Source: Candidatus Aenigmatarchaeota archaeon (GTDB taxonomy: Archaea; Aenigmatarchaeota; Aenigmatarchaeia; Aenigmatarchaeales; Aenigmatarchaeaceae). From it: a stretch of DNA of 64,000 nucleotides. Made by a program: the position numbers and the translations under genes. The notes under the pieces were generated by a model. It had not been told where the DNA came from and did no database searches. It saw nothing but the letters and a program-made list of their open reading frames with translations. The DNA is taken from NCBI GenBank assembly GCA_043814985.1, contig JBDRJK010000011.1, positions 26,778 to 90,777 on the forward strand, in the 5' to 3' direction. Within the stretch, counting starts at the first letter, position 1, and the number at the start of each line of letters is the position of its first letter. Shown one piece after another: positions 1 through 64,000 of this stretch.

Positions 1-652
1 AGCCTGTTGTATGCGAATCTCTCTCAATTGTCAAAACAGCCTTTGTTGCCAGAGCTTCATTGTCTCCCTTTATCCAGATTACGCCGTTCTGTCCAACAAT
101 TATCTGGCACTTGGTCTTGTCCTTTATCAGCTCTATCATTGAGCCAGCCTTTCCTATGACCCTTGGGACCTTTGAAGGCATGATTTTCAATAGTCTTCCG
201 CCAATCAATTTCCTTGTCCTCTGGTCGTCCATTGTTAATTGGACTCTTTTTGTCTTGGAGACACTTAAAACTTTTGAATATATCACGTCTCCTATGTCAT
301 AGTAAACTGAGATATCTGTTTTATTCAAGTCAACGTATTCGCCGACAGCCTCTCCTAAAAGCAGTATTGCTGTGTATGGGGAGTTTATGTTGACAATCCA
401 CATTGTTGTCTGCATGTCCTCTACAAAACCAATAACTCCGTCCCTTGGTTTGGGAATGTAAACTCCTGCAAGAGGAATGACACTTACAAACCTTTCCTTT
501 ACTCTTGATAAACCCAGAATTTTTGATTTTATTTGATTCTCATCCCTGAAACTTCCTTGGGATGGGAGAAAATCTAGGCCTGTTGCCAGAGGTTCTCCAG
601 GAATTACCAGTTGCCTTTCATTAACTAAAAGTTCAGATTTTACTTCATTCAT
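1..652 (-). CDS. rrp4: Exosome RNA-binding subunit Rrp4 (runs off the window start)
   Basis: Manual translation from ATG at 652: MNEVKSELLVNERQLVIPGEPLA...GVYIPKPRDGVIG (S1)...PSKVPRVIGKAGSMI...IIVGQNGVIWI (KH); follows SBDS. Confidence 0.93.
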   Translation of the reverse strand, partial: MNEVKSELLVNERQLVIPGEPLATGLDFLPSQGSFRDENQIKSKILGLSRVKERFVSVIPLAGVYIPKPRDGVIGFVEDMQTTMWIVNINSPYTAILLLGEAVGEYVDLNKTDISVYYDIGDVIYSKVLSVSKTKRVQLTMDDQRTRKLIGGRLLKIMPSKVPRVIGKAGSMIELIKDKTKCQIIVGQNGVIWIKGDNEALATKAVLTIERDSHTTG

Positions 653-654
653 TT

Positions 655-1362
655 TTATTCACCTACTCTTTTTATTATTTTAACCTCAACCTGCCCGTGG
701 GTCAGGTTGTTCAGTCTATCATAAACTTCCTGCTGGATGCCAGCAGGTATCTCTATCATTGACAAAAGGCTTCCGTCAGAAGCCCACTCTTCTTTTAATA
801 GGGTACCGAAGCTTCTTAAAATATTACTAGACTTGCCCGCGAACGAGGAGGGTATCCTGATTGCAAGCTGTATCCTCTCTATCTTTATCGGCATGATGCT
901 TTGTATGCTGTTTATCACACGGTCAATCTGCTCCTCGACCCTCTTGTCCAGGTCAACCCTTACCTTTGCCTCGTCCATTGCCCTCAGTATCCTGTCTGCA
1001 GGATGAGGGAGGTTGTTCTGCGGGTTAACACTCCTCTTGGAAATAATGTTTGCAATTGCTTTTGTTTTCTCCTCAATCATCTGCCTTCTTTGGTCAGTTG
1101 TAAGCTGGACCTCGCCATCTTTTATTATTGTCTTTACAATAACTTTCATGTCATTGGTCCCGAAGACCTTGTTGATGTTTTCCTTAGATGCTCTAAGACC
1201 CTTTTTAGAATCCTCGTAAACCTCTTCAGAGGCAATTATATCATCTAGAGCAATATCTTTACCCATCCTAAGTTCCAGTGCTCTCTCAGGATCAACAAGT
1301 ATTTCAAACTTTTCTCCTGATTTTGACAACCTGGCTATAACAGCCTTTTCTACAGAAATCAT
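655..1362 (-). CDS. sdo1: Ribosome maturation factor SBDS/Sdo1
   Basis: ARL..GEKFEILVDP, GEVQLTTDQRR, NPQNNLPHPADRI motifs; exosome operon context. Confidence 0.95.
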   Translation of the reverse strand: MISVEKAVIARLSKSGEKFEILVDPERALELRMGKDIALDDIIASEEVYEDSKKGLRASKENINKVFGTNDMKVIVKTIIKDGEVQLTTDQRRQMIEEKTKAIANIISKRSVNPQNNLPHPADRILRAMDEAKVRVDLDKRVEEQIDRVINSIQSIMPIKIERIQLAIRIPSSFAGKSSNILRSFGTLLKEEWASDGSLLSMIEIPAGIQQEVYDRLNNLTHGQVEVKIIKRVGE

Positions 1363-1388
1363 TTAACCAACTTTGTAAATTATTCATA

Positions 1389-2102
1389 CTACCAGTACTT
1401 TTTGATGAATTTTAATCCATCGTTACCATGATATTTTTTAAATCCCTTACCATTAATGACAGCCAGTTCAATCTCTTCAGGTTTTAATCCCTTTTCTCCT
1501 ACTTTCAAGGCCTTCACACCGAGCTTGATTGCTTCTTCCTCGCTTAGGTTCTCCTTCCACTGCTTCTTCAAAAGCTTCATTGCTTCTGGCGCTCCCCTTC
1601 CTATTACCTGTGCCTTCCAGCCGTAATATGCTGATGAGGGATCTATCTCGAAAAGCTGCGGGCCTTTCTCGTCTATTCCTCCAAGCAAGAAGGCAACTCC
1701 GAAAGGCCTTACGCCTCCGTATTGTGTGTACAGTTGCATCTTGTCGGATAATTCCTTGACTGCTCCCATGACATTTAACGGCTCGTCATAAGTCAGCTTG
1801 TAAACCTGTGCTTTAACCCTTCCCATGTCAATTAGGACTCTTCCGTCTGCCATGAATCCTGATATGGCAGCTCCCAGATGGTCGTCTATCTGATGGACTT
1901 TCTCTCCGCTGCCGTCAGGCACTGCCAGCTCCATTATTGGCTTTGATGCAATTAGAACAACTCCATTGCCAAATATCAAGCCTATTGAAGTTGTTCCCCT
2001 TTTAACAGCTTCCCTTGCATACTCTACCTGGAACAACCTTCCATCAGGAGAAAATGTTACTATTGCCCTATCATAACCCATCATTTCTGGTATAGCTTGT
2101 AT
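1389..2102 (-). CDS. psmA: Proteasome alpha subunit (ATG at 2084, or ATA at 2102 just after the SD)
   Basis: GYDRAIVTFSPDGRLFQVEYAREAV, YTQYGGVRPFGV. Confidence 0.95.
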   Translation of the reverse strand: MQAIPEMMGYDRAIVTFSPDGRLFQVEYAREAVKRGTTSIGLIFGNGVVLIASKPIMELAVPDGSGEKVHQIDDHLGAAISGFMADGRVLIDMGRVKAQVYKLTYDEPLNVMGAVKELSDKMQLYTQYGGVRPFGVAFLLGGIDEKGPQLFEIDPSSAYYGWKAQVIGRGAPEAMKLLKKQWKENLSEEEAIKLGVKALKVGEKGLKPEEIELAVINGKGFKKYHGNDGLKFIKKYW

Positions 2103-2153
2103 AATATCACCTTAGATGTTATTACTTTACAATTTCTAACTTTATAAAGATTT

Positions 2154-2459
2154 TCATATATCTGATAGTTCTTTTTCTAGACCGTCCAGATCGAACTTAG
2201 CTCTGTATTCTTCCCAGCCTCTGATAAATTCAGTCCCCTTTTCTTTAAGATAATATAAGCTTTTTGTGGGACCACTTCCTGTTTCATTTTTCTCTGGCTT
2301 CCTATAACCAATATATTGCTTTTCTTCTAGAAATTCTAAATATTTTGTGATTTCACCGCCAGTGTTACTTTTTCTTGAAATTGCTGATTGGCTTTTTCCA
2401 TTTGAATTCTTAAGAGAATTCAATACGTCTATACACATTTCAAATTTACGCCTCCTCAT
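2154..2459 (-). CDS. Winged helix-turn-helix protein
   Basis: RRKFEMCIDVL...SAISRKSN...KYLEFLEEKQYI...YYLKEKG pattern of small archaeal wHTH proteins. Confidence 0.7.
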   Translation of the reverse strand: MRRRKFEMCIDVLNSLKNSNGKSQSAISRKSNTGGEITKYLEFLEEKQYIGYRKPEKNETGSGPTKSLYYLKEKGTEFIRGWEEYRAKFDLDGLEKELSDI

Positions 2460-2733
2460 TATTATTACCTACAGACGATTCCAATTCTTCTGCAAATTTT
2501 TTATACTGTTTCCATTCACTGAGAAAATCCAATCCATTATCAGTTATAGCATAATGGGTCCTTTTCCCCACGCCCTCTGTTGAAGCATGTCCTCTTCGGA
2601 TAGCCACGCGCAAATATTTTTTGGCAGTTGTTATATTCGCGTTTGAGGAATACATAATTTTAGTTACCCCTTTCTTACTCTTTTCAATTGAACCTAATAT
2701 ATCCATATACAATTGAATTCTATTTCTTTTCAT
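2446..2733 (-). CDS. Winged helix-turn-helix protein (paralogous to its neighbour)
   Basis: KRNRIQLYMDIL...TKIMYSSNAN...KKYL...YAITDNG. Confidence 0.75.
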   Translation of the reverse strand: MKRNRIQLYMDILGSIEKSKKGVTKIMYSSNANITTAKKYLRVAIRRGHASTEGVGKRTHYAITDNGLDFLSEWKQYKKFAEELESSVGNNNEEA

Positions 2734-2781
2734 GAAAGCACTAAGAATAATAAAAAAATTAAAGATTTAAACCCCCGCGAA

Positions 2782-3165
2782 TCAAGACGTGAATTCTGTT
2801 AATCTTGTTTCACCGAAGAACTTCATCTTGGCTGCCTTGATTGTTCCCGAGACTCCCAGCACCTTGACAACAACCCTTGTGTCACCTATCCTTTCCATCA
2901 ATGCCAATGAAGCCCTGATATGCTCCACAGTTAAGTGAGAACATCTTATCAGGCCCATCTGTTTCTTCTCATCATAAATATCCCTTGCAATCCAGATGTC
3001 AGCCTCGGAAGAGCCATGCTCTCCTAAAAAGTTCAGGATGGAATGCCATATGCTGTTGATAAGGTCCTGCAGCAATACCTTCTCTTCCGATATCACCTGA
3101 TAGGCAATGTACCTTCTCCTTCCCCTCAGGCTCGGGGGCAGTGATTTCGGTCTTCTATCATCCAT
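2782..3165 (-). CDS. rnp2: RNase P protein Pop5 (Rnp2)
   Basis: LPPSLRGRRRYIAY, GLIRCSH, VLGVSGTIKAAK; ATG 1 nt after the rpp30 stop. Confidence 0.92.
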   Translation of the reverse strand: MDDRRPKSLPPSLRGRRRYIAYQVISEEKVLLQDLINSIWHSILNFLGEHGSSEADIWIARDIYDEKKQMGLIRCSHLTVEHIRASLALMERIGDTRVVVKVLGVSGTIKAAKMKFFGETRLTEFTS

Positions 3166-3166
3166 A

Positions 3167-3886
3167 CTAATCAACCACCTCAACACCATCTGTTATTTTT
3201 GTGCCTTCCAAAGTCTTCATGTTGTTTTGGATGATTTCCTGCGGGACAGACGTTACTCCATGGAATGCCTTGCCCAAGTCCAGACCAAGGACATTTGCCA
3301 TTGACACCAATTCCCTTGGTGCCCTCATGTCCCAGATGCTCTTGGCTCCTGAAGAGATTATGACCGGTGTCCTGTATTGGTTTGTCAGGTTGATGTTCTT
3401 TGTTATATGGTTGAGTATATATGACCTGGGCTTCCTGAAAGAGTAAAGAATCTCCCTGAAGTTTATCTGGATTGCCATGTTGTTCCTTGTGGCGCATGCC
3501 AAGCACACCTGATCCAAGCCGCTGTCTATTCTTCCCAACTCTGGGTGGGCAAGTATGTCCACCCTCGGGTCCTCGCATGCAGCCCTGTTAATATTATAGT
3601 TGCCTCCGGCGACAACAACAACCATGGCATTCTCCCTGGCCTTGGTTATCATTTCCTTTAGTTCGGGAACATTCTTTGCCTGTATGTAGGCCCCTGCATA
3701 GACTTCTGTATTAGTCTCAAGCTTGCTGATTGCTTCCTTTAGCTTGTCTATATTTTCCTTGTTCTCAAAGGTATCGCATATTGCTATTCCAGTGTATCCC
3801 AGCTTCTGCGCAAACTCGACTATCTCTTGTAGTGTATTATCACCGCTGGACAAATTGCTCTGGATGTGTAAGTCGTAAAATTTCGT
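3167..3886 (-). CDS. rnp3: RNase P protein Rpp30 (Rnp3); probable ACG start at 3886
   Basis: KFYDLHIQS N-terminus upstream of the ORF-track start; INRAACEDPRVDILAHP, ISSGAKSIWDMRAPREL. Confidence 0.9.
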   Translation of the reverse strand, partial: TKFYDLHIQSNLSSGDNTLQEIVEFAQKLGYTGIAICDTFENKENIDKLKEAISKLETNTEVYAGAYIQAKNVPELKEMITKARENAMVVVVAGGNYNINRAACEDPRVDILAHPELGRIDSGLDQVCLACATRNNMAIQINFREILYSFRKPRSYILNHITKNINLTNQYRTPVIISSGAKSIWDMRAPRELVSMANVLGLDLGKAFHGVTSVPQEIIQNNMKTLEGTKITDGVEVVD

Positions 3887-4013
3887 TCAAATCACCTTTT
3901 TAGAATTTGCTTTTTAAGTTTAAAAAATAGGTTGGAAAAAAAGAATTGTCAATTTTAGTGTATATAATTCTATTACCTTTTTATACCTAGAATTTAAATA
4001 ATTTTTAGATAGT

Positions 4014-4586
4014 ATGCCAAACATTACGGAAAGTATACAAAAAGAAATGAAGAGCTTACCTACTAATTTTGTACTTATGGTATTAGTCGATTCTATTAAT
4101 TATTCAAAGGTTAATTTAGGTATACTTGATTATATTATAAATAAAATGCAGGTAGGCGGAGTTTATATCTCTGTAAACAGGCCGGCTGACAGTATGATAA
4201 AAACCTTACAAGAAAAAAACATTAACACAAAAAAGATGTTTTTTATAGATTGTATATCCAAGACAGTCAGTGGAAAGATGGAGAGGAAAGAAAACATTTT
4301 ATACGCAACCTCACCAGAGAACCTAACTGATATTGGTTTTGCAATATCACAAATAATAAAATCGACAAAATCACCAGATTATTTTTTATTTTTGGATTCA
4401 GTTTCGACTCTGTTGATATATAATAGTGTAAGAAGCGTTGCCAAATTCAGCCATTTTTTAATAAATATAATAAGAATGAATAATTTAAAAGGGGTTGTAA
4501 TGTCCGTAGAAAAGGAAACAGATAAATTTGTTAGGAGAACGCTCTATGTTTTATCTGATAAAGTAATCAATTTTGGAGGCAAATAG
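4014..4586 (+). CDS. Inactive KaiC/RecA-fold protein (DUF835-like)
   Basis: GVYISVNRP, FFIDCIS, FLFLDSVSTLLIYN, LSDKVI; no Walker A. Confidence 0.7.
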   Translation: MPNITESIQKEMKSLPTNFVLMVLVDSINYSKVNLGILDYIINKMQVGGVYISVNRPADSMIKTLQEKNINTKKMFFIDCISKTVSGKMERKENILYATSPENLTDIGFAISQIIKSTKSPDYFLFLDSVSTLLIYNSVRSVAKFSHFLINIIRMNNLKGVVMSVEKETDKFVRRTLYVLSDKVINFGGK

Positions 4587-4587
4587 T

Positions 4588-4974
4588 ATGGCTCAAATCC
4601 CATTTTTATTAGGTGTAACTTCCTTGCTTATCATGATGGTAGCAGTAGTAATATTTACTATTTCTTATAGAAGACTCTCGAAAGGAGAGTTCAAAAAAAT
4701 TTTAAAATGGCTGCTACTCGGATTTTATTTCATGGTAATTCCTTATAGTTTATTTGTAAGTCGGGAAATAGGTTTATTAGAAGAATATCACGAAACTATA
4801 AGTTTGACTATATATTCTTTCATGGTTATCACAGGTTTATGTATTCTTAAATCGTCATTTGTATTAAATAATTTTTCAAAAATTTTTGGGTTTGCTGATA
4901 TAGGAGAAGAGTTCTCCAAAACATTCACAGATAATAGCAAAAATACAAGTAAGAGAAAAGAGGAGGCTGGGTGA
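4588..4974 (+). CDS. Small membrane protein (about 3 TM)
   Basis: Three hydrophobic segments; GGAGG SD; ATG 1 nt after the upstream stop. Confidence 0.6.
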   Translation: MAQIPFLLGVTSLLIMMVAVVIFTISYRRLSKGEFKKILKWLLLGFYFMVIPYSLFVSREIGLLEEYHETISLTIYSFMVITGLCILKSSFVLNNFSKIFGFADIGEEFSKTFTDNSKNTSKRKEEAG

Positions 4975-4975
4975 A

Positions 4976-5761
4976 ATGAAAAGAAATGAATTGATAGGAA
5001 TTGGAGCGGCAATAGCCATGCCTCTTTTGATTTATGGAATTTCTAATTTACAAGGAATATACTTTACCTTTTCGTCTATAGTCCTGCATTTTATAATAGA
5101 ACTTTTTAGCATTATTGTGGGAATAGTAATATTTTACTTTGCAGTTCAAGGATTTAGAAAAACAGGAGACAGACAAATTCTCTTATTAGGTTCTGCATTC
5201 TTGCTGCTGGGATTGATTGATATGTTTCATACATTTGCTTTCAAGAATATGCCCGCTATCATTGTTCCTACTGGGGCAGCATATGCCACTTACTATTGGA
5301 TTTTAAGCAAAGTATTTGGAGTAGTTTTATTGTTTCTAAGCATTTTACTACCTAATGCTGTTGTCAATGAAAAATATAGAAAAAAACTAGTTTCGTGTGC
5401 TACAGTAAGCATAGTCATCTTTTCGCTTTTCATTGGCTGGTTTGTTGCAAATTATATTGAAATCTTACCTCCAGTTTTTATTGAAGGGGTAGGCCTAACT
5501 CCATTAAAGATATACTTGGAATATTCTGTAATGCTTTTGCTTGCTGTAACTTCTTTAATCTGTTTAAGAATGTTCATGAAAACCGGCAACAAAGTGTTGT
5601 ACTGGTTTATTCTCGGCTTCATTTTCTTTATAATGAGCGAACTAAGCTTTACATTCTACAAAGACGTATGGGATACTTACATATGGCTAGGGCATCTGTT
5701 CAAAGTTGCTTCTTACAGCCTCTTTCTAATGGGATTAGTCCGATTGGGTAAAAAATCTTAA
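4976..5761 (+). CDS. Stand-alone MASE3-type membrane sensor
   Basis: HFIIELFSI, GLIDMFHTFAFKNMP, FIEGVGLTPLKIYLEY, SELSFTFY, WLGHLFK; no kinase or cyclase domain. Confidence 0.8.
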   Translation: MKRNELIGIGAAIAMPLLIYGISNLQGIYFTFSSIVLHFIIELFSIIVGIVIFYFAVQGFRKTGDRQILLLGSAFLLLGLIDMFHTFAFKNMPAIIVPTGAAYATYYWILSKVFGVVLLFLSILLPNAVVNEKYRKKLVSCATVSIVIFSLFIGWFVANYIEILPPVFIEGVGLTPLKIYLEYSVMLLLAVTSLICLRMFMKTGNKVLYWFILGFIFFIMSELSFTFYKDVWDTYIWLGHLFKVASYSLFLMGLVRLGKKS

Positions 5762-5833
5762 TTACTTTTTCTCAGGCTCATTTCTCTTAAACCTAGCAAA
5801 AACTAACTAAATAGACAAGAGTTTAAGATAAGA

Positions 5834-6070
5834 CTATTTCTTCATGCCTTTCAAGATGAAAGTGAAGATTAACCATGCTAAAAACCCGTATATCACGCCG
5901 TTGAAGACTGCTGAGACCATGGTTGTCGTGGCTATTCCCAATATTGGTTCATCGACAGCAGGAATTCCTAGTATGTCGTATATCTGTCTTCCAACTGGAA
6001 AGTCTGGATATATCAACGTAAATACCAATAATACCACGAAGACAATCAAGAATAATGTTGCACCTCTCAT
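5834..6070 (-). CDS. Small 2-TM membrane protein
   Basis: Two hydrophobic helices; AVFNGVIYG. Confidence 0.55.
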   Translation of the reverse strand: MRGATLFLIVFVVLLVFTLIYPDFPVGRQIYDILGIPAVDEPILGIATTTMVSAVFNGVIYGFLAWLIFTFILKGMKK

Positions 6071-6106
6071 AATTTTAACTTTCAAGAAGGTCGGTTAAAT
6101 ACTTAA

Positions 6107-6649
6107 CTATTTCTTGCTCGGCTTGCTTCTTCTCTCAAAGCCCCTTTGCAGGCTTCTGGATTTCTTTCCCGCAGATGTCAAGCCTCTGAAAGCTCTTCTC
6201 TTGGTGTTGCAAACCCAATTCAATTTTTTATCATTCTTTATGCATGAATGTTCTGGATCTACCATAATGACCTCGAACCACTTGTGCTTGCCATCCTCGG
6301 CAACGTAGTAAGAATTCAATACTTCAAGGTTGGGGAACTTCCTGTTGGCCCTCATCTCTGATATGTGCTGCATATTCATCTTGGGGTTCATCTTAGTAAG
6401 ACCAGAGTGAGCAGGCTTCCTACCGCCAGAGGGCTTCTCCCTCTTCGAGGAACCCTTGCCAATCCTTATCCTTGTCATGACAAAGCCCTGCTTGGCCTTG
6501 TAGCCTAAGGCATGAGCCCTGTCCAGACGGGTGGGTTTGTCTATTCTTATTAGAACAGGTTCCTTTCTCCAAGAAATGAGCCTTTTCTTCATTACTTCTT
6601 TATGCTCTTCGCTTCTCCAAAATAATTTCATGTACTTTTGATAACCCAC
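6107..6649 (-). CDS. rpl15e: 50S ribosomal protein L15e
   Basis: PTRLDRAHALGYKAKQG, NLEVLNSYYVAEDGKHKWFEVIMVDP, RAFRGLTSAGKKSR. Confidence 0.97.
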   Translation of the reverse strand: MGYQKYMKLFWRSEEHKEVMKKRLISWRKEPVLIRIDKPTRLDRAHALGYKAKQGFVMTRIRIGKGSSKREKPSGGRKPAHSGLTKMNPKMNMQHISEMRANRKFPNLEVLNSYYVAEDGKHKWFEVIMVDPEHSCIKNDKKLNWVCNTKRRAFRGLTSAGKKSRSLQRGFERRSKPSKK

Positions 6650-6770
6650 TCACATCACCTTAAAGGTTTCAAGCTAATGAATATATAGATACCACGCAAG
6701 GGTTTTTATTCTTTATGGTTCTTAGAAAACTTTTTATATCTTGAATATTATAAAGAAATCAGGTGAATTA

Positions 6771-6986
6771 ATGGGTATAGGTAAAATATTGATTGGAATC
6801 GTACTGGTCGTAATCGGCTTGTGGGCAATTGTACCAATTTCCTGGAGCGGTTTGGGATTGTGGGAAGAACTGTACACAGTTGTCAAGGGCATTCTGCCAG
6901 CATTTGTAGTATTCATAGGAGCAGTGCTGGTCTGGATCGAGTCAGAAGAGCTGAAGGTTTCAAAGCCCAAGAGAAAAAGACGCTAG
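6771..6986 (+). CDS. Small 2-TM membrane protein
   Basis: GGTGA SD before ATG; two TM segments and a basic tail. Confidence 0.6.
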   Translation: MGIGKILIGIVLVVIGLWAIVPISWSGLGLWEELYTVVKGILPAFVVFIGAVLVWIESEELKVSKPKRKRR

Positions 6987-7972
6987 ATTCTCAGGCTTTC
7001 TATTCTGTCTCTTTCAAGGGGGAAGACCTTTACAGGCTTTACTAATTTTTCTTTTCCATATTTTACAAGAGTTTCTTCTTTAGAATCAGAGTATCTGGCT
7101 GTCAGCTTGGCTGCCAAGTTTATTGCCTTCTTTGTCTTCGGTCCTTTCAGAATCGTTATGGGGCTTCCCCAGTAGGGAGCTTCGAACATGTAGTCTGTTT
7201 TATTCTTCATTGCCTTTAGCATGTTGTTCTCAATCTCGTTCCTGCCGACAATTATCTTGTTCTTCCCATGTCTGAAGTGCCTTCCCAGTTTCAACAGTTC
7301 AATGTCCTCTGGTTTAATTGCTCTCTTGTGCTTGAATAAATCTCTGATTTTTGCTGCGAACTCGGTATTGCAGAGTATGCAGCCTCCTGCAGGGTTTGGG
7401 AAATCCTTCAGCTTGAACCTTCTTGCCAGATCAAACTGCGGCTCCCTCCTTCTCCCGCTTATATCCAAAAGCTTGCTTCTGTCAACCCACTTCTTCTTTT
7501 CAGCCTCTGTTTCAGGCAACAGCTTTGCTGACAAAGGTCTTAGCAGCTTCCCCTTTAATCCTGCTTTTGTCTCGATCAATTCCATGGCGCTTCTGTTCTG
7601 GCTCATCGGCCTTTCACCGACAACCTCTCCTGTGAAAATGAACTTGGCTTTTATTTTTTTGGCATAAACTTTTGCCTTTTTCAGCATGAATATCCTGCAA
7701 TCGATGCAAGGGTTCATGCCGACTCCGTGACCGTGCTTTGGTTTTTTTACTAATCTAATATATTCCTGGAATTCTTTGCCCTTTGTCACATCAACAATAT
7801 GCAAAGGAGTTTCTTCGACTTGTGTGAACTTGAAAGCGCAGTCAGATAGACAGCATCCCTTGAAGGGGAGCTTGAAGTGCAATGCTTCTACTCTTATTCC
7901 CTGCTCTTGTATTAGTTTTATTGCCAGTCTGCTGTCCAAACCGCCGGATAACAGTCCCAGTGCCTTTACCAT
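6983..7972 (-). CDS. PP-loop tRNA thiolation enzyme (ThiI/MnmA-like)
   Basis: ALGLLSGGLDS PP-loop, NPCIDCR, TGEVVGERPMSQ, PAGGCILC, GRHFR...IIVGRN. Confidence 0.85.
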   Translation of the reverse strand: MVKALGLLSGGLDSRLAIKLIQEQGIRVEALHFKLPFKGCCLSDCAFKFTQVEETPLHIVDVTKGKEFQEYIRLVKKPKHGHGVGMNPCIDCRIFMLKKAKVYAKKIKAKFIFTGEVVGERPMSQNRSAMELIETKAGLKGKLLRPLSAKLLPETEAEKKKWVDRSKLLDISGRRREPQFDLARRFKLKDFPNPAGGCILCNTEFAAKIRDLFKHKRAIKPEDIELLKLGRHFRHGKNKIIVGRNEIENNMLKAMKNKTDYMFEAPYWGSPITILKGPKTKKAINLAAKLTARYSDSKEETLVKYGKEKLVKPVKVFPLERDRIESLRI

Positions 7973-8042
7973 AATAGAAATCATTATAGAGAATTTAAAA
8001 ACAATGCACAAGTTTAAATTTTTTTCTCCCTGAAATGTTATT

Positions 8043-8483
8043 ATGACAGACTCCGGAACACACATAAGATTAAGAGCGCATCATGTTGACACACTTTCTT
8101 ATTTAGACGGTATATGGTCAAGGAATTTTCTTGGGATAGAATATGGCAAAAAATTTGTGGAGAACATGGAAGCATTGAAGAATAGAATTACGCCTGACAC
8201 TTATATTGAAATCGTCTCAGGCTTGGATGACATGTGCATTAATTTTGGGTGCCCTCGTGTTGAGTATTGCAGGGCAGGTGATTATGAAGCTTGGCGCAGG
8301 GATGTTATCAAGAGAATAGAGGAATCTGATTTAATACCTGTATTTAAAGAAGTCCTCAAAAAGAACGTGATTAAGAGCGAAAGCCCTGAGGCGCTTGATG
8401 CAGAAGCTATTGAAAGATACTATCTTAAAAATATTATTGATAGAGGCCCGATTCTCAAGTTTGAGAGCATTAAGAGATTTTGA
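8043..8483 (+). CDS. DUF1284-like putative metal-binding protein
   Basis: IRLRAHH, YG..FVENM, DDMC..CP. Confidence 0.55.
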   Translation: MTDSGTHIRLRAHHVDTLSYLDGIWSRNFLGIEYGKKFVENMEALKNRITPDTYIEIVSGLDDMCINFGCPRVEYCRAGDYEAWRRDVIKRIEESDLIPVFKEVLKKNVIKSESPEALDAEAIERYYLKNIIDRGPILKFESIKRF

Positions 8484-8518
8484 AAAATATTTAAGCCGGC
8501 TTTATCAAGCTATTATAT

Positions 8519-8995
8519 ATGAGGGAATCCCTGAAAACAGGATTTAATTTTGGCCTAACTTCAGGAATAATTACAACCCTTGGTCTTATGGTAGGATTGC
8601 ATTCTGGGACGCACTCGACGCTTGCTGTTATCGGAGGCATTTTGACAATAGCAATAGCAGACGCTTTCTCTGATTCATTAGGTATTCATGTCTGCGAGGA
8701 GTCAGAGAACAAGCACACGACAAAGGAAATATGGGAAGCTACAATCTCCACATTCTTGACCAAGTTCTTTTTCGCATTGACCTTTTTTATCCCGGTTTTT
8801 TTGTTTGAGCTTGATACAGCAATTATAGTAAGCATTGCATGGGGATTGTCAATGATAAGCGTTCTCAGTTTTAACATGGCTAGAAAGGAAAAGGAACCTT
8901 ATTGGAAAGTTATAGGAGAGCATATTGCTATTGCACTTGTAGTTATAACCATAACTCATTTTGTCGGGGACTGGATAGCAGTTACGTTTGTTTAG
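8519..8995 (+). CDS. VIT1/CCC1-family transporter-like membrane protein
   Basis: FGLTSGIITTLGLMVGL, IAIADAFSDSLGIHV.EESE. Confidence 0.85.
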   Translation: MRESLKTGFNFGLTSGIITTLGLMVGLHSGTHSTLAVIGGILTIAIADAFSDSLGIHVCEESENKHTTKEIWEATISTFLTKFFFALTFFIPVFLFELDTAIIVSIAWGLSMISVLSFNMARKEKEPYWKVIGEHIAIALVVITITHFVGDWIAVTFV

Positions 8996-9002
8996 AATTA
9001 AG

Positions 9003-9019
9003 TCCTGCCCTCCGCATTA
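9003..9019 (+). repeat. 17-bp direct repeat, copy 1 (TCCTGCCCTCCGCATTA), resembling a tRNA 3' end
   Basis: Identical to 9520-9536; the two copies flank the PAS gene. Confidence 0.8.
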
Positions 9020-9084
9020 CGCTTGCCCTACAAAGAGTATGGGTTATTTTAAATCTTCTGACTTGCAAATAAATCTGTGTTTAA

Positions 9085-9489
9085 ATGATAGGACAAATAC
9101 CAAAAGATGTTTTGGAATCATTATTAGAGACTATTCCTGTAGAGTTTTCTATTCTTGATGAGAATGACAAAGTATTGGCTTGGAACAAGCATGACACAAG
9201 AATTTTCAAAAGACCTGAAGGTGTTATTGGAAGGGACGTCAGGAACTGCCATCCAAAAAAGAGCCTTGAAAAAGTAGAAAAAATAATACAAGAAATGAAA
9301 GATGGCAAAAGGGATGTGGTAGAATTCTACATAGACTTACCTATCGGTGAAAGCAAGGATAAGCATAAGATTTTAATCAGATATTTTGCTCTGCGTGACA
9401 AGAAAAATAAATATCTGGGTTGTCTTGAGGTTACTCAAGACATTACACATATCCAAAAGTTAAAGGGCGAAAAGAGACTACTTGATTGA
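9085..9489 (+). CDS. Stand-alone PAS-domain protein
   Basis: LETIPVEFSILDEND, RIFKRP..VIGRDVRNCHP, YFALRD...YLGCLEVTQDIT. Confidence 0.85.
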   Translation: MIGQIPKDVLESLLETIPVEFSILDENDKVLAWNKHDTRIFKRPEGVIGRDVRNCHPKKSLEKVEKIIQEMKDGKRDVVEFYIDLPIGESKDKHKILIRYFALRDKKNKYLGCLEVTQDITHIQKLKGEKRLLD

Positions 9490-9519
9490 AGCTGGTAAAA
9501 AGTGGAATGATAGTAGCGT

Positions 9520-9536
9520 TCCTGCCCTCCGCATTA
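9520..9536 (+). repeat. 17-bp direct repeat, copy 2
   Basis: Identical to 9003-9019. Confidence 0.8.
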
Positions 9537-9568
9537 ATCAATAAATAATTCCAGCAACAATTCTCTCT

Positions 9569-9622
9569 ATGGAACTTTCTTCTAATGCTTCGCTTTGCGC
9601 TAAGTGTAAAGGACGAATATAA
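9569..9622 (+). pseudogene. Displaced 5' remnant of nreA (MELSSNASLCAKCKGRI*)
   Basis: LCAKCKGR matches the NreA start LCVRCKGTR; TATA-like ATAAATA about 28 nt upstream. Confidence 0.75.
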
Positions 9623-9695
9623 TTTAATTTTCATTAAGTTATTTTCACATAAGGTGGTTAATAATCAATAAATATTCCACCAACAATATTTAGTT

Positions 9696-10931
9696 ATGGA
9701 TAATGGAATAGTTGATTTCTGGTCTTTACCCCATGACAAAATTTATTTAAATTTAGAAAATGAATTAAAGGAAAAAATTTTCAATTCTTCAAAAGAATAT
9801 GCTGGGAGCTGGAGCAAATTAGGAAAATGTCTTGGCCTTTCCCTAAACAAATATGGAAGCTGTAAAATTATAGAAAGTGCTAGATGTAAAAAATTTAGTT
9901 TATTTTTACTTGATAAAATTATAGATTATTTGAATTCTAATGGCGAGAAAATAGATAAGAAGAATATAGAAAAGAAAATAACAGTACTTTCCTCTAAAAG
10001 AGGAGGTTCAAACAAGTTAGCCAACAGTATTTTCAATCCAAAGATACCCTTTAATTTTAATACTGTTGACGGTGCTACTGTCCTTTCTTCCATTTTTTAT
10101 GATGGTGGAATTAACAGCAACCTATTGCCTCATTATAGTAATCCAGACAATGTAGAACTGAGGAAAAGTGTGTTCGATTCTTTCACAAATGTTTTTGGCA
10201 CATTCAAATCTAAAAAAAGCAACCCCTTAGAAAATCCTCAGCTATACTTCCCAAAAATAGTCGGAGTAATTCTTGTTTATGGTTTAGGATTATCTTATGG
10301 AAGAAAAGTTGTAAATAATCCATCCATACCAGAATTCTTATTTGAATCCTCTGAAGAAATAAAATCATCATTTCTTCGACAAGCCTTTGATGATGAAGGC
10401 TCTGTCCACAAGACTAAAAGAAATATAAGTTTCAAATTGGCCTCTTCTTCTGAAAGACCTGCTAAACTTCTTACCGGTGTAAAATGTCTGTTAGAGAGTC
10501 TAAACATAGAGAGCAATGGTCCTCATTATGTTGATACATACAATACTAAGAACGGCATTACAGCTTCCAGATGGAGAATATCTGTAACACATCAAGATAA
10601 TTTAAAAAAGTTTTATGAAAAAATTGGTTTTCATTCATCCTATAAGAAAAATAGACTTAAGAATATTATTCATACATTAAAATACCCTCATTATTCTGTT
10701 AAAAATAGAAACAAAATTATTATAAAATCTTGCAGTGAACTTCAAAAAAGATACGGTTTTATAACTAGCAGAGAACTTGCAATACAAATCGACAGAAGTC
10801 GGGTCTTAGCTAAAAAGGTTATTCGAAAATTAGTAGATAGGAAAGTTCTCTTAGTTAAAGAATGCCGCCATGGAAATATGGGAGCTAAATATGTTTTAAG
10901 TGATAATTATGAATCTTTGTGTAAGATGTAA
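9696..10931 (+). CDS. Free-standing double-motif LAGLIDADG endonuclease-like protein with C-terminal wHTH
   Basis: VLSSIFYDGG and SFLRQAFDDEGSV motifs; KKFYEKIGF; C-terminal ITSRELA...IRKLVD helix-turn-helix; no intein splicing termini; AT-rich. Confidence 0.82.
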   Translation: MDNGIVDFWSLPHDKIYLNLENELKEKIFNSSKEYAGSWSKLGKCLGLSLNKYGSCKIIESARCKKFSLFLLDKIIDYLNSNGEKIDKKNIEKKITVLSSKRGGSNKLANSIFNPKIPFNFNTVDGATVLSSIFYDGGINSNLLPHYSNPDNVELRKSVFDSFTNVFGTFKSKKSNPLENPQLYFPKIVGVILVYGLGLSYGRKVVNNPSIPEFLFESSEEIKSSFLRQAFDDEGSVHKTKRNISFKLASSSERPAKLLTGVKCLLESLNIESNGPHYVDTYNTKNGITASRWRISVTHQDNLKKFYEKIGFHSSYKKNRLKNIIHTLKYPHYSVKNRNKIIIKSCSELQKRYGFITSRELAIQIDRSRVLAKKVIRKLVDRKVLLVKECRHGNMGAKYVLSDNYESLCKM

Positions 10932-12123
10932 AGGTACTAGGATTTTATGTGGAAAAAGTAGTTGTCCATTGTTGATAAAGTTCTATAGTTATATGAGAAC
11001 TAAACCACTTATTGATTCGACTACTCTCAATGGTTCATCGCCACCAGCTTGCTTTGTAGGTTCTTATGGATATCCCAAGGTTTTCGTGGGGCCCTTGGTG
11101 CCGCCGAAACACGGTGACACCAGCTTCATGGACACGCCTGAGATGTGGAGGGGCAAGACAATGTGGGACATAGTCGACTTCAGGTTCCAGCTGGTGAGGG
11201 GCAAGTTCGTGACTGATGTCAAGAACTTTGAGGGAAAGATAATCGAGCGGACTAGGGAGATTGCCCTGGCTCAGGAGTCTCCCAGTGCTGAGGTTGAGTT
11301 CAAGAACAAACCAAGAGGATTATCCTTTAACAGTGAGACACAGCCCTTTGGTCCGTCGGCAAATGTCATTGGCCTTAATATTGAAAACAAGGGCTACAAC
11401 AAGAAAATAGAAAAAGCGTTCTACGACACTGACCTGAAGGCTGTGCCTGCTGTTGTTGATCTTTACAAGAACGGCGTGCTGATTTCAAAAATACAGAAGG
11501 CTTTTTCTGTGGGTGCGTTTGGAATCGGAAAGAGCAGGAGATTCGTTCCAACGCGCTGGAGCATAACAGCTGTTGATGACATGATTTCAAAACATCTCAT
11601 AGAGCAGGTAAAAACATTCCCGCTGATAAACGAGTATCTGGTTTACGAGCACGCTGCTTTGGACAACCGCTGGTTTGTTTTAATGATACCACACGAATGG
11701 AGTTACGAGCAGATGGAAGCGTGGTATCCCAAGACATTGTGGAACCCGTCTGATGCAATTGACATATCAACAGCATGGGAAGGTTTCAACGGACTAAAGG
11801 GCTATCCGGATACAGCTGGCTGCTACTTTTCCACGAGGCTGGCTGCCACCGAGTACCTTGCCAATGAAAGGAGGCAGGCTGCTGTAATAGTATTCAGGGA
11901 AATCCATCCAGGTTACACTGTTCCTGTGGGTGTCTGGCACACCCGAGAGAGCATAAGGGATGCTGTCAAGAAAACTCCTGTTAGATTCAGCTCAATGAGT
12001 GGCGCCTTGGACTATCTGTCAAAGAAGATGACCATACCTGTTAAGAGGTGGGTTGAAAAATCCAGTCTTCTTAGGAACCTGATGCGACAGAGAAAGCTGT
12101 CAGACTTCATCAAGCCTTTCTAA
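10909..12123 (+). CDS. nreA: Archaeal DNA repair protein NreA
   Basis: LCVRCKG..LCG..CP Zn finger, GSSPP..FVG.YGYPKV, RRFVPTRWSITAVDD, C-terminal PIP box QRKLSDF. Confidence 0.93.
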   Translation: MNLCVRCKGTRILCGKSSCPLLIKFYSYMRTKPLIDSTTLNGSSPPACFVGSYGYPKVFVGPLVPPKHGDTSFMDTPEMWRGKTMWDIVDFRFQLVRGKFVTDVKNFEGKIIERTREIALAQESPSAEVEFKNKPRGLSFNSETQPFGPSANVIGLNIENKGYNKKIEKAFYDTDLKAVPAVVDLYKNGVLISKIQKAFSVGAFGIGKSRRFVPTRWSITAVDDMISKHLIEQVKTFPLINEYLVYEHAALDNRWFVLMIPHEWSYEQMEAWYPKTLWNPSDAIDISTAWEGFNGLKGYPDTAGCYFSTRLAATEYLANERRQAAVIVFREIHPGYTVPVGVWHTRESIRDAVKKTPVRFSSMSGALDYLSKKMTIPVKRWVEKSSLLRNLMRQRKLSDFIKPF

Positions 12124-12149
12124 GATAATTTAAAGTAAGGGCTGTGCTA
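12092..12149 (+). repeat. 58-bp diverged direct repeat, copy 1 (nreA 3' end plus downstream TATA region)
   Basis: 50/58 identical to 12843-12900 by manual alignment. Confidence 0.9.
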
Positions 12150-12800
12150 CTAGATGCCCAATAACATTGCAAGGGATTCAGAATCATGTCTCACGAAAGT
12201 TGCTCTGGGCCATTTTTTCTTTTGCTCTTTCTTGATTCTGTTTAGAGTACTGTTGTCAAACGACCTATAATCATCTGTTGCTATATTACAACCGAGTTCC
12301 ACTGAAGCTACTGCCACTGAGAAATCTCCATTCTCTTTCAGAATTTCTGAAATAACAGGATATTTTTTTCGATAATATTCGGTTGGCATGAAGGCATTGC
12401 ATACATTTTCTTTATTTTTTCTTAACCATTGTTTTATGTTTTCAGTCCCAGCCTTTTTTTCAAAGTTTCTGAGTTCTGCATAAACGTTATTTGTTATTAC
12501 AGGGCAAATACCAGCATCAATGAGAAGTCCTTCTTCAATAGCATCAACTATTTTCATTCCCCTTTTATGATAAATAATGCTCTTTTTCATCAGAAATCCT
12601 CTTTTTTTCCCGTATGCGTGTTGTTGGCATTTTAAAAATTCATTTATATTCCTGCTTTCTTTTGGAATTACTGACGATATTAAAATATTCGTGTCAAAGA
12701 CACTAATGTTTTCCCTTGGAATATTTACAAATTTCTCGAAATTAATTTCATCCATGTATATGGATTTTGGATTTAATTTTTCCAGTGTCTCCATAAGCAA
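12150..12800 (-). CDS. PIN-domain ribonuclease-like protein
   Basis: VFDTNILI, VYAEL, GDFSVA, IATDD acidic tetrad. Confidence 0.75.
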   Translation of the reverse strand: MLMETLEKLNPKSIYMDEINFEKFVNIPRENISVFDTNILISSVIPKESRNINEFLKCQQHAYGKKRGFLMKKSIIYHKRGMKIVDAIEEGLLIDAGICPVITNNVYAELRNFEKKAGTENIKQWLRKNKENVCNAFMPTEYYRKKYPVISEILKENGDFSVAVASVELGCNIATDDYRSFDNSTLNRIKKEQKKKWPRATFVRHDSESLAMLLGI

Positions 12801-12842
12801 AAAATGTGTATAAAGCTTTAAAAGTCTTTAATTGGACTTCTT

Positions 12843-12900
12843 GAAAGCTGTCAGACTCCATCAAGCCCTTCTGAATAAACTTAAAGTACGGGCTGTGCTA
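12843..12900 (+). repeat. 58-bp diverged direct repeat, copy 2 (nreA 3' remnant KLSDSIKPF*)
   Basis: Matches 12092-12149. Confidence 0.9.
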
Positions 12901-12918
12901 TTAATAATAGGTGAAAAA

Positions 12919-13593
12919 ATGAAAACAATAGTCGTTTTGGCAAGTTTGATTCTAATAGTAAGCTTTGCAGTTACAGCATTCGCAGCACAGGAGCAAATAG
13001 GTGTTGGAACAACAGCAACAGCAGTGAAGACAGCAGCAACACCAGCTGCAATACCAGTTAATCAGAAGAACCAGTTCAAACAAACACTGAGAAATTACTT
13101 CAAACCAGTTAATCACGGCTACGGCATAGGCTTTACAGAAGAGACCTATATAACAGCGAAGTGGCACATCACCAATGTCAAGATTTTGCCAAGGGTCAAT
13201 GTCAATACAATGATAAGGGAAGTTAAGCAAGGAAACAACACTGACTGGGATGCTTTGAGAACTAGGATAAGAGAAGCATTGAATGCAGGAACCACTACTG
13301 TGAAAAAAGGCAGGATAAGAATAGAGGGAAGGGATTATGCCTTGACCAATATAGTTGTTTCTAGCGAATCAATAACAGCAGACATAAACCAGGTACCGAA
13401 CTATTCGGCATGCAAGAATGATGACTTATCTGCAGAGGATTGTGAAACCAGTTCTGAGAAAGTAGGTGATATCTCAATGACAAAGAAGACCAAGGCAAGC
13501 CAGGAAGTGGCAGGCCGTGAGAAAGTATGGGCTGGAACTTTGACTCTCAATGGCATAGGGTACACATTCGTTACCTTCGTATATCCAAAGTGA
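12919..13593 (+). CDS. Secreted hypothetical protein
   Basis: GGTGA SD, then signal peptide MKTIVVLASLILIVSFAVTAFA; Ala/Thr-rich linker. Confidence 0.7.
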   Translation: MKTIVVLASLILIVSFAVTAFAAQEQIGVGTTATAVKTAATPAAIPVNQKNQFKQTLRNYFKPVNHGYGIGFTEETYITAKWHITNVKILPRVNVNTMIREVKQGNNTDWDALRTRIREALNAGTTTVKKGRIRIEGRDYALTNIVVSSESITADINQVPNYSACKNDDLSAEDCETSSEKVGDISMTKKTKASQEVAGREKVWAGTLTLNGIGYTFVTFVYPK

Positions 13594-13597
13594 TTGA

Positions 13598-13879
13598 ATG
13601 AACAAATTGATTATAGCTGTGGTTATAGTGATAATAGCAGCTGTGGCAATAATGATGCTGCCTCCAGCTAAACAGGAAACAGGAACATCAGACACAGTTA
13701 CAATTCAGGAAGGGGCAACAGCAGAACAGACAACAGTGGACGAGTCATACCTTCTAGAGGATTTGTACATCAGCATGCTAGAAGAGGAAATGGATGCCCT
13801 GGATATGGAACAGACAGACTACAACAGCGAGATGGAAGAACAACTAGCTTCTGATATGAGCCAATTCTATTACGAATGA
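13598..13879 (+). CDS. Small acidic protein with N-terminal membrane anchor
   Basis: N-terminal TM, acidic tail, followed by a T-rich terminator. Confidence 0.6.
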   Translation: MNKLIIAVVIVIIAAVAIMMLPPAKQETGTSDTVTIQEGATAEQTTVDESYLLEDLYISMLEEEMDALDMEQTDYNSEMEEQLASDMSQFYYE

Positions 13880-13916
13880 TTTTCTTTTTCTTTTGTTTTA
13901 ATTTATTTAGAATTAG

Positions 13917-14051
13917 TTATTGACTGAACAGTCCGAGTCTTCTTACTGCATCTCTGACAGCCTCGGACCTGTTAGGGTAAATGCCCTGTTCAATTAATTG
14001 ATCAATCTTCTCTATCAATTCTCTTGTCAGCCTGATTTGTATTGGGTGCAT
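13917..14051 (-). CDS. Ribbon-helix-helix (CopG/CdrS-like) regulator, 44 aa, missing from the ORF track
   Basis: MHPIQIRLTRELIEKIDQLIEQGIYPNRSEAVRDAVRRLGLFSQ*. Confidence 0.9.
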   Translation of the reverse strand: MHPIQIRLTRELIEKIDQLIEQGIYPNRSEAVRDAVRRLGLFSQ

Positions 14052-14130
14052 TTAATCACTTTAGAAAACTTGGACAGAAAAGGATTTAAGCTTGAATTTT
14101 TTTTGTGCTTCTATAAGTTTTCTTATAAAA

Positions 14131-14198
14131 GTGCGTAATTTGTAGGACAAGTGTTAGACAAACGTAGTTGATGCGTAATGCTGGAAAAGCAATAAATA
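14131..14198 (+). promoter_or_regulatory. Two TGCGTAAT motifs upstream of the TATA box of the giant surface-protein gene
   Basis: TGCGTAAT at 14132 and 14172, AATAAATA at 14191; the motif recurs at 19933 and 22720. Confidence 0.55.
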
Positions 14199-14261
14199 GT
14201 TTCAGTTACCATTAATCTTTGTGTGTTTTACACAAAAAAATATTCTATGTGAGGTGAGTAA

Positions 14262-15338
14262 ATGAGTTTAGTTAGTAAAAGATTGAAAGGTAGTTCCGGC
14301 GCTGTCAAGGGCGCAATTGTTCTACTCACACTCGCGTTCATAGTTGCTAGCGTGAGCTATGTAATACCTGCTTTGGCTGTTCATAGTTCATCTGCTGTAA
14401 TCAGTCCAGAATGGGTTATACCAAGTTCTGAATACACATTCACCATAAATGTAACACATACTTATGTTGGCGGTGACGCCATAAGGGAAGTTAGAATATA
14501 CAATAATACGCCAGGACATGAGGGTTTTGTTTGCGGTGTTGCTCCTTCTGGATGGTGGCTTATTGACCAAACAGGAACTTCTAATTACTGCCAATACCAA
14601 ACAAACACCAATTGGCTTTATTATGATGATTTTGAAGACTTTACTTTCAAGGCAACAATGATTCAGGCCGAATGTACTTTGGTCACATGTTCTCATCTTT
14701 TTAGAACATCAACAATAGATATCAAGGAACCACAAGGAGAGTTGTTCTATAATCTACCTGAAGTAAAGGTTGATTGTTTTGATCCTATAACAACAAAAAC
14801 ATATGGGGATCCTAAAAAACTTTTAGATGAACATTGGATTAATTCTTCAACGCCAATAACACTCACAGCAACAGATAATAAGGACTGTGATTCTGGTGTT
14901 GATTACATAAAGTATAGGTACTGTCTTGATTCCGGCTGTTATGAAGGCGAACCATGTGACTGTAGGGATGATCCTTGGACTACAGTAGATGACTATACAG
15001 ATACATTCACAATTCCAGAAGATTCTGAACACTGTATAGAATTTTATGCTGTAGACAATGTAGGTAATGATGAAAAGATAAAATCGCAGTGTGTTTTTGT
15101 TGACAATCAACCGCCTTATTCTGTTAAGGAAGTTGGTGATCCAAAGCTCCCACAGGATATAGAGGAAGAAGGTAGCGGAGATGCAGGATGGTCGACAGAA
15201 GGAGAATATAATTCACCGACCCATTCAGCAAAGCTTTATGTTGCAAACGGAGGAAATGACTGGGCTGGAGTTGATATAGAAGTTGATAAAGCTTTAAAAG
15301 ATATTACTGAATTATCATTTTGGGAGAAAGTAGCATGA
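14262..15338 (+). CDS. Giant acidic Cys-rich surface protein, N-terminal part (frameshifted)
   Basis: Signal/TM segment and first HxIEFYAVDNVGN repeat; ends in mid-domain. Confidence 0.75.
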   Translation: MSLVSKRLKGSSGAVKGAIVLLTLAFIVASVSYVIPALAVHSSSAVISPEWVIPSSEYTFTINVTHTYVGGDAIREVRIYNNTPGHEGFVCGVAPSGWWLIDQTGTSNYCQYQTNTNWLYYDDFEDFTFKATMIQAECTLVTCSHLFRTSTIDIKEPQGELFYNLPEVKVDCFDPITTKTYGDPKKLLDEHWINSSTPITLTATDNKDCDSGVDYIKYRYCLDSGCYEGEPCDCRDDPWTTVDDYTDTFTIPEDSEHCIEFYAVDNVGNDEKIKSQCVFVDNQPPYSVKEVGDPKLPQDIEEEGSGDAGWSTEGEYNSPTHSAKLYVANGGNDWAGVDIEVDKALKDITELSFWEKVA

Positions 15339-15354
15339 TGACACATTCGTAGAA

Positions 15355-18300
15355 ATGGATGGGGCATTGGGACCGCTAGGCAGTACATTTGACTGGACAA
15401 AGATAGATGCTCTTGCTACACCAAGATGGTGGACACCTAATGCTGGTGGAGATGGTTTATCTGGAGCTGGATATGGTTATACTGTACCACCTGCTCTCTA
15501 TGATACATTCACCAATCTTTTGACTAAAATTGATGACGGAACTTGGGATACGAATATTCCTGACACCAATGTGAAAGTAAAACTAATAAAACTAGTTATA
15601 GGTGGCTCAGGAAGTTGGATGAATGAAACAGCATTTGTAGATGATTTAAGTTTGAATAATGTCATCATAATGTCTGAACCACCAGAATATTGGGTAACTC
15701 AAAATACATCAATAACATTGGATTGTGTAGATCCAGAGCCTCATCCAGTTGATCAAGAAACTTTGTGCTATAGAGTATCTTTACACGATGATGGATTGGA
15801 GTATATAACAAACAATCCAGGTAAATATTGTGACACCTTCGGAGGAACAAAAGACGAAGATTGGTGTTGTGTAAATGTTGGTGTCAACCCACTACCAATT
15901 CATTTCTTAGAAGATTCACACCATAACCTGGAATACTTCTGTGAAGACTATCTTGGCAATACAGAAAGTCCATTTAATATACAGTGGTATTATGTTGATA
16001 CTGTACCGCCAGCAACGACCAAAACATATGAGCCTGGTGTGTATGTAGACGGAAATACAGAGTATGCAGACACTGTTCATAGAGTAATATTGGAATCAGA
16101 TGACGTAGGCGATATTTGTGTAATTGGTTTGGATGAAATATATTATAGGGTCAGAGTTTTGAAGAACCCGAACAACTGGCATTACTGTTATGACGGTTGT
16201 GACGGATGGAACGGAATACCAGACCATTTGGAAGCTTTCCAAGCAACCCCATGGTTAACCTATGATGTGCCATTCGGTTTGCCAGAGGAATCTTGTAACG
16301 TTATTGAATATTATGCTGTAGACAGTTTAGGAAACGAAGAAACAGTTAAAAGACAGTGTGTATTCTATGATGCAACAGACCCAGTGACTGAAAAGAGTTA
16401 TGGAGAGCCATTCTTCAGTCCTGATGGAAATGTTACAAAGTGGATAAACACAAGTACTGAAATAACCCTTGCTGCAACAGACCCCGAACCACATCCTTCT
16501 GGTGTTAAGGAAACAAATTATAGAGTAACATTACTAGGAAGCAATGAGGCATGTGAAAGTAATAGTAGATGCCAAGAAATAAAAATAGATGGGGGTGGTT
16601 GGACACCATATACGGTCCCATTTACAATTGGAGAAGAATCATGCCATTTGATTGAATATTATAGCGTTGATAATGTCGATAAAGATGAGGACATAAATAG
16701 GCAGTGTGTATTTGTTGAAGACACAGCACCAACTATTTTGGAAAAGACAGTCGGTCAGCCAAGTTTTGAGAGAGAAGGAAAGACTTACATATCAGGCCAG
16801 AGTCCAATAACCATGAGATGTGAGGATCGGGGAGACCACCCAGTAGATTATGTCTCAATGTGGTACAGATACAGGGTGAGTGATGACTGTGCAACGTGGG
16901 GACCTTGGATTACAGACGGTTGCCAGGATCAAGTTGTGAACGGATGGTGTGATCCAACAGGACAAGGTGTAGTTGAAAAGACAATATACTTCCCACAAGA
17001 CTCCTGCCATGAATTAGAATACTATTGTGTGGACGCACTAGGCAACGAGGCACAGCATGAATTCGAGATTGATGTTGTTGACAATCAGGCACCTGAAATA
17101 GAAAAAATAATAGTCGGTCCGCAATGGGGAGACTGTCCACCTGGAGAAGGTGATACATGCTTTGTTGACAGTGCAACCGAGATAATTGTTAATGCAAGCG
17201 ATCCAGAGCCACATCCAGCAGGTGAAGTGCTTTGTGATTGGAATGTTGTTGTAAAGAATGTTGCAGGAGCAGAGATTGACAGTTATGGAGATAGTGGAAT
17301 TACTCCACCATTCCCAATAACCTTCCCAGAAGAATCGTTCCACGAATTAACAATAGATTGTTATGATAGACTTGGAAATAATGCATACGATTTTGAAGTT
17401 TTCGAAGCTGATCATACATCACCTTTAATTTTGAAGAGTTACAATCCAGAAGAAATATATCGCGAAGGCAATGGATGGTGGGCAGAGTGGATAGACTCAG
17501 ATACAGAAATAAACATTGAAGTAACTGACGATGGAGATCATAAATCAGGAATTAAAGAAGTCAAGTATCGTTATACAAGACAAGACAATGATGAATATTG
17601 TAACTACACTGTTGAAGACCAATATGAGTGTGAAGATGCAGTCGGAACTGGTGTTTGGACATATGTTGACCCAGCAGATTTTGATGACTTTACTTTCCAA
17701 ATACCACAAGACTCATGTCACTTAATTGAAATAGTAGCAACAGACAATGTAGATAAAGAAAATTATCATAAACAGTGTGTATACGTTGACAATCAAGGAC
17801 CAGACCCATTGAAAGAAGTATATGATCCAAAAGCAATGTGGACTCCAGGTATAGACGGAGATCAACCAAGTTACTTCTATCCTGAAGAAACTGCACATTG
17901 TTGGGATGGAACAGAGTTTTCAATAGACTGCTGGAAAGTTACAATGATGACAAGAATATCTCTTGACTGCGAAGACAAGCAGCCACACCCAGTTGATCAT
18001 GAAGGCGTTTGCTTCAAAGTTGGTTTGGATGGAGAAGACGCAACTGAAGAATACTGTAACAGCAATGAAGAAGTATCCTGTGTCTTAGATTGCACTGATA
18101 ACGAAAATGACATCAAGGGAGAAATGATTGATGGTTGGTGTTGTGTCGATGGTACAATAGAAAACTTTTATTTCCAAGAAGAAACAGAGCACAACCTAAA
18201 GTATTATTGTACTGATGCTTTAGGAAATGTAGGACCAGAAGACGAAGAGAAGTTCAAGGTTGAAGGAACAACATTTGAAATACCATTGTACAAGAAGTGG

Positions 18301-18987
18301 AACTTGATATCAGTGCCATTTGTATTATTGGACGACGACCCAGAAGTGGTATTCAATAATGTAAAAGAAAACATAATATCAGTCTGGGCATATGACGGAG
18401 ACAAGGTATTATGTGGTCAAGAGTGGTGCGTATGGACACCAGGAGATGGTCCAGATAATCTAAGAATAATACCAGGTTGGGGTTATTGGGTATTGACAAA
18501 CCTGACAGAAGAACCAGTAGAGGTATTGATTGGAGGAAGCTTGTTCAGTCCAAGAACAACGCCACCAAGCAGGGATTTGGTTTCAGGATGGAACCTGATT
18601 GGTTACTATGGAACAAGTTGGGAACTGTATGAATGTGGAGACTTTGAGCCAACATGCAGACCAGGAATCAATTGGTTCCCAGGCAAGTACATATACGGAG
18701 ACCAAGTATACTGCGCCTTGAACTCGCTGGTAGACACACAAGAAGGATATCCAAGATGGAGTTCATTGTGGAGTTACATAAGCTGTGGAAGTCACACTGC
18801 ATATTGGTTAGGATTGAACACATGTGCAGACCCAGATAGTCCACTACAATCAAACCTTGACAGAATGTATGCAGGTCGTGGATACTGGTTAGAGTTGGAT
18901 GTAGCAGACATGTATGCACCAGCAACAACTTGTCTATGGAACAGTGACTATGAATGCAGATGGTCAGGCGGCGGAATAATACCTTAG
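15355..18987 (+). CDS. Giant acidic Cys-rich surface protein, C-terminal part (Ig-like repeats, WNLI motifs)
   Basis: Seven more H/N-x-(I/L)EYYxxDxxGN-type repeats with DPEPHP motifs; KWNLISVP and GWNLIGY near the C-terminus; no signal peptide of its own. Confidence 0.8.
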   Translation: MDGALGPLGSTFDWTKIDALATPRWWTPNAGGDGLSGAGYGYTVPPALYDTFTNLLTKIDDGTWDTNIPDTNVKVKLIKLVIGGSGSWMNETAFVDDLSLNNVIIMSEPPEYWVTQNTSITLDCVDPEPHPVDQETLCYRVSLHDDGLEYITNNPGKYCDTFGGTKDEDWCCVNVGVNPLPIHFLEDSHHNLEYFCEDYLGNTESPFNIQWYYVDTVPPATTKTYEPGVYVDGNTEYADTVHRVILESDDVGDICVIGLDEIYYRVRVLKNPNNWHYCYDGCDGWNGIPDHLEAFQATPWLTYDVPFGLPEESCNVIEYYAVDSLGNEETVKRQCVFYDATDPVTEKSYGEPFFSPDGNVTKWINTSTEITLAATDPEPHPSGVKETNYRVTLLGSNEACESNSRCQEIKIDGGGWTPYTVPFTIGEESCHLIEYYSVDNVDKDEDINRQCVFVEDTAPTILEKTVGQPSFEREGKTYISGQSPITMRCEDRGDHPVDYVSMWYRYRVSDDCATWGPWITDGCQDQVVNGWCDPTGQGVVEKTIYFPQDSCHELEYYCVDALGNEAQHEFEIDVVDNQAPEIEKIIVGPQWGDCPPGEGDTCFVDSATEIIVNASDPEPHPAGEVLCDWNVVVKNVAGAEIDSYGDSGITPPFPITFPEESFHELTIDCYDRLGNNAYDFEVFEADHTSPLILKSYNPEEIYREGNGWWAEWIDSDTEINIEVTDDGDHKSGIKEVKYRYTRQDNDEYCNYTVEDQYECEDAVGTGVWTYVDPADFDDFTFQIPQDSCHLIEIVATDNVDKENYHKQCVYVDNQGPDPLKEVYDPKAMWTPGIDGDQPSYFYPEETAHCWDGTEFSIDCWKVTMMTRISLDCEDKQPHPVDHEGVCFKVGLDGEDATEEYCNSNEEVSCVLDCTDNENDIKGEMIDGWCCVDGTIENFYFQEETEHNLKYYCTDALGNVGPEDEEKFKVEGTTFEIPLYKKWNLISVPFVLLDDDPEVVFNNVKENIISVWAYDGDKVLCGQEWCVWTPGDGPDNLRIIPGWGYWVLTNLTEEPVEVLIGGSLFSPRTTPPSRDLVSGWNLIGYYGTSWELYECGDFEPTCRPGINWFPGKYIYGDQVYCALNSLVDTQEGYPRWSSLWSYISCGSHTAYWLGLNTCADPDSPLQSNLDRMYAGRGYWLELDVADMYAPATTCLWNSDYECRWSGGGIIP

Positions 18988-19158
18988 TAAAAACGCTGCC
19001 CTTTCCTTTATTTTTATTTGATCAAAGGTGAGAATCTTGAACAGAAAAGTTATGTATATGGCAATTACGCTTGCATATGGAATGGGGGCTTTAATTGCGC
19101 CGAAAATAATAGTTAAGCTTTTATCCTTTTCGGCTTAACTATAAGCAGGTAATAAAAA

Positions 19159-19914
19159 ATGAACCAAAAATTGATGTTGACTACATTTGTTGGTATTATG
19201 TTACTTTCTAATTTAGTTTTGGCAGTGCCAATCGCCCATCAATTTTATGGCAATGTCAGTATTAACGGAAGTCCAGCTCCGGATGGAACAACTGTTGTTG
19301 CTAAAATAGACGGAACAGAGGTTGGAAGCACAACAACTAAAGGTGGAAAGTATGGTTATGACCCAGTATTCATAATATCACTTTCTTCTATACAATCTGG
19401 AAGAACAATTAATTTTTTTGTTAATGGAAATCAAGCAAATGAAAACTTTCAATCTTGTTATGATTTTGCTTGTAGCACAGAATTAGATTTAACAGCTACA
19501 GGTGAAACAACTTCTGGCACTACAACAACTACTACAGGCGGCGGAGCTCCTAGCGGTGGCGGTTCCACACCATCAACAGAAACCACAACTGAAACAACCG
19601 AAACTACAGAAGAGGGTTGCCAGGAGAGATGGACTTGTTCAGACTGGGGAGCATGTGAGAACGGCATCCAGACAAGAGTTTGTGAAGACATAAACAACTG
19701 CGGAACAAACAGTGGAGAACCGTTCTCATCTCAGCCATGTGCAACTGTTGGAGAGGAAGCAGAAGCATCAGTTGGACCATCAGGATTCTTCCTACTAACG
19801 CCGACCAACCTGTTGATAGGGTCAGTTGTTTTAATAATAGTCGCGGCAATCACAATCTTTCTATTAAGAAGAAAATCCGAAAACATCGTACTGCCGCCCA
19901 AAGCGCTTCTTTAA
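19159..19914 (+). CDS. Membrane-anchored surface protein with Thr/Gly linker and TSP1-like Cys module
   Basis: Signal peptide, FYGNVSINGSPAPDGT, CQERWTCSDWGACENGIQTRVC, C-terminal TM plus RRK. Confidence 0.8.
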   Translation: MNQKLMLTTFVGIMLLSNLVLAVPIAHQFYGNVSINGSPAPDGTTVVAKIDGTEVGSTTTKGGKYGYDPVFIISLSSIQSGRTINFFVNGNQANENFQSCYDFACSTELDLTATGETTSGTTTTTTGGGAPSGGGSTPSTETTTETTETTEEGCQERWTCSDWGACENGIQTRVCEDINNCGTNSGEPFSSQPCATVGEEAEASVGPSGFFLLTPTNLLIGSVVLIIVAAITIFLLRRKSENIVLPPKALL

Positions 19915-19981
19915 AATTTATTCTGTAGTGCTTGCGTAATGTCAGATAGGCATAAAACTTTTTCCTACTAATTAAAAGTGA

Positions 19982-20734
19982 ATGTCCAAGAAAAATAAGT
20001 TTCTCTTTATAATAGTATTGTCGATAGTTTTGTCGTCTTCGTTAGCCTATGCTATGATAAATTTCCCAGACTTCAAGATCTTCCCGACAATATACGATGA
20101 GATAATGCCGAATGAATTGCTTGAGGAGCTGAAGATTATTGACAGGCTGTCTTTCGTCAAGCTGGCCCAGCACGGCTACAGCCACGGCACAAATGAAAGC
20201 CGCCTTGATGTTTTGAAAGGCTACAAGATTCTGGAATACGATTACGGCTTGGACATAGAATACTATATCCCGCCTTATGATATTCCCCATGCATTCCCCG
20301 TGCCCGAAAAAATTTTCTACATACCGGAAAAGGCCGAGGGCATATACTATGAAAAGGAGAAGATGGACTACGGCCAGTCTTCAGTTGATGATAAATGGAC
20401 AATGGCCATCCATATTCAGAACGAGATAAACACTACTTGGCTGGACGAGATATCAGAGGGAAAGGAGATTGATTACTTCCGTATTGATGACATCAACACG
20501 GACATAGTTGATGTAGATACCCAAAAAAACAGGATATACACCATGATCAACTTCTGCGGCTATAAGAACTGCACCCTTGTTCTGGGTATCATTCCTGTTG
20601 TTCCTAGGATGCAGGAGTCGGACAAAAGCTACCTTTTCTTCAACAAGGCAATGATAGCCTTGGGCATAATGATGATACTCCCCATATACCTTTTCTACTT
20701 TTTGAGTTACCAGTTCCATTGGTGGTTAAAATGA
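19982..20734 (+). CDS. Polysaccharide deacetylase-like protein (NodB/DUF2334), apparently circularly permuted, membrane-anchored
   Basis: QHGYSH, YIPPY and IH precede FRIDD...LGIIP; signal peptide and C-terminal TM. Confidence 0.65.
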   Translation: MSKKNKFLFIIVLSIVLSSSLAYAMINFPDFKIFPTIYDEIMPNELLEELKIIDRLSFVKLAQHGYSHGTNESRLDVLKGYKILEYDYGLDIEYYIPPYDIPHAFPVPEKIFYIPEKAEGIYYEKEKMDYGQSSVDDKWTMAIHIQNEINTTWLDEISEGKEIDYFRIDDINTDIVDVDTQKNRIYTMINFCGYKNCTLVLGIIPVVPRMQESDKSYLFFNKAMIALGIMMILPIYLFYFLSYQFHWWLK

Positions 20735-21777
20735 ATAATGTATCAAGCATCATAATACCGGTCTATAATGAAGAGAAGATTATCATGAATATGCTCAAAA
20801 AGAATGTCAAGGTTTTTGAAAACAGCAATATGGACATCAAGGAGATAATCGTGGTTGATGACGGTTCCATTGACAACTCAAAGAAGGAGATTAAGAGATT
20901 CATAAGGGATTACAAAGGCAATATTGACATCAGGCTGATTCCCCACACAACAAACATGGGAAAGGCCCAGGCTCTTAACACGGGGATAAGGCACGCCAAT
21001 GGGGAATACGTTCTCTTGTCTGATTCGGACTCTTTCATGGATGTTGAGGCGCCTGAAAAGATTATTCTGAAGATGAGAGAGACAGGGGCTTCATGTATTG
21101 TAGGACATGTTGTGCCTGCTCAGAACACCCTTCTGACGCGCCTGCAGAGGATGGAGTATGACTTTGACCAAAAGGTAATAAGAAGGGTGCAGTCCCTGTA
21201 CACCAACGTGATATCAATTCCAGGACCGCTGTATTTCACCAAAAAGAGCATTGTTGAAAAGATAAAATTCGACAAGTACAGCATTGTCGAGGATTTCAAG
21301 ATCGGGATTGAGATGAACAAGAAGAGGCAAAGGATAGTCCCGACTGATGCCGTGGTATACTCTTATGCCCCTACCAACTTTTCGCAGCTCAGGAAGCAGA
21401 GGCTCAGATGGTTCGGGGGAGTATTGAAGGAGACCCTGAGAAACAAGGATGTCTGGAAGACCAACCCGTTCTATTTTTCCAACGTGCTGATGTGCTTCAC
21501 GTCGTTCTTCTTCACCATATCAACCGTAACTTTGTTTGGCCTGATGCTTTACTTCGCTACAAACCTGCCCAACCTGCTGGTAAACTTCGTGCTGTTCTTC
21601 CTTTTCTTCTGCTTTACAATTTCAGCTGTTTATGCCCTGTCTATAAGAAGGTTCGAGTTGGACACTTTCCTGGCATTCCCGCTCTATCTGACCTTCTTGT
21701 TCATAGTCAGGACAGAGGTTGTCATAAAAGTTGTTTTGAACAGGAAGTTCGTTTGGGGGACAAGGGAATACCGTTAA
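20731..21777 (+). CDS. Processive GT2 glycosyltransferase (IcaA/PgaC/cellulose synthase-like)
   Basis: IIIPVYNEE, VDDGS, GKAQALN, DSD, VED, QRLRW, C-terminal TMs. Confidence 0.9.
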   Translation: MNNVSSIIIPVYNEEKIIMNMLKKNVKVFENSNMDIKEIIVVDDGSIDNSKKEIKRFIRDYKGNIDIRLIPHTTNMGKAQALNTGIRHANGEYVLLSDSDSFMDVEAPEKIILKMRETGASCIVGHVVPAQNTLLTRLQRMEYDFDQKVIRRVQSLYTNVISIPGPLYFTKKSIVEKIKFDKYSIVEDFKIGIEMNKKRQRIVPTDAVVYSYAPTNFSQLRKQRLRWFGGVLKETLRNKDVWKTNPFYFSNVLMCFTSFFFTISTVTLFGLMLYFATNLPNLLVNFVLFFLFFCFTISAVYALSIRRFELDTFLAFPLYLTFLFIVRTEVVIKVVLNRKFVWGTREYR

Positions 21778-22097
21778 TCAGTAGTGTTTCCCTTTAGGAG
21801 AATTTCAATTATCTGCGGCAAAGAATTGTTTATTGTATTGACAATATTCTCCAGTATCCTGTTGAACAAATAGCCCAATGCACTGTTCGCCCTTTCTGCC
21901 AGAACATTAGTGATGTTAGTACCTTCAAACAAATCCAAGATATCAGAGACCCTGGTCTGGTTGAACACGGTTATGTTGGGAAGCCCCCTGATGGTGATGT
22001 TGGGGATCCTTATGGTTATGTTGGGAATAGTTATACCTTGGGCCATCACAACAGGAGAAAGTAGCAGGAACACCGCAAAAACCAGAAAGGCTTTCAT
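21774..22097 (-). CDS. Small secreted protein with PNIT repeats
   Basis: Signal peptide; IPNITIRIPNITIRGLPNIT; many NxT/S sequons. Confidence 0.65.
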   Translation of the reverse strand: MKAFLVFAVFLLLSPVVMAQGITIPNITIRIPNITIRGLPNITVFNQTRVSDILDLFEGTNITNVLAERANSALGYLFNRILENIVNTINNSLPQIIEILLKGNTTD

Positions 22098-22204
22098 GAA
22101 GAATAGATTAAATTTTCAACTTAAATATTTATCAAGTTTTAATACTGCTTTATTTCCTACGGGTCAGTGATTAAGTATTTAAAACTTACTGTTTAATTGC
22201 TCTT

Positions 22205-22630
22205 ATGAATAAGATATCCTTGAGAATTATTGAGCCTGTTGACAAGAACAATGATCTTGGAATAATGGCAAGGCTCATACCCGAAGTAAGGATAATATGC
22301 TCGAACCAGATAAGGGCGGGCATTCTTCATTTAATGGTCAACTCTCCGGAGACAATGCACTCCATGAGCGTTGAGAACATGTGTTTTAAACTGGGGATAA
22401 GACAGTCTGTTGCCATCCATCACTTGGAAAGGATGATTGAGTGGAGGCTGATCGAGGTCAAGAAGAACCAGAGGTACGGCAACAAGACCAGAAGGAGCAT
22501 ATGGGGTCTGAACCTTAAGCATCCCAACTGGATAACAGAATGCTACAAGAGCGTAAGGTCACACTTTTTCTCAGAAAAAGAGCTTGACAAGATAACAAAC
22601 ATAAACAAAAGCCTTAGAATTTACAGCTAA
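22205..22630 (+). CDS. wHTH (ArsR-like) transcription regulator
   Basis: IRAGILHLM...SVENMCFKLGIRQSVAIHHLERM. Confidence 0.7.
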   Translation: MNKISLRIIEPVDKNNDLGIMARLIPEVRIICSNQIRAGILHLMVNSPETMHSMSVENMCFKLGIRQSVAIHHLERMIEWRLIEVKKNQRYGNKTRRSIWGLNLKHPNWITECYKSVRSHFFSEKELDKITNINKSLRIYS

Positions 22631-22770
22631 TGTCGTATTCTTGTACAAGGAAAATCCGATTAAGTATTTAAACTTTTAATGTTCTGTATCACTCCTGTAA
22701 TAATCCTGTACAGTTTCTGTGCGTAATTTGTCTCAGAGGGGATTAAATAATTCTTAATTTTATTCTGTTT

Positions 22771-22902
22771 ATGATTAAATTTCTAGAAAGTCTAGAGATG
22801 AGTCTAGCGCCGAGGAGGGGCGCTATATCAAGCTGAGGTTCACCGCGAGGCTTAGGTTTTCCTAGGGAGACAAAATACCCAAAATATTATGGTGAAATTA
22901 AT
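22771..22902 (+). promoter_or_regulatory. Structured GC-rich leader with a possible 21-aa uORF
   Basis: Hairpins TCTAGA/TCTAGA, TAGCGCC/GGCGCTA and CTGAG/CTTAG; ATG 22771 to TGA 22836. Confidence 0.5.
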
Positions 22903-23574
22903 ATGAATAACAAAATAATCGCAGCAATTCTTGGTCTTTTGATGGTAGCATCACCAGCACTAGCATGGAATGTTAACATAGATGCAACTGTTAATAATGC
23001 AGTAGCAGGTATATTTGGTGCAGGTGCAGGTAGTGATACTGGTTTCAGTTATGCAGTTTCTTCAACTGGTGGAATAAGTGGAAGCGGTAACATTGATTTA
23101 CACGGTGGAGGCAGCAATAACGGTGGAGGAATGGGATTAGAAATAGGCGGATCAGGAGCAGAAGGAAACATATTCGCTACACACGACTTAACAGTAATCG
23201 GATGCTGTGCAGGACAATGTCCATGCCCAACAGGTTATGTATATGATGCATCTTCAGCTGTAGAAATAACAGGTGGAGATAACGTAGAACTAGAATTAAA
23301 AGGCGGAGCAGGTGAAGAAGGAGCAGGACAAAAGCTCAAAGTCGGTGGACATGACAACTCAATAGATGCCGGGACAGTTCAAGTAGAAATGGCTTCAAGC
23401 CTAACAGTTGACGGAGAAACATCAAGTCATGTAATGGGCGCATACGGAGAAAACGTATGGTTCAAAGCATTTGGAAAGCAAAAACTTGATGCAGTAGACT
23501 GTGCTGTAAACGGATTCTTTGTATCTGTAATGGGTTTCAGAGAAGCTGTTTGCGATGGCGATAACTGCGATTAA
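22903..23574 (+). CDS. Gly-rich secreted protein
   Basis: Signal peptide MNNKIIAAILGLLMVASPALA; CCAGQCPC; followed by a poly-T terminator. Confidence 0.75.
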   Translation: MNNKIIAAILGLLMVASPALAWNVNIDATVNNAVAGIFGAGAGSDTGFSYAVSSTGGISGSGNIDLHGGGSNNGGGMGLEIGGSGAEGNIFATHDLTVIGCCAGQCPCPTGYVYDASSAVEITGGDNVELELKGGAGEEGAGQKLKVGGHDNSIDAGTVQVEMASSLTVDGETSSHVMGAYGENVWFKAFGKQKLDAVDCAVNGFFVSVMGFREAVCDGDNCD

Positions 23575-23599
23575 TTAAGAACATAATCAAAAAAATCGA

Positions 23600-23623
23600 C
23601 TCCCCTTTTTCCTTTTATTTTTT
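23600..23623 (+). terminator. Pyrimidine/T-rich archaeal terminator
   Basis: TCCCCTTTTTCCTTTTATTTTT after the stop; similar tracts at about 13880 and 18998. Confidence 0.5.
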
Positions 23624-23704
23624 AAGGAATTAAAAATCGAAAGTTTGACTTGATACCTAATGGGTATTTAAAGTTAACTTTTTATTATTATAAAGTGGTA
23701 AAAA

Positions 23705-24736
23705 ATGAAGAAAACATTAACAGGATTCGTGATTTTATCAATTCTATTAGTATTATCAGTAAACATCGCTATTGCTGAAGAAGAGAGCGTATCATTCGAT
23801 GTAACTGAGAATGAGACAAACAGCAGCTATACTGTAAACATAGACATACAAATCTCAGGAAACGATACTCATGTAAGAGATGACCTATACGGAACAGCAA
23901 CTGGTTCAGGACCAAGGGATGTGATTTTGGGAGGTGCTGAATTTGATCATAATAGCGAAGTTAGAGAGATTTGCTATCAGCCAAGCTTACAAGCATATTT
24001 TAACCAAATAGGAGACATACCACCATCAGGTTTTGCAGCATATCTAAAATCTTTGGGATATGATGATGAATCTCATATAAGTTTTATATGGAGTTTGTGC
24101 CAGCAAGAGTACATCAACCAACAGCAAGACGCATGGTCAACAGACTCTGGCGTACAACCAACTGATATGGTCCGTTACATTACAGGTTCCATAGACTGGT
24201 TGTTGGGAAGAGAAGCAAATCCTTTAGACGGATACAAAAAGATAGGAGTTGCCTTGGACAGTTACTTTGCTTCTGATAGGGATGTTTGGCTTCTGGTAAA
24301 CAGAATAAACATTCTGGAGGTAAGAATAGAAGCATTGGAAAAGACAATAGAAAGAATCGCTTCTGAGGAATACTGTGAAATGAAGGTTGAAGCTCTAATG
24401 AAATATAATTTGAGCTATGTCAAGTGCGGAGAGAACTCGACCATCTATGCAAGAGTCGATCCAAACGAATTTGGTTTCAACATAATCGGTTACACTAACG
24501 AGGATCAATGCGCTGTAGAATGGGGATGTACAGATTGGAGTGAATGCGAGAACGGAATCCAGACTAGAAGATGTTCTGATGCAAACATGTGCGGAAGATA
24601 TGAAAATAAACCAGAAGAAACACAGGTATGTGCAGTGGTTCAAGAAGATATAGAAGAGCCAGATTTAACTTATGTTTCAGTCAAGGAAGTCCTTCCAACA
24701 ATACAGAGCTTGCTTCTGCCTTTGTTCGTGGTCTGA
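23705..24736 (+). CDS. Secreted acidic protein with coiled coil and TSP1-like module
   Basis: Signal peptide; RINILEVRIEALEK; CAVEWGCTDWSECENGIQTRRC. Confidence 0.7.
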   Translation: MKKTLTGFVILSILLVLSVNIAIAEEESVSFDVTENETNSSYTVNIDIQISGNDTHVRDDLYGTATGSGPRDVILGGAEFDHNSEVREICYQPSLQAYFNQIGDIPPSGFAAYLKSLGYDDESHISFIWSLCQQEYINQQQDAWSTDSGVQPTDMVRYITGSIDWLLGREANPLDGYKKIGVALDSYFASDRDVWLLVNRINILEVRIEALEKTIERIASEEYCEMKVEALMKYNLSYVKCGENSTIYARVDPNEFGFNIIGYTNEDQCAVEWGCTDWSECENGIQTRRCSDANMCGRYENKPEETQVCAVVQEDIEEPDLTYVSVKEVLPTIQSLLLPLFVV

Positions 24737-24759
24737 AAGCGTAACAGACCCTTTTGATT

Positions 24760-24900
24760 TTATTTTCTACTTTGAATAGAGAGTATGTCCCCGTTCTTCA
24801 GCTCATAGTCAGCAGAGACTCTCTTCTTTGTCCTAGCATCGATTGCTCCAATGAACTTGTCACCAATATCAGTGTGAACCTTGTAGGCAAAGTCAAGGGC
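24760..24900 (-). pseudogene. Duplicated 3' end of ychF (47 codons, TGS domain)
   Basis: [46 protein letters not shown]; 125/141 identical to 28044-28184. Confidence 0.95.
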
Positions 24901-24943
24901 CTGTAGGTATCAACTTTATATTATTGTTGTCAGAATTATAATA

Positions 24944-27061
24944 ATGAAGAAAGTTATTTTATTTTCTATAATAGCAATAGTCTTGCTGAGCTCAATAACA
25001 TTGGCAATGACAGACGTGAGAGCGTCAAATATTAAATCTAATAGAGTTATAGCGCGCACAAATTCTCTAGCAGACAGGATGCTATTCAGAATGCAGGGGT
25101 GCAAAATAATTCACGAGCTGGAAGATGCGACTGCAATGAATTGCCCAGAGGCAATTGCTTCGAGATTCGAGCAAGATGAAGTTCTTTATATAATGGATTT
25201 ACAAGCAGACCAACAGATAGGGGCGGACAAGGTTTGGGCTTTGGGTTATGACGGTTCTGGGGTAACAGTCGCGGTTTTGGATACAGGAGTTGATTATGAC
25301 CATCAGGAGCTGTCAGACAGCATAGTTGGAGGTATAAGCTTTGTCTCATACACATCTAGCTATTCTGATGACCATGGACATGGAACACATGTCTCAGGAA
25401 TAATAACTGCCAATGGTGTTGTAGCCTCTGCAGAAGGCGTTGCGCCAGGAGCAAAGGTATGGATGGCAAAAGTTTGCGATTCTGGTGGTTCTTGCTATAC
25501 GAGCGATATAGCAGCTGCGATTGATTATGTTGTTGATGGGCCTGATGGTGCACCAAATACAGGAGACGAACCAGCAAAGATAATGAGCATAAGCTTGGGC
25601 GGCGGAGGAACTTCTAGGTCAAATTGTGATAATGATTACTTGGCTTCAAAAGTTAACTGGGCAGTAAGCAAGGGTGTGACTGTTGTAGCAGCAGCAGGCA
25701 ATACCGGAAGAGTAGTTAGCAGCCCTGGTTGTGCAAGCGGGGCAATAGCAGTTGGGGCAGTTGACAAAGGCGATGTAAGACCATCTTGGTCTGGCTCAGG
25801 CAGTGCGTTAGATATAGTTGCACCAGGGGTAAGCATTTATTCTAGTTTGCCGGGCGGCGCTTATGCGTCTTGGAGCGGTACTTCAATGGCAACACCGCAT
25901 GTTTCAGCAACAGTGGCTTTGATGAGGCAGGTGAACCCGAGCTTAACAGACAGTCAAATCAAAAGCATACTTTATTCAACAGCCAAAGATTTAGGAAGTG
26001 CAGGATGGGATAGATATTATGGCTGGGGAAGAGTCGACGCCTACAATGCATACTTGGCTGTTAAACCAATAGAACCTGAATGCACAATTGATTCAGAATG
26101 TGATGACGGATTATACTGTAATGGAGCTGAGACATGTATTTCAGGAGTTTGCCAATCAGGAGCATCTGTTGGCTGTTCCTATTTAGATAATCAATGCAAT
26201 GTTGGAATTTGTGATGAAGCTTCAGATAGTTGTGTGGCACAACCAAGACCCGACGGAACTTCTTGTAATGACGGTTTGTTCTGTAATGTAGGAGAAACCT
26301 GTCAGGCTGGAGCATGCGGCGGAGGAGAGGCTTACACCTGTGGTGTTAATGACACTTGTACTATTGCTTCTTGTGATGAATCATCAGATAGCTGTTCAAG
26401 TTCACCAGTAGCAGACGGAACAACATGTGACGATAATTTGTTTTGCACAGTGTATGACGCTTGTACAAGCGGTATTTGCGGTGGAGAACAAATAAACTGT
26501 AATGACGGTGTAGGATGCACTGTTGATTCTTGCAACGAGGGAACAGGCTCTTGCGATAACACGCCGGATAATTCAATATGTGATGATGAAATATATTGTA
26601 ATGGTGTGGAAACATGCCATGCAACATCAGATTGCCAGGCGGGAATCCCAGTAAATTGTAATGATAATAATTTTTGTACAGCAGATAGTTGCGTTGAAGG
26701 TTTAAAAACATGTGAAAACGTCTGGGAGGCATGTGGTTCGACGGATGGATGCTGCGGACCCGATTGCAATAGTATAAATGATCCAGACTGTGCAACAGCT
26801 GTTAAATGCTGGAGCGGAGATTACCAATATCTCTACAGGAATTCGAATCAGATGAAAAAATTCTGCAAGTGTGCAATGGGTATTTATGGATACAATAGTT
26901 ACAGTTATAGTTGGGGAAGGGAAACAGTTTATTATTATTTAGACTCGGGAAACAATGAAGAGTGGGATACAAATTCAAGGTCATCATATCTTCCAGTAAA
27001 CAAAGTAGTTTGTGCAGACGGTGAACCATACTCGACTGGCGAAGATTACTACTACGGTTAA
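24944..27061 (+). CDS. Secreted subtilisin-like S8 protease with Cys-rich repeat tail
   Basis: VAVLDTG, HGTHVSG, AAAGN, SGTSMATPHV; CDDGLYCNG.ETC and CNDG..CT.DSC repeats. Confidence 0.93.
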   Translation: MKKVILFSIIAIVLLSSITLAMTDVRASNIKSNRVIARTNSLADRMLFRMQGCKIIHELEDATAMNCPEAIASRFEQDEVLYIMDLQADQQIGADKVWALGYDGSGVTVAVLDTGVDYDHQELSDSIVGGISFVSYTSSYSDDHGHGTHVSGIITANGVVASAEGVAPGAKVWMAKVCDSGGSCYTSDIAAAIDYVVDGPDGAPNTGDEPAKIMSISLGGGGTSRSNCDNDYLASKVNWAVSKGVTVVAAAGNTGRVVSSPGCASGAIAVGAVDKGDVRPSWSGSGSALDIVAPGVSIYSSLPGGAYASWSGTSMATPHVSATVALMRQVNPSLTDSQIKSILYSTAKDLGSAGWDRYYGWGRVDAYNAYLAVKPIEPECTIDSECDDGLYCNGAETCISGVCQSGASVGCSYLDNQCNVGICDEASDSCVAQPRPDGTSCNDGLFCNVGETCQAGACGGGEAYTCGVNDTCTIASCDESSDSCSSSPVADGTTCDDNLFCTVYDACTSGICGGEQINCNDGVGCTVDSCNEGTGSCDNTPDNSICDDEIYCNGVETCHATSDCQAGIPVNCNDNNFCTADSCVEGLKTCENVWEACGSTDGCCGPDCNSINDPDCATAVKCWSGDYQYLYRNSNQMKKFCKCAMGIYGYNSYSYSWGRETVYYYLDSGNNEEWDTNSRSSYLPVNKVVCADGEPYSTGEDYYYG

Positions 27062-27070
27062 AAATTCTTT

Positions 27071-27496
27071 TTATTTCCTGCTCTGTACGGGAAGGTATTT
27101 CTCTGTAAGCTCTTTTTTCATAGAAAAAATTTTGTTTATTATTTCCTTTCCTTGCCCAAATTCAATCTTTGTTCCATAATAATTTATGCTGTTCCTTATC
27201 CATCTCAATCTGTCAAACTTCCCATAGTCAAAGCCCTTGAGCAAGTCTTTCAGTAGTTCCCCTATGCAGACGTGTGATAGAACCTTGTAGCCCTTGGAAA
27301 TGCAGACTGCCTCCAGAACCTCCCTCAGAGAATCATAGGCAAGGGAGACATAAGCAGATATGTTTATGCTGTCAATCGGCGCCTTCCTTACTGCCATCTC
27401 CTTTATGTAGGACATTTCTAACAATGACTTGACAAGCTCCCCATCTATTCTAGCCTTCTTTATCAACCCTTTCTCAAAGCATTCACTTAAGTCCAT
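27071..27496 (-). CDS. HEPN-domain protein (toxin-like)
   Basis: AYDSLRE, SHVC, FDRLRWIRNSINYYG; overlaps the upstream MNT gene. Confidence 0.75.
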   Translation of the reverse strand: MDLSECFEKGLIKKARIDGELVKSLLEMSYIKEMAVRKAPIDSINISAYVSLAYDSLREVLEAVCISKGYKVLSHVCIGELLKDLLKGFDYGKFDRLRWIRNSINYYGTKIEFGQGKEIINKIFSMKKELTEKYLPVQSRK

Positions 27497-28011
27497 TCAA
27501 TACTACCCTCTATGGCTATGCCGTTCAGCACGTTGCTGATAAGATGCTTGTTTTTAAGCTCTTTAACATTCTTTACCACAAAGAGTTGTAGCGTTCTGTT
27601 CAACCTCTTTTCAAACTTCCTGGTTTGAGGAAATTCCTTTGTCTTCTCGGAGACAACCAGCAGGTCGAAATCGCTTGTTTTTGTGTCAAGACCACTCGCG
27701 GCAGAGCCAAAAAGGACAATTGCCGGTTTCATATAGAATGCGTTCAAGGCAGCGACCAGACCCGATTTCCTCAGCTTCCTTATGTTATAGTAGGTCTTCA
27801 GGTCCCTGTAGGAGTCGCTTTCAAGGTCCGACCTGTACAGATTGAAGCCCCTTTCCTTCCTTTCCTTCAGAAGGCCCTCCTTTGCCATTCTTTTCAGTTC
27901 CTTGCTCGCAGTCGCCGGTGAGATTTCCGAAAGCCTGGCAACCTCCCTGACATTGAATTCCTTGGCAGGGTCCTCAAAGAATATTTTCAGTATGTTTAAT
28001 TTATTGAACAT
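27487..28011 (-). CDS. HTH + minimal nucleotidyltransferase (MNT)
   Basis: FNVREVARLSEISPATAS HTH; LFGSAASG...SDFDLLVV. Confidence 0.85.
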   Translation of the reverse strand: MFNKLNILKIFFEDPAKEFNVREVARLSEISPATASKELKRMAKEGLLKERKERGFNLYRSDLESDSYRDLKTYYNIRKLRKSGLVAALNAFYMKPAIVLFGSAASGLDTKTSDFDLLVVSEKTKEFPQTRKFEKRLNRTLQLFVVKNVKELKNKHLISNVLNGIAIEGSIEWT

Positions 28012-28043
28012 ATGTTTAATTTTATGAACAGACATTTAAATAA

Positions 28044-29174
28044 TTATCTTCTGCTTTGAATAGAGAGTATGTCTCCGTTCTTCAGCTCATAGTCGGCAGA
28101 GACTCTTTTCTTTGTCCTAGCATCGATTGCTCCAATGAACTTATCACCGATGTCCGTATGGACCTTGTACGCCATGTCCAAGGCAGTTGACCCCTTGGGT
28201 AAGAGAAACACGTCTGGAAGAACATTGCCCTTCTTGTCAGACATTTTGGATTCGTTCTCAACAGGAAAAACAGCAATGTAATTAAGGAATTCAAAGACAG
28301 CCTTGTTCAGGCAGTCCTGGACACCGGTTGAACCATACTTGTCAAGAACAACCTTCCTTATCAGCTCAAGGCCCTTTTTCTGGTTCTCGTTCAGCTCCTT
28401 TTTTATTTCAAATGTCTTGCTTCCAGGGACATAGTCAATGAAACTTACCTTGGATGCAGTCCTCAGAGTTATCTCTGCCTCAGCAGAGCAGGGAACAATG
28501 GTCAGCTCAGGAAAATCACCCTTCATCCTTTCCAGATTGTCATGAGAGCTCGGCAAGTCAATTTTGTTGGCAGCTATAAGAATCTGTTTTGAAAGCTTTC
28601 TCAGCTCCCTTGCCAAACCCAAGGGTTCCAGCCCAGCCTCGTTAAGAGCAGTTTCAATGTGATCGGGCTTGATTCCCAGACCAGACAAGATATCAGATGC
28701 CTTCTCCTTGTCCCTTATCTTGGCAAGGTTCCTCTTGATGACTGAAGCAAACCAGAGCTCAATCTCATTCTCCAGGAACTTCACGTCTTCAGAGGGATTG
28801 TGCTTGTCTGTTGCATTGCCCTCAGCATCTGTTTTCCCAGACGCGTCGACAATATGTATCAGCATATCTGTCTGTATGATGTCAGTCAAGAACCTGTTAC
28901 CCAAGCCTTTCCCCTCGTGGGCTCCTGGAATCAAACCAGCAACATCCCACAGCTTTACAGGTATCATCCTTGTCCCGTTAACGCACTGGGAGTTCTTGGG
29001 GCTGCACTTCAAGCCCAGTTCCTTGCAAGGACAGTCTGTAGTAACATAGGCAACACCAACATTGGGTTTGATCGTGGTGAACGGCCTTGAGGATATTGGG
29101 ACGTCAATCATGGTCGAAGACTTGAAAAAACTCGACTTACCGGAAGATGGTTTACCGCAGATAGCAATTTCCAT
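28044..29174 (-). CDS. ychF: Obg-family translation-associated NTPase YchF
   Basis: GKPSSGKS, PFTTIKPNVG, DVAGL, NKID, C-terminal TGS. Confidence 0.93.
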   Translation of the reverse strand: MEIAICGKPSSGKSSFFKSSTMIDVPISSRPFTTIKPNVGVAYVTTDCPCKELGLKCSPKNSQCVNGTRMIPVKLWDVAGLIPGAHEGKGLGNRFLTDIIQTDMLIHIVDASGKTDAEGNATDKHNPSEDVKFLENEIELWFASVIKRNLAKIRDKEKASDILSGLGIKPDHIETALNEAGLEPLGLARELRKLSKQILIAANKIDLPSSHDNLERMKGDFPELTIVPCSAEAEITLRTASKVSFIDYVPGSKTFEIKKELNENQKKGLELIRKVVLDKYGSTGVQDCLNKAVFEFLNYIAVFPVENESKMSDKKGNVLPDVFLLPKGSTALDMAYKVHTDIGDKFIGAIDARTKKRVSADYELKNGDILSIQSRR

Positions 29175-29246
29175 GTTTTATCACAAATTTTTACTATGCT
29201 TAACAATACAAAATAATTTATATTAAGGTTTGATTAATATATCCTT

Positions 29247-29750
29247 ATGCAAACCCCTTTGTGCCATGATTGTTTGACATCTAAAAACTTGTGCGATACA
29301 TGTCACTCAAAGCTAGAAAACAACGAGCTGACTGAAAAGGAAATCAGTGTTCTGAGATTCATCTACAACCTGAGCACCAAGACGATGAGCTTGCAGGACA
29401 TCAAGATTGTAAAGGTAATTGACAGAGGAGTCCTTCTCATAATAACAGGAAGAGGGAATGCAGCAAGACTGGTTGGCAAGGGAGGCGCTGTTGTCAAGCT
29501 TATAGCAAAAAAATTCAAGAAGTCAATAAGAATCCTGGAAGAGGCCTCCAACATCAAGGACTTCGTGGAGGAACTGGTCACGCCAGCCAAGGTCAACGGC
29601 ATAAACACCCTGTACAGGGACAACGAGGAGATATTCAGGGTGAGAGTCCCTGAGATACAGAAGAACCATTTGTTACTTTCTCAGGAAGACTTTTCCAGTG
29701 TTATTTCAAGCTTCTACGACAAGAAGGTCGAGCTTGTTTTCGACATCTAA
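29247..29750 (+). CDS. Zn-finger + KH (NusA-like) protein
   Basis: PLCHDC..LCDTC; RLVGKGGAVV KH loop. Confidence 0.75.
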   Translation: MQTPLCHDCLTSKNLCDTCHSKLENNELTEKEISVLRFIYNLSTKTMSLQDIKIVKVIDRGVLLIITGRGNAARLVGKGGAVVKLIAKKFKKSIRILEEASNIKDFVEELVTPAKVNGINTLYRDNEEIFRVRVPEIQKNHLLLSQEDFSSVISSFYDKKVELVFDI

Positions 29751-30367
29751 ATCAATTTTATCTTCTTTGCAATCTTCTTGATTGGCAGGATTAGTACTAT
29801 CGATCCGATTAGGAATCCGTTTATCGAGCCTGATAATATATCGAAGGGATAGTGAACCCCGATGTAGATTCTGCTAATGCCGACCAGCAAGGCCAATGCG
29901 AAGAACAGTTTGCTGAACTTCTTGTAGAACGAGCCAAGTACCACTGCTCCCGAGAACGCCCTTTGAGTATGGCCAGAGGGGAAGCTGGGGCCAAGGTCCA
30001 TCTCAAGGCTGAGAAAATTCAGGTCCGAAAGGTTCTCAAACGGCCTGGGCCTGGAAATTAGGAACTTGAGGAAAAACAGGGACACTGTGTCTATTATGAA
30101 GGCAAGGACAAGGTAGATTGATGCCTTCCTCTTGCCCCTCATCCAGAGCAGCATTACTGCCACTATCCAGAAGACTGACGAGCCCAGATAAGTTATAAAC
30201 ACAAAGAAGGGATCTAGCAAAGGGTTTGATATTGAGTTTACAGCGAGAAAAAGCTGTTGGTCGAACGCCATTATCTGGTCCAAGAACAGTAAGGAGACCG
30301 CGTAAATCGTAACACCAATAAGTATTTTCCTTTTCAATTCCATAAAAGTATTTAGATATAAAGGCAA
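29747..30367 (-). CDS. PAP2-family membrane phosphatase
   Basis: K..ISRPRP, SFPSGH, SRIYIGVHYPFD. Confidence 0.92.
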   Translation of the reverse strand: MPLYLNTFMELKRKILIGVTIYAVSLLFLDQIMAFDQQLFLAVNSISNPLLDPFFVFITYLGSSVFWIVAVMLLWMRGKRKASIYLVLAFIIDTVSLFFLKFLISRPRPFENLSDLNFLSLEMDLGPSFPSGHTQRAFSGAVVLGSFYKKFSKLFFALALLVGISRIYIGVHYPFDILSGSINGFLIGSIVLILPIKKIAKKIKLI

Positions 30368-30381
30368 TATATAATGATTTT

Positions 30382-30648
30382 ATGAGGAAGATAGTAACTC
30401 TGATGGTGCTGGCGTTTATAGTTTTTTCAATAGCAACAGCACTACTTCTTTTTGAAATAATATTCGGAGGAGGGTTAGAGGATTACAGCGTCATAATATG
30501 GAACTTTGCAATTTCCATTGTTTTGGTCATTATTGCGATAACCATTATCAGGTACAGGCATGACAAGAAGAAAAGGGGAAAGAAAGAGAAAAAGGAAGTT
30601 GTATATTATGAGGCAGAAGGCGATGACTACAGAACAGAGTATTATTAA
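30382..30648 (+). CDS. Small 2-TM membrane protein
   Basis: Two TM segments and a charged tail. Confidence 0.6.
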   Translation: MRKIVTLMVLAFIVFSIATALLLFEIIFGGGLEDYSVIIWNFAISIVLVIIAITIIRYRHDKKKRGKKEKKEVVYYEAEGDDYRTEYY

Positions 30649-30670
30649 ATTTTAAAACTTAATTCTAATT

Positions 30671-31480
30671 ATGCCGACAAATGTTACTATTGGTTATGCC
30701 AAGGCCCAGGCGAGGTACCTTAGCGCAAAGACCAAGGAAGAGAAGATTGCTGCTCTAGAAGATATGATAAGCGAGGCGCCTTCCCACAAGGGCGGGGAGA
30801 ACCTTAGGAAGCAGCTGAAGCAGAGGCTGGCAAAGATGAAGCAGCAAAAGGAGGCCAGCACCTCGAGAAATAGTTTCAACATTCCCAAGAAAGGCGATGC
30901 CCAAGTCTGCATTCTAGGCATGACGCAAACAGGCAAATCAACCATATTGACTATACTGACCAATGCCAGACCGAAAATATCTCCACACAAGTTTACAACA
31001 GAAAAGCCCCAGATAGGGACAGTGGATTATCAAGGCGTTAAGATACAGATGATAGAGATACCATCCACATTCAAACCAATGTTCATGAGCATAGTGCACA
31101 GCTCTGACGCATTGGTTCTGGTTTACAGGAACAAGGATGATTTAGAAAAGATAAAGGACATAATGTCCAAGTTCAGAATCAGAAAGAAATACATAGCAAT
31201 AAGCAGGGACGAGGAACCCGAGAAGATAAAGGAAAAGCTATGGGGCATTCTTGGTCTGATAAAGATATTCTGCAAGGAGCCTGGCCAGAAGCCAGAGAAA
31301 ACCCCAATGGTTCTGAAAGAAGGCTCGACTGTGGAGGATGCTGCAAGTGACCTTCACAAGGACTTTTCAAAATATTTCAAGTTCGCAAGGGTGTGGGGTT
31401 CCTCAAAGTTTCCAGGTGAAAAGGTCGGTCCGGAATACAAGCTGGAGGACGGAGACGTGCTGGAAGTCCACATAACTTAA
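30671..31480 (+). CDS. Compact DRG/Obg-family GTPase with TGS domain
   Basis: MPTNV...APSHKGGENLR, GMTQTGKST, FTT, FARVWGSSKFPG..VG. Confidence 0.85.
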   Translation: MPTNVTIGYAKAQARYLSAKTKEEKIAALEDMISEAPSHKGGENLRKQLKQRLAKMKQQKEASTSRNSFNIPKKGDAQVCILGMTQTGKSTILTILTNARPKISPHKFTTEKPQIGTVDYQGVKIQMIEIPSTFKPMFMSIVHSSDALVLVYRNKDDLEKIKDIMSKFRIRKKYIAISRDEEPEKIKEKLWGILGLIKIFCKEPGQKPEKTPMVLKEGSTVEDAASDLHKDFSKYFKFARVWGSSKFPGEKVGPEYKLEDGDVLEVHIT

Positions 31481-32184
31481 GAAAATTTCAATCCCTTCAA
31501 ATCATTATATAATTCTAAAAATGATTTTCTCATTTGATTTGTTTTCTGTTCATTGGTTTCAATTCCATATACCATCTTGAAAAGCCTTTCAAAGTTCCTT
31601 GGTTTCTTCTTTAATTCAAGAATCTCGTTAAAGAGATTGTCTTCACTTGAGGGTCTTGTGTCGTTTAGTATAAACAATGCATGAGACATACTGTTCCATT
31701 CCCTCATTAAGAACATGTTCTTTTCTAAATTGCTTGGAGGTGTATTTTTCAATTTGTCAGCATACAATTGTGACTCTTCAATGTAGGTTTTAAAGGCCTC
31801 TTTTTTCTTTTGTTTTGGGACTGATATTATATAATTCTTCAATTTTTCAAGGATTTTACCAGGATCGTATAAAGCAAGGGCATTCATGACCAATCCTGAA
31901 GCCAACCAACAACCAACTTCAAAATTGATTTCGGAAACCAATCCTTTTTCTGTGTTGTAATTAAAGTCTATTATAATCCCACTGATTTTTTCATGCCTTA
32001 TGTTAAAAATATCTAGATTTTCAGGAATTTTCTTAACGATTATCAATAAATCTATGTCCGAACCCTCTCTTAACCTGTCAGTCGCTAGAGAGCCGTACGC
32101 AAGAACGGCAATTAAATTCGAATCCTCCTTTAGCTTACTAGTGGCATCATTCGCTATTTTGAGATACTTTTCTCTTAATTTCAT
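31477..32184 (-). CDS. Nucleotidyltransferase-domain protein (MNT plus helical C-terminal domain)
   Basis: AYGSLA...GSDIDLLII; LYDPGK; AT-rich. Confidence 0.75.
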   Translation of the reverse strand: MKLREKYLKIANDATSKLKEDSNLIAVLAYGSLATDRLREGSDIDLLIIVKKIPENLDIFNIRHEKISGIIIDFNYNTEKGLVSEINFEVGCWLASGLVMNALALYDPGKILEKLKNYIISVPKQKKKEAFKTYIEESQLYADKLKNTPPSNLEKNMFLMREWNSMSHALFILNDTRPSSEDNLFNEILELKKKPRNFERLFKMVYGIETNEQKTNQMRKSFLELYNDLKGLKFS

Positions 32185-32241
32185 ACAACCAATTAATCAT
32201 TTTTTGGGCGTTTATAAATATTTATCAGAACAAATAGTAGT

Positions 32242-32613
32242 ATGGAGATTTCTAAGAGGAATATGCCTTTGCCTGACAACTGGTATTCTGCAATAGAAAA
32301 GAGCAAGGAGAAGGCAAGGAAGCTGCTAAACCAGGTAATTGCAGTTGATTTGAACACTTCGATAGTTGTCGGCAGGCTGGAGGATGTCTCGCTGGACAAG
32401 CTTTTCAGGATACAGTACCCGTTCTGCAAGTTAACACTGAGCATGTCAAAGAAGTACAGGATCGACGAAAAGCTGGACAAGTCTTCTGCCGGCGACCAGA
32501 TAGCGTTCGTGAACAAGCCGCGGATGATAATGGACATGACTGAATTATCAACAAAGTTCCCGAGGATACATGAGGACACCCATGTTGACATAAAGAGAGG
32601 AAGGTTTGGATAA
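32242..32613 (+). CDS. Hypothetical protein
   Basis: ORF with backbone-like codon usage and an upstream TATA. Confidence 0.6.
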   Translation: MEISKRNMPLPDNWYSAIEKSKEKARKLLNQVIAVDLNTSIVVGRLEDVSLDKLFRIQYPFCKLTLSMSKKYRIDEKLDKSSAGDQIAFVNKPRMIMDMTELSTKFPRIHEDTHVDIKRGRFG

Positions 32614-32804
32614 TGGCTTTGAAACAGATTGAATCAAGAGAGGACAGGAGCGAGGACAGAGCCCCGTGCCCAAGATGCGGCGAAAAGGCACTGATAATAG
32701 ATGGCAGATTCATCAGGTGGCTCACATGCCCGAGCTGCAAGTTCAAGAAGCTTATAGAGAAACAGGACGAGAGTACAAGGGTAAGGGTAGTATCTCTTAA
32801 GTAA
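32613..32804 (+). CDS. Small Zn-ribbon protein
   Basis: CPRCG...CPSCK. Confidence 0.65.
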   Translation: MALKQIESREDRSEDRAPCPRCGEKALIIDGRFIRWLTCPSCKFKKLIEKQDESTRVRVVSLK

Positions 32805-32836
32805 TTATTTTAAATGACACTCGTCATAATTCTATT

Positions 32837-34198
32837 ATGTTAAACAATTATTCTCCAAAAATAAGGAATGTTCTGAAAAAGGGTAAGATAAAGGTTGGAG
32901 ACAGGATTTCTGTTACAAAAGGTAAGAAGACTTATGAGGGCCTGTTGATGCCTAGAGCCGAGATAGGAGATTTGAATTCTATTGTAATTAAATTGGATAA
33001 TGGTTACAACATAGGCATAAGGTTTGAGAAAGGAACAAAAGTTAATAAGAGCAAGAAGAGAGAGCCCAGGAAAATCAAGGATGAGATGAAGTTCGAGATG
33101 GGTAAGGAGAAGTTCAAGAAACTGAAATTCGATCCTAAGAAGCCTAAAGTAGCTCTTATAATGACTGGTGGAACTATTGCTTCTAGAGTTGATTACAAGA
33201 CAGGCGGTGTCAGAGCCTTGGAAAAGCCAGAGGAGCTTGTGGCCAATGTTCCTGAACTGAAGGATATAATCTACATAAAGGATGTTTCCACTCCCTTTAG
33301 GAAGATGTCTGAGGACTTGGGTCCAAAGGACTGGCAGAAGTTGGCAAAGGTAGTAGCAAGAGAATTGAATAAAAACAGGGGAGTGATAATTGCTCATGGA
33401 ACAGACACTATGCATTATACTGCTGCTGCCTTGTCTTTCATGCTGAAGAACGTCTCCAAGCCAGTTGTTTTAGTTGGTTCACAGAGGTCTTCTGACAGAG
33501 GAAGTTCTGATTCTTCAATGAACCTTATCTGCGCTGCCCATGTTGCCATATCAGACATCGGGGAAGTTGGAATATGCATGCACGGCTCAACAGACGACCA
33601 TTACTGCTATTTCACAAGAGGAGTAAGTGCACGAAAACTTCATAGTACCAGAAGAGATGCTTTTAAGTCAGTTAACGAGCCGCCCCTGGCAAAAGTCTTT
33701 CCAAGCGGCAAGATTTCAATTATTAACAAGAATCATAAGAAAAGGGGTGATAAGAAAGTAATAGCTGATGTCAAGTTCGAGCCCAAGGTTGCTTTACTGA
33801 AAGTTTATCCAGGAAGCGATCCAGAGATTATGGAATTTTTGCTCAAGAAAGGCTACAAGGGATTTGTCATTGAGGGAACTGGAATGGGACATGTTCCTAC
33901 ATCAGCTGAAAAGTCCTGGATACCTACCATTAAGAAATTGACAAAGAAGGGCATACCAGTTGTCATCACAACGCAGACAATATACGGCAGGGTCAATCCT
34001 GATGTTTACACGAACCTGAGAATCCTGTTCCACGAGGCAGGGGCGATTCCTGCGGAAGATATGCTTAGTGAAGTTGCATACATAAAACTTGGTTGGTTGC
34101 TAGCACATTATAAGAATATAAACGATGTAAGGAAAATGATGTTAACCAACATGGTGGGAGAAATAAGAGACAGGTCTACTATTGATTCCTTCTTTTAG
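32837..34198 (+). CDS. gatD: Glutamyl-tRNA(Gln) amidotransferase subunit D
   Basis: KLDNGYNIG, TGGTIASRVDY, HGTDTM, GSQRSSDRGSSD. Confidence 0.97.
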   Translation: MLNNYSPKIRNVLKKGKIKVGDRISVTKGKKTYEGLLMPRAEIGDLNSIVIKLDNGYNIGIRFEKGTKVNKSKKREPRKIKDEMKFEMGKEKFKKLKFDPKKPKVALIMTGGTIASRVDYKTGGVRALEKPEELVANVPELKDIIYIKDVSTPFRKMSEDLGPKDWQKLAKVVARELNKNRGVIIAHGTDTMHYTAAALSFMLKNVSKPVVLVGSQRSSDRGSSDSSMNLICAAHVAISDIGEVGICMHGSTDDHYCYFTRGVSARKLHSTRRDAFKSVNEPPLAKVFPSGKISIINKNHKKRGDKKVIADVKFEPKVALLKVYPGSDPEIMEFLLKKGYKGFVIEGTGMGHVPTSAEKSWIPTIKKLTKKGIPVVITTQTIYGRVNPDVYTNLRILFHEAGAIPAEDMLSEVAYIKLGWLLAHYKNINDVRKMMLTNMVGEIRDRSTIDSFF

Positions 34199-35390
34199 CA
34201 GAGAAGATGGAATCCCGGTTTTTAATGAAAATTTTTACTGAATTCATATCCTTATTAATATTTTCCCTCCCTTCATTATTGACTTTCTTGTATTGTAGAA
34301 TTTTATTTAAGAGTGCCAATTTTTTATACGGGTTTAATTCAAAGATGTCATTTTTGTATAGCTTCAGAAAACCATCTAGATTCGTTATTATAATTCTAGG
34401 AGGAGATGTTGATGTGGCCTTTGAAGGGGACGACTTTATATCTAAAAGATTTAGGCATTGGTTTGCCACAGCTAATTCATTATTGTTAACTGAAGCGAAT
34501 TGAACTGCTCTATCATAACTTCCTACGTAAGCCTCTCCGGCTAAATAACCTTTGAGATAGTATACTGCTAACTTTCTGTTGCCAATTACTTTCTCTTTAA
34601 CATGCTCCAATAGTTTTAATATGACTCTTCTAAAGATGGTGTTATTGTAATAGATATCTGTAGAACCCCATGGAACATTTTTCCTCATCTTGCCCTTTGT
34701 ATTTTTAGTATAGTGTGGCGAACTAGATTGCTCATTATTGGGACTTAATTTTGTAGTTTTTAGCCAAAACTCTCTAGATGCCTTTTCATCAGATTCTGTA
34801 TACTTTCTCTTAAGTTTTCCATTGAAGATTATTCTCCATTTCAGTTTTTCAGGGCTTATTTTAAAGAATTTGAAAAAATCTAAAATCCTTTGTATCATAA
34901 CAGGTTCGCTGTTAACAAATTCTAAGCTCTTTGGATTAGTCTTTGTCGCTTCAGCCACTAACAGACCGCAAGAAGACACAATTAACTCATTTAAGGGTAT
35001 TTCTTTAGGGATAAACATGTAATGATTTTTATAGCCTTTGTTGTAGTGTGAAGTACTGTACCAAAGATATGAATAATTTTCTGGTACAACTTTTTTGATT
35101 TCTATCCTTTTTACCAGCCTCCATTTATCTGAGAATCTGAATGATTTATTGATTTTTCTTCCTTCCGTTCTTTTGACAATTTTCTTATTTTCAAGATTTG
35201 ATAGGACTTTTCTTACTGTCCTCTTTTTATAGTTTGAGGACTTGTATATTTCTTTTGTTGTTTTGGAACCATCTTGCAACAAGTCCGTGACCCTCAAATC
35301 CAAAGGCATTTTGTCTATAATTTTTTCTCCACTATTCGAGACTTTAATTTTACTGTCATTTTTTACCAATTCCTTTGTTAGAATTTTCAT
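34179..35390 (-). CDS. Free-standing wHTH + LAGLIDADG endonuclease-like protein
   Basis: N-terminal KTTKEIY...RTVRKVLSNLE wHTH; SCGLLVAEA and YLKGYLAGEA motifs; EFVNSEP; AT-rich. Confidence 0.75.
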   Translation of the reverse strand: MKILTKELVKNDSKIKVSNSGEKIIDKMPLDLRVTDLLQDGSKTTKEIYKSSNYKKRTVRKVLSNLENKKIVKRTEGRKINKSFRFSDKWRLVKRIEIKKVVPENYSYLWYSTSHYNKGYKNHYMFIPKEIPLNELIVSSCGLLVAEATKTNPKSLEFVNSEPVMIQRILDFFKFFKISPEKLKWRIIFNGKLKRKYTESDEKASREFWLKTTKLSPNNEQSSSPHYTKNTKGKMRKNVPWGSTDIYYNNTIFRRVILKLLEHVKEKVIGNRKLAVYYLKGYLAGEAYVGSYDRAVQFASVNNNELAVANQCLNLLDIKSSPSKATSTSPPRIIITNLDGFLKLYKNDIFELNPYKKLALLNKILQYKKVNNEGRENINKDMNSVKIFIKNRDSIFSAKRRNQ

Positions 35391-35467
35391 ATATCTTAGT
35401 TCCTCTATCTATATTTAAAAAGTTTTGTACAACTTATATAAGTGCTAAAAAAATGTTAATTGGTATT

Positions 35468-35515
35468 ATGATAGATATTACAAAGAGGACAGAGATAGAG
35501 ACTTTTATGGTGTAG
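35468..35515 (+). pseudogene. Possible displaced gatD 3' remnant (MIDITKRTEIETFMV*)
   Basis: Aligns with the current GatD end EIRDRSTIDSFF*. Confidence 0.5.
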
Positions 35516-35518
35516 AAA

Positions 35519-35830
35519 ATGGTAGAAATGACAAAACAAGAAGAATTTTTAAATTTAATAGAGAAAATTGACGGAAAGAATCCAAGATTGTTTTTGGAAC
35601 TGTTTATGAAAAAATATAATCATGAAATAACTGATTATTGTTATGTGACAAGTTGCGAGCACAATCATATTGAAGGTACTTCCCACAAAGCTTTCTTTTA
35701 TGAGATATTGGACGGTTCCCAATTGTGGGTAAAGGATTCCATAGGTAAGATAGTCACCATATCTTACAATAATTACAGAAAAGATGTCATGGAAGTCTGG
35801 AGGGAGCGTCAAAAAAGGAGGAATGGCTAG
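35519..35830 (+). CDS. Hypothetical protein
   Basis: ORF abutting the gatE start. Confidence 0.55.
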   Translation: MVEMTKQEEFLNLIEKIDGKNPRLFLELFMKKYNHEITDYCYVTSCEHNHIEGTSHKAFFYEILDGSQLWVKDSIGKIVTISYNNYRKDVMEVWRERQKRRNG

Positions 35831-37273
35831 ATGACCGATTACAAAAAGATAGGTTTCAAATGTGGAATAGAAATTCATAATCGTCTAGACACGAAAACAA
35901 AACTGTTCTGCAACTGCAAACCAAGATTCTCTGAATCAAAACCAATCTCATTAATCAAGAGAAAACTCAGGGCAGTGGCAGGAGAAACTGGACAAGTGGA
36001 TGTTGCTGCATTATATGAATATCTGAGAGATAGGACATTCTTCTACCAGTGCTATCCTGATGAAACATGTTTGATATGCATAGACGAGGAGCCTCCAAAG
36101 TCTGTAAACAAGGAAGCATTGAATGTTTCGTTGCAGGTAGCAAAGCTTTTGAAAGCGGAAATACCAGATGAAATCCATATAATGAGGAAAACTGTTATTG
36201 ATGGTTCTAACACCTGCGCCTTCCAGAGAACAGCAATCGTAGGTATGAACGGAGTCTTGAAGACATCACAAGGAGACGTTGGAATAACTAATATTTCTTT
36301 GGAGGAAGAATCAGCAGGCAAAGTAAAAAAAGAAGGCAATGAACTAACCTACAGATTAGACAGATTGGGCATTCCTCTTGTTGAAATGGGGACAGCACCT
36401 GACATAAAGAGTCCTGAGCATGCAAAAGAAGTTGCTGAGAAGCTGGGAATGATGATAAGGTCAACAGGCAAGAGCCAGAGAGGTATTGGTGTTACAAGAC
36501 AGGACGTCAATGTTTCAATCAAAGGTGGAGCAAGAGTCGAGATAAAGGGAGTTCAAGAATTGGACATGATACCCCAGCTGATTAATAATGAAATCAAGAG
36601 GCAGCAGGAAATGATAAAGAAAGGAAAGAAACCCAAAGAAGAAACCAGAATAGCAAAAGCAGATGGGACAACCGAATTCACAAGGCCCCTGCCAGGAGGA
36701 GAACGATTATACCCGGAGACTGATCTGGAGAGCATTGTAATTACAAAGCCATTCCTTTCAAAGATAAAGGTTCCTGAGACATGGGACCAGAAGGCAAAAA
36801 GATTCAAGAACAAATTGCCAAAAGAAATGGTTGATCAAATACTAAGAAGCGAATACTTGGATTTGTTTGAAAAGTTTTCCAAAACTTACAATCCTGTTTT
36901 GGTTGCCAATACATTCACATCAACTGTAAAGGACTTGAGTCGCCAAGGTCTTGAGACAGAATTTACTGAAGAACAGTTTGATAATATTTTCTCTTCTGTT
37001 AAGAACAAAACAATTTCAAAGGAAGCTATACCTAACATTCTGGAAATAGTTGCCAGGGAAAAAACTTCTGTTGAGCAGGCAATAAAGAAGAGCGGCCTCA
37101 AGGGCATGTCAGAGGATGATTTGAGAAAGATAGTGAAGAAAGTAATTGAAAAACACCCTAACCTAGTCGAGCAAAAAAGAATCCCCCCTCTAATGGGAAT
37201 AGTAATGAAGGAAGTCAGGGGAAGGATATCTGGCAAGACAGTTGCTAAAATTCTGAACGAAGAATTAAAGTAA
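35831..37273 (+). CDS. gatE: Glutamyl-tRNA(Gln) amidotransferase subunit E (short form)
   Basis: GFKCGIEIH, MRKTVIDGSNTCAFQRT, LDRLGIPLVE, RPLPGGERLYPETD; no AspRS-like insertion. Confidence 0.95.
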   Translation: MTDYKKIGFKCGIEIHNRLDTKTKLFCNCKPRFSESKPISLIKRKLRAVAGETGQVDVAALYEYLRDRTFFYQCYPDETCLICIDEEPPKSVNKEALNVSLQVAKLLKAEIPDEIHIMRKTVIDGSNTCAFQRTAIVGMNGVLKTSQGDVGITNISLEEESAGKVKKEGNELTYRLDRLGIPLVEMGTAPDIKSPEHAKEVAEKLGMMIRSTGKSQRGIGVTRQDVNVSIKGGARVEIKGVQELDMIPQLINNEIKRQQEMIKKGKKPKEETRIAKADGTTEFTRPLPGGERLYPETDLESIVITKPFLSKIKVPETWDQKAKRFKNKLPKEMVDQILRSEYLDLFEKFSKTYNPVLVANTFTSTVKDLSRQGLETEFTEEQFDNIFSSVKNKTISKEAIPNILEIVAREKTSVEQAIKKSGLKGMSEDDLRKIVKKVIEKHPNLVEQKRIPPLMGIVMKEVRGRISGKTVAKILNEELK

Positions 37274-38218
37274 TCATTCTAGAAATTCCACAAAGTCAAC
37301 TTTCCCATCATTGTTCATATCAAGACCATCGACAACCCTGGCATAGTGTTTCTTGTTGTAAGAATTACCTGAACATAATTCGTCAAACTTCAACAAAAAA
37401 GCCAATAAAGCAGCCTTTGTTCCTTTGTATCTCCTTCCACTGACAACCAGTATGCTCTTCTTCTTGTCATAGGGATTCTTTATCTTGACAATTATGCCGT
37501 AGCTTTCGTCAGAATAAGACTTCTTTGATATCTCTGAATAGAAGCTGTCAAAGTAATTGTCCTTGTACTTTACTTTTCCGAACTTTATTGGCAGCTTGGA
37601 ATTGATCTTGGCTGTTATGGAATTGACAGAAGGGCCTCCAATGAGAATCAGATTGTTCTTCAAATCCTCTTTGCTTAATTCTGTATCAAATCTGACACAA
37701 TCACCAGGAACGTAATTCAAGAAAGTCCCGAAAAACAAGGCCAAGTTGGTTGCATAGACACCATCATGACCTCTTTCCTTTGTGGGGCCATGTGGCTCAG
37801 GGCTTCCTATTACAATAGTGGCATTGAACTTGCCGTTTTGGATGAACGGTTCTAGGAACTTTTCATGCTCCTGCTTCATTTCAAAGAACTTTGATGACGG
37901 CTGCAAGGGCTTTAGGACCAAGACAAGAGCAGGGTCTGTTATTGAATAATACTTGGTTATTGCCCCCTGCCTCCTCTCCTCTCTAATTACTTTGATTAGA
38001 TTGGACTTTTCCAGATTCCTTATGTGGTAGTATATCTTCTGTTCGTGCATTTTCAATTTCTTACCCATTTCCTTGGGATAGTAGGGCTTCTCAGCTAACA
38101 AACCTAATATTTTCCATGCAAGAGGAGAAAGCGCAACTTTCAATTCATCGGGTTTCAGTATCCTTGCAGGCAAACTTGTTGGTTTCCCGTTTTTCTCCTC
38201 AACTATCCACGTCATCAT
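37274..38218 (-). CDS. ArsR-type HTH regulator with C-terminal NLILIGGP domain
   Basis: YYPKEMGKKLKMHEQKIYYHIRNLEK; IVIGSPEPHG; NLILIGGPSVN. Confidence 0.8.
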   Translation of the reverse strand: MMTWIVEEKNGKPTSLPARILKPDELKVALSPLAWKILGLLAEKPYYPKEMGKKLKMHEQKIYYHIRNLEKSNLIKVIREERRQGAITKYYSITDPALVLVLKPLQPSSKFFEMKQEHEKFLEPFIQNGKFNATIVIGSPEPHGPTKERGHDGVYATNLALFFGTFLNYVPGDCVRFDTELSKEDLKNNLILIGGPSVNSITAKINSKLPIKFGKVKYKDNYFDSFYSEISKKSYSDESYGIIVKIKNPYDKKKSILVVSGRRYKGTKAALLAFLLKFDELCSGNSYNKKHYARVVDGLDMNNDGKVDFVEFLE

Positions 38219-38307
38219 ACCACTATAAAATATTTTTTAATACTATTATAATATTTTTAATAACACTTATATTTAAAATTTTCTATATTTTATTTATCGA
38301 TTCAGAA

Positions 38308-38374
38308 AAAAAGCAGGGGAGATAAAACCCCAAGGGGCTTCCGATAATAAAATAAGCGTCTCCCTCTGCTTTTT
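38308..38374. repeat. Intergenic inverted repeat / stem-loop
   Basis: AAAAAGCAGGGGAGA ... TCTCCCTCTGCTTTTT (15 bp, one bulge). Confidence 0.7.
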
Positions 38375-38629
38375 ATGGTTATTAACATGAGTGAAAAAAA
38401 TATTCGAAGAGTATATCCTAGTAAATTTAGAGGTCCAATTCCATCTAGTGCTTATCTTCATGAATGTTGCAGTGGTTGTCCGTATGTGAATGATATGAGT
38501 TCTGAGTTAAGTGGTTTTGAAAGGTTTGACAAATGCTCTGAATGTATACCCAAATTAGACGAAGCCTATAGTGGACGCAAGCCCTTTGAATTCAACACAG
38601 AAACATTAGAAATAACAATAATAAAATAA
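38375..38629 (+). CDS. Small Cys-containing hypothetical protein
   Basis: CCSGCP...CSEC; AT-rich. Confidence 0.45.
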   Translation: MVINMSEKNIRRVYPSKFRGPIPSSAYLHECCSGCPYVNDMSSELSGFERFDKCSECIPKLDEAYSGRKPFEFNTETLEITIIK

Positions 38630-38676
38630 AAAATAATATAGAAAAAACTAAACATCTAATTCTTACTTTAGGTTCT

Positions 38677-39063
38677 CTATCTTCTTAGCTTTGCGCCTAT
38701 GAAGCCGCCAATCAGTCCTAAGACCAAACCCACTAGAGCCATTTGTGGTAATGCATACCAAGGATTTGCAGTTAAGGAACCAAGTATTCCTCCTATTAGG
38801 TCGTTTAGCCAGCCACCTAAAGGAATTCCCAAGACTGGTACTAAACCACCAATTGTACCACCAATTATGCCACCGACCAAGCCTGCCATTAGACCATGAA
38901 TTGCTCCCTTAAATGGTGTTGCACCGCGTCCCATGTAGATACCTGCAATCAAAGCGCCTATTGCTATTGCGTATATTGCAAAGTCTGCTAAGAACCATGC
39001 AATCACAATAGCAACGATTATGTAGACCAAAGAACCTATTAACAATTTTTTCATGTAGGTCAT
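38677..39063 (-). CDS. Gly-rich membrane protein
   Basis: GGTGA SD; GxxxG-rich TM helices. Confidence 0.7.
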   Translation of the reverse strand: MTYMKKLLIGSLVYIIVAIVIAWFLADFAIYAIAIGALIAGIYMGRGATPFKGAIHGLMAGLVGGIIGGTIGGLVPVLGIPLGGWLNDLIGGILGSLTANPWYALPQMALVGLVLGLIGGFIGAKLRR

Positions 39064-39109
39064 AATTTCACCTTTTCTTAAGATGAATAACCTCAAATAT
39101 AAAGTTTAC

Positions 39110-40411
39110 TTAAACGGTTTCTGCGAACAAATAGGAATAACCAGCTTTTATGACCCTGATTCTCAAGAATTTGCCAAGAGCACCAGTCTCTTCTATTAGA
39201 ACTGGTTTGTAGGCAAAGTTCCTACCAATCCACTGGTTCTCCCCCTTACCTTTCTTTGAGAACAGGACCTCTCCCTCCCAGCCAACCCACTTCCTGTTAT
39301 TCTCCAGGGTTATCTCTCTTGAAAGCTTTGAGAGAACAGCGCTCCTCTTAATAACAATGTTGGGGTCTAGCTGTTCCATTTTTGAGGCTGGAGTGTTCGG
39401 CCTTGTCCCGTATTTTGACACATTAACCCAGTCAGGCCTCATTCTTTTTACTAATTCAAGGGTGTTGTTGAACTGCTCCTCAGTCTCTCCAGGGAAGCCG
39501 ACAATCACATCAGTCCACACTTGGCATCTTAGGTTATCCCTGAATTCTTTGACAATGCTCTCAAATTGTCCTATATAATATGCTCTATTCATCCTTCTCA
39601 GCACCTCATTGTCTCCTGACTGGACAGGCAGGTGCAGGAAGTTGTATATCTTGTCGCTCCTGTAGGCTTGGATCAAGTCTGGAAGAATTAGAAGAACATT
39701 GTTGGGGTTCATCATGCCTATTCTCACTAGGAACTTTCCAGGAATTCTTGATATGTCCTTCATGAGTTCTGGCAGCTTTCCATTGCCATACGAGGCATTG
39801 TCCTGCGAGGTTATCCATATCTCCTTGCAGCCCTGGTTAACAGAATCCGAAACTTCTTTCAGTATTTTTTCCTTTGGATAAGAGAACAAATTCCCTTTGG
39901 CTATCCTGACGCAACAGTAGTTGCAATTGGAATTGCAACCACTTGAGATTGGCACTATGCCTATTACTGGATTCTTTCTTGTCTTGGGCAAACATAACTT
40001 CACTTCATCTGACTTTCCCAAGAACTCAATTTTTCTTCCTTCCAAAGTCTTCTTGACAGCTTCAACAATCTTCTTGACATGATGTGTGCTTACTAAGCTG
40101 GCATTGGGAGCAATCTTAACAAGTTTCCAGTAAATTCCCTCAGGCATGCACCCGGATATAATCAATTTCTTTTCAGGATAATTCTTTTGCAGTTCACCTA
40201 ATCTGTATATTATTTTTTGTTCTGTTGTGTTTTTGACATAACAAGTAACAAGAATTGTCAAATCAGCTGCTTTCTCGTTTTCAACAATCCTGAAGCCAGC
40301 CTCTTCCAACAACCCTGAAATTATCTCTGATTCGTTTTGGGATGCAGAACAGCCGTAGGATTCAATGTAGATATTCACTTTAAGAATTATTTCTCCAAAA
40401 CTTATATTCAT
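39110..40411 (-). CDS. MiaB-like tRNA methylthiotransferase (archaeal MtaB type)
   Basis: ESYGCSAS, GCNSNCNYC radical-SAM motif, HLPVQSG, DVIVGFPGET, TRAM tail. Confidence 0.9.
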   Translation of the reverse strand: MNISFGEIILKVNIYIESYGCSASQNESEIISGLLEEAGFRIVENEKAADLTILVTCYVKNTTEQKIIYRLGELQKNYPEKKLIISGCMPEGIYWKLVKIAPNASLVSTHHVKKIVEAVKKTLEGRKIEFLGKSDEVKLCLPKTRKNPVIGIVPISSGCNSNCNYCCVRIAKGNLFSYPKEKILKEVSDSVNQGCKEIWITSQDNASYGNGKLPELMKDISRIPGKFLVRIGMMNPNNVLLILPDLIQAYRSDKIYNFLHLPVQSGDNEVLRRMNRAYYIGQFESIVKEFRDNLRCQVWTDVIVGFPGETEEQFNNTLELVKRMRPDWVNVSKYGTRPNTPASKMEQLDPNIVIKRSAVLSKLSREITLENNRKWVGWEGEVLFSKKGKGENQWIGRNFAYKPVLIEETGALGKFLRIRVIKAGYSYLFAETV

Positions 40412-40806
40412 TCTCCGATAACTGATACCACGACTTCCCTCTCCCTCTCCCCTGTGTCAAAGTTGGCAACCATTATCTCCTGCCAGGTCCCAAGAAGCAT
40501 TTTGCCGTTTTTCACAGGAACATTTTGGCTGTTTCCTATCAAGCTGGACCTTATATGGGAACGAGCGTTCTCAGTATGGTGATATATCTGATACTTCCCA
40601 GCTATTTTTTCCAGGCTGTTTTTCAGGTCTTCCAGAAGCATTGGATCATCCTCGTTTATCAACAAGCCACTTGTGGCTCCAACAGAGAACATAACACAGA
40701 TACCGTTTTTTATTTTTGATTTTCTAACAATGCTTTCAACCTTTCCGGTTATGTTTGAGAAACCCTCTGATTTAACTTTCACCTTTATTGTGTCCGTGTA
40801 GGTCAT
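40408..40806 (-). CDS. YjbQ/UPF0047 family protein
   Basis: LLINE, NARSHIRSSLIG, LGTWQEI. Confidence 0.9.
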   Translation of the reverse strand: MTYTDTIKVKVKSEGFSNITGKVESIVRKSKIKNGICVMFSVGATSGLLINEDDPMLLEDLKNSLEKIAGKYQIYHHTENARSHIRSSLIGNSQNVPVKNGKMLLGTWQEIMVANFDTGEREREVVVSVIGE

Positions 40807-40837
40807 ATAATTAAATTCGTTGGAGAATTATAAAAGA

Positions 40838-41509
40838 CTACTTTTCAACAAACTTGGCGTCCTTTATTTCATAAACTCCAGAGTTATCTTTCCATACTTT
40901 CTCTGCCTTTGTTATTTCCAATTTTTTTGAGAATAAAGGACAGTCAAGAACAAAAGTTTCAAACTCCCCTCCCTCGCCAACTATGCTGATGTTGTGTTTC
41001 TTTTCCAATTTCAATAAATCCTTTATGCAGGCATCGTCTATTTTTCTTCCCAGCCAGCTCTCGTCAAAACCGTCAGCAGCAACAGCAGTTATTATTATTT
41101 CAAAACCATTTTTGAGCATTTCCCTCAGGAGCTTTTCAGGGTTCATTCCCCACAGAGGTGCCAATAGTTTCAACTTAAGCTCCTTGCAAACCTTCTCAAC
41201 CCTGTCCCTCTGATACTTGCTTGCGATTGCCCCGCAGACAACACCCTCAGCATCAAGATTTTTTAGCAGTATCTCCAAGTCCCTAACCTCCTGCTCTTTT
41301 ATTCCCAAAGATTCCTTGGAAACCATCTGAATTCCCATAAGCCTTGACTGCATTAGTGTTAATCCAATGTTAGGCGTGTGGTACATGTAGCTGTCAGGAT
41401 TCTTGGAATGGATGGTTGCCGCATACTTTACTTCATGATCATCTTGTTTTGCCTTGTAAATGGCGTATATCGAGTCTTTTCCACCGGAAACCAAGGCTAT
41501 CAATTTCAT
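40838..41509 (-). CDS. dph6: Diphthine-ammonia ligase family PP-loop ATPase
   Basis: LVSGGKDS, DSYMYH, GAIASKYQ, GEGGEFETFVLDCP. Confidence 0.88.
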   Translation of the reverse strand: MKLIALVSGGKDSIYAIYKAKQDDHEVKYAATIHSKNPDSYMYHTPNIGLTLMQSRLMGIQMVSKESLGIKEQEVRDLEILLKNLDAEGVVCGAIASKYQRDRVEKVCKELKLKLLAPLWGMNPEKLLREMLKNGFEIIITAVAADGFDESWLGRKIDDACIKDLLKLEKKHNISIVGEGGEFETFVLDCPLFSKKLEITKAEKVWKDNSGVYEIKDAKFVEK

Positions 41510-41574
41510 TTTAATCAACTAAATAACTTATAAATACTTTATTTATTATTATTTATAATCAACGAGGAATTCTT

Positions 41575-42117
41575 ATGGCGTTTCATATAAAAATCGAAAA
41601 TGTTGTTGCTTCATCTTCTTTGAATGTTCCCATAAAGCTCGAAAAGCTTGTTGCTAGTCTTGATAATATTGAATACGAGCCAGAACAGTTTCCTGGTCTG
41701 GTGTTGAGATTAAAACAACCAAAGGCAGCTGCTTTGATTTTTTCTTCGGGTAAAATTGTTTGCACAGGTGCCAAGTCTCCGAAAGAGGCAAAAATAGCTA
41801 TATCAAAGATAGTCAGGAAAATGAACAAGATTGGCTTAAAGATACCCAAGAACCACAAGGTAAGGCTAGAGAACATTGTTGCATCTGCGAAACTGGACAG
41901 AGAATTGAACCTGAACAATATTGCTTTTACTTTGGAAAACACTGAATACGAACCAGAGCAGTTTCCTGGCCTGGTTTATAGAATGGACGACCCGAGGGTC
42001 ACTTTTCTTCTTTTTGGTAGTGGCAAAATTATTTGTACTGGCGGAAGAAGTGTAGCAGATGTGAAGAGAGCAGTTGCAAAGGCAGACAAACGATTAAGAA
42101 GATTAAAGAAGAAGTGA
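41575..42117 (+). CDS. tbp: TATA-box binding protein
   Basis: Two ENxVAS...YEPEQFPGL...F.SGK..CTG repeats. Confidence 0.98.
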   Translation: MAFHIKIENVVASSSLNVPIKLEKLVASLDNIEYEPEQFPGLVLRLKQPKAAALIFSSGKIVCTGAKSPKEAKIAISKIVRKMNKIGLKIPKNHKVRLENIVASAKLDRELNLNNIAFTLENTEYEPEQFPGLVYRMDDPRVTFLLFGSGKIICTGGRSVADVKRAVAKADKRLRRLKKK

Positions 42118-42122
42118 TTTTT

Positions 42123-44126
42123 ATGGACGTGGAAAAGTTTGAAGAGTTTTTTAGCCAATACTATGAAAAAGATTTGCTAGCGGCAGCTGCAAAAGGAGAC
42201 AAGGCAATAACTGTTGACTTCGAGCTTCTTGACAAGTTTGACCCTGAACTGGCTGACAAGCTGATTAACGAGCCTGAAGAGGTTCTTGGTTATGCGAGAG
42301 ATGCCATATCGAACATTGATTTGCCTGAGGGAAGCGTGGAAATAGAACCGAGATTCAATAACATTCCCAAAGAGTTCAACATAAGGATAAGGAATTTAAG
42401 ATCCAAACACATAGGAAAGTTTGTTTCTCTTGACGGTGTTGTTAGAAGGGCTTCTGAGGTAAAGCCAGAAATTTCTGTTGCTATTTTTGAGTGCCCTTTG
42501 TGTCAGGAAAGGATTGAAGTAAAACAGGCAGAAAGGGCAATAAAGCCGCCTACAAGATGCACCAATTTGGAGTGCAGGGTAAAGACCGGTTTTGTTGAGG
42601 TCGATAAGAAATTGTTTGATGCCAGGTGGATTTTTATAGAGGAGCCTTTTGAGATCGTTAGTGGTGAGAGACCAGGAGAAGTTTCTGTTTATCTTAAGAA
42701 CGATTTGACAAGTCCCAGGATGCAGAGGAAAACTGATCCTGGAAACAGGCTCAGAGTCAATGGTGTTCTCAAGGAAATAAGAAGAGTAGCCAAGGGAAGG
42801 GGAAAGATACAAATGGATATTTATGTTGATGCGAATTATGTCGAGCCTACAGAGATGGAGTGGGAGGAAGTCATAATATCTCCTGAGGACGAGGCAAGGA
42901 TAAAAGGTTTGGCAGCTGACCCTGATGTCTATGATAAAATAGTTGCTTCGATTGCTCCATCAATATATGGAATGGATGAGATCAAGAAGGCAGTGATGTT
43001 TCAATTGTTCGGAGGAGTTCAACACATACTTCCTGACAGAACCAAGATAAGAGGAGACATTCATGTTTTGCTTATTGGTGACCCTTCAACAGGAAAGAGT
43101 CAGTTGCTAAAATTAATAGCATCAATAATTCCAAGAGGAAAGTATGTCGGTGGCAGTGGAGCAACTGCTGCTGGTCTGACAGCTACAGTTGTCAAGGACG
43201 AGGAATTTCTGGGAGGCTGGGTTCTTGAGGCAGGTGCAATGGTTCTGGCAAACAAGGGCGTTTTGGCCATTGACGAATTCGACAAGATGTCCAAGGATGA
43301 CCAGATTGCAATGCATGAGGCACTTGAACAGCAGACTGTTTCAGTAGCAAAAGCTTCTATTGTTGCCACGCTGCCTGCGCAGGTTTCTGTTCTGGCAGGT
43401 TCAAACCCCAAGTTCTTCAGGTTCGATCCGTACAAGTCTGTTGCTGAACAGGTGGATATACCTGACACATTGCTGGCCAGGTTTGACTTGAAATTTGCTT
43501 TGAAGGATGTTCCGGACAAGGAAAGGGACAACAAATTGGCAACCCATATTCTGGAGACAAGGCTTGAGCCAAACAGGGTCAAGCCTCTGATAGAGCCCGA
43601 GTTCCTGAGAAAGTATATTGCATACTGTAGGAAGAACTCCAAGCCCAAGATGACAAGGGAGGCTGCCGAGAGGCTGAAGAATTTCTATCTTGACATGAGG
43701 GGCATGTATACTGGAGAGGACACAATAGCAATTACTTTAAGACAGAACGAAGGTCTGATGAGACTGTCAGAGGCGGCAGCCAAGATAAGGCTGTCAGAAA
43801 AGGTGGAAGCCAAGGATGCTGAGAGAGCGATCAGCGTGATGAAGTTCTCAATACAGCAACTAGGCTATGATTACGAGACAGGTAAAATTGATATTGATAG
43901 AACAGATGGCGTTCCCGCATCGCAGAGAAGCAAGATACACACTATCTTGGATATAATTGACATGCTTGAGAAGAAGCTCGGCAAGCCTGTTGCAAAGGAG
44001 GAGATAATAACAACAGCAGAGGAACAAGGTATTAAAGTTTCAGATACAGAAGATTTATTGAGAAGATTGAAAACAGAAGGCTCTATATTCGAGCCAAGAA
44101 TAAATTATGTTGAGAGGATAAGATAA
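42123..44126 (+). CDS. mcm: MCM replicative helicase (no intein)
   Basis: GDPSTGKSQ, IDEFDKM, HEALEQQ, Zn finger; starts at ATG 42123. Confidence 0.97.
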   Translation: MDVEKFEEFFSQYYEKDLLAAAAKGDKAITVDFELLDKFDPELADKLINEPEEVLGYARDAISNIDLPEGSVEIEPRFNNIPKEFNIRIRNLRSKHIGKFVSLDGVVRRASEVKPEISVAIFECPLCQERIEVKQAERAIKPPTRCTNLECRVKTGFVEVDKKLFDARWIFIEEPFEIVSGERPGEVSVYLKNDLTSPRMQRKTDPGNRLRVNGVLKEIRRVAKGRGKIQMDIYVDANYVEPTEMEWEEVIISPEDEARIKGLAADPDVYDKIVASIAPSIYGMDEIKKAVMFQLFGGVQHILPDRTKIRGDIHVLLIGDPSTGKSQLLKLIASIIPRGKYVGGSGATAAGLTATVVKDEEFLGGWVLEAGAMVLANKGVLAIDEFDKMSKDDQIAMHEALEQQTVSVAKASIVATLPAQVSVLAGSNPKFFRFDPYKSVAEQVDIPDTLLARFDLKFALKDVPDKERDNKLATHILETRLEPNRVKPLIEPEFLRKYIAYCRKNSKPKMTREAAERLKNFYLDMRGMYTGEDTIAITLRQNEGLMRLSEAAAKIRLSEKVEAKDAERAISVMKFSIQQLGYDYETGKIDIDRTDGVPASQRSKIHTILDIIDMLEKKLGKPVAKEEIITTAEEQGIKVSDTEDLLRRLKTEGSIFEPRINYVERIR

Positions 44127-44127
44127 C

Positions 44128-44874
44128 ATGGATATCAAAAGATTAACAGCAAAAAAAGCTTCTGCAAAGGAAATAGTTGACGGCAAGTTTGTGAAGAGGG
44201 AAGGCTTCCAGAGCAGTTATGTTCTTACCAATTTAGGAAGAAGGCTCTCAAGGGTCAGGGTTGTGGGCGTGATAGTTAACAGGTTCATAAGCGATGACGA
44301 GAAATATGCCACAGTTACTCTGGACGATTCCACGCAGACAATCAGATGCAAGGTTTTTGTCAACACCAAGATACTTGATGGCTTTGGCCCTGGGGATTTT
44401 GTAGATGTTTTCGGAAAGCTCAGGGAGTACAACGGGGAGGTTTACATGATGCCCGAGATATTGAGAAAGGCTGATGCTAATCTGGAAACATTAAGGATGT
44501 TGGAGATGGAGAAGATTTTCAGGGAGCAAAAGGAAAAAATAAAGAAAATCCAAGAGCTCCAAAATCAGACTTCTGACTTGAAAGAATTGAGGTCATTGGT
44601 CAAAGACTCGATGACCCTGGAAGATTTGGAAGGAATTCTTGAGGCCCAGGAAATGATTGAGGACATTGTCGAGGAAAAGACTGTTACATCCACTGAAATA
44701 AAGGGCAAGATACTTAAGTTAATAGAAAAGCTAGACGAGGGAAAGGGAGCTGACTACCAGGACATCCTGAAAAAATCAGGATTCTCCGAGAACGAGGTCG
44801 ACTTTGCAATCCAGGACCTGCTGGAAACAGGCGTTTGCTACGAGCCAACTCCTGGCAAGATAAGGAAGTTGTGA
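44128..44874 (+). CDS. RPA32-like OB-fold + wHTH protein
   Basis: RVRVVGVIV, LDDST..I, VDVFGKLREY, G.CYEP.PG. Confidence 0.8.
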   Translation: MDIKRLTAKKASAKEIVDGKFVKREGFQSSYVLTNLGRRLSRVRVVGVIVNRFISDDEKYATVTLDDSTQTIRCKVFVNTKILDGFGPGDFVDVFGKLREYNGEVYMMPEILRKADANLETLRMLEMEKIFREQKEKIKKIQELQNQTSDLKELRSLVKDSMTLEDLEGILEAQEMIEDIVEEKTVTSTEIKGKILKLIEKLDEGKGADYQDILKKSGFSENEVDFAIQDLLETGVCYEPTPGKIRKL

Positions 44875-44875
44875 T

Positions 44876-45283
44876 ATGGATTATGAAAAACTATTGAATA
44901 AAGCTTATGAGAATCTTCCTAAGGTCGAGGAGACAACAGAGAGGTTTGAGGTCCCTGAAGTTGACAGCATGATCCAGGGAAGGCAGACAATAATAAAGAA
45001 CTTCTCCCAGATATGCGAGGCCCTGAGAAGGGAGCCCAAGCATGTAATAAAATTCTTGACAAAGGAACTGGCAACGCCAGCAGGCTTTGACGGTGTCAGG
45101 GCAACATTCCAGTCAAAGCTTCCGGGAAGGATGATACAGACCAAGCTCGGAGTCTATGTCAGGGACTATGTCATATGCAAGGAGTGCGGGAAGCCCGACA
45201 CAAAACTAGTCAAAGAGGACAGGTTAACTTTCTTGAGATGTGAGGCATGTGGAGCCAAGGCCTCTCTCAAGTCAATAAAGTGA
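44876..45283 (+). CDS. eif2b: Translation initiation factor aIF-2 beta
   Basis: ERFEVP, TIIKNF, YVICKECGKPDT, CEACGA. Confidence 0.96.
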   Translation: MDYEKLLNKAYENLPKVEETTERFEVPEVDSMIQGRQTIIKNFSQICEALRREPKHVIKFLTKELATPAGFDGVRATFQSKLPGRMIQTKLGVYVRDYVICKECGKPDTKLVKEDRLTFLRCEACGAKASLKSIK

Positions 45284-45287
45284 AGCA

Positions 45288-45683
45288 ATGAAAGGCCAAT
45301 TTTTCGTGATGGCTACTGTGATAATGATACTCACTCTTATGGCTCTTATTCGCTACTTCTACGATTTTTCAGATATCAATCTTCCAAGACTCAAGGAAGT
45401 GAGCGAGCTTAATTACATACCTTTCGTTAAAGAGACTTTAATTGATACTATCAACTCTTATAACGGAAACTGCAACAAGCTCCAGGACGATTTAACTTTC
45501 ACAAAAGACTTTCTGGAAAGCAGGATGATTGGAAGAGGAATGAATCTTAACATAGACTATCAATTATTCTGCATTCCACCAAATCCTCCAGATGCTGATT
45601 TCAATTTCACCATAACCACGTCGAATCTTTACACGGAAACAGTTTTCTTATTTTCAGACGAAATGCCACCGCCACCACCATAG
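45288..45683 (+). CDS. Pilin-like protein (class III signal peptide)
   Basis: MKG/QFFVMAT followed by a hydrophobic helix. Confidence 0.65.
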   Translation: MKGQFFVMATVIMILTLMALIRYFYDFSDINLPRLKEVSELNYIPFVKETLIDTINSYNGNCNKLQDDLTFTKDFLESRMIGRGMNLNIDYQLFCIPPNPPDADFNFTITTSNLYTETVFLFSDEMPPPPP

Positions 45684-45718
45684 TTAAGCATATTTTAAAC
45701 CAGAATAAATATTATATT

Positions 45719-48700
45719 ATGCGAGGCGTATCCGTTATCATAGCTACTGTACTAGTTCTGATGATATCGGCTTCTCTAGTCACTCTCGGCTATACATTTT
45801 TCACAGAAATCAGCGATGAAGCCACAGATGTTGCTCGAAAGACAACAGAAAAAAGATTTTCTGCTATTGGAGCTGACATGGTAGTTGAGTCTGTGTCAGG
45901 CAGAAATATCTATGTTAGAAACACTGGAAGGACCAACCTTACTGCGTTTAGCGTTTATGTTAATGAGTTACCTGTATCCTTTTCAATTGATAAAGAGACA
46001 CTGCAGCCAGGCGAGACAGCAACCATTACATTGAATGCTGATCCTGTTGGCCTGATAGAGGTTTACTCGGCACAGGGCGGTCCAGCAGACTATTATATTC
46101 CAGGTCCAGGAGTATGCGGTGATAGTATTCTTGACATCTTGGAAGACTGTGATCCTCCAGGATCAGACAGTAGTGAATGCTCTTGCTCAGGCATTGACGG
46201 CTGTAATGGAGATGATTATTATGATTATCCGCCATTCGGGGACTGTACAGCCTTGTGCGAGTGTGACACTGGACCAGGTTCAGGGGAGCCTTGCGAACCA
46301 ACCATAACTTATGACGACCCCGGTTGTCTCGGTCCTTGTGATATAGATGGTACAGCCTGCGATACAGGGAGCCAATGCTGTAATGGTATGTGCGTGGAAG
46401 GAATCTGCGGGCCCTGTGTTTCTGGTACAAACTGTGGAGAAAGATGTAGTGACGGCTCTTATGATTTTGATGACATAATTAACCCACATACTTGTGAAGG
46501 TTCCACAAACGATGCCTGTAATGTTCTATTAGGAGTAGGAGAGGGTGACTGTGATTGTGATGCAAACTGTCAACAGCCTGGTTTAATCTGTGATGAAATA
46601 CCTGGTACTGATTATTGTGTTGTATCAGGAGGAGGCGGTTTAATTGGCTTCTGGAATTTTGATGGAAATACCTTGGATAGCTCTGGTAATGGAAACGATG
46701 GGACAAATAACGGGGCAAGCTGGGTTAGTGGTATATCTGGTCAGGCTCTTGATTTTAATAACTTAGAAGGCGACTATGTTAATGTTGACGATTCTCCTAG
46801 CTTAGATGTAGACTATATAACATTATCAACATGGATATACGTCAATCAATATTTGAATGATCAAAGAATTGTTTCAAGAGAATACGGAACAACCGAACCT
46901 TACAATATATACTCATTAATACTTTCAGGAACTGGTGAGAGGAAGCTTCAGTTCAGAATTGCTCGAGACGGCCAAGCGACAAGAGATATTATAACAAGCG
47001 ATGCTGATATCCCATTGAATACGTGGACTCATGTCGCTGCAACATACGACGGGAGCACTGCTGTTGTTTACATAAACGGAGACCCTAATAAAACCATTTT
47101 AGGTTTGCCAGGAACTATCATAGATAGCGACAGACCAGTTCTCATAGGTTCAAGTGAATTCTATACACCGAGATTTTTCGACGGAATTATTGACGAGGTT
47201 GAAATTTGGGACAGGGCATTAACTCCAGCAGAAATACAAGCAGAATACCAGCAATATGCACCTTCTGGTCTAATTGGTTTCTGGGGTTTGGACGGTGATG
47301 CTACTGATAGTACTCCAAATAATAATGACGGAACAGAAGTTAACATTGATTCTAGTGATTGGAAAACAGGAGCAGATTGTGTATCAGGAGGTTGCTTAGA
47401 ATTAAATGGAGTGGATGAATACATTAATATACCAAGCATAGTTCCGGACCCTTCACAAGGTACATTTGAGGCATGGTTTAAACCGAATAATTTGCATGCA
47501 GGTATGATACTTTATGTTGGCCAATCAGGAGGAAATGGTCTGGGCGGCGAGCAAGAACTCCATATAAACGCTTGGAGTAGTGGAGCAGTGAATGGTTATT
47601 ATGGAGGTGGTGTATTACTAGAATTAGAGGCTGGTTCATATAATGTTGGTGGATGGAATCATATTGCATATACCTATAACAACAATGGTGCATGTGAGTT
47701 ATACTTAAATGGTGCTCCAATTGGTAGTGGAACACTCTCTGGGACAGTACAGACGAATTTATGGGAGGTTTCAACAAAGATAGGCAGACCATCTGCAAAT
47801 GAACGATATTTCAATGGATTATTGGATGAGGTTAAAGTTTGGAACAGAGTATTAACTCCAGCAGAAGTTCAGCAAGAATATATAGATAATGTACCAAGCA
47901 TGGGAGGTGAGATAGGCTTCTGGAAGTTTGATGATGGCTCTGGTACAATTGCTACTGACAGCTCTGGCAACGGTGATGATGGGACATTGAGAAATATGGA
48001 GGCTGGTGACTGGAAATCAGGAGCAGATTGTGTGTCCGGAGGTTGTTTGGAGTTTGACGGAGTGAATGAATATGTTGAAGCTGATGTTAGTGGTTTTGAT
48101 TATATGAACGGAACTCTTGCGATGCTGATAAAACCAGCAGTTGATTCTAACCAATTTAGTAATCAAGCAAGATTTTATGGTGATTCAAGTGGGAGATTCA
48201 AGTTTTTTATCAATGGAGTTGAGGATAAACTATATTTCGATAACAATGGTATTTTGTGTGGTACATTACAGCTTTCGTCTTCTATTCTGGGTTGGAGCAA
48301 GGACGAATGGCATCATGTTGCGGTTGTGTGGGGCGAGCCAGAAAACACCATAAGCAAGTTATATATCGATGGGATTGATGTGACTAATTATGTCGAAACT
48401 GGTTTATGTGGAGATACACAGACATCCAACCATAGCATTGGCTCGAACTTTGGAGGAGCTTATCCTTTCAACGGAACAATTGACGAAGTCAAGATTTGGA
48501 ATAGAAAATTAACCCCGGTAGAAATTCAACAGGAAAACCAGACATATGATACAGGTGGTCCTGGTGGTTTGGGTACAGTCGGTTTCTGGAAGTTTGATGA
48601 GGGTTTTGCGAGAGATGATGACAACGAACGTGATGATTATGCGACTGGTGATTCATGGGATGATGGTGTAAACAAATGGCTTGTTGTAGACACTAATGAT

Positions 48701-49720
48701 ATACAGGGTCAGTATGCTTCATTATATGTTTATGGAAGAGTAACACAATGTAATAGTACTGCTAGCAGTGATTATCGTATAAGAGTAAATGATGTAGTTG
48801 CTCAGACACTTAACATAAACTGGTGTGATATATTCGGTCTTGATACAGGTTCTTCTTTTCAAAGTTCAGGATGGGATTGGGTTAGGTTTGAAATTCCAAA
48901 ATCTTGGTTGATAAACGGTGAAAACAAGTTTAATTTCTGGGATACTGGTGGTGCTTGTTCATGGGCTTGTGCTGACTGGCAGATTGGTGTTGACTTAGAT
49001 AACTATTATACGAGGTCTGGTTGGTGTTGTAACTGTGGTTTGGGTTCGGACCCACCAAAGGGAAATACAGGAACATGTGGTGCAACAAGTAATGGAGAAT
49101 TAATGATGTATTTGTTAAATGATAATAAGGCCTTAGATTCTAGTGGTAATAGCAACGATGGAAATCTTGGTAATGGTGTGTCAGGTGATGATAATGTACC
49201 CCAATTCATTGTTGGTATGTCTGGAAATGCTCTAGATTTCGATAGAATCAATGATTATGTAAGGGTTGATGACGATGACACTCTTGATATGACAGATGAA
49301 TTGACAATAGCAGCTTGGATTTATCCCAGGAGCTTTGGAGAAAATGATTATGGCAGAATAGTAGATAAGAACTTTTATGGCGCGTACTCTCTTTATGTCA
49401 GGTTATCAAATCCCAACGGTTTCGCTATTGGTATCAGTGGGTCATCTCGAACTTCTTTTGGGAATGTAATAACGCTAAACACTTGGCAGCATGTGGCAGT
49501 TACTTTTAACAGAAGCGCCCCTGGCAATACAATAATATTTTACGTTAATGGTAATCCAGCAGGAGCCGGAACATATACAAATCCCATCCCTATAACTACA
49601 GACGATTTGTATATTGGTAACAGTGCAGCTTTAGACAGGACCTTTGACGGTTTTATTGACAAGGTCAAGATTTGGGACAGAGCATTGACACAAGCAGAAA
49701 TCCAGGCAGATATGTCGTAA
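45719..49720 (+). CDS. Type IV pilin-like adhesin with Cys-rich region and four LamG domains
   Basis: MRG/VSVIIATVL class III signal; four GFW.FD...D.SGN...W.HVA...F.G.IDEV.IW.R.LT repeats. Confidence 0.88.
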   Translation: MRGVSVIIATVLVLMISASLVTLGYTFFTEISDEATDVARKTTEKRFSAIGADMVVESVSGRNIYVRNTGRTNLTAFSVYVNELPVSFSIDKETLQPGETATITLNADPVGLIEVYSAQGGPADYYIPGPGVCGDSILDILEDCDPPGSDSSECSCSGIDGCNGDDYYDYPPFGDCTALCECDTGPGSGEPCEPTITYDDPGCLGPCDIDGTACDTGSQCCNGMCVEGICGPCVSGTNCGERCSDGSYDFDDIINPHTCEGSTNDACNVLLGVGEGDCDCDANCQQPGLICDEIPGTDYCVVSGGGGLIGFWNFDGNTLDSSGNGNDGTNNGASWVSGISGQALDFNNLEGDYVNVDDSPSLDVDYITLSTWIYVNQYLNDQRIVSREYGTTEPYNIYSLILSGTGERKLQFRIARDGQATRDIITSDADIPLNTWTHVAATYDGSTAVVYINGDPNKTILGLPGTIIDSDRPVLIGSSEFYTPRFFDGIIDEVEIWDRALTPAEIQAEYQQYAPSGLIGFWGLDGDATDSTPNNNDGTEVNIDSSDWKTGADCVSGGCLELNGVDEYINIPSIVPDPSQGTFEAWFKPNNLHAGMILYVGQSGGNGLGGEQELHINAWSSGAVNGYYGGGVLLELEAGSYNVGGWNHIAYTYNNNGACELYLNGAPIGSGTLSGTVQTNLWEVSTKIGRPSANERYFNGLLDEVKVWNRVLTPAEVQQEYIDNVPSMGGEIGFWKFDDGSGTIATDSSGNGDDGTLRNMEAGDWKSGADCVSGGCLEFDGVNEYVEADVSGFDYMNGTLAMLIKPAVDSNQFSNQARFYGDSSGRFKFFINGVEDKLYFDNNGILCGTLQLSSSILGWSKDEWHHVAVVWGEPENTISKLYIDGIDVTNYVETGLCGDTQTSNHSIGSNFGGAYPFNGTIDEVKIWNRKLTPVEIQQENQTYDTGGPGGLGTVGFWKFDEGFARDDDNERDDYATGDSWDDGVNKWLVVDTNDIQGQYASLYVYGRVTQCNSTASSDYRIRVNDVVAQTLNINWCDIFGLDTGSSFQSSGWDWVRFEIPKSWLINGENKFNFWDTGGACSWACADWQIGVDLDNYYTRSGWCCNCGLGSDPPKGNTGTCGATSNGELMMYLLNDNKALDSSGNSNDGNLGNGVSGDDNVPQFIVGMSGNALDFDRINDYVRVDDDDTLDMTDELTIAAWIYPRSFGENDYGRIVDKNFYGAYSLYVRLSNPNGFAIGISGSSRTSFGNVITLNTWQHVAVTFNRSAPGNTIIFYVNGNPAGAGTYTNPIPITTDDLYIGNSAALDRTFDGFIDKVKIWDRALTQAEIQADMS

Positions 49721-50782
49721 TTATTTTTTCAAGATTATGTTCAGATAAGGCATCTGTTCCTTGACCTTTCTTTTGGAGCAATGTAAATGTTTTCCAAGTT
49801 CCTCATGATACTCTTCAGCCTCCTTCCTCTTGGTCTTTGTCCTGCCAAGGATAATCAGCATGTCAGGCGGTCTGTACATAGTGAACCCCTTCTTGCTTTT
49901 CAAGGTTGACATGGAAGCTATCATGTCTCTCATGTATTTCTTGAACCTGTAGTTCTGGTTCTTGTATATCATGCTTCTGAACAAATCCGCCTTGCTCAGG
50001 AACTCAAAGGCGAGTGCAATATCCTCTATATTACTATATTCGTTCGTGATGTTCTGCTCAGCCCACCAGAAAACCTCGTCAAGGTTCTTATCACATGAAT
50101 CTATTGCCTTCAGTGCGGACTTGATGTCTCCCTTGAAGACTGCCTGCATTGTGTCAAAGATGTTTTTCTCCCTTTCCCTTATTCCCAGAGACTCTGTTTC
50201 CAGATCGTTTATCGCAGAGCGGATGTCGCCGTCAGACTCTTCGGCTATTTTCTTGATTTCAGCAAAGCCGATTTTCAGCTTCTCCTTTTTTGCTATTTCT
50301 GTCAGCCTTCTCTCTATGAGATTCTTTGGCACCTTCCTGAGCTTTACCAGTTCGCAATAATTTCTGACTGTTCTCAATTTCTTATCATAAGCATCCTGCG
50401 CAATGAGTATTATGGGATAACTGCTTGTTTTTATTATGTCTATTATTTCTGAGGAGCCTCCTCTATCCTCTCTGGACATATTATCTGCCTCGTCTATGAG
50501 AATTAATCTTCCTCTGAGCAGGGAACCATTTTTTGTCGCGGGTATCAATTTTTTGATAGAAGATGCATCCCTGCTGTCGCTTGCATTTATTTCTATGAGG
50601 TTCAGGTTCTTTTCTTTTGCAATCAATTCTATTATTATGCCCTTTCCAATGCCAGTTGGTCCGTATAGCATTAAGGCCTTTCCCCGCTTCCAGTTTTCCA
50701 GCCAATTTAAAACCTTTTTTATTACAAGAGGCTGGGCAATAATGCTGTCCAATGTTCTTGGCTTGTACTTATCAATCAACAT
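49721..50782 (-). CDS. rfcL: Replication factor C large subunit
   Basis: KYKP, GPTGIGK, IEINASDSR, LIDEAD, GDIRSAINDL. Confidence 0.92.
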   Translation of the reverse strand: MLIDKYKPRTLDSIIAQPLVIKKVLNWLENWKRGKALMLYGPTGIGKGIIIELIAKEKNLNLIEINASDSRDASSIKKLIPATKNGSLLRGRLILIDEADNMSREDRGGSSEIIDIIKTSSYPIILIAQDAYDKKLRTVRNYCELVKLRKVPKNLIERRLTEIAKKEKLKIGFAEIKKIAEESDGDIRSAINDLETESLGIREREKNIFDTMQAVFKGDIKSALKAIDSCDKNLDEVFWWAEQNITNEYSNIEDIALAFEFLSKADLFRSMIYKNQNYRFKKYMRDMIASMSTLKSKKGFTMYRPPDMLIILGRTKTKRKEAEEYHEELGKHLHCSKRKVKEQMPYLNIILKK

Positions 50783-50911
50783 TCAATCATCCCTTTCAGA
50801 CACTAAGACGCCCCTGTGCCCACAGTTCCTACAAACCCAGATTTGGCCGCCTGCCCATGGCTCGTAAACCATGTCTTTGCTTTTGCATTTAGGGCATTCT
50901 TTTGTACTCAT
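50783..50911 (-). CDS. 42-aa Zn-ribbon protein between rfcS and rfcL (missing from the ORF track)
   Basis: MSTKECPKCKSKDMVYEPWAGGQIWVCRNCGHRGVLVSERDD*; abuts both neighbours. Confidence 0.8.
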   Translation of the reverse strand: MSTKECPKCKSKDMVYEPWAGGQIWVCRNCGHRGVLVSERDD

Positions 50912-50912
50912 A

Positions 50913-51860
50913 CTATCCTTTGTGAGCGGCAAACTGAGCCAGCATTGCTTCCAGCTGTATCAGTTCGTTGCCAGTCTGCATCCTGAACTCAAAATCCCCG
51001 ACCTTCTCTATTAGGCTGGCCTTTGTTTTTTCAGAAACATCAAGATCGTATATCTGCCTTGAAATCTGCTTTATTATGTCCTGTCCTGCCATACCCCTCT
51101 TCAATAACAGCTCTTTCAAAATATTTCTCGAGTCTATGAACTTGCCCTTCAAGGCATGGTTAATCATTTCCCTTACCTCTTCCGGTTCTGCCTGGGCAGC
51201 AACCTCGTAGATGGTGTCCTTTGTGATTTTCTCCCCAAGTGTTGCTGAGGCCTGGAGGATGTTGATTGCTTTTCTCAGGTCACCTTCGGAAATCTTGTAT
51301 ATTGCCTCCAAGGCAGGCTTGTCTATTTTCAATTTCTCCTTTTTTACTATCATGTTCAAATAGTCAGAAACATTCTCTTCGGTTAAGAACTTGAACCTGA
51401 AAACAGCTGCCCTGCTTTGGATTGGTGAGATGATGTTTGAGGAGTAGTTGCAGCTTATGATGAATCTTGTAACGTCAGCATACTTCTCCATTAGCCTTCT
51501 CAAGGCGTTCTGGGCATCAGATGTCAGGGCATCACCCTCGTCAAGGAATATTATCTTGAAGGAAGAGCCGATTGGCTTGGTCTTTGAGAAATCCTTTATC
51601 CTGGTCCTTATGACGTTTATGCCTCTCATGTCAGAGGCATTGGTCTCCTGGAAGTTCTGCCTCCAGTTGTCCCCGAATATCTCCTTTGCAATGGCAATGG
51701 CGCAGCATGTTTTTCCTGTTCCGGGCGGTCCTGCAAATATCATGTGGGGTATGGTCTTGCTCTTGACAAATGACTTGAGCCTGTCAACAATGTGTTTCTG
51801 GTCCACTATTTCAGCCAATTTGCCAGGCCTGTATTTTTCTGTCCATATTTCGAACGCCAT
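50913..51860 (-). CDS. rfcS: Replication factor C small subunit
   Basis: WTEKYRP, GPPGTGKT, NASD.RGI, IQSR, GDLRKAIN. Confidence 0.96.
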   Translation of the reverse strand: MAFEIWTEKYRPGKLAEIVDQKHIVDRLKSFVKSKTIPHMIFAGPPGTGKTCCAIAIAKEIFGDNWRQNFQETNASDMRGINVIRTRIKDFSKTKPIGSSFKIIFLDEGDALTSDAQNALRRLMEKYADVTRFIISCNYSSNIISPIQSRAAVFRFKFLTEENVSDYLNMIVKKEKLKIDKPALEAIYKISEGDLRKAINILQASATLGEKITKDTIYEVAAQAEPEEVREMINHALKGKFIDSRNILKELLLKRGMAGQDIIKQISRQIYDLDVSEKTKASLIEKVGDFEFRMQTGNELIQLEAMLAQFAAHKG

Positions 51861-51926
51861 AGTATCACTTAAGTATTTAATGCTAACATTTAATAAATAC
51901 GTTTAATAAACTATAAGAGTGATTTT

Positions 51927-52103
51927 ATGCCAAAGACAAAGATTGAGGCTGTGACAAACAGGATATTCAACAGGATGTTTATCTGCATGAAGTGCAATGC
52001 AAAGATAAGGGCAGAGCCTAGAAAAGTCAGAGCCGGGAAGATAAAGTGCAGGAAGTGCTATAGCAAGGACTTGAGACCCAAATCTAAAGAAAGGAAGATA
52101 TGA
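51927..52103 (+). CDS. rpl40e: 50S ribosomal protein L40e (missing from the ORF track)
   Basis: ...FICMKCNAKIR...KCRKCYSKDLRPKSKE. Confidence 0.9.
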   Translation: MPKTKIEAVTNRIFNRMFICMKCNAKIRAEPRKVRAGKIKCRKCYSKDLRPKSKERKI

Positions 52104-52912
52104 TGCTAGCGTATCTCAAGATACTGAGACCAATAAATGGACTGATGTCCGTATTCGCTGTTTTCATTGCTGCTATGCTTGTAGGGGTTCCTATTTCTTT
52201 GCCGCTTTTACTGTCGTTTGCAGTGGTTTTCCTTGTTTCAGGGGCAGGAATGGTAATCAACGACTATTACGACTATGAGATTGACAAGATAAACAGGCCC
52301 AAGAGGCCAATACCCTCAGGCAAGATTTCAAGAAGAACTGCAATGGTTTATGCTGTTCTCTTATTTTTGATTGCGAATGTTATTGCCTTTTCCCTGAATA
52401 ATTACATGTTCGGGCTTGCTGTTTTCAACACATTGGTTGCTTTTGTCTATTCGTGGAAGATGAAGAGGAGACTGTTGTTCGGCAACATGCTTGTCAGCTG
52501 GCTGGTTGCATCGACCTTCTTTTTCGGGAGCCTGTTGAACGAGACAATAGAGGTGATAATAATAATACTTTTCATGCTGTCGTTCTCCTCCAACATGGGG
52601 AGGGAGATTACAAAAACCATAGAGGATGTCAAGGGAGATATGAAGGTGAAAGCAAACACCCTGCCCATAGTTGCTGGGAAGAACTTCGCATACCTCATAG
52701 CATGCATATTCATAATATTCTCAATAATTTTCAGTTTCTTGCCTTATACTTTCAATCTGCTGAACATCTATTACCTTATACTTGTCATAATCGCGGACAT
52801 CGGCTTCACAATCTCATGCTTCCTGATACTTATCTCGCCGAAGAAGTCCCAGAAAATCATGAAGATATCAATGCTCGTAGCGCTTGTTGCTTTCTTAGTC
52901 GGCACTTATTAG
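52103..52912 (+). CDS. UbiA-family prenyltransferase, probably DGGGP synthase
   Basis: LRPIN, NDYYDYEIDKINRPKRPIPSG, REITKTIEDVKGD. Confidence 0.88.
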   Translation: MLAYLKILRPINGLMSVFAVFIAAMLVGVPISLPLLLSFAVVFLVSGAGMVINDYYDYEIDKINRPKRPIPSGKISRRTAMVYAVLLFLIANVIAFSLNNYMFGLAVFNTLVAFVYSWKMKRRLLFGNMLVSWLVASTFFFGSLLNETIEVIIIILFMLSFSSNMGREITKTIEDVKGDMKVKANTLPIVAGKNFAYLIACIFIIFSIIFSFLPYTFNLLNIYYLILVIIADIGFTISCFLILISPKKSQKIMKISMLVALVAFLVGTY

Positions 52913-53629
52913 TGCTTTCTCGAATTTTTGAAAATCATCGATGATCATATTTCCATTCTTTCTTTTGTAAGTGGCGAAAATTCCTATATTATCTTTATAG
53001 ACAAGGGAGTCTGGTGGATTGTCAGATATGTGCATTGCCTTTCCTGGGTTCACATTCTCTTTTTTGAGGCTCTTCCTCAAAAGTTTCAAACCGTCCTGTG
53101 GTCCCTTTATTATTATTTCAACACGGTCTATTTTTCCACCCTCTTTTGATTTAGTTTTGTTCGAAATGGCTTCATCAAAGTTAAAATATTCTTTAGCTGC
53201 ATCCGCGCATTCTTCTGATTCCCGTGTAATCAAAATCATTTTCTTCTTTTCCCCGAAATTCCTTATTCTTCCCAAAAAATTCTTCGCACCTCGGTTTTGC
53301 ATTGATTTTATGTAGATGCCAGAATACTTTTTCATTTCCTCGCTTGTAACATCGTAATTGCCAAGAACTCTATACAGCTCTTTTAAAAAATAATTCTCCC
53401 TGTCCCATTCTGTGGAATCCCTTCTAAGATGGCTCTCGGCATATAGCCTTATTCCATGAGCTCCCAACTTGATAGCATTAACTATCTTACCTTTCTTCAG
53501 CCTGTCCCATACAATGTAGAAAGCACCATAACAGGCATTACCGTTTATTAAAGTGTCATCAAGATCAACAGCAACAACTTCAGCATCTCTAATTTTATCC
53601 TTGTAGAAAGGTTCTAACTTGGTTTTCAT
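52895..53629 (-). CDS. HAD-superfamily hydrolase
   Basis: VDLDDTL, LIT, HISDNPPD; convergent overlap with the UbiA gene. Confidence 0.7.
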   Translation of the reverse strand: MKTKLEPFYKDKIRDAEVVAVDLDDTLINGNACYGAFYIVWDRLKKGKIVNAIKLGAHGIRLYAESHLRRDSTEWDRENYFLKELYRVLGNYDVTSEEMKKYSGIYIKSMQNRGAKNFLGRIRNFGEKKKMILITRESEECADAAKEYFNFDEAISNKTKSKEGGKIDRVEIIIKGPQDGLKLLRKSLKKENVNPGKAMHISDNPPDSLVYKDNIGIFATYKRKNGNMIIDDFQKFEKALISAD

Positions 53630-53690
53630 TACTCTTTTCTTGACAGAACATAAATTTAAATCTGTTAAGGCCATTTATTAATTGACGAAC

Positions 53691-53981
53691 ATGTTTGACA
53701 AAATAGAGAAAATAATAGCAGAGAGGAAACTGACGCCAAAGGAATGTGAATACCACACTTTGAGAATCCTGGAGAACAACGGCAAGGTGAGGGTTTTGGT
53801 TGTAAAGGGCGAGGGCAAGGCCTATGTAGAACTGGTATGTCCCCACTGCGGCAAGTACACTTATGAAGAGCAGGAATACAAAAAGGTTTCCAATGCCTCC
53901 AAGATAAGGCTCAGGATAGAGTGTTCTGGCTGCGGCAAGAAGACCAAAGTGGACAAGCTGAAAGCAAAGAAGAAAAAATAG
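53691..53981 (+). CDS. Zn-ribbon protein
   Basis: CPHCG...CSGCGK. Confidence 0.7.
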   Translation: MFDKIEKIIAERKLTPKECEYHTLRILENNGKVRVLVVKGEGKAYVELVCPHCGKYTYEEQEYKKVSNASKIRLRIECSGCGKKTKVDKLKAKKKK

Positions 53982-54011
53982 ATTTATACTACTGTTCCAT
54001 ATTTCTATTAT

Positions 54012-54084
54012 GCCCTGGTAGCTCAGCTGGTAGAGCGTTTGCTTGGTAAGCAAAAGGTCGCGTGTTCGACCCACGCCCAGGGCT
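54012..54084 (+). tRNA. tRNA-Thr(GGT)
   Basis: GCCCTGG/CCAGGGC acceptor stem; TTTGC-TTGGTAA-GCAAA anticodon arm; TTCGA T-loop. Confidence 0.96.
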
Positions 54085-54123
54085 CATTAATTTAAATATT
54101 CTTCTATTATAATCTTTCAATAC

Positions 54124-54198
54124 GGGTCTGTAGTATAGTCTGGTCTAGTATTCCGGCTTTGGGAGTCGGTGACCCCAGTTCGAATCTGGGCGGGCCCA
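54124..54198 (+). tRNA. tRNA-Pro(TGG)
   Basis: GGGTCTG/CGGGCCC acceptor stem; CCGGC-TTTGGGA-GTCGG anticodon arm; TTCGAAT T-loop. Confidence 0.95.
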
Positions 54199-54200
54199 CT

Positions 54201-54779
54201 TTATTTTTTTCTTGTAAACGTCAAGAAGCCAGTATGAGCAAGCATATGCGTCTTGGGCCTGGTGAAGGTCAGTCCCTCTATCTGCCACTCCCTTTCTAGA
54301 TTCTCAAGGATTCTAACTTTCCCGAATTCATATTTTCTCAGCTCCTTCCAGACCTTTTGTATCTGCTCAATGTGTAGAGAATAGATGACCAGCCACCCTC
54401 CAGACTTTAGACTGTTAAAAGCGTGCTTCACAACCTTCTCAGCTTCTTTCATGTCCAGGGTTATCATGTCAACATTCTTCTCCTTTATGCCTTTGGTTAT
54501 GTCAGCATTCCTTATTTTTATAGTCTTTATGCCAGAATTTTCAATGTTCCCTTTGGCCAAATCATAGAAACTTTCATTCTTTTCATATGTGAATACCTTG
54601 CAACCAAGATTCCCCAAGAATATGGATAAGAAACCAGAACCTGTTCCCGCGTCAACAAGCTTCCATCCTGGGGCGCAGCCTGTTATGGAAACTATCATTC
54701 CCAAATCCTTTGGCGTGATTACCTGCGGTCCCCTCTTTGCTTTGTTCAAAAAATCCGTGATTGTGTTTAGCCTATTCAT
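54201..54779 (-). CDS. trmI: tRNA (adenine-N1) methyltransferase TrmI, lacking the N-terminal domain
   Basis: KRGPQVITPKD, DAGTGSG, LDM, RP...MLAHTGFL. Confidence 0.88.
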   Translation of the reverse strand: MNRLNTITDFLNKAKRGPQVITPKDLGMIVSITGCAPGWKLVDAGTGSGFLSIFLGNLGCKVFTYEKNESFYDLAKGNIENSGIKTIKIRNADITKGIKEKNVDMITLDMKEAEKVVKHAFNSLKSGGWLVIYSLHIEQIQKVWKELRKYEFGKVRILENLEREWQIEGLTFTRPKTHMLAHTGFLTFTRKK

Positions 54780-54780
54780 G

Positions 54781-54801
54781 AAATCTTCTCGTTTATAAAT
54801 A
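54781..54801. repeat. 21-bp direct repeat, copy 1 (trmI promoter)
   Basis: AAATCTTCTCGTTTATAAATA vs AAATCTTCTCATTTATAAATA at 55454-55474. Confidence 0.8.
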
Positions 54802-54842
54802 AAATGGAAGTATAGTTTTTATTAGTTTGCTATATGATGTGT

Positions 54843-55394
54843 CTAAACCATCTTTCTAAGCTTGGAAATAACGTCAGATGTTACAGCTTCAATGCTTCTA
54901 GAGGAGTCTACAATTGTGAATGGTATCCCGAGGCTTTCTAGAACGAAGTTTTGGTTGTCATAAACCTTTTTGTAAAATGAAATTACGTCTTCTGGACTCT
55001 CGTTAAGATAGTATTTTGTCCGTTTTGGTATTTCTTCCAGTGGAACGTCCAAGAAAATTGCATGCACTTCATAATTATTCAACCTTTCCTTGAATTTCTT
55101 CATATATATGTCTGCCACTTCTTTCGACTTTTCCATGGCGTGTGCTATATTCCCTATATGCCAAGTCTCTGGAAATACTGGATCGGTTGAACCCAGATAA
55201 TTATCGTCTCTCTTAAATTCCTCTTCCATGACCTTTGACTGAAAATAGCCAGATGACTTTATACCAGCAGTATGTCCTTCCTTTGTCAGTTTTTCAGCAA
55301 TCTCAGGAAGGAACAGATATCCAACTTCTTTTAATCTAGACCCAATTGTGGATTTACCAGAAGTGTGCGTGCCTATAATCGGAAAGACTCTCAT
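54843..55394 (-). CDS. P-loop nucleoside/nucleotide kinase-like protein
   Basis: GTHTSGKST, PEIAE, IFLDVP, IVDSSRSIE. Confidence 0.75.
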   Translation of the reverse strand: MRVFPIIGTHTSGKSTIGSRLKEVGYLFLPEIAEKLTKEGHTAGIKSSGYFQSKVMEEEFKRDDNYLGSTDPVFPETWHIGNIAHAMEKSKEVADIYMKKFKERLNNYEVHAIFLDVPLEEIPKRTKYYLNESPEDVISFYKKVYDNQNFVLESLGIPFTIVDSSRSIEAVTSDVISKLRKMV

Positions 55395-55453
55395 AATAGT
55401 CAAAGGTTTAAAACAAATTTAAACCCTTTCGAGTACCTAGGTATTCTTCATAC

Positions 55454-55474
55454 AAATCTTCTCATTTATAAATA
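55454..55474. repeat. 21-bp direct repeat, copy 2
   Basis: One mismatch to 54781-54801. Confidence 0.8.
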
Positions 55475-55496
55475 TCATTGAAAAATATAATAAAAT

Positions 55497-56315
55497 ATGT
55501 TAGAGTTATTATTGGTTGCAATAGCACTTATAGGAAGTCTTGCATGCGGCATCTATGATCTTAAAACCTCAAATGTCCCTGACAAGCTTGTCATAACAAT
55601 GATAGTTTCTGCTTTGTCCATACATGCAATAACAGGATACTACGCAGGAGACTTTACTGTATTAATAGACTCATTCCTTTACGGTGGGCTGTTCCTGGCC
55701 TTTGGCTTGTTGATGTATTTCACGGGACAATGGGGAGGGGGAGACGGAGAACTTCTGGTTGCAATGGGAATCATGTTGCCGACTCTATCCTTTGTCAACA
55801 CATATTTCCCCTTTGCCATAAGCTTTTTCATTAACAGCTTCTTCATCGGGGCTGCATATTCCATTATCTATTCAATGGTTCTTGTTTTCAAGAATCCTAA
55901 AATAGGCAAGAAGTTTTTTTACAACATGAAGGATAAAAAAATAATAATCGCGCTTGCAGCGAGCCTTTCGCTTTCAGTTGCGTTCCTGCTTATCTGGCAG
56001 CTGATTCTGTTTTCCATATCGTTCCTATCTTTCATAATGATATTTTTCCACAAGTACTCCAAGACAATAGAAGAGAGTTTTTACATGAAAATACCTGTGA
56101 GCAAGCTCAAGGTTGATGACATGCTTGGCGAGGACATACCAGGTCTGAAGCTCTACAAGAGATACATCAAAGGTTTGACTGAGAAGCAGGTCAAGTTGAT
56201 CAAAAAGAATAGAAGGTATGTTGTTGTCAGAGAAGGTATAAGATATGGAATTGTCTTTCCATTAACCCTGCTGTTCACTTTGCTCTTCGGTGACTTCTTC
56301 CTGCTTTTCATTTGA
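55497..56315 (+). CDS. Prepilin peptidase (A24, FlaK/PibD-like)
   Basis: YDLKT..VPD, WGGGD, multiple TMs. Confidence 0.88.
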   Translation: MLELLLVAIALIGSLACGIYDLKTSNVPDKLVITMIVSALSIHAITGYYAGDFTVLIDSFLYGGLFLAFGLLMYFTGQWGGGDGELLVAMGIMLPTLSFVNTYFPFAISFFINSFFIGAAYSIIYSMVLVFKNPKIGKKFFYNMKDKKIIIALAASLSLSVAFLLIWQLILFSISFLSFIMIFFHKYSKTIEESFYMKIPVSKLKVDDMLGEDIPGLKLYKRYIKGLTEKQVKLIKKNRRYVVVREGIRYGIVFPLTLLFTLLFGDFFLLFI

Positions 56316-57245
56316 TTCTTTTTTGTACTCGTTTATCATTTCCCTTGCAGCTTCGTCATAGCCGATTTGTGGGTCAAAGCCCAGTTCTGTCTTTGCTTTT
56401 GTCAGGTCAAATGTCCTGCTGGCTGTAATCTTGTCTATGTATTCTGGTATTAGTTCATTCTTTTTCCCTGTTATTTTTCCTGTCAGTGACTTGGAACGAG
56501 CTATGGTCTTTGCAAGGAATTTGGAAACTTTCTTTTTTGGAGGCTCCACTTCCAGATACTTGCACAACAAGCTCCACAACTGGTTCAAGGTTTTGAACTC
56601 CTTTCCAGCGACAATATACACTTGCCCGGGCTTTCCCATGTTCTTTGCCAGAACTAAAGCCTGAACCAAGTCTTTAACATGTATCCACTGTATGAAATTC
56701 TTCCCGTCCCCTATCACTGGCATATTCCCGTTCTCTAGTCCGGATATGATATAGTCATATCCTTCCCTGAAGTCTGGGCCGAAAACATCAGTTGATCTTA
56801 TTATTATGCCGCCAGCTTCCTTTACAAGGCCCTCCGCCTCTAATTTGGTTTTTCCATAGAAGTTTGAGGGTTTGCAGGAAGTTTCCTCGTTCAAGGGCAG
56901 TTCCTTGAACTTGTTGCCCATGACTGCAGTTGAACTCAAGTAGATGAACCTTTTGCCCTTACTGACTTCCAAAAGGTTTTTGGTGCCTACAACATTTACC
57001 TTGAACATCTGGTCATTTGGTGTGGAATAGTCAACAGCAGCTGCCAGATGAAAAACAGCGTCAACACCCTTCACAGCCTTTTCAAGGGATTCCTTGTTTA
57101 AGAGGTCTCCGTAGAAAACCTCGACATTCTCGTCCTTTACCATCATGTCTTTAACTAGAACCCTGACCTCATCCCTGCTTCTCAACAGTGCTGGAACAAG
57201 ATGTCTGCCAACTCTTCCTGCAGCACCTGTTACCAGAACAATCAT
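56262..57245 (-). CDS. NAD-dependent epimerase/dehydratase
   Basis: VTGAAGRVG, HLAA, YGKTK. Confidence 0.9.
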   Translation of the reverse strand: MIVLVTGAAGRVGRHLVPALLRSRDEVRVLVKDMMVKDENVEVFYGDLLNKESLEKAVKGVDAVFHLAAAVDYSTPNDQMFKVNVVGTKNLLEVSKGKRFIYLSSTAVMGNKFKELPLNEETSCKPSNFYGKTKLEAEGLVKEAGGIIIRSTDVFGPDFREGYDYIISGLENGNMPVIGDGKNFIQWIHVKDLVQALVLAKNMGKPGQVYIVAGKEFKTLNQLWSLLCKYLEVEPPKKKVSKFLAKTIARSKSLTGKITGKKNELIPEYIDKITASRTFDLTKAKTELGFDPQIGYDEAAREMINEYKKESNEKQEEVTEEQSEQQG

Positions 57246-57763
57246 TTTACCAACTTGATATAAAACTTGCCGGGAAGCTTGTTTGCCGCCCTCTTGAGGG
57301 CCATCCTGACACCGGCTTCTGAATTATTATTCGAATTAACAGTTATTATTTTCTGTCCTATCTTGACCCTTGCTGCCATGCCAGCAGGTTTTCCAAAGCT
57401 CTTTCTCATTCCTTGCGAGAACCTGTCAGCTCCTGCTCCTGTTGCCATGGCATTTTCCCTTAGAACATTATGGGGATAAATTAGAATCTTGAGGAAGAAG
57501 TTGTTTTCACCTAACTTCTTGGTTAAACATTTCAATGTTGTAATTCTTGCGGATTCCAATGAATTGGACCTTATTTGGATAAACTCCCTGCTTACCAGGT
57601 TGAATGTCATAGGATAGTCTCCTTTCTTACCCATTTCAAACTGGTGTATTTTTGGGACTGGAACTCCCTTTACATAACTCTTTCTAGGCTTGTGTACTGA
57701 AATCCTTGTATATGCCTTTTTCTTTGGATGATGATATGATCTTCCTGGTCTTAAGCTAGCCAT
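57242..57763 (-). CDS. rpl10e: 50S ribosomal protein L10e (uL16)
   Basis: LRPGRSY, QIRSNSLESAR, LRENAMATGAGADR.SQGMR.SFGKP. Confidence 0.96.
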   Translation of the reverse strand: MASLRPGRSYHHPKKKAYTRISVHKPRKSYVKGVPVPKIHQFEMGKKGDYPMTFNLVSREFIQIRSNSLESARITTLKCLTKKLGENNFFLKILIYPHNVLRENAMATGAGADRFSQGMRKSFGKPAGMAARVKIGQKIITVNSNNNSEAGVRMALKRAANKLPGKFYIKLVK

Positions 57764-57807
57764 AAACTTACCTTTCAAACATTTGTTAGAGAATTTTATA
57801 AATGTTT

Positions 57808-58974
57808 CTAAAACTTAAATAACTTCTTCTTTTCCTTCTTTTTTGTAGCATGATGCTTCTTTATCTGCTTCTCTACTTCCTTGACTGCCTTAGAATCATT
57901 GCTCACTCCGCATGTGTTGCCAACGCCGATTATAAGTATTTTCTCGTTCTTCCTTGACCTATTAATTGATGCTTTTACAGCTTCAACTGCTGTTGGAATT
58001 GAAGCAAACACCTCTTTCTGCATGTGCATCAAGGCTTCCTCGTTTGAGACCTTTATCACAACAGCATCCAAAGGAATTTTCTTCTTGACAACAACCTGCT
58101 CTATTTCGAATCTTTCAACGCCGATTCCGCCCATTGCAATTCCAACACCCTCTGCGATTGTCCCTGTTTTCTCGCCCTCCAGCTTGAGTCCAGCGTCGAT
58201 TGTTATTATCTTGTTGATTCTCTGCCTTTTCAAGAATTTGGTCAAGAACTTGCCAGGATAACCTGTTGCTGCGCCTGGTCCGTCTGCCTTTGATATCCAG
58301 ACATCCCTGTTGTTTATCTTTGTTTTGGCAACGGCAAAAACTTCATCTTCGAATATTTTTGGCTTTTCTTTTATTAGACTTGCTGCGACCAGCGGGCCTA
58401 TGCCATCGCCTATTGGCAGGCCATTGACAAAAGCATGGGTTGCCTTCATTGAGGCCTTGGCAATGCTTGTGATTAATGGTATCTGCATCTGGATGATCAT
58501 TGCGTACTGGAACATCTTGTACTTCTTAATCAGTTCAACATAGTGCCTCACTATCTTTGCTATCTGGTGGGTTGTTATTGCTCCAGACAAGGCATTCTTG
58601 ATGTTCTTCTTCTCGTCCTTTGATGCGCTTGGATTTATCTGGTTAACAAAATATGTGAACCTAGAATCGTAATTTTTAATAATGTGGTCGAGCTTCTTCA
58701 TTATCCCGTAAGGGTCTGTCTCGATGGGTGTCACGGCAAAGAAATCCATGAAACTGTTAAGCTCTTTCTTGACATCCTTTTTTGATTTTTTGGAGATTGT
58801 CTTGAAAATATATCCCCTGGATTTTATTGCCATCTGCTCAAGGTCAGCTGCCTCTTTCTCCAGCTTCATTATTGTCTGCGTTGTCATCAATCTAGGGCCG
58901 AAGAAAATCGATATTATTATTAAAATAATCCACACAACCGTGGATATCCAGTCCCCTCCAATTTGGGATAGCAT
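57808..58974 (-). CDS. DUF1512-family protein
   Basis: PIGDGIGPLVA, KADGPG, IDAGLKLEGE, GVGNT.GV. Confidence 0.8.
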   Translation of the reverse strand: MLSQIGGDWISTVVWIILIIISIFFGPRLMTTQTIMKLEKEAADLEQMAIKSRGYIFKTISKKSKKDVKKELNSFMDFFAVTPIETDPYGIMKKLDHIIKNYDSRFTYFVNQINPSASKDEKKNIKNALSGAITTHQIAKIVRHYVELIKKYKMFQYAMIIQMQIPLITSIAKASMKATHAFVNGLPIGDGIGPLVAASLIKEKPKIFEDEVFAVAKTKINNRDVWISKADGPGAATGYPGKFLTKFLKRQRINKIITIDAGLKLEGEKTGTIAEGVGIAMGGIGVERFEIEQVVVKKKIPLDAVVIKVSNEEALMHMQKEVFASIPTAVEAVKASINRSRKNEKILIIGVGNTCGVSNDSKAVKEVEKQIKKHHATKKKEKKKLFKF

Positions 58975-59010
58975 AAAATCACTTATCTTGTTTGTTATTT
59001 AAATAATTAT

Positions 59011-59598
59011 CTATATAAGCCATAACAAAATTCCCGTTATTAGCGGGACTGACAGGTTGTCGTCTATTCTCGGAAGCATCTCAACAATTGTCACGACAGC
59101 AGCAATAAAAATGGCTTCCACAGGGCTCACAAAGAACAGTAGTATAATCAGGGTGGCTGCAAAAAATACAGTGCTGCCCTCCCAGCTCTTCTTTTTATTG
59201 ATTGGCAGCTTGTGCTTGCCGAAAAAGGTTCCCACAACTGTTGACAAGGCATCTGATAATGACAGGACAGCTATGGAGGCTATTGCTATCTCAGTTTGAA
59301 ACAGTGCTGTAACGAGAAAGCAGCCCATGTAAAACATTATTGCTCCGCGGAACGGCAGCTCACTCTCCCTTTCATATGTCTTGAACTCGTCTTCTATCTT
59401 GTCTTCAAACTCGTCCAGTGCTCTTATCTTTACTAGTTTGTACTTTTTCTTGTTCTTCCTGTATTCCCCCATGACAAGGAAGGTGAGTGAAACCAAGAGC
59501 ATAAGCAAGGCAGCATACCACTTTCCGAATATGTGAATAAGTATAATAGAGAAAACACCCAAAGCATGAACAATCTGTCTCTTTATCTCAAAATCCAT
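59011..59598 (-). CDS. SEC59/DGK1/VTE5-family CTP-dependent kinase
   Basis: RQIVH, D.LST.VG..FGK, KKSWEGS, DDNLSVP. Confidence 0.85.
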   Translation of the reverse strand: MDFEIKRQIVHALGVFSIILIHIFGKWYAALLMLLVSLTFLVMGEYRKNKKKYKLVKIRALDEFEDKIEDEFKTYERESELPFRGAIMFYMGCFLVTALFQTEIAIASIAVLSLSDALSTVVGTFFGKHKLPINKKKSWEGSTVFFAATLIILLFFVSPVEAIFIAAVVTIVEMLPRIDDNLSVPLITGILLWLI

Positions 59599-59602
59599 AA
59601 AA

Positions 59603-59893
59603 TCATTTTTTTCTCTTGAACGGCCATGCAAGTATCTTGAAAAAATGCACTATGAAATGGTAGAACTCGTAAACAAAAAACATTGTCAGGCCTACGAACG
59701 CAAAGGTTATACCAGTCTCTAAATTAGCAGTTATTGGCAGTCCCATGTAGCTGGCCACCCACGGGAAGGCAAAGCTTGCAACAGATATTATAGAGACCTT
59801 TACAATCATCTTGAACAGCTTGTACATGACAAAAACAAATACAATAAATGTCAGAAAAATGATTATAGTCTCAATTGTCACTTCAACAACCAT
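59603..59893 (-). CDS. Small membrane protein
   Basis: About three TM segments. Confidence 0.6.
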   Translation of the reverse strand: MVVEVTIETIIIFLTFIVFVFVMYKLFKMIVKVSIISVASFAFPWVASYMGLPITANLETGITFAFVGLTMFFVYEFYHFIVHFFKILAWPFKRKK

Positions 59894-59926
59894 ATATGAT
59901 AATTAGTGCAGGCATTTTTAAAAGTC

Positions 59927-60694
59927 TTAACCACTCTTTAAAAGCCTTGACAAAAAAGACAAAAAGCTTTTCTCTTCCTCTTCCCCAACTAGCCATCTGG
60001 CGAATCTTGTCAGCTCCTTGCTTGCCGAGGACCTGGGCTTGTGCATGACAATGGGTCTTCTCTCTGCCAGGCTCTTGTGAACGTTCATGTCATAAGGAAT
60101 GGATGCAATCACAGGCAACTCTGTCAGAATCTCTACTTCCTTTTCTGAAAGCTCATGCTTTCCCTTGGTGATCATGTTCAGCACAACGCCTATTGGCTTT
60201 TTCTTCATGCTCTTTATGATGTCCCTGCATTTTATCACGTCTGTTACAGCGGGCAGGTTCGGGTTTGTGACAAAGATTATCTCATTGCTGGCCTTGATGG
60301 CTGAAAGAGCCTCTTCCCCCAATCCTGGAGAAGAGTCTAGAAGAATAATGTCAACTTTCTTATGCAGCTTGCTTATGACGCTCTTTAGCTTTGAGGAATC
60401 CACCCCGACCATTTCTCCCAGACGTATGGAGGCAGGGATTACCTTCATTCCACTCGGGTGGCTGTACATTGCATCCTTGATTTTAGTTTCGCCTCTTAGC
60501 ACGTGGTTTAATGTGACAGGGCAGTAGTACATGCCAAGGGAAAGGCTTAGATGTGATGTGGTTAGGTTGCAGTCAACAATCGCGACATCTTTTTTGAGCT
60601 TCTTGGCTAGGACAGCACCCAAGTTAGCTGTTACAGTGGTCTTACCAACACCGCCCTTGCCTGATATTATTCCTATTCTTCTTGCCTTTTTCAT
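59927..60694 (-). CDS. minD: MinD/ParA-family ATPase
   Basis: SGKGGVGKTT, DSSPG, C-terminal amphipathic SFLSFLSRLL. Confidence 0.88.
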   Translation of the reverse strand: MKKARRIGIISGKGGVGKTTVTANLGAVLAKKLKKDVAIVDCNLTTSHLSLSLGMYYCPVTLNHVLRGETKIKDAMYSHPSGMKVIPASIRLGEMVGVDSSKLKSVISKLHKKVDIILLDSSPGLGEEALSAIKASNEIIFVTNPNLPAVTDVIKCRDIIKSMKKKPIGVVLNMITKGKHELSEKEVEILTELPVIASIPYDMNVHKSLAERRPIVMHKPRSSASKELTRFARWLVGEEEEKSFLSFLSRLLKSG

Positions 60695-60698
60695 AAAA

Positions 60699-61721
60699 TC
60701 ACTTTTTAGATTTTCTGGTCCTCATGTTCAAAATCTTCTCCTCGTATTTTGACTTAAGCTCCTCATAGCTTTCGCTCGATATCAAACCCTCTTTATACTC
60801 CTCTTCAAGCAAACCTTCAGCATCTTCCAGTCTTATTATTTCTTCTTCTGTTTTTTTGTTTGGCCCCCTATTATCCAACATACTCCCTCCTCTCTCCAAA
60901 AGTTTCTTTATCTTCAGACCCGGAACCTTTCTGACAGGTGGCTTATCGAAATTCATCATGGGCAACCTTCTGCCTACCTTACGGCCTTTTAAAACAAAGA
61001 ACAAAAACATTCCTAAAACTATTATGAGAAGTGCTATTATTAAAATCCATTCAATGGATAAAGTTTCAATGGTTTCAATAACTTCTGCTTGCGGTATTGA
61101 CAAGTCATACTCGGCCCTTTTGATGAAATTCTCAGCGTCTATTATGTTTTCTGTTGCATCCTCATAGAGCCCATTGGTGACAAAGTTTGACGCAGCATTC
61201 AGCAGGGACTCTGCCTCGTATAGTGATTCTTTTATTGAGTCAATGTCTTTGCCCATTTTCTCAGCCCTGTCAGCATCTTGTTTTAGATTGTTTATGCTGT
61301 CCCTGAAACCCTGTATCTGGTAAAGAACCATTTCAGACCTTGATGTGAATACCCTTATTGTGAAGCCTTCGCTCACACTAACCTCGTTTGACTTGGCATT
61401 CAAGGAGAAAGCATACTTGCCCTTTTCTTCTTCAACGGGAACATGAAGTTTCACTATGAAAGATGCTGTCTGGTTTGGTGCTATGTTTGTTTTTTCTGTC
61501 TGGACTTCAAACCAGTTGGAATTCCCATCGCTTATGAAAACTTCTACATTGTCAAGTTCAACATCCCCTGAATTTTTCACTTTAACGTTCAGATACCTTA
61601 TCCAGCCCTTTTCAATCAACATCTCCTTCTCGTATTCTATTATCTCAAGGCTTGGGGTCTGGGCAAGAGCTATGTTTGCGAGTATCAAAAACAGCAGCAT
61701 TAAAGAAATTATTTTTTTCAT
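60699..61721 (-). CDS. Membrane protein with extracellular Ig-like (CARDB/NEW3) domain, helical stalk and cytoplasmic tail
   Basis: Signal peptide, VKNSGDVELDNV, TM, EEYKEGLISSESYEELK. Confidence 0.7.
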   Translation of the reverse strand: MKKIISLMLLFLILANIALAQTPSLEIIEYEKEMLIEKGWIRYLNVKVKNSGDVELDNVEVFISDGNSNWFEVQTEKTNIAPNQTASFIVKLHVPVEEEKGKYAFSLNAKSNEVSVSEGFTIRVFTSRSEMVLYQIQGFRDSINNLKQDADRAEKMGKDIDSIKESLYEAESLLNAASNFVTNGLYEDATENIIDAENFIKRAEYDLSIPQAEVIETIETLSIEWILIIALLIIVLGMFLFFVLKGRKVGRRLPMMNFDKPPVRKVPGLKIKKLLERGGSMLDNRGPNKKTEEEIIRLEDAEGLLEEEYKEGLISSESYEELKSKYEEKILNMRTRKSKK

Positions 61722-61930
61722 TTCGCCCACCAGACCACCTTTTGCTTTGACCCGAACTTTGACTCTTCGTTCCTGCAATCGATCATGTCCATGGCTTTCA
61801 GCTTGTAACAGTGGGAAATTGCTGTAGGCCAAGTCACGTTTATCTTTTTAGCGATTTGATAAGTGGACAAGGGACTTTTCAATTTCTTGAGAAGATTCAA
61901 TATATTTTTGTCCACATCTGAAAGTATCAT
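61718..61930 (-). CDS. Small wHTH protein
   Basis: LSTYQIAKKINVTWPTAISHCYKL. Confidence 0.75.
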   Translation of the reverse strand: MILSDVDKNILNLLKKLKSPLSTYQIAKKINVTWPTAISHCYKLKAMDMIDCRNEESKFGSKQKVVWWAK

Positions 61931-61952
61931 AATATATTATTATAATAATATA

Positions 61953-63476
61953 TTAATATACTTCTATGTCTTCCTGCTTTGGAGACTCTTCGGTCATTAT
62001 AGTTTCAATCTGTTTATTGCCAGTGTTAGAGGAGCCAACAATCTTGTTTAAGCCTTCCGCAAAGACGTCTGCGATGTCATTGTACCCATAATCCCTCCAG
62101 GCATCACTGACGTCCATTAACAAGCCCTTGACTAGAGACTCCTTCATGCTGTCCCACAGTTCCATGATCTTCATCTCAGAAACAGTTTTGTCCAGTTCAG
62201 ACATTAGAAATGTAATATCCCTTACATTCTCTGTTCTCATTATCATGTTCAGGATCTCGAAAAAATTAATTTTCATCTCATTCCTTGAAAGCTTTTTGCT
62301 GACTTCCTTCAGCTTTGACAGCATGTTCCTTACAACCTCGGTCTGGGTCTTTAGGGTTATGCCTATTTCTTCTCCCTCCAGAGTCTGGATTTTGTCCTCT
62401 AGCTTTGACATGCCGTCCTTCATCTCGCTTATCAATGAGGGCAAAGGTTTCGTGCTGAACTCCTCTTCGCCTTCCAGCTTTTCAATTTCCTCGTCCAGCT
62501 TTTTGAGAAGGCTGAAGTTCTTCACCTTTACCTCATTGAAAGACCTTTCTGATAATTTGCCTTCTCTGTGCTGTGCCTCAATGTCTGCCAGCAGTTTTGA
62601 GACATTTGTCCTCTTGCTTTTCAGTTCGTTCTTCTTTGTTACTATCTCCTTTACCGGAACTTTTAGCACACCCTCAACTTCCCTTATCCTATCTTCTGTC
62701 TTTTCCAAGTTAGAGGCAATCACATTGTCTACCCCTCTTTTGAAAGCTTCCAAGTCCTGCTTCGAGGCAAAGGCAGTGAGCCTGATGTTCATTCCGTCAA
62801 CAGATTTCATGAGCTCCTTGCTCATATCGTCGACCTTATCCAGCTTCATCTTGAATCCAGGGAACTCTTTTAATCTGTTGTCCATTTCCATGTAGAACTT
62901 CTCGGACTTTGAGGCCATCCTGTCAATATCAGACTTTGTGTTTTCATTCTTTCTTACAGTCTCATTCACTTTGTCGAGGATGCTCTCCATATTCTCCATG
63001 CTTTTTATGTTATCAGTGACCTTTTCCACGTTCCTCAGCTTGTTAAGCATCTCCTTGTTCATGGCTTCCAGCCTCTCTATCTTCATGGCCTTGTCTTCAA
63101 TCTCCGCCCTCCTTTTATCCATCTCCTTGGTTATCCTTTTGGGCTCAATGCCAGAAACAGCATCCTCAATGAACTTTATTTTTGACTCCATCTCCTTTAT
63201 TGAGGATTCTCTTTGAAACACAAGGGACCTTAGTTCGCCTATCTTTTCTGTTAGCTCTCTTATTCTCTCGTCTGCCTGAAACTTAACTTCCTTCAGGTTC
63301 TTTATCTCGACTGAAAACTTTTCCATGTTCATGATGACTTTTTTCAGGTCGTCATCCTTTTCAAGCTTGTATTCAGGCTTCTTCTCTTCCTCTTTCTCAG
63401 GCCTATCCCTGATTACTCCCTGCTCTTTTAAAATCTCGCCAACGGTTTTGCTCTCCGTACTAATCCCTCTTTTCAA
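61953..63476 (-). CDS. Long coiled-coil protein (start TTG 63476 or ACG 63458)
   Basis: E/K-rich heptads throughout; HREGKLSERSFNEVK. Confidence 0.75.
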   Translation of the reverse strand: MKRGISTESKTVGEILKEQGVIRDRPEKEEEKKPEYKLEKDDDLKKVIMNMEKFSVEIKNLKEVKFQADERIRELTEKIGELRSLVFQRESSIKEMESKIKFIEDAVSGIEPKRITKEMDKRRAEIEDKAMKIERLEAMNKEMLNKLRNVEKVTDNIKSMENMESILDKVNETVRKNENTKSDIDRMASKSEKFYMEMDNRLKEFPGFKMKLDKVDDMSKELMKSVDGMNIRLTAFASKQDLEAFKRGVDNVIASNLEKTEDRIREVEGVLKVPVKEIVTKKNELKSKRTNVSKLLADIEAQHREGKLSERSFNEVKVKNFSLLKKLDEEIEKLEGEEEFSTKPLPSLISEMKDGMSKLEDKIQTLEGEEIGITLKTQTEVVRNMLSKLKEVSKKLSRNEMKINFFEILNMIMRTENVRDITFLMSELDKTVSEMKIMELWDSMKESLVKGLLMDVSDAWRDYGYNDIADVFAEGLNKIVGSSNTGNKQIETIMTEESPKQEDIEVY

Positions 63477-64000
63477 TAGTTTTTATTCTTGATTTTATTG
63501 ATTCTATGTAAGTCTCGGCCATTCTCATCTGGCCGGTCTTTATCTTTTCCAATCCCAGTTTCAGTTCCAGTTCCATATCATAAGTATCAATTCCCTGCTT
63601 CTTTAATTTTTCTACATATTCTTCCAATTCCCTTATTTCCTTCATGAACTTTTCATAATTGTCCAGTTCCTTGTCTGTCAGCCTGAAGGTGTCATGCAAC
63701 AGTGGTCTGAATGTCACGAACCAGGGCTTACCGTCGTTGTAGTCTGGGTTCTGCACCATGCCTGTGCCGACTTCCAATTTCGGAATTGAAGCGGAATATT
63801 CCCAGCCGTACTTGGTTTTTATCCTGTTAACATCGCCTGAATACTTGGTCCTCAATTGCGATTCGGTTGCAATGACAGCCCTTATTGCTCCCTTGAAGTC
63901 CAACAGTACCTGCGATATCATTATCAGACCGATTCCCCATTTCCTGAATTCTCTGACAGCCCTTTCAACAGCGAGGTAGCCTCCTCCCTCCAAAGTTGCT
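63460..64000 (-). CDS. HerA/VirB4-like ATPase, C-terminal part (starts outside the window)
   Basis: VREFRKWGIGLIMISQ...DF; GMVQNPDYNDGKP. Confidence 0.75.
   Translation of the reverse strand, partial: ATLEGGGYLAVERAVREFRKWGIGLIMISQVLLDFKGAIRAVIATESQLRTKYSGDVNRIKTKYGWEYSASIPKLEVGTGMVQNPDYNDGKPWFVTFRPLLHDTFRLTDKELDNYEKFMKEIRELEEYVEKLKKQGIDTYDMELELKLGLEKIKTGQMRMAETYIESIKSRIKTIEKRD

Follow-up and report, generated by a model that had tools for sequence, protein, structure and literature searches.

In fungal mitochondria, mobile endonuclease ORFs (mORFs), which are homing endonuclease genes (HEGs), give rise to hybrid genes, described for atp6 of Allomyces macrogynus, atp6, atp9, cox2 and nad3 of Glomus, atp9 of Rhizopus and cox2 of Mortierella (PMC3630166). 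These hybrids are the closest known parallel to the element analyzed here, a cassette at the 5' end of nreA, a DNA-repair gene, in an archaeon with a tiny genome. In both cases (PMC3630166 for the fungal one), a LAGLIDADG ORF moves together with a foreign version of the gene end that it displaces, the native end is left as an unexpressed duplicate resembling close relatives while the inserted end is divergent, and the hybrid gene is intact without splicing. The nreA cassette departs from the mORFs, as they are portrayed there, in that it replaces the 5' head rather than the 3' end, a mirror image, and must therefore bring a promoter and a start codon. Moreover, it resides in an archaeal chromosome and not in an organelle, its HEG is a separate upstream ORF overlapping the gene start instead of an ORF fused in frame downstream, and some of its copies bring additional ORFs along as cargo, including one for a reverse transcriptase.

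A second comparison is offered by the free-standing HEGs of T-even phages. These lie between genes, cut a nearby HEG-less allele and co-convert flanking markers, the donor allele being protected by sequence differences at the site; the enzymes are of the GIY-YIG or HNH type and act between co-infecting phage genomes. To our knowledge, they involve neither a stranded duplicate of a target gene end nor the replacement of a promoter and gene head. By analogy, the nreA cassette would resemble them in the placement of its HEG between genes and in its proposed nearby cut, co-conversion and donor protection; it differs in its LAGLIDADG enzyme, its stranded gene-end duplicate and its replaced promoter and head. 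Intronless homing in T-even phages is described for SegF, SegG, MobE and other free-standing endonucleases (PMC2790892).

PI-PfuI, PI-PkoII, the TliVMA intein, I-DmoI and I-Tsp061I share the two-domain LAGLIDADG fold that is predicted for the nreA HEG and, as with the archaeal intein and intron enzymes, its predicted target is conserved housekeeping coding sequence. Unlike those enzymes, the nreA HEG belongs to no splicing element, its sequence likeness to solved chains is negligible, and its model has extra N- and C-terminal DNA-binding-like domains. For Haloferax, it has been suggested that free-standing HEGs within glycosylation islands promote gene conversion in the adjacent DNA (PMC5867893); they too are free-standing in an archaeal chromosome, but the part of that paper concerned with them describes no target gene, duplicated gene end or hybrid gene. 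Beyond this Haloferax remark, no archaeal description of such cassettes was found in the literature searched, which comprised sources outside subscription journals. Archaeal Nre proteins are described as combining an Nre_N with an Nre_C domain; they end in a PIP motif and may begin with a Cys4 motif (PMC4929162).

Here, we describe the nreA locus within the window, the whole stretch of 64,000 nucleotides that was analyzed. Positions 9662-11070 are very probably a selfish cassette consisting of an nreA-type promoter, a LAGLIDADG HEG and a foreign nreA head of ~50 codons, and the working nreA gene is a hybrid of this head with a native body.

Anatomy of the nreA locus

The features of the locus, in window positions, are the following.
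9535..9561, + strand: native-type nreA promoter TAATCAATAAATAATTCCAGCAACAAT, one of only two copies of the motif in the genome
9569..9622, + strand: dead 5' stub of a native-type nreA, 17 codons and a stop, MELSSNASLCAKCKGRI, matched by 11 of 14 native N-terminus queries
9623..9661, + strand: spacer from stub to cassette promoter, within which the cassette has its left edge
9662..9687, + strand: cassette promoter, an nreA-type copy, kept ahead of the HEG in 6 loci
9696..10931, + strand: free-standing double-motif LAGLIDADG homing endonuclease gene, 411 aa (Pfam, motifs, model, dN/dS)
10909..11058, + strand: foreign nreA replacement head, codons 1-50, four Cys retained (identity, trees, GC3)
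11059..11070, + strand: short foreign tract past the junction equivalent, 11058/11059 (junction table, HEG-less contigs)
11071..12123, + strand: native nreA body, with the remainder of Nre_N, Nre_C and the PIP-like C-terminus QRKLSDFI (identity, tree)

The HEG lies between two copies of the nreA end, one stranded and native-like (9569-9622) and one live and divergent (10909-11058). No two of stub, HEG and nreA are in the same frame, and all three have a start and a stop codon of their own; nreA starts 23 nt inside the 3' end of the HEG, and an SD-like AGTGAT within the last HEG codons precedes its head. The stub runs from an ATG at 9569 to a TAA at 9620-9622, with a TATA-like ATAAATA (9541-9547) 22 nt ahead of the ATG, and the ATAAATA of the cassette promoter (9668-9674) lies 22 nt ahead of the ATG of the HEG. 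The intervening spacer is without the cargo that relatives have at this position.

A prior sequence-only reading had taken the mini-ORF behind the TATA-like promoter for the leftover start of a native-type nreA, and alignment with relatives lacking the HEG bears this out. When the N-termini of 14 such relatives were compared by tblastn with the complete 808-kb genome, 11 of them ranked the mini-ORF second, behind only the live head of nreA (best E 6e-4, with the G003 query, aligned from Met1), and the other three gave no match in this search. Likeness to native heads stops at codon 16-17. In HEG-less relatives nreA follows a promoter of this type and starts M..SS...LCAKCKGRLWCG; this type of promoter motif is present ahead of nreA in 11 relatives or stubs; by hand count, about 26 of 33 bases are alike between the stub promoter and that of the congener G002. 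The pattern ATAAATA(N5-8)CAACAAT has only two copies in the genome, before the stub and before the HEG, which rules out a generic promoter consensus behind the repeat at 9535 and 9662. When the window was searched with a promoter pattern of fixed spacing, only the first copy matched. The reading was also right that TGTAAAGG is common to both nreA ends (9605 and 10927; the repeat is 20 nt, 75% alike), but this sharing alone amounts to Cys-Lys-Gly codons, which carry the HEG stop, and does not constitute a target-site duplication. GC3 of the stub is low (0.235 over 17 codons) and unlike that of congeners' heads; the stub may have moved with the cassette rather than be the genome's own.

The HEG product matches Pfam LAGLIDADG_3 (E 1.9e-8) in its second domain only. 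The acids of both LAGLIDADG motifs are present (...IFYDGG, D136; ...AFDDEG, E234), and D136 and G137 as well as D232, D233 and E234 are invariant among 18 aligned sequences. The structural model (pLDDT 91.2, pTM 0.83) has the double-domain alpha-beta-beta-alpha-beta-beta-alpha fold, to which it adds a predicted helical domain at the N-terminus and, at the C-terminus, one resembling a winged helix. Foldseek searches of the PDB returned 7qsu as the best match (E 5e-8), and also 1dq3, 2cw7, PI-SceI, I-DmoI, I-Tsp061I and WhiA; by sequence, the best PDB match is the unrelated Pvc1 (E 0.02), and the best to a LAGLIDADG enzyme is PI-PkoII (E 0.09). In 13 of 15 HEG pairs dN/dS is 0.06-0.19, the remaining two being saturated; the least saturated pair, G017-L081, has a dN of 0.054 and a dS of 0.47. 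By these alignments, the HEG is shown to be under purifying selection with its catalytic motif intact.

NreA itself (10909-12123) has the makings of an Nre protein: matches to Nre_N (E 2.9e-94) and Nre_C (E 8e-39), four N-terminal cysteines in the new head (C4, C7, C14 and C19) and a C-terminus, QRKLSDFIKPF, that we take to conform to the PIP pattern.

A mosaic nreA gene with discordant histories

GC content is 0.30-0.35 until about 11070 and 0.51-0.57 thereafter, and GC3 is 0.234 in the HEG, 0.22 in the nreA head and 0.571 in the nreA body. Such a switch from AT-rich to GC-richer sequence had been perceived by eye, and nucleotide identity changes with it. Compared with G002, it lies at 0.52-0.64 for roughly the first 55 alignment columns and at about 0.85-0.93 following the head (mostly 0.75-0.93 past column 71); compared with G017, the head reaches 0.68-0.73 and the body 0.47-0.82. 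The native body protein is 88% identical to that of G002. The first 50-54 codons of nreA are foreign, with the switch to genus-type sequence at 11070/11071, and contigs of a co-occurring HEG-less allele like that of G001 align to the window only from 11071. These comparisons support the composition break near 11070 as the recombination boundary. The body had been called host-like, which is correct for nreA within the genus, where GC3 is 0.52-0.63 throughout and native heads are included, but not with respect to the genome mean, which the body exceeds (96th percentile).

Separate phylogenies of head and body have different histories. In the body tree, the source genome (G000) is nested among its congeners (SH-aLRT 100 and 99), monophyly of the six HEG-linked rows is rejected (p-AU 3.3e-34), the HEG label requires four changes, and the bodies of G017, L084 and L083 are on three separate branches. 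In the head tree, the six HEG-linked rows form one side of a branch with an SH-aLRT of only 29 over 54 columns, a grouping for which none of 500 label shuffles was as low; G000 is paired with L083 (support 97), and its placement with its own genus is rejected at a p-AU of only 0.024. Judged from these trees, the nreA heads of the cassettes group together while the bodies track host phylogeny, a discordance that shows past movement between genera. The proposal of a foreign, recoded 5' segment linked to the HEG is upheld by identity, GC3 and trees alike.

Recurrence, insertion site and proposed mechanism

The same cassette of promoter, HEG and nreA head is present in at least six further loci of related DPANN-type archaea. 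With G000 included, seven nreA-linked HEG loci have the same element at the same site in different lineages. Close HEGs (62-69% identity) are directly ahead of nreA in G017 and in the metagenome loci L081-L084, as is a 45% relative in G087. Because the nearest known HEG is only 69% identical, no recent donor has been sampled, and the G000 cassette may be an old resident.

The stub measures 57 codons in G017 and L084, about 50 codons with a frameshift in L083, about 65 codons with an in-frame stop in G087 and 17 codons in G000; L081 has none, and L082 was left out of this comparison, being at a contig end. Stubs look like the native heads of the local lineage, that of L083 like G008 and that of G017 like G019 and G020, and both G017 and L084 carry a complete Zn-finger motif in the stub and again in the live head. 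Directly past the junction, TTAAAT..TTTACTT.TAGTAAT is conserved in G017, L084 and L083. The upstream neighbours vary by genome (PAS, NUDIX, cupin), the cupin gene being common to L081 and G017. Cargo ORFs of 257, 247 and 237 aa in G017, L084 and L083, respectively, match no Pfam family, and neither they nor a 145-aa ORF in G087 have a relative in G000; the cargo of some cassette copies includes the reverse transcriptase. Since the cargo of G017 is homologous to that of L084 (56% identity), the two insertions may not be independent. Further variants of the cassette were present alongside it in the samples (run X2). No joints of a HEG-less allele of the same strain are contained in the contigs of 4 runs, which drop rare variants, and run X4 gave a single 292-nt contig (9363-9654) at low depth. 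A look for RNA runs covering 9000-12200 turned up none.

The stubs of G017 and L084 end at ...SSPPSVFI, and that of L083 extends to about the same place. Since the better-preserved stubs of relatives end ...SSPPSVF(I/V), we infer that the insertion site is the codons for SSPPSVF(V/I)/G(S/R)(Y/F)NYPKVF, equivalent to 11058/11059. Stub ends differ among loci, and the putative common site is therefore placed mainly by G017, L084 and L083. The sequence-only reading had put the cut in the Zn-finger codons, a position contradicted by the lengths of these three stubs; the stub in G000 is a shortened version. Near the site, CF (TGCTTT) occurs in all six close HEG-linked heads and IF takes its place in G087, and VF is present in 14 of 14 HEG-less heads (13 as DNA, GTNTTY). 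The exchange of Val for Cys beside the site is a candidate immunity change.

These observations suggest the following scheme. The enzyme would cut HEG-less nreA alleles at the SSPPSVF(V/I) site, as the stub ends and the mosaic boundary indicate, and repair would then copy the cassette from a HEG-bearing allele, with the stub as left and the body as right homology arm. The carried head would rescue nreA without splicing. Presumably, one transcript from the cassette promoter spans both the HEG and this head, and translation of the head begins at its own ATG, which the SD-like AGTGAT precedes. The invaded allele would be protected by the altered site in its head, where Cys (TGC) replaces Val (GTN) three codons ahead of the junction. 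In G000, the stub and any cargo would later have been trimmed to leave 17 codons, with the native-type promoter stranded upstream. The cassette may be mobile to the present day.

Alternative readings and the wider HEG family

Under ordinary intronless homing, the HEG would sit between the nreA promoter and start codon, and its target in HEG-less alleles would lie about 165 bp downstream of that position; the head would be an obligatory co-conversion tract only, and stubs would arise only where the upstream flank was non-homologous and the left end was joined illegitimately. We regard this as unlikely, though deserving of real weight. L081, with its HEG directly at the promoter position and no stub, fits it equally well, and the nreA-like cassette promoter, the changing upstream neighbours and the variable stub ends, which never pass the site, also agree with it. 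Against it stand the junction position and motif common to G017, L084 and L083; furthermore, lineage-native stubs combined with bodies on three branches fit a cassette that inserted precisely more than once, the stub serving as homology arm, and L081, given the cupin gene shared with G017, can be a deletion derivative.

Alternatively, the G000 cassette could be an immobile fossil whose HEG is kept for a host function, such as WhiA-like regulation of nreA, or has simply not decayed. A stub reduced to 17 codons, the loss of cargo and left arm, the distance to the nearest HEG, the WhiA fold match and the probable reliance of nreA expression on the promoter of the HEG are in keeping with this, as is long-term purifying selection, which is unusual for a purely selfish HEG. 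However, the catalytic acids of both HEG motifs are invariant, which in WhiA they are not known to be, the discordant phylogenies point to past movement between genera, and other cassette variants occur in the same samples; we consider a fossil rather improbable. Duplication of the nreA head in situ, with divergence of the copies and the landing of an unrelated endonuclease between them, would explain two CxxCKG heads 1.3 kb apart with no foreign head, but is very improbable: the live head groups with those of other genera to the exclusion of its own, its GC3 of 0.22 compares with 0.52-0.63 in congeners' heads, and HEG and head recur as a unit in six other loci. Finally, that the endonuclease lies in an nreA intron or intein with the stub as exon 1, in line with the classical location of archaeal LAGLIDADG enzymes and with intein enzymes as the best fold matches, has next to no chance, as had already been recognized, since the HEG is a separate ORF from Met to stop, out of frame with stub and nreA, joining stub and head in G017 or L084 would duplicate the Zn-finger motif, and no Rfam intron family matches 9000-12300 at E up to 1.

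If the locus is a selfish cassette carrying its own rescue, it represents a third way for a HEG to occupy an essential-type gene harmlessly, neither intron nor intein but a spare copy of the displaced part, here inclusive of promoter and start codon. Gene fragments would cross genus boundaries in archaeal chromosomes, and the resulting chimeric proteins would confuse annotation and single-gene phylogenies. The locus provides a testable enzyme-target pair, with the native site at about NreA codon 57 and the Val-to-Cys hybrid site as the predicted resistant form, and this pair could yield a new LAGLIDADG specificity. It also suggests a testable annotation rule: a short orphan ORF repeating the head of the gene after next would mark such cassettes.

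Matches to the HEG family, inteins included, occur in 129 of 371 genomes of the class, and the HEG-linked genes observed are nreA, alaS, topA, rpl22, rtcA and psmA. We raise, as a possibility that falls short of probable, that the family comprises natural cleave-and-rescue gene drives of ultra-small archaea, each targeting the start or end of a conserved gene and moving heads, promoters and cargo across genera. Were this so, gene fragments would regularly be exchanged by way of the cassettes, which may also offer a route to gene splitting in DPANN genomes. The cassette design is not general to the family, since a paralogue of the HEG ahead of topA in G000 is accompanied neither by a stub nor by a break in GC3 within the topA head. 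At gatD, a tblastn search with the final 80 GatD residues detected no stranded tail in 34150-35900. No stubs were found at the other HEG relatives inspected, including those at topA (L002, L058), alaS (L051, L055) and rtcA; the alaS-linked HEG of L060 is preceded by one weak stub-like match of 15 residues (E 0.002).

Anatomy and composition of the nreA locus

The window's own genome (808 kb in 21 contigs, GC 0.40, estimated completeness 91%) carries nreA behind a mini-ORF and a free-standing LAGLIDADG homing endonuclease gene (HEG), the three lying in three different reading frames.

9085-9489, plus strand: PAS-domain gene (Pfam PAS_10, E 5e-27), before the mini-ORF promoter
9535-9561, plus strand: promoter-like motif TAATCAATAAATAATTCCAGCAACAAT, before the mini-ORF
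9569-9622, plus strand: mini-ORF of 17 codons, MELSSNASLCAKCKGRI and a stop
9662-9687, plus strand: near-copy of the promoter-like motif, before the LAGLIDADG ORF
9696-10931, plus strand: LAGLIDADG ORF of 411 codons (the HEG)
10909-12123, plus strand: nreA, 404 codons (Nre_N, E 2.9e-94; Nre_C, E 8e-39)

The nreA start lies 23 nt inside the HEG, whose stop codon, TAA, falls within the nreA Cys-Lys codons TGT AAA; the sequence TGTAAAGG, present at 9605 and 10927, represents these codons and encloses the HEG stop at its 10927 copy. The motif ATAAATA(N5-8)CAACAAT occurs only twice in the genome, before the mini-ORF and before the HEG, and in both cases ATAAATA is 22 nt from the ATG, a spacing that, read against general archaeal promoter geometry, suggests leaderless transcripts from both promoters. 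The element (A/G)GTGA(T/A), conserved in six loci, precedes the new nreA ATG within the last HEG codons and is a possible ribosome-binding site of a bicistronic HEG-nreA message. The PAS-domain gene is situated between a VIT1-like membrane gene and nreA; the congener G003 has no PAS-domain gene there, and its nreA directly follows the VIT1-like gene. Downstream of nreA, the congener G001 and three metagenome contigs (L082-L084) have a SplB-like radical-SAM gene, a known Nre neighbour, in place of which the window has a 216-aa ORF of no Pfam family (12150-12800, minus strand).

Composition and identity both divide nreA into a head (codons 1-50) and a body (the remainder). GC is 0.30-0.35 across the HEG and to about 11070 and 0.51-0.57 beyond; GC3 is 0.234 in the HEG (2.6th percentile among 385 long ORFs), 0.22 in the head and 0.571 in the body (96th percentile). 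In the congeners G001-G003, nreA has a GC3 of 0.52-0.63, similar in head and body. Nucleotide identity to nreA of G002 is 0.52-0.64 over the first 55 or so alignment columns, 0.87-0.93 in columns 71-110 and 0.73-0.91 further on, and in the comparison with G017, a genome of another genus, it is the head that matches better (0.68-0.73). Base by base, the gene is of the HEG-linked cassette type as far as 11070 (...GGTTCTTATGGATAT), and CCCAAGG begins the genus type. In sequencing runs X1 and X3, a co-occurring, G001-like allele lacking the HEG is represented by contigs whose alignment to the window starts only at 11071; before the equivalent point they carry native-type sequence. The break in composition near 11070, noticed by eye in the sequence-only reading, is thus borne out by GC and GC3, by the switch of type and by the HEG-less contigs.

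Trees were built from 359 columns of the body and 54 of the head, leaving out relatives below about 50% identity and the archaeal genome G087, which did not match the pattern. In the body tree, the window's gene falls within its own genus beside G002, G003 and G001 (SH-aLRT 100 and 99), the HEG label needs four changes, and a clade of the six HEG-linked rows is rejected (p-AU 3.3e-34). In the head tree, the same six rows form one side of a branch (support 29; none of 500 label shuffles was as low), the window's head pairs with that of L083 (support 97), and placing it with its own genus is rejected (p-AU 0.024).

Native-type starts and related cassettes

The NreA N-termini of 14 HEG-less relatives follow the pattern M..SS...LC(A/S)KCKGRLWCGK.RCP. 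When these served as tblastn queries on the six-frame translation of the window's genome, the mini-ORF was the second-best match, after the live nreA head, for 11 (E 6e-4 to 0.39) and was unmatched by three; the best query, that of G003, aligned from its Met1 and was identical at 11 of 17 residues. In relatives, nreA has a similar motif upstream at equal spacing from the ATG (CAATAAATAATTCCAACGTTAATTCTTGTTATG in G002). The matches and the nreA-type motif uphold the earlier proposal that the mini-ORF is a leftover native-type nreA start, or stub.

HEG relatives lie directly upstream of nreA in further loci, labelled DPANN-type (Woesearchaeota, Nanoarchaeia, Aenigmatarchaeota).

HEG relatives before nreA, with their stubs (caret, junction)
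G017: 68% identity; stub of 57 codons ending ...SSPPSVFI^NL and a stop
L081-L084, four metagenome contigs: 64-69% identity
L084: stub of 57 codons ending ...SVFI^SLNNR and a stop
L083: stub of about 50 codons, frameshifted just before the G017/L084 end position
L082: stub not assessable, the contig being too short
L081: no stub; a cupin gene adjoins the HEG promoter
G087: 45% identity; stub of about 65 codons, interrupted by an in-frame stop, whose end falls about 12 codons before the G017/L084 position

All six close copies share the promoter AATAATAAATAATACCNCCAACAATATTTAGYTRTG and a head of the form M(N/S)(L/Q)C...LL(I/V/L)KFY..., ending SSPP(S/A)CF(I/V). At the position of CF, all 14 HEG-less heads have VF; the DNA is TGCTTT in 6/6 HEG-linked heads and GTNTTY in the 13 HEG-less rows matched. 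The stubs resemble native heads of the local lineage (L083 that of G008; G017 those of G019 and G020). The ORFs between stub and HEG (cargo) are homologous in G017 (257 aa) and L084 (247 aa; 56% identity), and two others, of 237 aa in L083 and 145 aa in G087, bear no relation to that pair; the 257-, 247- and 237-aa ORFs gave no Pfam family. The L084 cargo includes a reverse-transcriptase ORF (2931-3992; RVT_1, E 2.5e-21), and a 25-nt motif after the junction is common to G017, L084 and L083. Contigs of run X2 leave the window sequence at 10869-10912 and continue into an L082-like variant (head MSQCALCKG...); a second nreA cassette variant therefore co-occurs in the same groundwater sample.

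The HEG product has one LAGLIDADG_3 domain in Pfam and both LAGLIDADG motifs, with D136-G137 and D232-D233-E234 invariant in an 18-sequence alignment. Structural matches of its AlphaFold model (pLDDT 91.2) include LAGLIDADG enzymes of inteins and introns (TliVMA intein, E 5e-8; PI-PfuI, PI-PkoII, PI-SceI, I-DmoI, I-Tsp061I) and WhiA. Of the 15 pairs among the six cassette HEGs, 13 have a dN/dS of 0.06-0.19 and two were saturated (least saturated pair: dN 0.054, dS 0.47); the protein is therefore under purifying selection. Very abundant contigs (word depth up to 178), present in all four runs, match a 40-nt AT-rich stretch of the HEG (9736-9775) with two differences and an inserted GT, and are flanked there by unrelated sequence in both directions.

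Proposed replacement of the nreA head

Most likely, nreA codons 1-50 form a cassette together with the HEG and an nreA-type promoter. Its target and insertion point would be the conserved coding site SSPPSVF(V/I)^G(S/R)(Y/F)NYPKVF, equivalent to 11058^11059 in the window, because no stub passes this point, two or three stubs end exactly there, and the foreign tract of the window ends 12 bp beyond. The carried codons would take over the function of the displaced native head, and the stub, where kept, would serve as the left homology arm in the following round of homing. The Val-to-Cys change, the sole fixed amino-acid difference near the site that separates the six close HEG-linked alleles from those lacking the HEG, is a candidate immunity change. 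The sequence-only reading, in which an intronless homing element cut nreA in its zinc-finger codons and rescued it with a recoded 5' segment, largely stands, except for where it placed the break. The cassette is a well-supported form of a known kind of selfish element, with cleavage, immunity and expression as predicted properties.

Plain intronless homing, in which the head is a co-conversion tract and the stubs are scars of one-sided repair, shares every element with the cassette reading except the role of the stub; it accounts for the stubless L081 and for the varying stub ends, and we regard it as unlikely but worth retaining. The window's copy is possibly a fossil or domesticated; with its stub cut to 17 codons and its cargo lost, this copy may be old, and the nearest sampled HEG is 69% identical to its own. 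In-situ duplication of the head is rejected by the head and body trees and GC3, and an intron or intein by the reading frames and the lack of an Rfam intron match.

The closest described design is that of the mORF gene hybrids of fungal mitochondria (PMC3630166), where the foreign gene segment brought by a LAGLIDADG or GIY-YIG ORF is C-terminal and the native C-terminus stays behind downstream. The nreA cassette would be the mirror image of these, in an archaeal chromosome, and must bring a promoter and start. Free-standing HEGs of the Haloferax chromosome are remarked on, without a target or hybrid gene (PMC5867893), and no archaeal description of such a cassette was found in the openly accessible literature. 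NreA is a PCNA-binding repair factor, dispensable in Haloferax, whose Cys4 head is not universally present (PMC4929162); the head may therefore tolerate replacement.

HEG relatives beside other genes

Matches to the HEG at E 1e-5 or better occur in 129 of 371 genomes of the class, including intein-embedded copies (open frames of 900-2100 aa). Of 27 further loci, 9 have the start of a gene recognised by Pfam on the strand of the HEG and no more than 35 nt from its stop: topoisomerase (2), AlaRS (3), L22 (2), RtcA and an NTPase.

Genes whose 5' end adjoins a HEG relative, same strand
alaS: L051, L055, L060
rpl22: L038, L048
rtcA: L043
NTPase: L049

A second free-standing LAGLIDADG paralogue of the window's genome (C14:83812-84930; L002:1492-2610; 30% identity) ends exactly at the start of a type IA topoisomerase gene (Toprim and Topoisom_bac), and a relative precedes topA in L058, from another genome. 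A search upstream of this paralogue found no stub, and the topA head has no GC3 break; among the nine adjoining loci, a stub-like match was seen only in L060, a weak one of 15 residues to the AlaRS start (E 0.002). Head replacement is therefore demonstrated for nreA only. In the window, gatD and gatE are separated by a 403-aa ORF (34179-35390, minus strand), near which a tblastn search for the final 80 residues of GatD gave no stranded gatD tail. Downstream of other HEG relatives, proteasome alpha (L057, L061, L063) and SAM synthetase (L044) frames begin with no start codon and are missing their first residues (Pfam profiles matched from position 8-24), which may reflect an interrupted gene, an unusual start or gene splitting.
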